Positions 1-29,893 are shown, numbered from the stretch's first letter. The stretch: DNA of 29,893 bases from an uncultured Caldilineaceae bacterium (GCA_964460505.1 CAYWSS010000002.1:1-29893); one strand, 5' to 3'. Numbers and translations are program-made. The notes: a model not told the origin generated them from the letters alone.

Positions 1-4
1 GCAT
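1..4 (-). CDS. possible start of a downstream minus-strand gene running off the window edge
   Basis: Minus strand reads AGAAAGGT-actgtgtc-ATG at 4..2 (SD-like motif plus ATG); no coding sequence visible to confirm. Confidence 0.3.
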
Positions 5-101
5 GACACAGTACCTTTCTTAAAAGTTCCGGTTTCAAACTAATCTCAGTATAGTATGCAATACGTTGCCGCCTTCCAAAGACCCAAAAAAATCAACAAC
101 G

Positions 102-1133
102 TTACGGTTCCCCGTTGGTTTCCACCAGAACCTTCATTCCCTGCCCTGAGCGCATCAGCTCAACCCCGTCCATCAGGTTGGACAGCGGCACCCGGTGGGT
201 GACCAGCGCAGACGGTTGCAGCCGCCGGCTTTCGAGCAGTTGGATAGTTTGCTCAAACGGTTTCAGCCCCACAAATGTACCGTGCAGGGTCAGGTCGTTG
301 CGGGTGATGGTGTACTGGTTTACCTGAGGGTGGTTGTGGGGGCGCAGGCCAAAAAGAATCACGTGCCCGCCCCGCCGGGCCAATTGAACGGTAACGCCCA
401 TCTGGTTGCCCACCGCGTCAACCACCACGTCGGCCCCCAGCCCGGTAATTTCTTTGACCGCTGCCGGCACATCGACCTGGGTGGGGTTGAGGACTTCATC
501 GACGCCCGTTTCCTGCGCAAAATTGAGGCGGAAGGGGGTAATGTCAATGGCGATGATTTTGCCCGCGCCAAGGGTGCGGTACAGCATTGCAAAGAGCAAA
601 CCCATCGGGCCGGCGCCCACAATGGCCACATTGTCCCCCGCCTGAATGGGCGTGCGGGTCACAGCGCCCACCACACAGGAGAGCGGCTCGAACAGGGCGG
701 CGTCATCGCGGGGCACATTGCTGCTGATTTTAAAGAGGGCGCTCTGGGGGGCGAGCAACCAGGGCGCAAAAGCGCCGTCGGTCGTGGTGCCGATAGTTTG
801 GTAATTGGTACACTGGTTATCCAGCCCCCGGCGGCAATATGGGCACTGGCCGCAGGTGAGCCGGGGGGCAATAACCACCCGGTCGCCGGGCTGAAGCCCC
901 GTGACGGCATTGCCGGTTTCCTGCACAATGCCCACGCCCTCGTGGCCAATAATGATGTTGGGTTTGGCTTTGTGAGCCGGGGGGGTGGCCAAAATGTTCA
1001 AATCGGTGCCGCAAATGCCGCAGGCTTCTATTTGCAGCAGGACATCGGTTGATGATTGCAGGTGGGGAATGGGGCGGGCTTCGTATTCAATCTGCCCCTC
1101 GCCCTTAAATATCGGAACGTGCATCAAGGTCAT
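102..1133 (-). CDS. Zn-dependent medium-chain alcohol dehydrogenase (sorbitol/threonine dehydrogenase-like), likely NAD-dependent polyol dehydrogenase
   Basis: ACGICGTD catalytic Cys, GHE motif, structural Zn site CGQCPYCRRGLDNQC, Rossmann GAGPMG followed by Asp (IDITP); SD GGAG upstream; 3 nt downstream of the SorC-family gene. Confidence 0.9.
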   Translation of the reverse strand: MTLMHVPIFKGEGQIEYEARPIPHLQSSTDVLLQIEACGICGTDLNILATPPAHKAKPNIIIGHEGVGIVQETGNAVTGLQPGDRVVIAPRLTCGQCPYCRRGLDNQCTNYQTIGTTTDGAFAPWLLAPQSALFKISSNVPRDDAALFEPLSCVVGAVTRTPIQAGDNVAIVGAGPMGLLFAMLYRTLGAGKIIAIDITPFRLNFAQETGVDEVLNPTQVDVPAAVKEITGLGADVVVDAVGNQMGVTVQLARRGGHVILFGLRPHNHPQVNQYTITRNDLTLHGTFVGLKPFEQTIQLLESRRLQPSALVTHRVPLSNLMDGVELMRSGQGMKVLVETNGEP

Positions 1134-1136
1134 TTT

Positions 1137-2096
1137 TTAAGCTCCACGGTTGAACTTTAATATTTCTCTGGCAGTGGTATCATCGGTAATAAACACTTTG
1201 ATGGTGCAGGTACTTAACGCGCCCACAATGGCTCTGGTTTTTTCCCGGCCCCGGGCCACGGCAATGACGTTGGGGATGGCGCATAAATCGTCAAACGTGA
1301 TGCCGATGATGCGTTGGTTGTAGGGGGTTGGGTGCGGTTGGCCGGTGAGGTTGAAAATCTGGCCGGCCATATCGCCCACCGCCCCATCATCAATCAAATC
1401 GGCCAGGATTTCGCGGCTGATAACGCCCGCTTTGACAAAGCCGGAGGCGTCCGGGTCGAGGTTGCCAATGCCCACCAGGGCCACGTTGGACTGCCCGGCC
1501 GTGACCAGGGTATGTTTGATATTTTGCTGGCTGCGCAGCACCCCGGCGGCTTCAACACTGTCGGCAATGAAGGGGGAAGACAGATACAGCACCTGGCCGC
1601 CCAGTTTTTGGGCAAGTTGGCGGGCCATGGTGGCGCTGTCCTGCTCCCGGCTGGCAAAGGGAATGCTGCCGGTGGCCTGGGCCACCCGAATGCGGGCGTG
1701 AAAATCGGGGCTGATGGCATCAATGACCTCGAAGGTGGATTTGCCCATGCACATGGCCAGGGTCATGCCATCCTGCAGAACCTGCTCAAGATATTGAGCG
1801 CCCAGTTGGCCCAGTTGTCGCAGCACCGGGGTATTGTTGGGGGAGGCGGTGGTTCTGAGGACCAGCGCCTCTTTGAGGCCAAAATCTTCTTTAAGCGATT
1901 GTTCTAACTGAACGTTTCTCTCGATGGGCCAGCTAATCTGTATCTGCACCACCCGCTTTTTTTTGGCTTGTTTGAGCAGCCGATAAATTTTAACCCGGGA
2001 AAGACCCATTTCTTTTGCAATTGCGTTTTGGGTCATTTCCTGCTCGTAATATAAAGAGGCAACGCGCGCTAATAGTTGATGCTGACTGTTGTCCAT
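1137..2096 (-). CDS. SorC/DeoR/LsrR-family sugar-binding transcriptional regulator
   Basis: N-terminal HTH LARVASLYYEQEMTQNAIAKEMGLSRVKIYRLL; C-terminal sugar-binding domain (ALVGIG, GAVGD, IAVARGREKTRAI, ITDDTTA); start trimmed from 2135 to the Met at 2096 (MDNSQHQ). Confidence 0.9.
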   Translation of the reverse strand: MDNSQHQLLARVASLYYEQEMTQNAIAKEMGLSRVKIYRLLKQAKKKRVVQIQISWPIERNVQLEQSLKEDFGLKEALVLRTTASPNNTPVLRQLGQLGAQYLEQVLQDGMTLAMCMGKSTFEVIDAISPDFHARIRVAQATGSIPFASREQDSATMARQLAQKLGGQVLYLSSPFIADSVEAAGVLRSQQNIKHTLVTAGQSNVALVGIGNLDPDASGFVKAGVISREILADLIDDGAVGDMAGQIFNLTGQPHPTPYNQRIIGITFDDLCAIPNVIAVARGREKTRAIVGALSTCTIKVFITDDTTAREILKFNRGA

Positions 2097-2120
2097 TGCA
2101 GAACCGCTGAAGAAATAAAA

Positions 2121-2155
2121 TGTGCATTTGCACACTTAAATAGTAATATGCACAC
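2121..2155. promoter_or_regulatory. candidate operator of the SorC-family regulator
   Basis: Palindrome TGTGCA-tt-TGCACA at 2121-2134 and TGCACAC direct repeat at 2129-2135 and 2149-2155 (20-bp period), immediately downstream of the -10. Confidence 0.5.
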
Positions 2156-2184
2156 AGTATAACATTGTTCGAGAGGGGAGTCAA
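2156..2184 (-). promoter_or_regulatory. sigma70-type promoter for the sorC-like/ADH operon
   Basis: Minus strand TTGACT (2184-2179), 17-bp spacer, TG-n-TATACT (2161-2156). Confidence 0.7.
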
Positions 2185-2494
2185 GCAATTTCTATAGAGT
2201 ATTACCCTGCAACATTTGCGTTGCGCTTGCGGCGAGAATCATTTGTTAATTATTCATTATTCATTGTTAATTTGCGGCTTGCCGCGCTATGTTTTCTTTT
2301 GTCTGGCACGTACTTTATCCGAGGCGCTTATTTTTGCTTTTCATTTTGATATGATGGTATAATTGGCTATTGTACCGGGAATTGGAGTAAATTGCCCGAC
2401 AAACACTGGATGTGGGAACGCCAGGTTTGTAACGCAGTGTCGGGAACCACTGTAAGCGGGGTGATTTTCTGCTTATCCTTGAAGGAAGGAAAAT

Positions 2495-3625
2495 ATGTCA
2501 TTAAATTTGCGTATCAGCAGACCCCGTCCGCGTAAATCGCGTGCGCCGCTGTTTTGGTTATTTGCCGCGATTCTATTTTCTGCGGGCTGGTTGGCCTGGT
2601 TACGAGGCTGGCAACCGGCTGAAACTTTTGACCGGCTGCAAAACCTGCGAACCAGCGATTTGGCTGCAAGATTTCAGCGTGATGTTCTACCGTTTGTTCC
2701 CCCCCCTTTGGGTATTGATATCCCCCAATTGGAACAATTGCAAACACAAACAGCTCCGGTGGCCCCACCGCAGTCTGATGCCGTGGTGATGGTTGCCAGG
2801 CAGGTCATCGAGAATCCGCAGAGCAACGCCTTCACCTCAGACCTCTACCGCGCCACCGGCAAAGACGATATCCCCTGGCCAAATATTGATGGCCGTACCC
2901 GTGTAGAAATTTACGAAGTTCAATCCGGCGATTCATTGTGGGGAATTTCCAGCCGGTTTGGGCTGGATATCGACACCCTGCGCTGGTCTAACATAGAACT
3001 TGAGCGCAATCCCGATGTGCTTTCCGTGGGTACAGAATTGAACATCCTGCCGGTGCAAGGCGCCTATCACATTGTGGCCGAGGGTGATTCCATCGAATCA
3101 ATCGCCCTGTTGTACGGTGTGGCCAAAACCGGCATCACCGCATATCCGCCCAACGGTCTTTTTTCTCCCTTCAAGTTGGAAAATGGCCAGGGAATAATTG
3201 TCCCCTATGGCCGCAAGGGAATCAAGCTGCCGCAGCCTTCGCTTTCGTGGGAAGCTGAGTTGGCCTGGCCCGTGGTTGGCTTCATCACTACAAATTTTCT
3301 CCCCGCGCACGAAGCCCTTGATATTGGCGCGCCGTACGGCTCCACCGTGTACGCTGCCGCTGCCGGCACCATCACCTACGCCGATTGGGCCCGGGAAGGA
3401 TACGGGTACACGGTTATCATTAACCACGGTAACGGCCTGCAAACCTGGTACAACCACCTTAAGGGTGCCCTGCTGCCCGCCGGCAATATCATCGAACGCG
3501 GCGCTCCCATCGGTGAGGTGGGCAGCACCGGCCACTCAACCGGCCCTCACGTTCATTTTGAGGTTCGGGTTGATGGGCAGCGGGTCAATCCACTCCATTA
3601 CCTGCCCGGCAACACCCCCAGGTAG
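2495..3625 (+). CDS. membrane-anchored LysM + M23 metallopeptidase (peptidoglycan hydrolase family)
   Basis: N-terminal TM helix; two LysM starts (YEVQSGDSLWGISSRFGL, HIVAEGDSIESIALLYGV); M23 motifs HEALD (HxxxD) and HVHFEV (HxH). Confidence 0.9.
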   Translation: MSLNLRISRPRPRKSRAPLFWLFAAILFSAGWLAWLRGWQPAETFDRLQNLRTSDLAARFQRDVLPFVPPPLGIDIPQLEQLQTQTAPVAPPQSDAVVMVARQVIENPQSNAFTSDLYRATGKDDIPWPNIDGRTRVEIYEVQSGDSLWGISSRFGLDIDTLRWSNIELERNPDVLSVGTELNILPVQGAYHIVAEGDSIESIALLYGVAKTGITAYPPNGLFSPFKLENGQGIIVPYGRKGIKLPQPSLSWEAELAWPVVGFITTNFLPAHEALDIGAPYGSTVYAAAAGTITYADWAREGYGYTVIINHGNGLQTWYNHLKGALLPAGNIIERGAPIGEVGSTGHSTGPHVHFEVRVDGQRVNPLHYLPGNTPR

Positions 3626-3850
3626 TTTATTTCCCAACTCTCCTGAAAAAAGGTGCATTTTTACCGCAAAGACGCAGGGCACACAAAGTTTTAAAGATTT
3701 TTGAAAAAACTGCTGAAAATGCGCTAAAAAACGTTTGGCGGCCCAATATTTTCAGCCTCAAGCCCTCCACACCTGCGGTTACTGAGTCAGTTTACAAACA
3801 GAGGTCTCAGGGATTTCTCGTCGTACCTCCTCAAAATGACATATTTCAAA

Positions 3851-3879
3851 TGCACAAGTTATTTAATCCCGGTTCCTTA
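3851..3879. repeat. solo copy of the terminal repeat of element A
   Basis: AAGTTATTTAATCCCGGTTCC-TTA matches AAGTTATTTAATCCCGATTCC-TAA at 5546-5569. Confidence 0.6.
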
Positions 3880-3958
3880 GTTTTTTGACCTTTTTTCAGG
3901 GGAGTCATTCATTGCATTTTAAATTCTGTGGCGGCTTCAGTTTGCCCTCTTTTGCACG

Positions 3959-5260
3959 TTGGGGCTATACTGCCCTGATTATTTTGAAGACAGGACAAAT
4001 CTGTTGAAACCATTGGCAAATTTAATGGGCCGCATCGCCCTGATTGGGGTTGGGGTGCTGATTCCGCTGCTGCTGCTGGATGTTGGGGTGCGCCTGATGG
4101 GCCTGGCCCCCCCGCCGGAACCCAATCCGGCCATTTGGGAACCGCACCCTTTGCTTGGCTGGTGGCATGTGCCCTACAGCGGCGGCACATTTCACAGCGA
4201 TTACGCCGAGTTTGAGGCCGAGGTGCGCATTAACGCCCGTGGCCTCCGTGACCGGGAAATTGGCTACGACAACCCGGATGGCGCCTTTCGGGTGCTCTCC
4301 CTGGCCGATTCATTTGGCGAGGCGCTCCAGGTAAATCTGGATGAAACTTATCACAAGCAACTGGAGGCACAACTGGCAGAATCGATGGGGCAGCCGGTTG
4401 AGGTGCTCAACGCCGGCGTGGGCGGCTGGGGCACCGACCAGGAAGCCATATTTTATCTGGCCGAGGGCTTTCGGTACGAGCCGGAGGTAGTGCTGCTGGC
4501 ATTTTTTGTTCGCAACGATGCCGTAAACAATTTCGGCCCGCTGGAACTTGAACGGAACGGTGGCGTGCAGCAAAAACAATTCTTTACATTGTCGCCTGCG
4601 GGCGAGCTAATTCCTCCCCCATTAGAGGCGGGGGAAACCGCGCAGCCTGCGCCGCAGTCCGAGCCTTCAGAGAAACCGGCCCTGATTGGGGCCGCGGATA
4701 CATTGTGGCAATACTCGGCGCTGTACCGCTTTCTGGTGCCTTATTTAAGGGATATTCCCCCGGTGGTGCAGCAGTTAGGCCCCAGTGGAATTCTTGGGGG
4801 CGAGGCGGTGGTTCGGGCCGGTCATCCCACCACGCCCATTCCGTTTTTTGTCTACCGCGAGCCGGCTGACGACCAGTTTGAGTTGGCCTGGAAACTGACC
4901 GAAGCCATCATCGCTGCCCTGCGCGATGAAGTGGAAAATCGTGGGGCAAAGCTGGCCGTGGTTCTCATTGGCGCACCGGAGCAGGTGTATTCCGAAGAAT
5001 GGAAAAAAACGGTGGCCGGACACCCGAATATGCAATTGTACAATTGGGATTTGAATGCGCCCAATCGCCGCCTGACCAGGTTCTTAAGCCAGGAGGGTAT
5101 TCCTCATCTGGATTTGCTGCCGGTCTTTCGACAGGCTGCGGAAAAGCCAAACACCCCGCCGCTACACTTTCAACATGACCAGCACTGGACGCCGGCAGGG
5201 CATAAGCTGGCCGCAGAAGCCATTCATGAATTCCTGGCCAACGACGTGATGGGACAATAG
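3959..5260 (+). CDS. membrane-anchored SGNH/GDSL hydrolase-family protein (AlgX/AlgJ-like)
   Basis: N-terminal TM; block I LADSFGE, block II VLNAGVGGWGTDQE, block III FFVRND, block V HDQHWTPAGH; true start uncertain (TTG 4004 or ATG 4025 plausible). Confidence 0.8.
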   Translation: MGLYCPDYFEDRTNLLKPLANLMGRIALIGVGVLIPLLLLDVGVRLMGLAPPPEPNPAIWEPHPLLGWWHVPYSGGTFHSDYAEFEAEVRINARGLRDREIGYDNPDGAFRVLSLADSFGEALQVNLDETYHKQLEAQLAESMGQPVEVLNAGVGGWGTDQEAIFYLAEGFRYEPEVVLLAFFVRNDAVNNFGPLELERNGGVQQKQFFTLSPAGELIPPPLEAGETAQPAPQSEPSEKPALIGAADTLWQYSALYRFLVPYLRDIPPVVQQLGPSGILGGEAVVRAGHPTTPIPFFVYREPADDQFELAWKLTEAIIAALRDEVENRGAKLAVVLIGAPEQVYSEEWKKTVAGHPNMQLYNWDLNAPNRRLTRFLSQEGIPHLDLLPVFRQAAEKPNTPPLHFQHDQHWTPAGHKLAAEAIHEFLANDVMGQ

Positions 5261-5267
5261 GTACTAA

Positions 5268-5566
5268 GGAATGGCGCGTAAATAACTTACCCAATTGGGG
5301 CCGGCAACATATTGCGTATTACGTACTCCGTAAAGGTACAGGTTCAGTAACCCCGGTGCTGTGGCCGGTCTCCGACCAAGCCACCTCTAGGCGGGCGCGG
5401 TCAGGAGACCGGCCACAGCGCGATTCTGACGGGTTCACAGAACTTGTATCCGTAAAGAGCAAAATTATACGCAACACTTGCGCCGGACCCCTGCGGGTCA
5501 GTGCAGGTGTACGCAGTACGCAATACGCAATACGAGGAAATGGGTAAGTTATTTAATCCCGATTCC
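5268..5566. mobile_element. MITE-like element A (26-bp imperfect TIRs, TAA flanks) between convergent genes
   Basis: Left GGAATGGCGCGTAAATAACTTACCCA vs reverse complement of right end GGAATCGGGATTAAATAACTTACCCA (22/26); TAA at 5265-5267 and 5567-5569; no ORF. Confidence 0.65.
5336..5449. mobile_element. MITE-like palindromic element B, copy 1 (nested in element A)
   Basis: Imperfect TIR TACAGGTTCAGTAACCC / GGGTTCACAGAACTTGTA; internal perfect 16-bp stem 5358-5373/5404-5419; flanking direct repeat CCGTAAAG (5328-5335, 5450-5457); second copy at 10320. Confidence 0.75.
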
Positions 5567-5599
5567 TAAGCGACTCTCTTCCAACGATTACATACGCCC

Positions 5600-6727
5600 T
5601 CACCACACTCGGTTTTTATCGCCCACATAAGCTGCTTTGGGTCGGATGAGCCGTCCTGTTTCCTGCTGTTCAAAGCAGTGGGCGGTCCAGCCTGCCACGC
5701 GGCCAATGGCGAAAATGGGGGTGAATAACTCAGTGGGCAACCCCAACCCGTGTAATAACAGGGCGGTGTAAAACTCCACGTTGGTTTGCAGGTTGCGGCC
5801 CGGTTTGTATTCGGCCAGCAAATCGACTGCTGTCTGTTCCACACTGCGAGACAGGTGGTACAGGGCCATATTGCCATCGGCCCGGTAGAAACGCTCTGCC
5901 GCACTGGACAGTACCCCGGCCCGGGGATCGCGCACTTTGTATACCCGGTGCCCAAAGCCCATCAACCGTTCACCCTTCTCCAGTTTTTGCCGTAAATAAC
6001 CTTCAGCTTGGTTCGCCTCGCCAATTTCAAAAACCATATCCAGCGCCGGGCCGGGCGCGCCGCCGTGCAGGGGGCCTTTTAATGCTCCCAGCGCTCCCAC
6101 CACTGCCGAAATCATATCGGACCGGGTAGCAATAATGACCCGGGCCGCAAACGTAGAGGCGTTGAAGCCGTGATCGACCACGGTGTTTAGATAGGTTTCC
6201 AGCCCGCGCACGCGAGCCTCGCCGGGGTGCTGCCCGGAGAGCATATAAAAGGTGTTAGCCGCGTGCCCCAGGTCCACTTGCGGGGAAATTGGCTCCTTTC
6301 CGTTCAGCAACCGCCAGTAGGCGGCCACAATTGTTGGAAACGCGGCCACCACCGTGAGCGCATCCCGTTGAGAATTGCTGGAGGGGCCGCTGTCCGGCAT
6401 GTTCAGGCTGAGCGTGCCGGCGGCCATCCGCAGAGCATCCATGCCTGATACGCACGCTCCGGCGGCGGCGCGCAACAAATTCAGGGTAGCTTCCGGCAGT
6501 GTTCGATGCGTATTCAGCGCCTGTTTGAAAATGGACAGCGAATCGGCATTGGGCAGGACATCGTGCCACAGCAAGTAGACGGTTTCTTCAAAGGTGGCGT
6601 TGGCCGCCAGTTCTTCCAACGGATACCCGGCAATAATCAGTTCACCCTTTTGCCCGTTAACGCTGCTCAAGCGCGTTTCGGCAGCAATTACGCCCTCCAA
6701 TCCAGATTTGATTACGGTGTTTGGCAT
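5600..6727 (-). CDS. citrate synthase family protein, NVEF variant (CitA/CS-I-like)
   Basis: GLEGVIAAETRLS start, DHGFNASTFAAR, GPLHGGA, GFGHRVYKVRDPR, GRVAGW, LIRP; the catalytic Asp position reads NVEFY. Confidence 0.9.
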   Translation of the reverse strand: MPNTVIKSGLEGVIAAETRLSSVNGQKGELIIAGYPLEELAANATFEETVYLLWHDVLPNADSLSIFKQALNTHRTLPEATLNLLRAAAGACVSGMDALRMAAGTLSLNMPDSGPSSNSQRDALTVVAAFPTIVAAYWRLLNGKEPISPQVDLGHAANTFYMLSGQHPGEARVRGLETYLNTVVDHGFNASTFAARVIIATRSDMISAVVGALGALKGPLHGGAPGPALDMVFEIGEANQAEGYLRQKLEKGERLMGFGHRVYKVRDPRAGVLSSAAERFYRADGNMALYHLSRSVEQTAVDLLAEYKPGRNLQTNVEFYTALLLHGLGLPTELFTPIFAIGRVAGWTAHCFEQQETGRLIRPKAAYVGDKNRVW

Positions 6728-6734
6728 TAGTTAC

Positions 6735-7916
6735 TCAATTCATTTTTATAACGGTCATAAGCGCTTGCGACAGCCGCTTGATACCTTCTTTGATTTTGGT
6801 CTCGTCCGAGTTGGAAAAATTGAGGCGGAAAGTGTTGTCTCCTGCGCCATCGACATAAAATGGTTTGCCCGGCACAAAGGCTACATTGAGTTGGGTGGCG
6901 GCCTCGAACAGCTCCATTGCGGATACATTTTCGGGCAGCGTGACCCACACAAACATTCCTCCTTCGGGCCGGGTAAATGTCACTTCCGGCGGAAGACATT
7001 CTTCCAGCATGGCAACCATCAGATTTCGCTGCTTTTTGTAGGCGGTTTTAATAGTGGACAGGTGGCGGTCCAAATCGTTGTCGTGCAGGTACCGGTAAAC
7101 AATGCGCTGCGCCAGATAGTTTGAGTGCAGATCAGAGGCTTGTTTGGCCACGACAATTTTTTCCATAATAAAGTTGGGAGCGCAAATCCAGCCCAGACGC
7201 AGCCCAGGCGACACCACCTTTGAAAAGGACCCCAACAGCACAATATTTCGCTCGATAAATTTGCGCATAGAGGGCTGGGGTTCGCCGGCAAATCTCAACT
7301 CGCCATAGGGGTTGTCTTCCACCAAAATGGTATCCCAATCCTGCAAAATGCCGGCTACGGCCCGGCGCTTTGCCCGCGAGTAGGTGATGCCGGACGGATT
7401 TTGAAAATTGGGTACGGTGTAAAACAGTTTCACCGGCCCGTTTTTCAGAGTCGTTTGCAACCGGTCTGTATCAATGCCATCTTCCAGCAAAGGCACGGCC
7501 TGAAATTGCGGTTCGTAGAGCGAAAACGCCTGAATTGCTCCCAAATAGCCGGGACGCTCCAAAACCACCCGGTCGCCGGGGTTGATAAATAATTTGCCAA
7601 TCAGGTCAAGCCCCTGCTGCGAGCCGTTGGTGATAAGAATTTCGGACGGTTCAATGGATAGCCCGTACCGTTTGTACCGGTTGGCAATAAATTCCCGCAG
7701 GGGCGGGTACCCCTCGGTGGTGCTGTATTGCAGCGCTTTTGTTCCGTCCCGGCGCAGTACTTTTTGAGTGGCGGCGGCAATCTCTGCCACGGGAAAGAAG
7801 TCCGGGTTGGGCAAGCCGCCGGCAAACGAGATGATTTCCGGGTTTTGAGTTACCTTCAGGATTTCTCTGATAAAAGATTTGGGGGTGTTGTACATTCGAT
7901 TTGCAAAAGTGGTCAC
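6735..7916 (-). CDS. PLP-dependent class I/II aminotransferase (MocR/ARO8/LysN-like, no HTH)
   Basis: IISFAGGLP, ITNGSQQGLD, PNFQNPSG, EDNPY, GSFSKVVSPGLRLGW (PLP Lys), EGGMF, RLNFS; GTG start with SD GGAG. Confidence 0.9.
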   Translation of the reverse strand: MTTFANRMYNTPKSFIREILKVTQNPEIISFAGGLPNPDFFPVAEIAAATQKVLRRDGTKALQYSTTEGYPPLREFIANRYKRYGLSIEPSEILITNGSQQGLDLIGKLFINPGDRVVLERPGYLGAIQAFSLYEPQFQAVPLLEDGIDTDRLQTTLKNGPVKLFYTVPNFQNPSGITYSRAKRRAVAGILQDWDTILVEDNPYGELRFAGEPQPSMRKFIERNIVLLGSFSKVVSPGLRLGWICAPNFIMEKIVVAKQASDLHSNYLAQRIVYRYLHDNDLDRHLSTIKTAYKKQRNLMVAMLEECLPPEVTFTRPEGGMFVWVTLPENVSAMELFEAATQLNVAFVPGKPFYVDGAGDNTFRLNFSNSDETKIKEGIKRLSQALMTVIKMN

Positions 7917-7952
7917 AATTTTTCTCCGTGTTAAAATTTGGCTTATGTTCAG

Positions 7953-7972
7953 TACAAGTGACCGGCACTTGT
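7953..7972. repeat. short REP-like palindrome, half copy of the 12106 repeat
   Basis: TACAAGTGACCGGCACTT (7953-7970) identical to 12103-12120; CAAGTG-N5-CACTTG is self-complementary. Confidence 0.6.
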
Positions 7973-7985
7973 TCCAGACATAAGC

Positions 7986-8663
7986 CTAAAATTTTTGCCC
8001 GGAGTATACCACAAAGGCATAATTTTTGTACCAGCAATGAGCTTGCTTAAAGCCCACTTGCTTCAACCAGGCCAACTGCACCTCCAGCGGCGATGAAATA
8101 TCCTCCTGCCGGCGCTCAATGGAAAGCGCCAGATCGGCCTCGGACACGCCCAGCGCTCGGGTCTGTTGCAGCCAGGTGCGCCGGTAGTGCTGCTCGATAG
8201 CCGGTGTTTCGCCCAGCGCCTGGTCGGCGTTGATGAAGATGCCGTTCTTTTGCAAGGCATGGTACACTTTTCCAAACAGCGCCAGTTTATTTGTGTTGGC
8301 CAGGTGGTGAATAGACAGGGCCGAAACCACGACCTGATATGGGCCGGTAATTTCTTCTTTGGCATAATCCATCACCTGATACTGGAATTGTTTGGGGTTG
8401 TGGGCAAAACGCTCGCGGGCCTTATTGAGCATGTCTTCCGAAAAGTCTACCAGTGTCAGTCTGGCATTTGAAAATGCCTCGGCCACCATTGCGGATAACA
8501 GGCCCGTTCCGGCTCCCAGATCAAGAATTTCAATATTAGCGTCCCGCGAAAAGGGGATGAGTTCCAGCGCGGTGCTGTAAAAATCGTCAAAGCACGGCAG
8601 GAGTTGGCGGCGGGTTGCATCGTAGGTTGGGGCTGATTTATCAAACAGGGTTTTGACACGCAT
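7986..8663 (-). CDS. class I SAM-dependent methyltransferase (CmoA/small-molecule MTase-like)
   Basis: Motif I ILDLGAGTG, motif II LVDFSEDML, VVVSALSIHH, GIFINAD; SD GGAG. Confidence 0.9.
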   Translation of the reverse strand: MRVKTLFDKSAPTYDATRRQLLPCFDDFYSTALELIPFSRDANIEILDLGAGTGLLSAMVAEAFSNARLTLVDFSEDMLNKARERFAHNPKQFQYQVMDYAKEEITGPYQVVVSALSIHHLANTNKLALFGKVYHALQKNGIFINADQALGETPAIEQHYRRTWLQQTRALGVSEADLALSIERRQEDISSPLEVQLAWLKQVGFKQAHCWYKNYAFVVYSGQKF

Positions 8664-8696
8664 TTTTTATCTCCGAATTTACAATTTTTGGAAAGT

Positions 8697-8726
8697 ATTA
8701 TAGAATAAATTGTAATAGCTTGTCAA
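8697..8726 (-). promoter_or_regulatory. consensus sigma70 promoter for the MTase-aminotransferase-citrate synthase operon
   Basis: Minus strand exact TTGACA (8726-8721), 18-bp spacer, exact TATAAT (8702-8697). Confidence 0.75.
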
Positions 8727-8747
8727 TATTGATTTTATAATCAATAT
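8726..8747. promoter_or_regulatory. candidate operator, perfect 9-4-9 inverted repeat
   Basis: ATATTGATT-ttat-AATCAATAT abutting the leftward -35 and overlapping a possible rightward TTGATT-N17-TATTTT (8729-8757). Confidence 0.6.
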
Positions 8748-8773
8748 AAAGTATTTTAAAACGGGGTTGGGCG

Positions 8774-9997
8774 ATGAAAAAGTCGGGGTATTTATCTGCC
8801 GGAGAAGCGGCAGAAGCGTTGGGCATCAGCCTGCCCACCTTGTATTCGTATGTGAGCCGGGGCCTTCTTCGCTCGGAAGAAGCAAATGCCGGCAAGCGCA
8901 CGCGGCGCTATCGTCAGGAGGATGTGGAAAAGCTGCAACGGCGTAAAGCGCAGCGCCGCAACCCCGATAAAGTGATGGAGGACGCGCTGCATTGGGGCGC
9001 GCCGCTGCTGGAATCGGCAATTACGTTAATTGAAAATGACCGCTTCTACTATCGTGGCCGTGATGCCGTGGAACTGGCAGTTAATCACACCGTAGAAGAG
9101 GTTGCTTCTTTGATTTGGAACGGCAATTTGACCGCGTCTCTGCCGGAATTGTCAACGGTAACACCACCTTCGGGGCAGGTACGGGCAATTTGGCGGCAGC
9201 TTGGCGGGCAATCGCACATGGAGCAGTTTCAATCATTGCTGCCGGTGGCCGCAATTGATGATTTGGCGGCATACGATTTGCAGCCGGATGCGGTTATTCG
9301 GACCGGGGGGCGTATTTTGCAATTGATGGCTACCGTGGCCGCCGGTGACGCTGCGTTGGAGGGGACCATTGCCCAACGACTGCAAAAAGGGTGGGTGCCC
9401 CACGATGAAGACGCCGCAAAAATAATAAACATGGCCTTGATTTTGTGCGCCGACCACGAACTCAATGTGTCGTCATTTACGGCGCGGTGTGTGGCCTCGG
9501 CGGGAGCCACTCCGTATCAAGCGGTGATTGCCGGGCTGGCGGCGTTGCAAGGGGTAAAACATGGGCGGCTGACCGAACGGGTGGAAGCATTTATGCGCGA
9601 AATTGATTCGCCGGCCGGTATCCGTGGCGTGATGGCGGGCCGGCTCAAACGGGGGGAGACCGTCCCGGGTTTTGGCCACCCGCTGTACCCCGGCGGGGAC
9701 CCGAGGGCGCGGGTTCTGCTTGAGCAACTGGCGGCGGTCTATCCGGAATCATCAGGGCTGGCGCTGGCCAATGAAATTGTCGATGAGGCCGCTGCATTGT
9801 TGGGCAAGCAGCCCACTGTTGATTTTGGGCTGGTGGTGACGGCCCAGATGCTGAAATTGCCACCGGACGCTCCGGTAACATTGTTTGCTCTGGGGCGCAC
9901 CATCGGCTGGATTGGGCACGCTCTGGAGGCATACCGGGCAGACCGGATAATCAGACCCCGGGCGCGGTACGTGGGAGATTTGCCGCTTCTGGATTAA
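8774..9997 (+). CDS. HTH (excisionase/MerR-like) - citrate synthase domain fusion, putative regulator or enzyme-regulator
   Basis: N-terminal YLSAGEAAEALGISLPTLYSYVSRGLL HTH; CS motifs ADHELNVSSFTAR, GVKHG, GFGHPLY, DPRA, TVDFG, GRTIGW, IIRPRARY. Confidence 0.85.
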   Translation: MKKSGYLSAGEAAEALGISLPTLYSYVSRGLLRSEEANAGKRTRRYRQEDVEKLQRRKAQRRNPDKVMEDALHWGAPLLESAITLIENDRFYYRGRDAVELAVNHTVEEVASLIWNGNLTASLPELSTVTPPSGQVRAIWRQLGGQSHMEQFQSLLPVAAIDDLAAYDLQPDAVIRTGGRILQLMATVAAGDAALEGTIAQRLQKGWVPHDEDAAKIINMALILCADHELNVSSFTARCVASAGATPYQAVIAGLAALQGVKHGRLTERVEAFMREIDSPAGIRGVMAGRLKRGETVPGFGHPLYPGGDPRARVLLEQLAAVYPESSGLALANEIVDEAAALLGKQPTVDFGLVVTAQMLKLPPDAPVTLFALGRTIGWIGHALEAYRADRIIRPRARYVGDLPLLD

Positions 9998-10028
9998 CAT
10001 AGGAATGAGAATTAATTAATTTTCCTGC

Positions 10029-10063
10029 TGGTTCCCACGCTTCGCCGTCCGGTTCGGGAACCA
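10029..10063. repeat. REP-like hairpin / possible terminator downstream of the HTH-CS gene
   Basis: TGGTTCCC (10029-10036) and GGGAACCA (10056-10063) arms. Confidence 0.45.
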
Positions 10064-10100
10064 AATTGCTTTGCAAACTCTGTTTGTACCCCACTTTAAA

Positions 10101-10195
10101 CCAGGGCTGTTCAGTTCTCCATGCATTGGCAAATAAATGGACAGGACCTACGGCAAAACCTGCGGCAGGATAAAAAGACTTTGCAACAGCCCTGG
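10101..10195. repeat. 95-bp segment bounded by a perfect 11-bp inverted repeat
   Basis: CCAGGGCTGTT (10101-10111) and AACAGCCCTGG (10185-10195); no target duplication seen. Confidence 0.4.
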
Positions 10196-10319
10196 CTCTT
10201 AACTACTATTGTTATGTCGTAAAAATAATGTTAAAATTAGAAACTAATAAACCTGATCGATTTGGGTGTAACCAAAATGAGTTGGGAAGAGCTACCCGTT
10301 TTGCGTGGCCCCCGGCTGC

Positions 10320-10431
10320 GTACAGGTTCAGTAAACCCGGTGCTGTGGCCGGTCTCCGACCGGGCTACCCAAGCGGGCGTGGTCAGGAGACCGGCTTGAG
10401 CCTGATTCTGGCAAGTTCACTGAATCTGTAC
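10320..10431. mobile_element. MITE-like palindromic element B, copy 2
   Basis: First 42 bp 41/42 identical to copy 1; ends GTACAGGTTCAGTAAAC / GTTCACTGAATCTGTAC; flanking direct repeat GGCTGC (10314-10319, 10432-10437). Confidence 0.75.
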
Positions 10432-10523
10432 GGCTGCAGCGCTTTTTCACTCATTTTGGTTACGCCCGATCGATTTGCCATCATTTTAATAGTAGTTGCA
10501 GTGATTCATTCCGGGATATCAAT

Positions 10524-12044
10524 ATGATCACCTATTCAGCATCAGCCGAAACGGTTTATAATGTATCGCGTCAACTGAACGCATCTTTGGATTTGGATGA
10601 AGTATTGGGCAAAGTTTTGAGGCTTACCGTGGATGCCACCGAGGCCACCCGGGGAAGCCTTTTCTTGTTGGATGAAACCGGGCGGGTCATGCGGCAAATC
10701 CTGGCCCGGCCCAACCAATCGTCCGAGGTGTCGCGGCGGAATGTAAACACAGTTATGGAGCAGGGCTTGGCCGGCTGGGTGTATCGGCATCAATATGGCG
10801 CGTTAGCTGCCGATACCACCAAAGACGAGCGGTGGGTTCGACTGCCGGATGATGAAGAGATCACCGGCTCGGCGTTGGTGGTGCCGCTGCTGTATCAGGA
10901 GCGGGTCAATGGCCTGCTGGCGCTGCATCACAAGCGTATCCGTTTTTTTGATGAATCGCATTTAGCCCTGGCGGCGGGAATTGCCGGACAGGCCGCTATT
11001 GCTCTGGAAAACGCGCGGCTTTTTACTCAGGTAAATAGTGAGCGGGAAAGCTTTTTTGCGCTCATTAACTCAATGCCCATTCCGGTGTTAGTAGTTGATC
11101 ATAATAATTGTTTGACGTTTAGCAACCAAACGGCCCAACATAGTCTGCTGCTTAAACAGGTCAACCGCCCGCTCTTTGAAATTGAGGGAGGGGATCAACT
11201 CCAATCGGCCCTGAAGAATCTTAAGAACGGAGTCACAAATCACACCGAGGTTCATTGGCCCGATAAGCGTGTTTTTAATGTGTCTGTTAAGCAGGTTCCG
11301 CAGGTGGGAAATGTGGTGGCCATGGATGACATAACCTACTTGAAAGAACTGGATGCTATGAAGACCCAGTTTGTGGAAACAGTATCGCACGATCTAAAAA
11401 ATCCACTGGGCGTGATCATGGGCTTTATTCATCTATTGGGGCAGGAAAAGAATCTTTCCCCCTCTGGAAAAACCAGCTTAAAAAGCATCAGGAAAAGTGC
11501 TGACCATATGTTGGCCCTCATCACCGATCTGCTTGATCTGGCCCGAATTGAGGCCGGCATGGCCGGGGCAGCGCAGGAACAAAACCTGGTTAAAATTATT
11601 CTGAACACGTTGCCCAATTTTACGCTGCAACTGGAAAAGAAAAATATGTCGCTGGATACGGATTTGCCGCTGGAGCCGGCGCTGGTGTTGGGGAACAAGG
11701 TCCGTTTGTCGCAGGTGGTTTCTAACTATGTGGGTAATGCTATCAAATATACCTTTGAGGGGGGCAAGATTAAAATTAAGCTGGTGCGGGCAGGGGCCAA
11801 AGTTCACTTTAGCGTAACCGATAACGGCCCCGGAATTTCTCCGGCGGGCCAGTCGCAACTGTTTCAAAAATTCTATCGGGTGCCCGAAGTTCACGCCAAA
11901 ACCGATGTTCAGGGTACCGGGCTAGGCTTGTCTATTGTAAAGGCTATTGTTGAAGGGTACAACGGGCAAGTTTGGGTGGAGAGCGAGGTGGATAAGGGCA
12001 GCACGTTTGGTTGTTTCCTGCCATGTATTGATACTGAGACGTGA
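10524..12044 (+). CDS. soluble GAF(-PAS) sensor histidine kinase
   Basis: GAF (ALVVPL, ALENARLF), H-box VSHDLKNPL, N-box NYVGNAIKY, G1 DNGPGI, F-box LFQKFYR, G2 GTGLGL; no TM segment. Confidence 0.92.
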   Translation: MITYSASAETVYNVSRQLNASLDLDEVLGKVLRLTVDATEATRGSLFLLDETGRVMRQILARPNQSSEVSRRNVNTVMEQGLAGWVYRHQYGALAADTTKDERWVRLPDDEEITGSALVVPLLYQERVNGLLALHHKRIRFFDESHLALAAGIAGQAAIALENARLFTQVNSERESFFALINSMPIPVLVVDHNNCLTFSNQTAQHSLLLKQVNRPLFEIEGGDQLQSALKNLKNGVTNHTEVHWPDKRVFNVSVKQVPQVGNVVAMDDITYLKELDAMKTQFVETVSHDLKNPLGVIMGFIHLLGQEKNLSPSGKTSLKSIRKSADHMLALITDLLDLARIEAGMAGAAQEQNLVKIILNTLPNFTLQLEKKNMSLDTDLPLEPALVLGNKVRLSQVVSNYVGNAIKYTFEGGKIKIKLVRAGAKVHFSVTDNGPGISPAGQSQLFQKFYRVPEVHAKTDVQGTGLGLSIVKAIVEGYNGQVWVESEVDKGSTFGCFLPCIDTET

Positions 12045-12105
12045 TAGCCTATTTGCAAAATTTGCGATTATATTTTTCGCAGTTCCGCAAAACTCGGCAG
12101 GTTAC

Positions 12106-12136
12106 AAGTGACCGGCACTTTAAGTGCCGGTCACTT
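12106..12136. repeat. perfect 15-1-15 inverted repeat between convergent genes (REP-like or bidirectional terminator)
   Basis: AAGTGACCGGCACTT-t-AAGTGCCGGTCACTT. Confidence 0.65.
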
Positions 12137-12236
12137 TAATTTACCTGGATTTTTTCCTTTTGAAAGTCGGGTTGCAGTCAAATTTGTTGGGTGCCGGTTA
12201 GCTAATTACAAGCGATCAGGCCTGGGAGCGGCAATT

Positions 12237-13142
12237 TTAGGAAAGGAACAAGATGCCCACCCCGGCCACGGCCACCAATGTACCCAATATGGCCTGCCAG
12301 CCAATCTCTTCCTTAAAAATTATCCGTCCAACCGGCAGCAGGAAAATTGGAGCCAGGGCCATGAGCGTGCCGGCTACCCCAATTTGAGTCAGTTGAATAG
12401 CCACCAGCGATAACCAGACCCCCACAAACGGCCCAAAAAACGAACCTCCCAGAATGTTTGTAGCAACGCTCCGATTGTTTAAAAACTGGCGGATAGTTTC
12501 GCCGGCCTGTCCCCGAAAAATAGCAAACCCCCACATCACTGCAGCGGCGGCTATCATTCTTATCAGGTTGCCGGACAAGGCCGAAAGCTCCGCGCCCATT
12601 CCTTTTTTGGCGGTGATCAAGCCGATGGCCTGCCCGGTGGCTGCGCCCAGCCCAAACATAATGCCCCACATATAGTTTGGATTATCGGTGCGGCGTCCGT
12701 TTGGGCCGGTGCGGTCCATAACTACCCAGGCAGTGCCGCCAATAGTTACCAAAATTCCCATAATTTGTCCGCCGGTCAACGTTTCATCCAAAAAAATCCA
12801 GGCCAGCAGCGCCGCAATAACCGGGGCCAGACTCATCAGCAGCATCCCCAAACGGGGGCCAATCCAGACGTAGGATTGAAACAAAAACGCGTCGGCAATG
12901 GCCAGCCCGATGACCCCGGAGACGGCAAGCCAAAACCATTGTTCCGGCCCGGCTCCGGTTGGAAGCAGAGACGAAAACAATACCAGGTGAGTCAGTGACA
13001 AGAAAATTACGGCCAGGATCAATCTTATCCGGTTGACCGCCACCGATCCGACCTGCTTGCCGGCCAGTGAAAAGAAGACGGCCGTAAATGTCCAGCAAAC
13101 GGCGGTGAAAATTGCGGCAATTTCGCCAAGGTATATACTCAT
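12237..13142 (-). CDS. EamA/DMT family transporter
   Basis: About 10 hydrophobic helices in two repeats; GPRLGMLLMSLAPVIAALLAWIFLDE and LAPIFLLPVGRIIFKE patterns. Confidence 0.9.
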   Translation of the reverse strand: MSIYLGEIAAIFTAVCWTFTAVFFSLAGKQVGSVAVNRIRLILAVIFLSLTHLVLFSSLLPTGAGPEQWFWLAVSGVIGLAIADAFLFQSYVWIGPRLGMLLMSLAPVIAALLAWIFLDETLTGGQIMGILVTIGGTAWVVMDRTGPNGRRTDNPNYMWGIMFGLGAATGQAIGLITAKKGMGAELSALSGNLIRMIAAAAVMWGFAIFRGQAGETIRQFLNNRSVATNILGGSFFGPFVGVWLSLVAIQLTQIGVAGTLMALAPIFLLPVGRIIFKEEIGWQAILGTLVAVAGVGILFLS

Positions 13143-13191
13143 ATCAAATCCAGATTTATCTATTCAGCAGGGTAATGACTCTAGCGGTACA

Positions 13192-13271
13192 GGTTGAGGC
13201 TAAGAAAAAAGGTGTGTTGTTGTAACCGTAAACCATTCCAACCGCGGATTCCTGTTTTCTCAGCCTCAACC
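13192..13271. repeat. 80-bp segment bounded by a 17-bp inverted repeat
   Basis: GGTTGAGGCTAAGAAAA vs reverse complement GGTTGAGGCTGAGAAAA (16/17); preceded by GTACA like element B ends. Confidence 0.5.
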
Positions 13272-13412
13272 CAATTTTGCGCCGAAAGGTCTGCCTGCCG
13301 GACAGCTACATCCAAGTAAAGATTGGGGCGGCGGTATCTTTGCCTGCCTCCCGACAAGTTGCTCACTATACCACCGCCGTACCCAATGGGCAACACCACC
13401 CGGAGATTAAAG

Positions 13413-14204
13413 ATGGTTCAATTTTTTATAAAAGGAGCAGTGACCGACTTTGTTCTGGCGTGGCAGTTACTAACGGCTGTTCCGCTGCCATTTAAGCCAG
13501 AAAATCACGAGCGTCCGGCCGGTTGGGCGGCCACTTATTATCCTGTGGTTGGACTGGTACTGGGTGGACTACTGGCCGCGGCAAGTTGGCTTTTTTACAG
13601 CCTGTTTCCGGCCGGTATAGCCTCTGCATTGGTACTGGTGATGTGGGTTGGCTTGACTGGCATGTTGCATCTGGATGGTTTTATGGATGCCTGCGATGGC
13701 TTGCTCCCGCCACGTGCCCCGGCTCGCCGGCTGGAAATTATGAAAGACAGCCGGGTAGGCGCTTTTGGGGTCGTAGGGGGAGTTTTATTGCTGCTGCTCA
13801 AATTTAACGGGTTAAATGCATTATCCGCTGATTATCGCTTGCCGGTGTTAATTGTGGTACCGATGCTGGCCCGCTGGACCGTAACCTGGGCTATGGCTCG
13901 CTACTCGCCGGCCCGCACCGATGGAATGGGCGCATTTTTTCTGAAAGGGCTAACCGGGACCCGCGTGGGTATCGCCTCTCTGGTAACTATTGGTATCGCA
14001 ATTTGGTTGATGGGAATTGCCGGAGGCGTGTTGGTTGTTGTCGCCTGGATAACCGCGATCCTTGTGGCCCGTTTTGCGGTGGCTCGCATTGGGGGCCTGA
14101 CCGGCGATATTTACGGCACCATTTGCGAAACTGTGGAGACGGTACTGCTGGTGGCGGCTACCGCAGCGGGGTGGGAAATTATCCTGTTCCCGTTATTGCC
14201 CTAA
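13413..14204 (+). CDS. cobS: adenosylcobinamide-GDP ribazoletransferase (cobalamin synthase)
   Basis: LTGMLHLDGFMDACDGL, RRLEIMKDSRVGAFG, GGLTGDIYG motifs; start reset to ATG 13413 (SD GGAG). Confidence 0.92.
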   Translation: MVQFFIKGAVTDFVLAWQLLTAVPLPFKPENHERPAGWAATYYPVVGLVLGGLLAAASWLFYSLFPAGIASALVLVMWVGLTGMLHLDGFMDACDGLLPPRAPARRLEIMKDSRVGAFGVVGGVLLLLLKFNGLNALSADYRLPVLIVVPMLARWTVTWAMARYSPARTDGMGAFFLKGLTGTRVGIASLVTIGIAIWLMGIAGGVLVVVAWITAILVARFAVARIGGLTGDIYGTICETVETVLLVAATAAGWEIILFPLLP

Positions 14205-14207
14205 TCC

Positions 14208-14350
14208 ATTGCGTATTACGTACTGCGTATTTCGTATTGCGTAACCCGCAAAGCGGGAAATAATACGCAACACTGGCGCCGCACGCCAGTGCAGGCGTAC
14301 GCAGTACGCAATATAAACAAATGGGGAAGTTATTCAATCCACGATCCTAA
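14208..14350. repeat. second, left-truncated copy of element A lacking the nested element B
   Basis: Shares ATTGCGTATTACGTACT, ATACGCAACACT(G/T)GCGCCG, CAGTGCAGG(C/T)GTACGCAGTACGCAATA and the right TIR plus TAA with 5310-5569. Confidence 0.7.
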
Positions 14351-14465
14351 AAGTATGAACGGTATTTGCCAGACTGTTCCGCTCTCGATAGAATCAACTG
14401 CTGGGAATTAGGGCCGGCGCAATAAATTTTCTGGCGCCGGTTTCTAAATCCTGATTTTAATTGCA

Positions 14466-15659
14466 ATGAATATAGTTTTTGTTGGCCCTTTTGGACTGCA
14501 ACCTAAAGGCACAATGAGTGTGCGGGCTTTGCCGCTGGCCAGAGCGCTGGTAAGCAAGGGGCATGCTGTCACAATTCTCATCCCCCCCTGGGACGACCCG
14601 ACCAGGGCCGGGCAGACTTGGAATGACCATGGTGTTCAGGTAGAAAATGTGCCTTTGCCTCCCGGTATTCCTCTGCTCTTTTACATTTTATTAACTCGAA
14701 CCCTGGCTGCCCGGGTGTTGACCCTAAAACCGGATGTGGTTCATTTTTTTAAGCCTAAAGCCTATGCCGGGCTGGCGCATCTGGTGCTGTGGTGGCTGCG
14801 TCGTCTGGGGGGCGTCAAGGCGCGGCTGGTGTTGGATGCCGATGATTGGGAACAGGCCTGGAATGAGGTGCTGCCCTATTCCCGGCTGCAGAAAAAATTG
14901 TTTGCATGGCAGGAAACGTGGGGGATACAACATGCTGATGCCGTCACTGCCGCCAGCCGCGAGGTGGAGAAACTGGCCGGCCGGATTCGAGGCGGGCAGG
15001 GTGGGATTTTTTATGTGCCTAATGGATGTGGGGTTCCGGCGGCCAACAACCGGAACAAGGAACATCTGGCCGGGAGAGAAGTGCGAGAACGTTGGGGATG
15101 GGGGCAGGAATCACCCGTAATTTTACTCTATTCCCGTTTTGCAGAATTTCGATTAACAAGAGTAGTGACCCTGGTGCAACGGGTGGCGCAGCGTGTGCCG
15201 GCCGCCCGGTGGCTGGTAGTAGGAAAAGGGCTGTCCGGCGAAGATATCCAACTGGCCAGGCAGTTGGCTCAGGTTGAATTGGAAGATTTTGTTCGCTTGG
15301 CCGGCTGGCAGCCGATTGAAGCGTTGCCCGCCTGTTTTTCAGCCGCTGATGTGGCTGTTTATCCTTACGATGATACCCTGATTAATCGCGCCAAATGTTC
15401 GGTAAAACTGGTAGATTTGTTGGTGGCCGGCCTGCCCGTTGTGGCCGATGCCGTGGGGCAAAACAAGGCGTATATTCAACACAAAATTTCAGGGATACTG
15501 GTTCCGCCGGAAGATGATGAGGCCTTTGCCGCAGCGTTGATAGAATTGTTGCAATCTCCCGAAAAAAGGCAAAAATTGGGACAAGCTGCAGCCGGTAATG
15601 TGCCACACAAATTTTCCTGGCTTCGGTTATCCCAGGAGGTAGAGAGTGCTTATCAATGA
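14466..15659 (+). CDS. glycosyltransferase family 4 (GT-B)
   Basis: GHAVTIL, PDVVHF, ADAVTAAS, YVPNG, LVVGKG, GLPVVADAVG, GILVPP. Confidence 0.9.
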   Translation: MNIVFVGPFGLQPKGTMSVRALPLARALVSKGHAVTILIPPWDDPTRAGQTWNDHGVQVENVPLPPGIPLLFYILLTRTLAARVLTLKPDVVHFFKPKAYAGLAHLVLWWLRRLGGVKARLVLDADDWEQAWNEVLPYSRLQKKLFAWQETWGIQHADAVTAASREVEKLAGRIRGGQGGIFYVPNGCGVPAANNRNKEHLAGREVRERWGWGQESPVILLYSRFAEFRLTRVVTLVQRVAQRVPAARWLVVGKGLSGEDIQLARQLAQVELEDFVRLAGWQPIEALPACFSAADVAVYPYDDTLINRAKCSVKLVDLLVAGLPVVADAVGQNKAYIQHKISGILVPPEDDEAFAAALIELLQSPEKRQKLGQAAAGNVPHKFSWLRLSQEVESAYQ

Positions 15660-16108
15660 GTAAATTTAGTATTGCTGCGCTGCCGCGCTGGCTGCGGGAT
15701 TTTGCTCCACTTTTTTTTTGGATGGTCTTGCTCTTTGTGCTGTCAAGCCGCCCGGTGCTTTTGGAAATTGAAAATGAAGCCGGAAATTTAAGCTTTTACA
15801 AGTTTGCCCACATGATTGCGTACGCTGTGCTGACGTGGTTGTGGTGGCGGGCAATATCACCGCAGCGAAAAACCACATGGCCCATTGTGCTAACCGCCTT
15901 GGGCCTAACAATTTTGTTCGGAATCTCTGATGAAATACACCAGCTATTTGTGCCTGGGCGACATGGCCGGATAGCTGATGTTTTGTTTGATTCCGCGGGC
16001 GCACTGATGATGATTTTGCTGATACGCCACGTGAAGTGGCTTCGGAATTTTCCAGAGTCGGCTTCACTTTTTCAGGAATATAGCCCGGAACGGGTTAAGT
16101 CGGAATAG
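15656..16108 (+). CDS. VanZ family membrane protein
   Basis: KFAHMIAYAVL, GISDEIHQLFVPGR..IADVLFD; ATGA overlap with the GT4 stop. Confidence 0.85.
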   Translation: MSKFSIAALPRWLRDFAPLFFWMVLLFVLSSRPVLLEIENEAGNLSFYKFAHMIAYAVLTWLWWRAISPQRKTTWPIVLTALGLTILFGISDEIHQLFVPGRHGRIADVLFDSAGALMMILLIRHVKWLRNFPESASLFQEYSPERVKSE

Positions 16109-16172
16109 CAGTCCGGTGCGTAACGGTGTAAAGATTATCACCATTATTTTTTTTGGAGAGATATAGTTGTCA

Positions 16173-16823
16173 ATGCTGCCGCTCACCCCAGAGCAGAGAG
16201 AATATAAAGAAGTAACGCTGAACCAGCTACTTGTTAATCAGGAAAAGCTGGGGGCCGGTCTGGAAAAAGAAACCCGTCCCCGGGTTGTAAAAACTATTCA
16301 GAAACAACTTGCGGATATAGATGCCCATGTTAGCCGTTTGCGCGATGAGCTATCCGGTAACATGGTCATTGACGAACCGGTAGCGGAAGGCTTGCTTAAG
16401 AAATCGGCGATGGCGCTGGATAAGGGTAAATTCTACCTGGCAAAACGCCATATCACCAAACTTGAAACAATTGAGCCGTTTTATCCGGGACTGGCCCGCC
16501 TGAAAACAGAGGTCGAGTCTCGACAGGTGAGCCGCCGCACCCGTTCAATAGCGCAGGGAACCGCAACCGGGTATCCGGACTCGCCTGCCTATCTGCCTTC
16601 TGCGCCCCAGCCACAAGTTGCCGGCGCAACGGCAGGCAGCGAAGCCGGACAACCTGCCGGCAACTACTATCAGCCGGTTGGCGAAGAACCGGAGGGGTGG
16701 TTTTCAAAGGTTTTCCAGTTCCACATTGTCCTGAGTTGTCTGGTGGTGATGTTGTTGCTATGTGTGGTATTTGGTATGGCCGGCTTTACTATTTTACAGT
16801 GGCTGGTTGAAGGTGGCGTTTAG
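16173..16823 (+). CDS. hypothetical protein: helical/coiled-coil N-terminus, Pro/Ala-rich linker, C-terminal TM helix
   Basis: Long ORF in strand context, SD GGAGAG before ATG 16173; C-terminal hydrophobic IVLSCLVVMLLLCVVFGMAGFTIL. Confidence 0.7.
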   Translation: MLPLTPEQREYKEVTLNQLLVNQEKLGAGLEKETRPRVVKTIQKQLADIDAHVSRLRDELSGNMVIDEPVAEGLLKKSAMALDKGKFYLAKRHITKLETIEPFYPGLARLKTEVESRQVSRRTRSIAQGTATGYPDSPAYLPSAPQPQVAGATAGSEAGQPAGNYYQPVGEEPEGWFSKVFQFHIVLSCLVVMLLLCVVFGMAGFTILQWLVEGGV

Positions 16824-16868
16824 TTTGGAAACATTTACAAATGCACAGTTTGCAGACGGATGTGAAAA

Positions 16869-17756
16869 GTGGCCGATCAAAATTTTGACCTTGATAATGA
16901 GTGGTTATGCCCCTATTGTCTGGCTCAAACCAAACCAGGTGATAAACGCTGCCCGGCGTGCAAGCAATCGCTGATTGTCTCCACCCGCATTAAAACCAAA
17001 CCGTCGGTGTGGTTGTGGCGGGGGATTGTGCTGCAAATTGGGGCGGCCCTGATCCTGGTTTCTTTGTGGACTGTATCGATGGTCTTTGTTTTGAGACGCA
17101 GCGGCATTCCACGGCCAAGCCTTGTTTTGCCGCTCTACTTTGGTTTGTCGATAGAGCAGCCGGAGTTTGTAATAGAAACCGCGCTTGGGGTCTATCCACG
17201 CCGGCTGTTCTGGAGTTTTCTGCCGGCTGTTCTGATTTCAACCCTGCTGATATTTGTGTTGTATTTCAGAATTAAGCACGGCAACACAGTTTATTTAATC
17301 AGCGCTTGTTTGCTTCTGTCAGCCGGAATCACCATCGTTCTGTTTCTCGACAGAACCCCCATTAATCTGGTCATCGGTGGCTTCTGCGTTGTGCTGGGGG
17401 CCGGCCAATTGATCATTACCATGAATTTGTGGAACGACTTTAAGTTTAAATCCGGCCGGTTGAGAATGCGGATTGATAAGGGAGCAAAAAATCACACTTC
17501 GTTATATTTGAGCAGCCGCAAGTACGCCGAACTGAAAATGTGGGGGCTGTCGGCCCTTCATTTGCGGTGGGCTACAGGCCGCCATCCGCGCAAGGCTGTT
17601 TACCACATGGCTTTGGCCGTTTCCTACATGAAACTTAAACGTTACGAACTGGCGGAAAAATCGCTGGACAGCGCAGAAGAAATAGACCCCGATGCCATCG
17701 AAATCTGGCAATTACGAAAGCAGTTAAATGCCAGGAGAAAAGGGGGCAGGGGTTAG
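16869..17756 (+). CDS. hypothetical membrane protein: N-terminal zinc ribbon, about 4 TM helices, C-terminal TPR-like region
   Basis: CPYC-x10-CPAC; hydrophobic core; YHMALAVSYMKLKRYELAEKSLDSAEEIDP TPR-like. Confidence 0.7.
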   Translation: MADQNFDLDNEWLCPYCLAQTKPGDKRCPACKQSLIVSTRIKTKPSVWLWRGIVLQIGAALILVSLWTVSMVFVLRRSGIPRPSLVLPLYFGLSIEQPEFVIETALGVYPRRLFWSFLPAVLISTLLIFVLYFRIKHGNTVYLISACLLLSAGITIVLFLDRTPINLVIGGFCVVLGAGQLIITMNLWNDFKFKSGRLRMRIDKGAKNHTSLYLSSRKYAELKMWGLSALHLRWATGRHPRKAVYHMALAVSYMKLKRYELAEKSLDSAEEIDPDAIEIWQLRKQLNARRKGGRG

Positions 17757-17797
17757 GGACTCGGGTAGAACATTTAGATGTTGTTAAGGAGCCACTT

Positions 17798-19015
17798 ATG
17801 AAACCAGAAAACAAATTATTGACAAAAACATTGGATGAAGAGTCCGGCAGTAATCCGGTGTCAACTTTTATATTGAAAAAACTAAAAGAGCCGCAACCAC
17901 CTTGGCCAGAATATTTCGGGTTAAAACGGTTGAGCTTGTTAACGATAATAATAGTTTTGACTGGAATCATTTTACTCTTAGTATCCGCCCCTGTAATAGC
18001 CAATAATGACGCTGACAACTTTCCTGATAATCTGGGCAAAACACAATTTCAAGAAAATATCGGCGGTACTGATGTTGTCACCTTCACTATTTATCTGCCA
18101 ATTATCTATGTCTCACCAACAGGATGGCAGCCTCCTCAAACTTCGGGAACCACCAACCTGCTCAACGGTGCAGGCTGCAATGGATCTAACTGTGTTGCAG
18201 GTGGGCCAGGCTTAAATGTTTACACCAATGACGGCGGTAGCAACTGGACGTCGGTCACATCTGGCTTAACTAATATTACGCTGTATGATGTTAGTTGTGC
18301 CACCACTACCAAATGTGTGGCAGTGGGAAAAAGCACCGGCAGCAACGGTATAATTCTGGTATCAAATGATGGCGGGCAAAGCTGGTCATCATCCTTCAAC
18401 CAGTCGTACCAGATGAATGCGGTTGACTGCCCCCTGGCCGATCAATGTTTTGCGGTTGGTGACGAAAGCGAAGCTCGATATGTACTCGATGGTGACACCA
18501 GCAATTGGCAGGGCGATAGGTTAGGTAATACCCCGCTTTACGGCATTGATTGCTTTGGCAATAGACATTGCTGGATGGTAGGGCTTGGCGGCCGTGTAAT
18601 TGGTATTTATCCCCTGGCAGCCGGCCCCGACGGCATAGGTGTTATTACAAAGAAAGATTTATTCCTGTCCCCGGTTCGGACATTATTAGCCATTGGCTGC
18701 TCGGGAACTGATGGACAACATTGCGTAACGGTGGGAGACCTTGGTGCCGTGGCCAAAACCATCAATGGCGGAGGCAGTTGGTCCAAGCCAAATTCCGGGA
18801 CCACTGAAAATTTAAATGGGGTTAGCTGCCCCACTGCATCACACTGTTACGCGGTTGGAAACAACGGAACGCTGCTAATCTCTGAAGATGGTGGCACGAC
18901 ATGGAATCCGGAAACCTCACCCACGAGTGAGAATTTAAACGATATTGAATGTTTTGCCGAAAGTTCCAATTGTTTTGCAGTGGGCGCTAACGGCACAATT
19001 TTGCGTCGCTATTAA
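17798..19015 (+). CDS. exported beta-propeller protein with BNR/Asp-box motifs (YCF48-like) and seven Cys-pair repeats
   Basis: TM/signal segment, IYLPII motif, Asp-boxes TNDGGSNW, SNDGGQSW, INGGGSW, SEDGGTTW; 7 repeats of C-x4-6-C-xxxG. Confidence 0.75.
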   Translation: MKPENKLLTKTLDEESGSNPVSTFILKKLKEPQPPWPEYFGLKRLSLLTIIIVLTGIILLLVSAPVIANNDADNFPDNLGKTQFQENIGGTDVVTFTIYLPIIYVSPTGWQPPQTSGTTNLLNGAGCNGSNCVAGGPGLNVYTNDGGSNWTSVTSGLTNITLYDVSCATTTKCVAVGKSTGSNGIILVSNDGGQSWSSSFNQSYQMNAVDCPLADQCFAVGDESEARYVLDGDTSNWQGDRLGNTPLYGIDCFGNRHCWMVGLGGRVIGIYPLAAGPDGIGVITKKDLFLSPVRTLLAIGCSGTDGQHCVTVGDLGAVAKTINGGGSWSKPNSGTTENLNGVSCPTASHCYAVGNNGTLLISEDGGTTWNPETSPTSENLNDIECFAESSNCFAVGANGTILRRY

Positions 19016-19033
19016 TGAACAAGGATAAACAAA

Positions 19034-19729
19034 ATGGATCATTTTATCGACATCTACCTCAATCACGCCGGCGCCTATCACCAGATGATGACGCCGGAAG
19101 ATGTGGAAGGGAACTTGCTGCCCGCCCTGCAAAATATAGCCTCGCTTCAGGGCAAACACATTCTGGATTTGGGGACCGGCACCGGGCGTTTACCGCTATT
19201 GTTGGCCAAGCAGGCCGCACAGATGATTTGTCTGGATTTGCACCACGGGATGGTAAAAGAACATCAGCGCCGGCGGGACCGGCAAAACGGCCGGTGGGGT
19301 CTCTGTCAGGGAGATATGCGGACCCTGCCGGTGCCTTCTCATTGGGCCGAAGTTGTGACCGCAGGCTGGGCGCTTGGCCATTTTGTGGGCTGGTACGGTG
19401 AGCATTGGCAAACACAGGCCGAACACGTTTTGCAGGAAATGCACCGGGCGGCGACAGCGGATGGCGCAATTATTATCATGGAAACCCTGACCACCGGCAG
19501 CCTTACCCCGGCCCCACCAACCGCAGGACTGGCCCGGTATTACCGGTGGCTGGAGAACGATTGGGGCTTTAGCCGGCAGGAAATCAGCACCGACTACCAG
19601 TTTTCCAGCGTGGATGAGACGGTGGCTCGCACCGAGTTTTTCTTTGGGGCGAAATTAGCGGCCAGAGTGAGGGAAAATAATTGGGCGCGCTTGCCGGAGT
19701 GGACCGGCGTTTGGGGCAAGCGTCTCTAA
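19034..19729 (+). CDS. class I SAM-dependent methyltransferase
   Basis: ILDLGTGTGR, CLD, QGDMRTLP motifs; SD AAGGA upstream. Confidence 0.85.
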   Translation: MDHFIDIYLNHAGAYHQMMTPEDVEGNLLPALQNIASLQGKHILDLGTGTGRLPLLLAKQAAQMICLDLHHGMVKEHQRRRDRQNGRWGLCQGDMRTLPVPSHWAEVVTAGWALGHFVGWYGEHWQTQAEHVLQEMHRAATADGAIIIMETLTTGSLTPAPPTAGLARYYRWLENDWGFSRQEISTDYQFSSVDETVARTEFFFGAKLAARVRENNWARLPEWTGVWGKRL

Positions 19730-20829
19730 ACGGAGAATTTCCGGTATTCGTTTTTGCACGGATGCCCCCACACGGCCCAAAATTCCCGGGTGGCGGGGCG
19801 CATAATGGCCGCACCGCACGTTTCGATAAAGAGCGGAAACTTAACATGAGCGCAAATTCCGTATCTTTCGCTGTGGTCGCGGGTCAGGGCGAACAAGTCC
19901 TCTAACGTAACATTTCTTTGCCGCAGTAATTCCCGCCCACGCTCCAGCCGGGTGTGTGAACTATTTATGGATTGTGCCAGCCGTTCCCGCTCAAGTGTTG
20001 AATTATCTTTTGCCAGGCAATGGTTGGTATGCACCACACTGCCCAACGTAACCTCCTCAACGTGGCAGTGAGAGGCCATAGCCTCAATGTTAAACCCCCG
20101 GCCGGTAGCGTCGGCCAGCATGTAGTTGTGCCCGCCCGCCAGTTGGGCCTCGGTGATGCAGGCCAGGGCATTGTCCAGATTATCCTGAGCCAACGTTTTG
20201 CGTACCACAAAGGGCCAGGTTACGCCCACCTGCCCGTCGCTGCCTACCAGATTATTGATGCCGATGGCAATTCCGGCTTCGTTCATGCCAATCATTCCCA
20301 CGCAGCCCATAATCGTCAGGGTTAAAAATCGCAGGCCGCCGGCAGGATTGCCGTGGAGCAGGATTACAAACGGCGTGGCGGTGGAATGCATATCCCAGGT
20401 TTGGCCGAAAAATCCGCGCCCGTCGATAGTCGCCTCGGAACTAACAATGAAGGCGGTGCAATTATCCAGGCCGGGATGGGCCGGCGCGCTGCCTGCAACC
20501 GGAGAAGAAGCAAAATTATGCACCGTGTCGATAAAGTCGGTGAAACCGTTGAGAATGAGCAATTCAGCCGGCGTCAATCCGGTAACTTCACCGATTCCGC
20601 GCAACTCTTCCATTAAATCGGGGGCATATTCGTGGTGATAAGGGAGGCAGGCTTCGGCTAAGGCCAGCACCTGCTCTTGCGGGAGCATCTGCCCGGTCCA
20701 GGCTCTGGTGCTGCACAGGCCAACGCGCTCTTCAGCCGGCGTTCGAATTTCTTTGGCAAATCGCAAGGCGTGTTGACGTCCCATTTCAAGGGGCGTGCCG
20801 GATACCTGCACTACTCGAATTTTGGGCAT
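19726..20829 (-). CDS. peptidase C45 / Ntn-hydrolase (isopenicillin-N acyltransferase-like)
   Basis: GTPLEMGRQH, EELRGIG, DNCTAF autoprocessing site, GQTWD, IGMNEAGIAIGINNL, VHTNH, SHTRLER. Confidence 0.85.
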   Translation of the reverse strand: MPKIRVVQVSGTPLEMGRQHALRFAKEIRTPAEERVGLCSTRAWTGQMLPQEQVLALAEACLPYHHEYAPDLMEELRGIGEVTGLTPAELLILNGFTDFIDTVHNFASSPVAGSAPAHPGLDNCTAFIVSSEATIDGRGFFGQTWDMHSTATPFVILLHGNPAGGLRFLTLTIMGCVGMIGMNEAGIAIGINNLVGSDGQVGVTWPFVVRKTLAQDNLDNALACITEAQLAGGHNYMLADATGRGFNIEAMASHCHVEEVTLGSVVHTNHCLAKDNSTLERERLAQSINSSHTRLERGRELLRQRNVTLEDLFALTRDHSERYGICAHVKFPLFIETCGAAIMRPATREFWAVWGHPCKNEYRKFSV

Positions 20830-21116
20830 TGGCTTCCTCTATCTGGTTGTTCACTCCCGGACACTTTTAATCATGAATTACGCGAATAGACGAAGATCGC
20901 AAATGTTTTTAAAGATTTTAGAAATAAGTCTTCGATAAATTCGCCTGTTTGCGCCATTCGCGATAAGATTTTTTGTTTTGTTAAAAAATGTTCGTTTAAC
21001 ATTTGTTGACGGAACGGGTTCACTGAACTTGCACGGTGGTATAAAACGATTCTGACCTTAAATCGAGCTTCCGGGAAGGTTTGTCGGGTAACAAATGCCA
21101 AAGGTACAATTTGGAT

Positions 21117-22415
21117 CTACTGTGTCTTGTCCTGATCAGGGTCTAACACAAACAGGTGCCTGATCGCCGAAACGTACAGCACGCCATTACCCTCGGCGGC
21201 CTGGTTTTTTAGACGCCTCGTGGGTTGATGCAGGATTTTGTTCACCAGGCGATGGCTCATGCGCTTCACCATCTCCTGCTCACGCTCGTCAAGGTCCAGC
21301 CGGTTAAATAGCTGCTTCAATTCTCTCAGCCTGAGTTCCTCAATGTGGCTGCGCAGTTGAGTGATGGTTGAAACAACATCCAGCGAGGCGTACCATTTTA
21401 AGAACCCCGACACCTCTTCCTTAACAATCGTTTTAACCCGGGGAATCTCTGCCTCACGGGCGGCCACGTTGTTGTCGGCCTGCCCCTGTAAATCGTCGAT
21501 GTCCCGCAGGTAAACGTTGGGCAGCTCGGTAACGTCGGAGTCTACATCGCGCGGAACAGCAATATCAATGATGAATAAACCGCGGTCTGGCCTCATATTC
21601 ATTGCCGGTTCAAGTAGCTGGCGATTGATAATGGTGTGGGGTGCGCCGGTGCTGGTAATAACAATATCGGCGCTAACCAGCGCCTCCGGCATTTGTTGAA
21701 AGGTGATGGCCTTGCCGCCCCATTCCCGGGCCAGGGCTTCTGCATTTCTAAAGGTTCTGTTAGCCACCGTTATTCTGAAAACACCCCGTTTGCGGAGCGC
21801 CCGGACCGCAATTGCGCCCATTTTTCCGGCGCCAAATAAAACCACGTGCTGCTCCGGCAAATTGCCCAGTAATTGCTCGGCCAGCCCGGCAGCCACAGAG
21901 CTGATGGATGACGGGTTTACGCCAATTTGGGTTTCGGTGCGCACCCGTTTTCCGGCGTGAATGGCCGCCCTGAACAGGGCCGACAGAACCGTGCCTGCTG
22001 CGCGCTGGGAGAGGGCGGCTTCGTAGGCATCTGTGACCTGCCCCAAAATTTGAGACTCTCCCAGCACCATCGAGTCCAGGCCCGCAGCAACCTTAAACAA
22101 ATGGCCGGCGGCCTCTTCGTCTTTAAAAGTGTAGAGATGTTCGGCAAATAATTCCGGGGAAACCCCGCACGAACGGCTGAGTAGTTTTATGATATCGCGG
22201 GCTGCAACCTGCGGGTCTTGCACCAGGGCGTAAATTTCCATCCGGTTGCAGGTAGACAAAATGATGCCCTCGTGTACATCTGTCAGGTGGGCTTTTGAAT
22301 GGTTGGTATCAAAATGGGTCAGCGTCGAGCGCAGCCTGTTTTGGTTAAAATCAAGATGCTCCCTGATTTCCACCGGGGCTGTTTTGTGGCTCAAACCGAG
22401 CAATAAAATCTTCAT
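21117..22415 (-). CDS. hemA: glutamyl-tRNA reductase
   Basis: GLSHKTAPVEIRE, ILSTCNRMEIY (catalytic Cys), GLDSMVLGESQILGQV, GAGKMG, IDIAVPRD, NKILHQP. Confidence 0.97.
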   Translation of the reverse strand: MKILLLGLSHKTAPVEIREHLDFNQNRLRSTLTHFDTNHSKAHLTDVHEGIILSTCNRMEIYALVQDPQVAARDIIKLLSRSCGVSPELFAEHLYTFKDEEAAGHLFKVAAGLDSMVLGESQILGQVTDAYEAALSQRAAGTVLSALFRAAIHAGKRVRTETQIGVNPSSISSVAAGLAEQLLGNLPEQHVVLFGAGKMGAIAVRALRKRGVFRITVANRTFRNAEALAREWGGKAITFQQMPEALVSADIVITSTGAPHTIINRQLLEPAMNMRPDRGLFIIDIAVPRDVDSDVTELPNVYLRDIDDLQGQADNNVAAREAEIPRVKTIVKEEVSGFLKWYASLDVVSTITQLRSHIEELRLRELKQLFNRLDLDEREQEMVKRMSHRLVNKILHQPTRRLKNQAAEGNGVLYVSAIRHLFVLDPDQDKTQ

Positions 22416-22427
22416 GACATCACCTGC

Positions 22428-23690
22428 TTAAACACCTTGCAGCGGGGCCTGCTCTGTATTGGTTTCGGTTTTTATGGGGCCCGTCAGCAACGCCTCAACC
22501 ACCGACCCGGCAGCAAAATTACCCTGTCCGTGTGGCAGCACAACCAATCCATTGGCTCCGCTCATCGATAGCAGCCGGCCCGACCCCTGAAAGCCCGTGG
22601 TGGAGGCAGTGAGTTTGCCGTCTGCGTGGCGGGTGAGCGCTACCCGCTGAAATTCGGTGCGGGCGGCATTGTGTTTAAAGGCGTGGGCCAGGGTTGCCGG
22701 TTCGCGCTGCCGGTAAATATGCGTGTGCCCCGCCATTTTTTGCAGCGCCGGCCGTACAAACACCTCGAAGCTAACCAGCGCGCTGACCGGAAAACCGGGC
22801 ATTGCAAAACAGGGCTTGCCGTCGATGGTGGCAAAGGTAACCGGCTTGCCCGGCTTGGTGTTGACCCGCCCAAAATGCACGGTTCCGCGTGAGGCCAGAT
22901 ACGGCTTGACCAGATCGAGCTGCCCCATCGATACCCCGCCGGAGGTGAGCAGCACGTCCGCTTCCGCCAGCCCTTTCTCAAGGGTGGCCTTAAGCGTGCC
23001 CTGCTTGTCGCGCACAATGCCCAAATCCAGTGCGGTTGCGCCGGCTTGTCGCACGGCGCTCATCAGGGTAAAACGGTTAGAATCACGAATTTGGCCGGGT
23101 TTGGGCGTTTCGTGTGGCTCAACAATTTCGTCACCGGTAGACATAACGGCCACCACCGGCCGCCGGTATACCAACACCACCGGCCGCCCGACCGTGCTCA
23201 ACAACCCCAATTCCGGCGGGCCGAGCACCGTTCCCCGGGCCAGCACCTGCCGGCCCGTTTCAATATCCTGGCCAATGGGCCTTAAATTGTCACCGGGCAA
23301 AATATCGCCGGCCAGGATTTCAACTTGACCATTTCCGGCTTCACACTGTTCAACCATGACTACGGCATCCGCTCCCGGCGGCGCGGGCGCACCGGTGGTA
23401 ACTCGGGCTGCAGTGCCGGGCTTAATTTGAATTGGCTCTACGTAACCGGCGGCCTGATCGCCCACCAGCCGGCGCGCGCCGGTGCCATCGGCGGCAATTA
23501 CCGCATATCCGTCGACGCCGGAGGCGACAAAGGGGGGCATTGGCTCTTTGGCCACAATATTTTCGGCCAGCACAAAATCCAGAGAACTAAACAGGGGGAG
23601 GCTCACAGCGGGTAACGGGTAGGTCTCACGGTGAATAATAGTTAAAGCTTCTTCGATAGAAATCATCGGGTAGGGGGATTCGAGCGGCAT
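22428..23690 (-). CDS. moeA: molybdopterin molybdotransferase (gephyrin E-like)
   Basis: PPFVASGVDGYAV, TGAPAPPGADAVVMVE, STGDE, DSN, TSGGVSMG, KPGKP, PGFPVS, QGSGRL. Confidence 0.95.
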   Translation of the reverse strand: MPLESPYPMISIEEALTIIHRETYPLPAVSLPLFSSLDFVLAENIVAKEPMPPFVASGVDGYAVIAADGTGARRLVGDQAAGYVEPIQIKPGTAARVTTGAPAPPGADAVVMVEQCEAGNGQVEILAGDILPGDNLRPIGQDIETGRQVLARGTVLGPPELGLLSTVGRPVVLVYRRPVVAVMSTGDEIVEPHETPKPGQIRDSNRFTLMSAVRQAGATALDLGIVRDKQGTLKATLEKGLAEADVLLTSGGVSMGQLDLVKPYLASRGTVHFGRVNTKPGKPVTFATIDGKPCFAMPGFPVSALVSFEVFVRPALQKMAGHTHIYRQREPATLAHAFKHNAARTEFQRVALTRHADGKLTASTTGFQGSGRLLSMSGANGLVVLPHGQGNFAAGSVVEALLTGPIKTETNTEQAPLQGV

Positions 23691-23800
23691 AAAAAATTAC
23701 CTCACAGTGATGGTTGCAATTTTGTGAATTTACGAACCCGAATTTCGGAGTCGGAATTCACAGTAGGAGTATACTTTTTTTGGGGGAAAAATTCAAAATG

Positions 23801-23834
23801 CAGGTGACAGGTGACAGGTTGCAACCTGCAACCT
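23801..23834. repeat. heptamer tandem array forming a hairpin
   Basis: CAGGTGA CAGGTGA CAGGTTG CAACCTG CAACCT. Confidence 0.6.
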
Positions 23835-23888
23835 ATAGCTTTTGTGCTACAATAAGTGAGTTATTCCACGACATCCGAAACTTTGTAA

Positions 23889-25172
23889 ATGATTATGAAA
23901 AACTTCCGTAAAAAACGATACCTGCTACTTGTTGTCGCCCTTATTTTAGTCGCACTGTTCGCTTGGTTTATTACCACAGAAAATACCACCATCTGGCCCA
24001 TTAGAAACACAATTCAGTACCATTTGCTGGTTTGGTGGGCCGGCCCTGTTTCTGAACCCGATTCCACAGAAAGTGGCGCTCTGGCCGGCGCTATCCGCAA
24101 TATTGAAGGCCGGCCCATCAAAGGGGCAACCGTGCTGGTTGCTGCCCGGGATGGAACGACTTTCAGCAGTCGCAGCGGGGCGGATGGCTTGTATTTTGTT
24201 GATGGCATTCCGCCCGGCACGTACCGGCCGGTGGCGGGGGCACCCGGTTATGAGAGCGTTCAATTTGGCGGGTTAGTGGGAGATGTGGAAATTGCCGCCA
24301 ACGCCCAAACCGAGGTAGATGCCGCGCTGCCAATTTACCGGCCATCCACCGTTTTGCCTGGGGTGGATTTACACCTTTCCGAAGCAACAACCCCCACCTG
24401 CAGCAATCCGCTGGAAAGCAGCGCCATCCGGCGGCAGCTTTTTTTTAACAGCGGGGGGCGGCCCAACCAGCCCACCTTCTATTACACGCCGCTAACCGCG
24501 ACCACTACCTCTCAGCTTCCTCTACTGTTGGCCATCTATCCCGGCCCCGCCGAGTCGTGGCAGTGTGTCAGCCTGCCGCTGGCTGCCGCCGGGTACGCCG
24601 TGCTGGCCGCCGGCCCGGCTTACACTTTTGAATTTGAAGCAACTTTGGATGAGATGGAGCGGCTGCTGGCCTTTGCCCACGAGGGCCAATTTCCGGGGAC
24701 GACGGCCGACCGGGTTGCGCTGTTGGGGGGCAGTTACAGCACCATCCACGTGCAGCGGCTGTTGCAGCGGGGGCAGGAAAACATAGAAAGTGCGGTGCTG
24801 CTCGGCCCGCCCACAGATTTGTTTGATATGCGGCGGCGGCTGGAAAACGGCACCTTTTCCCCCCCGTTTGGGCTGGACCAGGCGGCCAGAGCGCTCGGCT
24901 TGCCGGACCGGGTGCCGTTGCGGTACTGGAAATATTCCGGGGCGTACCACGTTGCCGGCAATTATCCGCCGGTGATTATTTTCCACAGCCGCAACGACAA
25001 AATTGTGCCCTACCAACAAAGCGAACTGCTGGCCGCCAATCTGGATGTGGCCGGCGCGCCGAACGAACTGTACCTGTTTGATGGGGCCACCCACTACCTG
25101 ATGGCCGAAGGCGGCGGCGCGCTGGAAATATTTGAGCGCGCGCTTGATTTTTTGGCAGCTCATTTGAAATAG
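23889..25172 (+). CDS. exported protein: carboxypeptidase-regulatory-like (beta-sandwich) domain + alpha/beta hydrolase (S9-like)
   Basis: N-terminal TM; GRPIKGATV..DGLYFVDGIPPGTY; nucleophile GGSYS, acid HSRNDKIVP, His FDGATHY. Confidence 0.8.
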   Translation: MIMKNFRKKRYLLLVVALILVALFAWFITTENTTIWPIRNTIQYHLLVWWAGPVSEPDSTESGALAGAIRNIEGRPIKGATVLVAARDGTTFSSRSGADGLYFVDGIPPGTYRPVAGAPGYESVQFGGLVGDVEIAANAQTEVDAALPIYRPSTVLPGVDLHLSEATTPTCSNPLESSAIRRQLFFNSGGRPNQPTFYYTPLTATTTSQLPLLLAIYPGPAESWQCVSLPLAAAGYAVLAAGPAYTFEFEATLDEMERLLAFAHEGQFPGTTADRVALLGGSYSTIHVQRLLQRGQENIESAVLLGPPTDLFDMRRRLENGTFSPPFGLDQAARALGLPDRVPLRYWKYSGAYHVAGNYPPVIIFHSRNDKIVPYQQSELLAANLDVAGAPNELYLFDGATHYLMAEGGGALEIFERALDFLAAHLK

Positions 25173-25203
25173 GTCGGGCAATTTTAAAAATGATTGTCTC
25201 AAG

Positions 25204-25254
25204 ATTTGTATTACGTACTTTGTAAAACACTCATTATTACGCAATACGCAATAC
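25204..25254. repeat. degenerate TACGCAA-family heptamer array between convergent genes
   Basis: TATTACGTACT and TACGCAATACGCAATAC shared with 5310-5534 and 14208-14313. Confidence 0.55.
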
Positions 25255-25309
25255 ATTTGGATTGATTTTACCTGTCCAAACCAACCGGTGCCGGGAAAGG
25301 AAATTTTCT

Positions 25310-26014
25310 TTACATCAAACGAGGCAGCGGCGTAATGCACTCCGGCACATCGTTGCGGGGATTGTTGACCAGGGTTGAAACGGGGTAGGCCGTCATCTGT
25401 TGGGCGGGGTAGGGCTTGAGCAAGCCCTGCAATTGCTCCGGTTTCTGTTCTGCCGGGTCAAGCCACTGCGGGTAATATTTCGGCGGCAAAATCACCGGCA
25501 TCCGATTGTGGATTTTCTCCATCAATTCGTTGGGCGGGGTGGTGATGATGGTGCAGGAAAGCACCTCATCGCCGTGGGGCGATTGCCAGTATTCCCACAA
25601 ACCGGCAAAAGCAAACGGCTCCTGCGATTCCAGTTGAATGTACATTGGGGTTTTGGCCCCCCTTCTTTTCCCCCCTCCGGGGGGGGAAGAAAGGGGGGGA
25701 TGCCACTCGTAGAAGCCGTCCGTCAAAATCAGGCAGCGACGCCGGCGGTAAGCCACCCGGAAGGAGGGTTTCTGGGCCAGGGTTTCGGAGCGGGCATTAA
25801 TCATCCGGTTGCCAATTTTGGGGTCTTTGGCCCAGGAGGGAATCAGGCCCCACCGGAAAAAATCAATTTGATTTTGGCCGTTGTTGGCCACCACCGCCAC
25901 CGGTTGCGAGGGGGCAATATTAAAGCGTGGCGAGTACTCTTTTGGCGGCGTGAACCCGACAAACGATTCCGCTAATTTTTTTGCATCAGCATTTAAAGTA
26001 AATCGCCCACACAT
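25310..26014 (-). CDS. SOS response-associated peptidase (SRAP, YedK/HMCES family; abasic-site crosslinking protein)
   Basis: MCGRF N-terminus, PRFNIAP, WGLIPSW, INARSET, DGFYEW, AGLW, IHNRMPVIL. Confidence 0.95.
   Translation of the reverse strand: MCGRFTLNADAKKLAESFVGFTPPKEYSPRFNIAPSQPVAVVANNGQNQIDFFRWGLIPSWAKDPKIGNRMINARSETLAQKPSFRVAYRRRRCLILTDGFYEWHPPLSSPPGGGKRRGAKTPMYIQLESQEPFAFAGLWEYWQSPHGDEVLSCTIITTPPNELMEKIHNRMPVILPPKYYPQWLDPAEQKPEQLQGLLKPYPAQQMTAYPVSTLVNNPRNDVPECITPLPRLM
25657..25699. repeat. REP-like GC hairpin inside the SRAP coding sequence
   Basis: CCCCCCTTCTTTTCCCCCC-TCCGG-GGGGGGAAGAAAGGGGGGG, translated in frame as part of HPPLSSPPGGGKRRG. Confidence 0.6.
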
Positions 26015-26044
26015 GATTTTCCCCTTTGAAGAAAGGGGCTAGGG

Positions 26045-26120
26045 TTTGGGAATTGGGAGTTAGGGAAAAACACCTGCTTCATTTTGTCCCTAAATCCTAA
26101 CTCCTGACTCCTAACCCCTG
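26045..26120. repeat. heptamer arrays arranged as an inverted pair
   Basis: TTTGGGA ATTGGGA GTTAGGG ... CCCTAAA TCCTAAC TCCTGAC TCCTAAC CCCTG. Confidence 0.55.
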
Positions 26121-26123
26121 TTT

Positions 26124-26603
26124 TTAGCCAACATGCGCCCGTCGCCCGGATTCGATGAGCGTTTTGAGATTGGACATGCTGCGTCGCATAGCCTTTTGGG
26201 TAGAACTGCGCCGCCCCAGAAAATCGAAGATTGAGGCAATGATGCCGCGCGGGCTGTATTTCCACGTCCATTTGAAGCGGGTGCCGGCGCCACTCGATTC
26301 AAATTCCCACACCATTTCGCTGCCGGCGGCAAATGGACAACTTGAGGCAGTGTCGATTGCCTTTACCCGTGAGGCGGACGGCATTTGATAATCCACCACC
26401 TCCGCTTCCCAGCTATAAACCGCGCCGCCACCCTGCCTGGCATCAATGCGCAAAAGAGTTCCCCGCCTGAGCGGTTTGGGGGTGAGCATTTCCACGGCTT
26501 CAATCTGGTCGGCCCATTCCTGCCAGTTTTGTAAATCGTGGCAAAAACGAAAAACATCGGCCCGGGGGACTTCAATGTCAATTTGTGCTTTAAGTTGCGG
26601 CAT
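26124..26603 (-). CDS. SRPBCC / START-like (polyketide cyclase/dehydrase family) protein
   Basis: IDIEVPRADVFRFCHDLQNWQEW start pattern, WEFESSGAGTRFKW, C-terminal helix MRRSMSNLKTLIES; start trimmed to 26603. Confidence 0.75.
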   Translation of the reverse strand: MPQLKAQIDIEVPRADVFRFCHDLQNWQEWADQIEAVEMLTPKPLRRGTLLRIDARQGGGAVYSWEAEVVDYQMPSASRVKAIDTASSCPFAAGSEMVWEFESSGAGTRFKWTWKYSPRGIIASIFDFLGRRSSTQKAMRRSMSNLKTLIESGRRAHVG

Positions 26604-26773
26604 TTTGATATCCTGTGGGTATTGTAATTTAAGTATCACTATTTTACTATGAACCGCCCCTCACCGCCAAACGCCCACCGGGTTTGAATATCTGCAAAAA
26701 GGATATTCTTCGCGTCTGGACAAGCTTGATGCTATAATGACAAAAATATAGATTTTGGGATGGTAACGCAACC

Positions 26774-29275
26774 GTGAAACGAAAACTACGGGGAATGAAA
26801 CGCAGTGCCATTGAGCTGGATTTTAATCTCTACCGGGTCAATGTGCCCATAGCCGGGCTGGCCGGGGCCAACCTGAGCGTAATTGACATCTGGCCCGAAG
26901 GGGTTGGCAAGACAATTGTGTTTGTGCACGGGTACGCCGGCTGCGCCGAAACGTGGGAGCATCAGATTAACTGTTTTTCCCGCACCTACCGGGTAATTGC
27001 GCCGGATTTGCGCGGGCACGGCCAGAGCGACGCCCCGCTGACCCAATACACCATGCCCGAACTGGTTGCCGACCTGCGTACCATCTCCAAAACGCTCAAC
27101 CTGCCCGAAAAATTTATTTTGGCCGGCCACTCGTTTGGCGGTTCAATTTGTGTTGAGTACGCTAACACTCACCCGGAACAGCTCGAAAAACTGGTGCTGA
27201 TTGCCACCGCCGGAGAGTATCCGCTGCCCCGCATGGCGGCCTGGGCGTACCGGCTGCCGACGGCCTTCTTTCGACTGTGGTGGGATTACCGGCCTCGCTG
27301 GAATGCCGAACCGCACGTCATGAAACGGATGGCTATTAATAATATGCGTAAATGGCAAGCCTGGCCGCTGCTGAAAAATATTCACACGCCCACGCTGATT
27401 ATTACCGGCGAGCGGGACAGCTACTTTCCCCGCTACGTGTTTGACGACCTGAGTGAACAGATTCCCAATGCCGAAGTGTACGATGTGGGGGCTGCCAAAC
27501 ACAAAGTGCAGCTTGAGCGCCATCAAGCGGTAAACCGGGCCATTGAGCGGTTTGTCTCTGATGGCCGGCACGGCTCGTGGCGCGATCAGCAAATGGAGCA
27601 GTCTGTGGTTTTGGGGGTGCGGCGCTGGCTGGCAAATTACAACAAAGATACCCCCTCAACCGTGCCAATCCCCCGCCAACCGCTGCACAGATTTCTGGAA
27701 AGCGCCGCCGACTGGATGCCCAGGCGTGCCGCTACGGTATTTTTCGGGTCGTCACTGACTTACCGCCAGCTTGACCAGCAGGTGAATCAATTTGCGCACG
27801 CCCTGCACGGACTGGGTGTAACCCCGGGCAGCCGGGTAATGATTGTGCTGCCCAACATCCCGCAGTTAATTGTGGCCTATTTTGGCGCGCTCAAAGTGGG
27901 GGGGGTGGTGGTGCTATCTAACCCGGAGGCAGACGCGGCCTTAATTGTTGAGCAGATTGCCCGGACCGAAGCCTCCATCCTGGTGACATTGCAGGATTTT
28001 GGCGGGCTGGTGAATATGGCCTTGCAGAAAACCACGCTGCAAACCGCAGTTCTGGCCGATGTTCGGGATTCGGTTTCGGCCAAGGCCTACAAAGAACTGG
28101 TGGCCCGCTGGGGCGTAAAAAAATCGCCGGGCGGGTTGGCCGGTGCCGCCGGGCAATGTATTGCCATGCCTGATTTTATGGCCGATGCCGCCACCTTGCC
28201 CCCCGCCATCAAGGTGGCGCATGACAGTCTGGCGGCTATTGTTTACACCAGCGGCACCACAAAAACGCCCAAAGGCGTTTGTTTAACGCACGCTAATCTG
28301 GTGGCCAATGCGCTGCAAACGCGCCACTGGATTCAAAATCTTAAGTATGGCGAGGAAACGTTTATGGCAGTGGTTCCCCTGACTCACAGTTATGGAATGA
28401 CCACCGCTATGAACATCCCCATTGTTATGGCGGCCACCATTGTTATGCTGCCGGTGTTTGAACTGGAGCAAGTGCTGCACCACATCTCGGAATACAAACC
28501 GACGGTATTTCCCGGCGTTCCGGCTATGTATACGGCCATCAACCAGTCCCCAAATGTGCGCGGCTATGGCCTGGAAAGCATTAAGGTCTGCATCAGCGGC
28601 GCAACCCCGCTGCCGGTCGAAGTGCAGGAGGCGTTTGAAAAACTAACCCGGGGCCGATTGATTGAGGGGTACGGCCTCACCGAAGCCTCGCCGGTTACGC
28701 ACGCCGATCCCATCGGTGGGGGGCGCAAGGTTGGCTCCATTGGTTTGCCAATTCCAAACACCGATGCCAAAATTGTCGATCTGGTCAGCGGCGAGTCTGT
28801 TCGGTACGGCCACATTGGCGAGTTGGCCGTAAGAGGGCCGCAGGTTATGCAAGGCTACTGGAATGATGAAGAAGGTACCGCCGAAGCCTTGAAAGACGGC
28901 TGGCTTTTTACCGGCGATGTTGCCGTTATGGATAGAGACGGCTATTTTCAAATTATCAGCCGCAAGCGGGATACCATTATGTCCGGCGATTACAGCGTTT
29001 ATCCCCGCGATGTGGAAGAGGTGCTGTACGAAAACAGCAAGGTGCTGGAAGTAGCGGTGGTTGGGGTTTCAACCGAGGGGAATAGCCAAAAGGTGAAGGC
29101 ATTTGTTGTGCCACGCCCCGGAACCGACCTCTCTAAAGAAGAATTGCTGGAACTGTGCCGCCACCGGCTGGATGAATACGCCGTGCCGTGGGACATTGAA
29201 TTCCGCCAGGAGTTGCCTAAATCTTTTGTGGGCAAGGTGCTGCGCCGGATGCTTGTGGAAAACAGTAATCAGTAG
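26774..29275 (+). CDS. alpha/beta hydrolase fused to long-chain acyl-CoA ligase (ANL adenylation enzyme)
   Basis: N-terminus VFVHG, DLRGHG, GHSFGG, GERD, AKH; C-terminus YTSGTT, GYGLTE, TGD, PKSFVGKVLRR; single continuous frame; start 26774 GTG or 26795 ATG. Confidence 0.88.
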   Translation: MKRKLRGMKRSAIELDFNLYRVNVPIAGLAGANLSVIDIWPEGVGKTIVFVHGYAGCAETWEHQINCFSRTYRVIAPDLRGHGQSDAPLTQYTMPELVADLRTISKTLNLPEKFILAGHSFGGSICVEYANTHPEQLEKLVLIATAGEYPLPRMAAWAYRLPTAFFRLWWDYRPRWNAEPHVMKRMAINNMRKWQAWPLLKNIHTPTLIITGERDSYFPRYVFDDLSEQIPNAEVYDVGAAKHKVQLERHQAVNRAIERFVSDGRHGSWRDQQMEQSVVLGVRRWLANYNKDTPSTVPIPRQPLHRFLESAADWMPRRAATVFFGSSLTYRQLDQQVNQFAHALHGLGVTPGSRVMIVLPNIPQLIVAYFGALKVGGVVVLSNPEADAALIVEQIARTEASILVTLQDFGGLVNMALQKTTLQTAVLADVRDSVSAKAYKELVARWGVKKSPGGLAGAAGQCIAMPDFMADAATLPPAIKVAHDSLAAIVYTSGTTKTPKGVCLTHANLVANALQTRHWIQNLKYGEETFMAVVPLTHSYGMTTAMNIPIVMAATIVMLPVFELEQVLHHISEYKPTVFPGVPAMYTAINQSPNVRGYGLESIKVCISGATPLPVEVQEAFEKLTRGRLIEGYGLTEASPVTHADPIGGGRKVGSIGLPIPNTDAKIVDLVSGESVRYGHIGELAVRGPQVMQGYWNDEEGTAEALKDGWLFTGDVAVMDRDGYFQIISRKRDTIMSGDYSVYPRDVEEVLYENSKVLEVAVVGVSTEGNSQKVKAFVVPRPGTDLSKEELLELCRHRLDEYAVPWDIEFRQELPKSFVGKVLRRMLVENSNQ

Positions 29276-29306
29276 TCAGAAAGAAACCTGACTACTGGCT
29301 ACTGAC
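29263..29306. repeat. heptamer hairpin overlapping the ligase stop codon
   Basis: CAGTAAT CAGTAGT CAGA ... CTGACTA CTGGCTA CTGAC. Confidence 0.55.
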
Positions 29307-29327
29307 ATCTGAAAAAGGAGTATTTTG

Positions 29328-29893
29328 ATGACAAAACGCCCCAAAATTTGTTTAGTAATGGGGGGGGGAGGCAGCCGGGGATTGGCGCATATTGGCGTGC
29401 TAAAAGTGCTGCTTCGGGAAAAAATCCCCATCGATATGATTGTTGGCACCAGTATGGGCGGCATTATTGGTGTGCTGTTTGCCCTGGGATACAAACCGGC
29501 AGAAATTGGGCAGGGGGTTAGCCGGCTGCAACAAAATTCATTGATCAACCTCAAAATGTTAACTATCCGCGCCCGGCAGCGCCACATGCGGGATTTTCTG
29601 GCGGAGACATTGGGCAGCAAAACCTTTGCCGATCTCTCGACTCCGGTCACATTAATGGCCGTGGATATGAAGCGCGGGGCCGAAATCTGCCTGCGCGAAG
29701 GGCCTCTGGTGCCGGCTTTGCTGGCCTCCAGCGCGGTACCGGGCGCGTTTCCCCCCGTTCATATGGATGATATGGAACTGAACGATGGTGGCGTGATTGA
29801 TAGTTTGGCCACCCATGTGGCCTTTGAGCAGGGCGCGGAGAAAGTGGTTGCCGTTGATGTGTACACGTGGGTGGCGAAAGAGAACCTGGCGCG
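29328..29893 (+). CDS. patatin-like phospholipase (truncated by window end; absent from the ORF track)
   Basis: Manual translation MTKRPKICLVMGGGGSRGLAHIGVL...VGTSMGG...ASSAVPG...NDGGV, no stop to window end; SD AAGGAG. Confidence 0.92.
   Translation, partial: MTKRPKICLVMGGGGSRGLAHIGVLKVLLREKIPIDMIVGTSMGGIIGVLFALGYKPAEIGQGVSRLQQNSLINLKMLTIRARQRHMRDFLAETLGSKTFADLSTPVTLMAVDMKRGAEICLREGPLVPALLASSAVPGAFPPVHMDDMELNDGGVIDSLATHVAFEQGAEKVVAVDVYTWVAKENLA

Follow-up and report, generated by a model that had tools for sequence, protein, structure and literature searches.

An HTH–citrate-synthase fusion protein as a probable transcription regulator of the citrate synthase operon that it faces

Results

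A divergent module with two citrate-synthase folds

The window, by which we mean the whole stretch of 29,893 nucleotides from an uncultured Caldilineaceae bacterium, contains at positions 5600-9997 a module of four open reading frames (Table 1). On one side of a 110-bp spacer lies a gene for a helix-turn-helix (HTH) domain fused to a citrate-synthase fold, hereafter the fusion. On the other side, a methyltransferase (MT), an aminotransferase (AT) and a second citrate synthase (CS2) are transcribed away from it, separated by gaps of 69 and 7 nt. The MT-AT-CS2 run has one shared promoter and short gaps, in which no terminator-like site was found; a hairpin with a T-run beyond CS2 is the likely end of the operon. 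A search of the window for ligases, an esterase or other tailoring genes found none, and the surrounding genes are ordinary. Each detail of this layout given in a preliminary description of the sequence was reproduced, as were the exact promoter and the perfect palindrome that it reported in the spacer.

Table 1. Features of the divergent module and of the fusion protein.
Feature	Position	Strand	Details
Terminator-like hairpin and T-run	5469..5483	-	about 117 nt past the CS2 stop codon
CS2, CitA-type citrate synthase	5600..6727	-	375 aa; Pfam, NF009005, PDB 2c6x
AT, aminotransferase of LysN / KAT-II / PH0207 type	6735..7916	-	393 aa; Pfam, PDB 1x0m, 2egy
MT, methyltransferase of the CysG/BelI/MM_2633 family	7986..8663	-	225 aa; PDB 3dtn, 9fcd
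Second inverted repeat, TTACAATTT-N19-AAATTGTAA	8679..8715		flanks the -10 box
-10 box TATAAT, MT-AT-CS2 promoter	8697..8702	-	18-nt spacer
-35 box TTGACA, MT-AT-CS2 promoter	8721..8726	-	pattern match and cross-species conservation
Operator, GTCAAT-ATTGATT-TTAT-AATCAAT-AT	8722..8747		26 bp
HTH–citrate-synthase fusion	8774..9997	+	407 aa; Pfam, AF2, Foldseek
MerR-type winged HTH of the fusion	8789-8953	+	residues 6-60
Linker of the fusion			residues 66-79; pLDDT<50 in the AF2 model
Citrate-synthase fold of the fusion, complete	8993-9961	+	residues 74-396

Proteins of the facing operon

By its sequence, CS2 is a CitA-type (BsCS-I-like) citrate synthase. It scores 387 bits with Pfam Citrate_synt, passes the curated subfamily model NF009005 (349.9 bits, cut-off 332) and matches B. 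subtilis CitA (PDB 2c6x) with an E-value of 1e-94. Its signatures are HGGAPGP and NVEF, in which Glu318 replaces the catalytic Asp. The NVEF motif, pointed out before, is real and typical of the subfamily: 2c6x has it as well, and among 59 partner citrate synthases it occurs in 97%, next to HGGAPGP in 100%.

The translation of AT, which starts with GTG preceded by GGAG, identifies a class I PLP aminotransferase of the LysN/KAT-II type. It falls into Pfam Aminotran_1_2, carries the PLP-lysine motif SFSK and matches PDB 1x0m (3e-108) and LysN itself (2egy, 1e-99) over the full length. The context of LysN differs nonetheless, as no other gene of the lysine (alpha-aminoadipate) pathway is found near AT.

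MT (Pfam Methyltransf_25; PDB 3dtn, 1e-51; 9fcd, 1e-44) is predicted to be a SAM-dependent carboxyl O-methyltransferase of the CysG/BelI/MM_2633 family. The HHD Ca2+ motif defined for the CysG/BelI enzymes (9FCD, 9FCE; PMC11408123), H122, H123 and D191, is matched in MT by H118, H119 and D187. Of the residues that bind the substrate carboxylate, Arg22 and Arg187 have R17 and R183 as counterparts, whereas His167 of CysG/BelI is replaced by Trp163, as in MM_2633; the apolar pocket is kept. Since CysG/BelI enzymes methylate the C1 carboxyl of 3-alkylmalates (PMC11408123), methylation of a hydroxy-polycarboxylate product by MT is plausible. The β-lactone cluster in which CysG and BelI occur, with an IPMS homologue, ligases and a methylesterase, has none of its genes in the window.

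Architecture of the fusion protein

Residues 6-60 of the fusion are recognized by Pfam HTH_17 (35.8 bits, cut-off 27) and MerR_1 (32.1 bits, cut-off 21.6), and residues 74-396 by Citrate_synt (216 bits), over positions 3-357 of the 357 in that model. The AF2 model (pLDDT 84) displays a helix-helix-hairpin-helix arrangement at residues 6-62, that is an HTH with a β-hairpin wing, then the linker and the citrate-synthase fold. The short helix 48-62 leads into the low-confidence linker, which is probably flexible; the long antiparallel coiled-coil helix used by MerR-type proteins for dimerization after the HTH is absent from the model. Foldseek superposes the fusion on PrpC/CS structures with a TM-score of 0.77. 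The closest HTHs in the PDB are those of TipA, SoxR and MerR, all weak matches (E 0.02-0.1).

The catalytic His-His-Asp and the oxaloacetate-binding residues are all present. In 71 members of the fusion family, H263, H302, D350 and H228 are conserved at 0.99, 0.96, 0.94 and 0.93, and R311, R375 and R394 at 1.00 each, which means that the ligand pocket has been retained. The fusion may therefore still be an enzyme, and such complete conservation would fit an active citrate synthase as well as a sensor. Such proteins are indeed auto-annotated as citrate synthase, as anticipated. The domain had been called repurposed, which is possibly too strong: the full catalytic set is kept, including the Asp that is replaced by Glu in the partner.

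It is thus possible, although less likely than not, that the fusion is a trigger enzyme: a protein that binds DNA and still works as a citrate (or methylcitrate) synthase, so that transcription would report the flux through its own active site. This overlaps with the metabolite-sensing regulator that we favour and differs from it only in whether catalysis is retained and needed. The 93–100% conservation of His-His-Asp and the three Arg, an 'HGG' motif kept in 87% of the 71 members, Asp350 where the NVEF partner carries Glu, and a domain that spans the whole Pfam model and superposes on PrpC/CS all speak for it. Against it, HGG has become HGR in the window's own clade and GFGHRVYK has become GFGHPLYP, a change that would take away basic side chains lying close to the phosphates of CoA in citrate synthase structures. 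Moreover, the fusion remains far under every curated citrate synthase cut-off, with 157.6 bits against 421.3 for TIGR01800 and 155.5 against 332 for NF009005.

Genes facing the fusion in other species

We compared the gene neighbourhoods of about 160 loci. Citrate synthase is the only regular partner, and at most loci it stands alone; in the species set, a CitA-type (NVEF) enzyme is divergent from the fusion at 58 of 71 loci. Around 18% of the fusions have no CS2 neighbour and are paired with unrelated enzymes. Where the CitA-type enzyme is absent, the partner is often, even usually, an HMGL-fold enzyme of the Re-citrate-synthase type, whose 75-86% identical relatives are named citrate (Re)-synthase by JGI: by annotation, the slot would then be filled by an enzyme that is non-homologous yet catalyses the same reaction. 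Members of the family also occur in Agrobacterium, Burkholderia and Deinococcus; distant ones in cultured bacteria have kept the operator but stand opposite other genes, a pattern that a family of transcription factors would show.

AT is found at the same position, 67-69% identical, in three close relatives (loci L001, L085 and L135), so that the AT-CS2 pairing recurs, and a distant AT (36% identical) lies beyond CS2 in L154. A homologue of the window's MT, 57% identical, is under the same operator in L083 only, and distant HHD-type methyltransferases occur in L010, L108 and L126. The three genes combine nowhere but in the window. Of the co-occurrences first proposed, that of the fusion with an NVEF citrate synthase stands; those with the methyltransferase and the aminotransferase, limited to a few loci each, are lineage-specific. 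The conserved unit thus consists of the fusion, the divergent CitA-type citrate synthase and the operator, with AT and MT as later additions of single lineages and not parts of a conserved pathway.

These data bear on the original proposal of a dedicated pathway, in which transamination to a 2-oxo acid, its condensation with an acyl-CoA and formation of a methyl ester of the product would be carried out by AT, CS2 and MT under a pathway-specific regulator. The single promoter, the short gaps free of terminators and the 3-alkylmalate chemistry of the MT family, with HHD, R22, R187 and the apolar pocket kept, agree with it. So do the HHD-type methyltransferases at five operator loci and the recurrent AT-CS2 pair. 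As a conserved unit it finds no support, however: the trio is confined to the window, L083 has methyltransferases without citrate synthase, ligase, esterase and tailoring genes are missing nearby, and CS2 passes a curated citrate synthase subfamily model. We consider this pathway improbable.

An operator conserved across phyla

The spacer carries TTGACA-N18-TATAAT on the minus strand (8726 to 8697), directed into MT-AT-CS2 and the sole 12/12 match in 5.3 kb. The operator consists of three TCAAT/ATTGA half-sites, one more than a simple dyad would have, and the first of them overlaps the -35 box. A 9-4-9 palindrome within it, ATATTGATT-TTAT-AATCAATAT (8726-8747), has 100% complementarity. The extended motif has one copy in the window, and 100 shuffles gave no match to it, not even with 2 mismatches allowed; together with orthologous conservation in dozens of species, this argues that the palindrome is not a chance feature. 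The second inverted repeat, compared by eye, shows no obvious conservation in relatives.

Of 78 species loci, 65 have the consensus, ttGTCAAT[A/C]TTGATT-N4-AATCAATAT, within 200 bp upstream of the fusion, and 7 others have it at the divergent promoter; other matches to the pattern amount to only about 11 in 953 kb. In a position weight matrix built from 63 loci, the positions outside the search pattern (GTCAA, or TTGAC on the partner strand) are 94-98% conserved, and both palindrome arms are invariant, with no compensatory changes, around a variable loop. A search of 596 Gbp for the exact 22-base motif returned 116 sites, where our own arithmetic with equiprobable bases predicts about 0.07 by chance. 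A fusion gene adjoins 77 of the 80 sites that we retrieved, all except L098, L155 and L161. This conservation next to the fusion gene spans many bacterial phyla. We pair the equally invariant DNA site with the recognition region of the HTH, T-L-Y-x-Y-V-S-R-G, which is invariant or nearly so across the 71 fusions, again from many phyla.

On the partner strand, TAnnnT hexamers cluster 16-18 nt downstream of TTGAC at 36 of 61 loci, with a sharp peak 17 or 18 nt from TTGACn. From this spacing, the TTGAC of the operator serves the partner-gene promoter as its -35 box. The dyad overlaps this box from the upstream side and stays outside the normal 17-18 nt spacer, whereas MerR operators lie inside a spacer of 19-20 nt; the classical MerR mechanism is therefore not applicable. 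A MerR-like TTGTCA-N19-TATAAA does occur on the plus strand of the window, weakly supported and poorly conserved across species. The fusion's own promoter was sought and not located; in some species the operator is immediately before its start codon or over it.

The same data leave little room for a hetero-oligomer, in which the fusion and CS2 would form a mixed citrate synthase with two-chain active sites and the motif would be bound by another factor or be a mere promoter. Citrate synthase active sites do include an Arg of the adjacent subunit, the two genes are in tight linkage, and the catalytic bases of the pair, Asp and Glu, are complementary. We nevertheless find it very unlikely: about 18% of the fusions pair with unrelated enzymes, the motif accompanies the fusion and not CS2 at loci that lack CS2, and bare -35 boxes are not 94-98% conserved with 20 flanking bases across phyla. 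Least credible of all is an RNA hairpin acting as leader attenuator or stability element in place of a protein-binding DNA site, for the 9-bp stem and 4-nt loop could form, right before or over the fusion start codon in several species, but the invariant arms lack compensatory changes while the loop varies, the GTCAAT outside the stem is conserved, Rfam has no match to the element and its position is fixed relative to the promoter of the opposite strand.

Discussion

We propose that the fusion is probably a one-component transcription regulator of the citrate synthase operon that it faces, and possibly a trigger enzyme as well. Its role as a DNA-binding regulator, put forward in the preliminary description, gains support from the MerR-like HTH, the cross-phylum operator and the conserved partner promoter; it is their co-conservation that points to DNA binding. 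A MerR-type winged HTH would be tethered by the probably flexible linker to a complete citrate-synthase fold, the source of both dimer and ligand pocket. The dimer would bind GTCAAT-ATTGATT-N4-AATCAAT-AT, which abuts and overlaps the divergent -35 box just upstream of the fusion start codon, or over it in some species. From there it would control the facing operon and, most likely, repress itself. Its core target would be the CitA-type citrate synthase; in this lineage, the LysN-type AT and the CysG/BelI-type MT would have been placed behind the promoter that also drives it.

We also infer which ligand is sensed and with what sign the operon is controlled. The signal would most likely be a ligand of citrate synthase: oxaloacetate, alone or together with acetyl-CoA, or else citrate. 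An open-to-closed domain movement is typical of citrate synthases, and it could alter how the two HTHs engage DNA. We lean slightly towards ligand-relieved repression over activation.

One-component regulators with an enzyme fold, such as MocR, BirA, PutA and ROK, likewise join a DNA-binding domain to an enzyme fold in one chain and use a conserved operator at their own or a divergent promoter. The closest parallel in design is given by MocR, GabR and PdxR, where a whole enzyme fold serves as dimerization and ligand-sensing module, catalytic-site residues are kept, and the gene is often divergent from its target operon and autoregulated. They combine a GntR winged HTH with a PLP fold type I, unlike the MerR-type HTH and citrate synthase of the fusion, and the ligand chemistry differs. 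Like the fusion, MerR, SoxR and TipA have an N-terminal winged HTH and a divergent promoter with a palindromic operator, but they dimerize through the coiled-coil helix that the fusion lacks. In BirA and PutA, which are trigger enzymes, a metabolic enzyme has its own DNA-binding domain, as in the fusion, whose catalysis is putative.

Dedicated regulators of citrate synthase genes exist in B. subtilis as well, CitR for citA and CcpC for citZ/citB. The citA/citR pair is also divergent, and the CitA of this organism (PDB 2c6x) is of the same subtype as CS2. CitR and CcpC are of the LysR type, and their sensor resembles a periplasmic binding protein, whereas the sensor of the fusion would be a citrate-synthase fold; CcpC senses citrate (PMC8514465). 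Caulobacter CitA, a citrate synthase paralogue with a regulatory role (PMC7083601), has no DNA-binding domain, none being mentioned in that work, and its role is not one of transcriptional binding. Our literature search found no description of an HTH–citrate-synthase fusion system, which agrees with the earlier statement that no characterised role is known for the arrangement.

The fusion appears to stand for a hitherto unstudied family of gene switches that respond to metabolites and act on citrate synthesis. In a bolder and doubtful version, this would be an unrecognised, phylum-spanning family of trigger enzymes, in which a catalytic citrate synthase reads oxaloacetate and acetyl-CoA jointly through its open-to-closed domain closure and switches between two overlapping arrangements of the three half-sites in the operator, one covering the -35 box and the other upstream of it. 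If so, central-carbon status would set the expression of a second citrate synthase, be it of the Si or the Re type.

A MerR-type helix-turn-helix protein with an intact citrate synthase pocket

The HTH-CS fusion of the window is transcribed away from three genes, encoding a methyltransferase (MT), an aminotransferase (AT) and a second citrate synthase (CS2), across a divergent spacer of 110 bp. All features named in the preliminary description were found in place (ORF calls, promoter, palindrome, gaps and spacer), and the domain content of the four proteins was borne out by Pfam and NCBIfam. The gaps within the operon, 69 and 7 nt, hold no terminator-like site and CS2 is followed by a hairpin with a T-run, so that MT, AT and CS2 plausibly share a single transcript. 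A tandem heptamer follows the CS2 stop codon, ahead of this terminator-like hairpin.

Features of the window and of the loci from other genomes (L handles) that carry a fusion homologue or the operator motif
Feature	Locus	Position	Strand	Remark
CS2	window	5600-6727	-	375 aa, ORF call
AT	window	6735-7916	-	393 aa, ORF call
MT	window	7986-8663	-	225 aa, ORF call
HTH-CS fusion	window	8774-9997	+	407 aa, ORF call
Operon promoter TTGACA-N18-TATAAT	window	8726->8697	-	sole 12/12 promoter match within 5.3 kb
Perfect 9-4-9 palindrome	window	8726-8747		from sequence
Second perfect inverted repeat	window	8679-8715		TTACAATTT-N19-AAATTGTAA
Imperfect direct repeat	window	8675-8705 and 8731-8761		31 nt, 71% identity
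Tandem heptamer TACGCAA	window	5510-5534		3.6 copies
GAF histidine kinase	window	10524-12044
SRAP gene	window	25310-26014
SRPBCC/polyketide-cyclase-like ORF	window	26124-26639
Hydrolase/AMP-binding fusion ORF	window	26774-29275		833 aa
Operator facing two methyltransferases	L083	4326-5896
LeuB equivalog	L023	5707-6786
Thr/Ser ammonia-lyase	L003	6005-6976		short, PALP
Thr/Ser ammonia-lyase	L009	5493-6458		short, PALP
Thr/Ser ammonia-lyase	L011	5988-6950		short, PALP
Thr/Ser ammonia-lyase	L026	5992-6969		short, PALP
HMGL-fold enzyme	L024	5443-6825		divergent from fusion
HMGL-fold enzyme	L064	1347-2708		divergent from fusion
HMGL-fold enzyme	L077	4253-5578		divergent from fusion
HMGL-fold enzyme, further loci	L103, L106, L114, L133, L138, L140, L142, L147, L153, L162
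CS2 / HTH-CS pair with operator	L201	3788-11158		Agrobacterium fabrum pAt
Exact operator match	L155	7173-7198		Desulfobacula MAG

Residues 6-60 of the fusion form an HTH_17/MerR_1 domain resembling TipA, SoxR and MerR, and residues 74-396 a full Citrate_synt domain (Pfam). Its AlphaFold model (pLDDT 84) comprises a winged HTH, a low-confidence linker at 66-79 (pLDDT<50) and a complete CS fold, which matches PrpC and CS structures with a TM of 0.77. The PDB holds no solved structure with HTH and CS together, and the fusion scores below the cut-off of every NCBIfam model. All catalytic and oxaloacetate-binding residues of the CS domain are kept (93-100% in 71 members), which argues for selection on the pocket, as a ligand sensor or as a catalytic site. 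The fusion retains the catalytic Asp at the position where the partner CS family has Glu in 97% of 59 sequences. In fusions of the window clade HGG becomes HGR and GFGHRVYK becomes GFGHPLYP; these changes might weaken CoA binding.

The fusion family is widespread

The family is widespread, not rare. A word-indexed search gave 7977 matches; among the matches listed, both domains were present and the names were 'citrate synthase', 'citrate synthase family protein' and 'helix-turn-helix domain-containing protein', bearing out the expectation that such fusions are auto-annotated as citrate synthase. The N-terminal 90 residues alone returned 511 clusters at 50% identity (E <= 1e-10). Homologues in species genomes came from an alignment-based search, a single-protein search of the same genomes having proved insufficient (no close relative). 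The fusion is encoded in at least 596 species genomes, from taxa that include Chloroflexota, Acidobacteriota, Gemmatimonadota, Rubrobacteraceae, Binatia, Latescibacterota, Myxococcota and Alpha-, Beta- and Gammaproteobacteria, the best species match being from Caldilineaceae (63% identity). Tractable bacteria are among its hosts: Agrobacterium fabrum (pAt), Burkholderia cepacia, Deinococcus and Ensifer.

A conserved operator between the fusion and a divergent citrate synthase

The neighbourhood was surveyed in 71 species loci, all with enough upstream DNA. A divergent CitA-type CS is present in 58 of them, directly adjacent in 48 (gap 32-400 bp) and behind one intervening gene in 10. When the 2771 ORFs of 81 loci were clustered all against all, no other widely conserved neighbour emerged: besides the two CS genes, only their shadow ORFs cluster widely, so a larger conserved operon is absent. 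Co-occurrence with the NVEF-type citrate synthase thus holds in most of these loci, whereas MT and AT proved lineage-specific. CS2 itself is assigned to the CitA type by its sequence, passing the NF009005 subfamily model (349.9 bits, cut-off 332); its nearest solved structure, B. subtilis CitA (2c6x, 1e-94), is likewise NVEF. The motif HGGAPGP occurs in 59/59 partner CS sequences.

Alignment of the intergenic regions yielded the operator consensus ttGTCAAT[A/C]TTGATT-nann-AATCAAT-aT, of which the window palindrome is the right-hand two-thirds. In 65 of 78 loci its loose core is found within the 200 bp that precede the fusion; in 7 further loci, where a gene is inserted, it sits at the divergent promoter. 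Elsewhere, about 11 matches occur in 953 kb. The GTCAA positions, outside the search pattern, are 94-98% conserved. The operator is unique in the window, and shuffles gave 0 matches in 100. A scan of the species collection (596 Gbp) for the exact 22-base consensus gave 116 stretches (chance expectation ~0.07, equiprobable bases assumed), with a fusion gene beside the motif in 77 of the 80 stretches fetched. It also occurs in Agrobacterium fabrum pAt and a Deinococcus plasmid. Exact matches with no adjoining fusion gene were seen in L155, beside a sigma-54-type activator, and in L098 and L161, with CS2 only.

On the partner strand, TAnnnT is found 17 nt from TTGACn in 22 loci, 18 nt in 10 and 16 nt in 4, with about one locus at each other spacing. 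This pile-up identifies the operator TTGAC as the -35 box from which the partner gene is transcribed, TTGACA-N18-TATAAT of the window being the local case. The centre of the wide dyad ATTGAT-N6-ATCAAT falls near -46.5 from the inferred start, a third half-site shares bases with the -35 box and, in several species, the ATG of the fusion overlaps the right end of the motif. The regulator's own promoter was sought across the loci and not located. An RNA element was discarded as a reading of the palindrome, Rfam giving 0 matches and the arms showing no covariation.

Around the operon -10 of the window, the second inverted repeat flanks both sides of TATAAT and is accompanied by the direct repeat. 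They may be a site for another factor; no obvious conservation was seen in the nearest relatives.

Genes behind the operator

In loci without a CitA-type partner, its slot is most often held by an HMGL-fold enzyme (13 loci). These enzymes are mutually 66-76% identical, and relatives 75-86% identical to them bear the JGI name citrate (Re)-synthase. That two unrelated enzyme families with the same reaction share this operator points to citrate synthesis as the regulated function. Distant proteobacterial fusions (31-45% identity) face other genes, such as CoA-transferases, DUF2332 and an SDR-MFS-VOC run, a pattern resembling that of diversifying transcription-factor families.

Added or inserted genes vary with lineage. 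A LeuB equivalog (425 bits against TIGR00169, cut-off 353) lies between operator and CS2 in L023 and, 71-86% identical, in L113, L159, L160 and L122; the substrate of this 3-isopropylmalate-type dehydrogenase may be isocitrate or another 3-substituted malate. In Promineifilaceae-type Chloroflexota, a Thr/Ser ammonia-lyase gene is placed between operator and fusion, co-directional with the latter, which would place the regulator second in its own operon. In Agrobacterium fabrum the CS2 / HTH-CS pair sits beside an iron-siderophore ABC cluster and adjoins an ECF sigma factor, FecR and a TonB-dependent receptor, which hints at citrate made for iron acquisition; the RefSeq starts of its two CS genes overlap and are probably placed too far upstream.

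AT is present in L001, L085 and L135. L083 carries a window-type MT, and L010, L108 and L126 a distant one of HHD type. Relatives at least 60% identical have CS2 alone, AT-CS2, MT-CS2 or MT-MT without CS2, and the MT-AT-CS2 trio occurs in the window only, among the loci compared; the proposed three-step pathway of transamination, condensation and methylation is therefore not conserved. In L083, whose fusion is 61% identical to that of the window, the operator faces one Tam-like methyltransferase and another 57% identical to the window MT, with no citrate synthase; a downstream GAF histidine kinase is syntenic with that of the window.

By structure matches, AT is a LysN/KAT-II/PH0207-type class I aminotransferase (1x0m, 3e-108; LysN 2egy, 1e-99), which could link Asp/Glu to oxaloacetate/2-oxoglutarate in the window lineage. 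MT falls within the MM_2633/CysG/BelI family (3dtn, 1e-51; 9fcd, 1e-44). CysG and BelI are Ca2+-dependent O-methyltransferases that target the C1 carboxyl of 3-isopropylmalate and 3-sec-butylmalate (PMC11408123). The His-His-Asp motif, the apolar pocket, Arg22 and Arg187 of these enzymes are conserved in the window MT, in which Trp replaces His167. Its substrate could be a hydroxy-polycarboxylate, citrate and isocitrate both being malates with substituents.

With ordinary chromosomal genes on its flanks (among them M23 peptidase, SGNH hydrolase, GAF histidine kinase, EamA, CobS, glycosyltransferases), the operon was not taken for a biosynthetic gene cluster. Elsewhere in the window, an alpha/beta-hydrolase domain and an AMP-binding (adenylating) enzyme are joined in one ORF, which adjoins an SRPBCC/polyketide-cyclase-like ORF on the opposite strand, with an SRAP gene directly past the latter.

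Proposed mechanism and related systems

With its operator conserved beside the fusion and a divergent partner promoter, the suggested one-component regulator gains strong comparative support. We propose that a CS-fold dimer would present two MerR-type HTHs to the operator, from which the fusion would control the divergent CS operon. Autorepression is probable too, since the operator is sited at the 5' end of the fusion gene or over it. DNA binding would respond, through the domain closure typical of the CS fold, to a CS ligand: oxaloacetate with or without acetyl-CoA, or citrate. AT and MT would have been picked up into the regulon in the window lineage. A classical MerR mechanism was also considered: TTGTCA-N19-TATAAA on the window + strand fits it by eye, without support across species. 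The fusion is not a canonical MerR regulator, as the coiled coil is absent from the AlphaFold model and no over-long spacer encloses the operator.

In working principle the fusion is closest to enzyme-fold one-component regulators (MocR/GabR, BirA, PutA, ROK), and in physiological role to B. subtilis CitR-citA and the citrate sensor CcpC (PMC8514465). Caulobacter CitA is a citrate synthase with an acquired regulatory role and, unlike the fusion, has no DNA-binding domain (PMC7083601). The divergent putative citrate synthases SCO5831/SCO5832 of S. coelicolor ('citA3', 'citA4'), whose shared intergenic region is bound by MtrA (PMC12323332), may be an actinobacterial version of the module. No account of an HTH-citrate-synthase regulator or its operator turned up in full-text searching, in keeping with the earlier remark that no characterised role was known.

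If the CS fold is indeed the sensor, biosensors of oxaloacetate, acetyl-CoA or citrate would gain a new scaffold. HHD-type carboxyl methyltransferases recur in these loci, a hint of unexplored methyl-esterification of TCA-type acids. Fusions mislabelled 'citrate synthase' inflate TCA annotations in metagenome-assembled genomes. The point at which carbon enters the TCA cycle is central to metabolic control; apart from a few models (in Bacillus CcpC and CitR, in E. coli ArcA and Cra), how it is controlled at the level of transcription is poorly known, above all in Chloroflexota, Acidobacteriota and Gemmatimonadota. Here the HTH-CS family, widespread and mis-annotated, with a defined operator, would supply a ready triad of regulator, operator and target, directly testable since it occurs in tractable bacteria.
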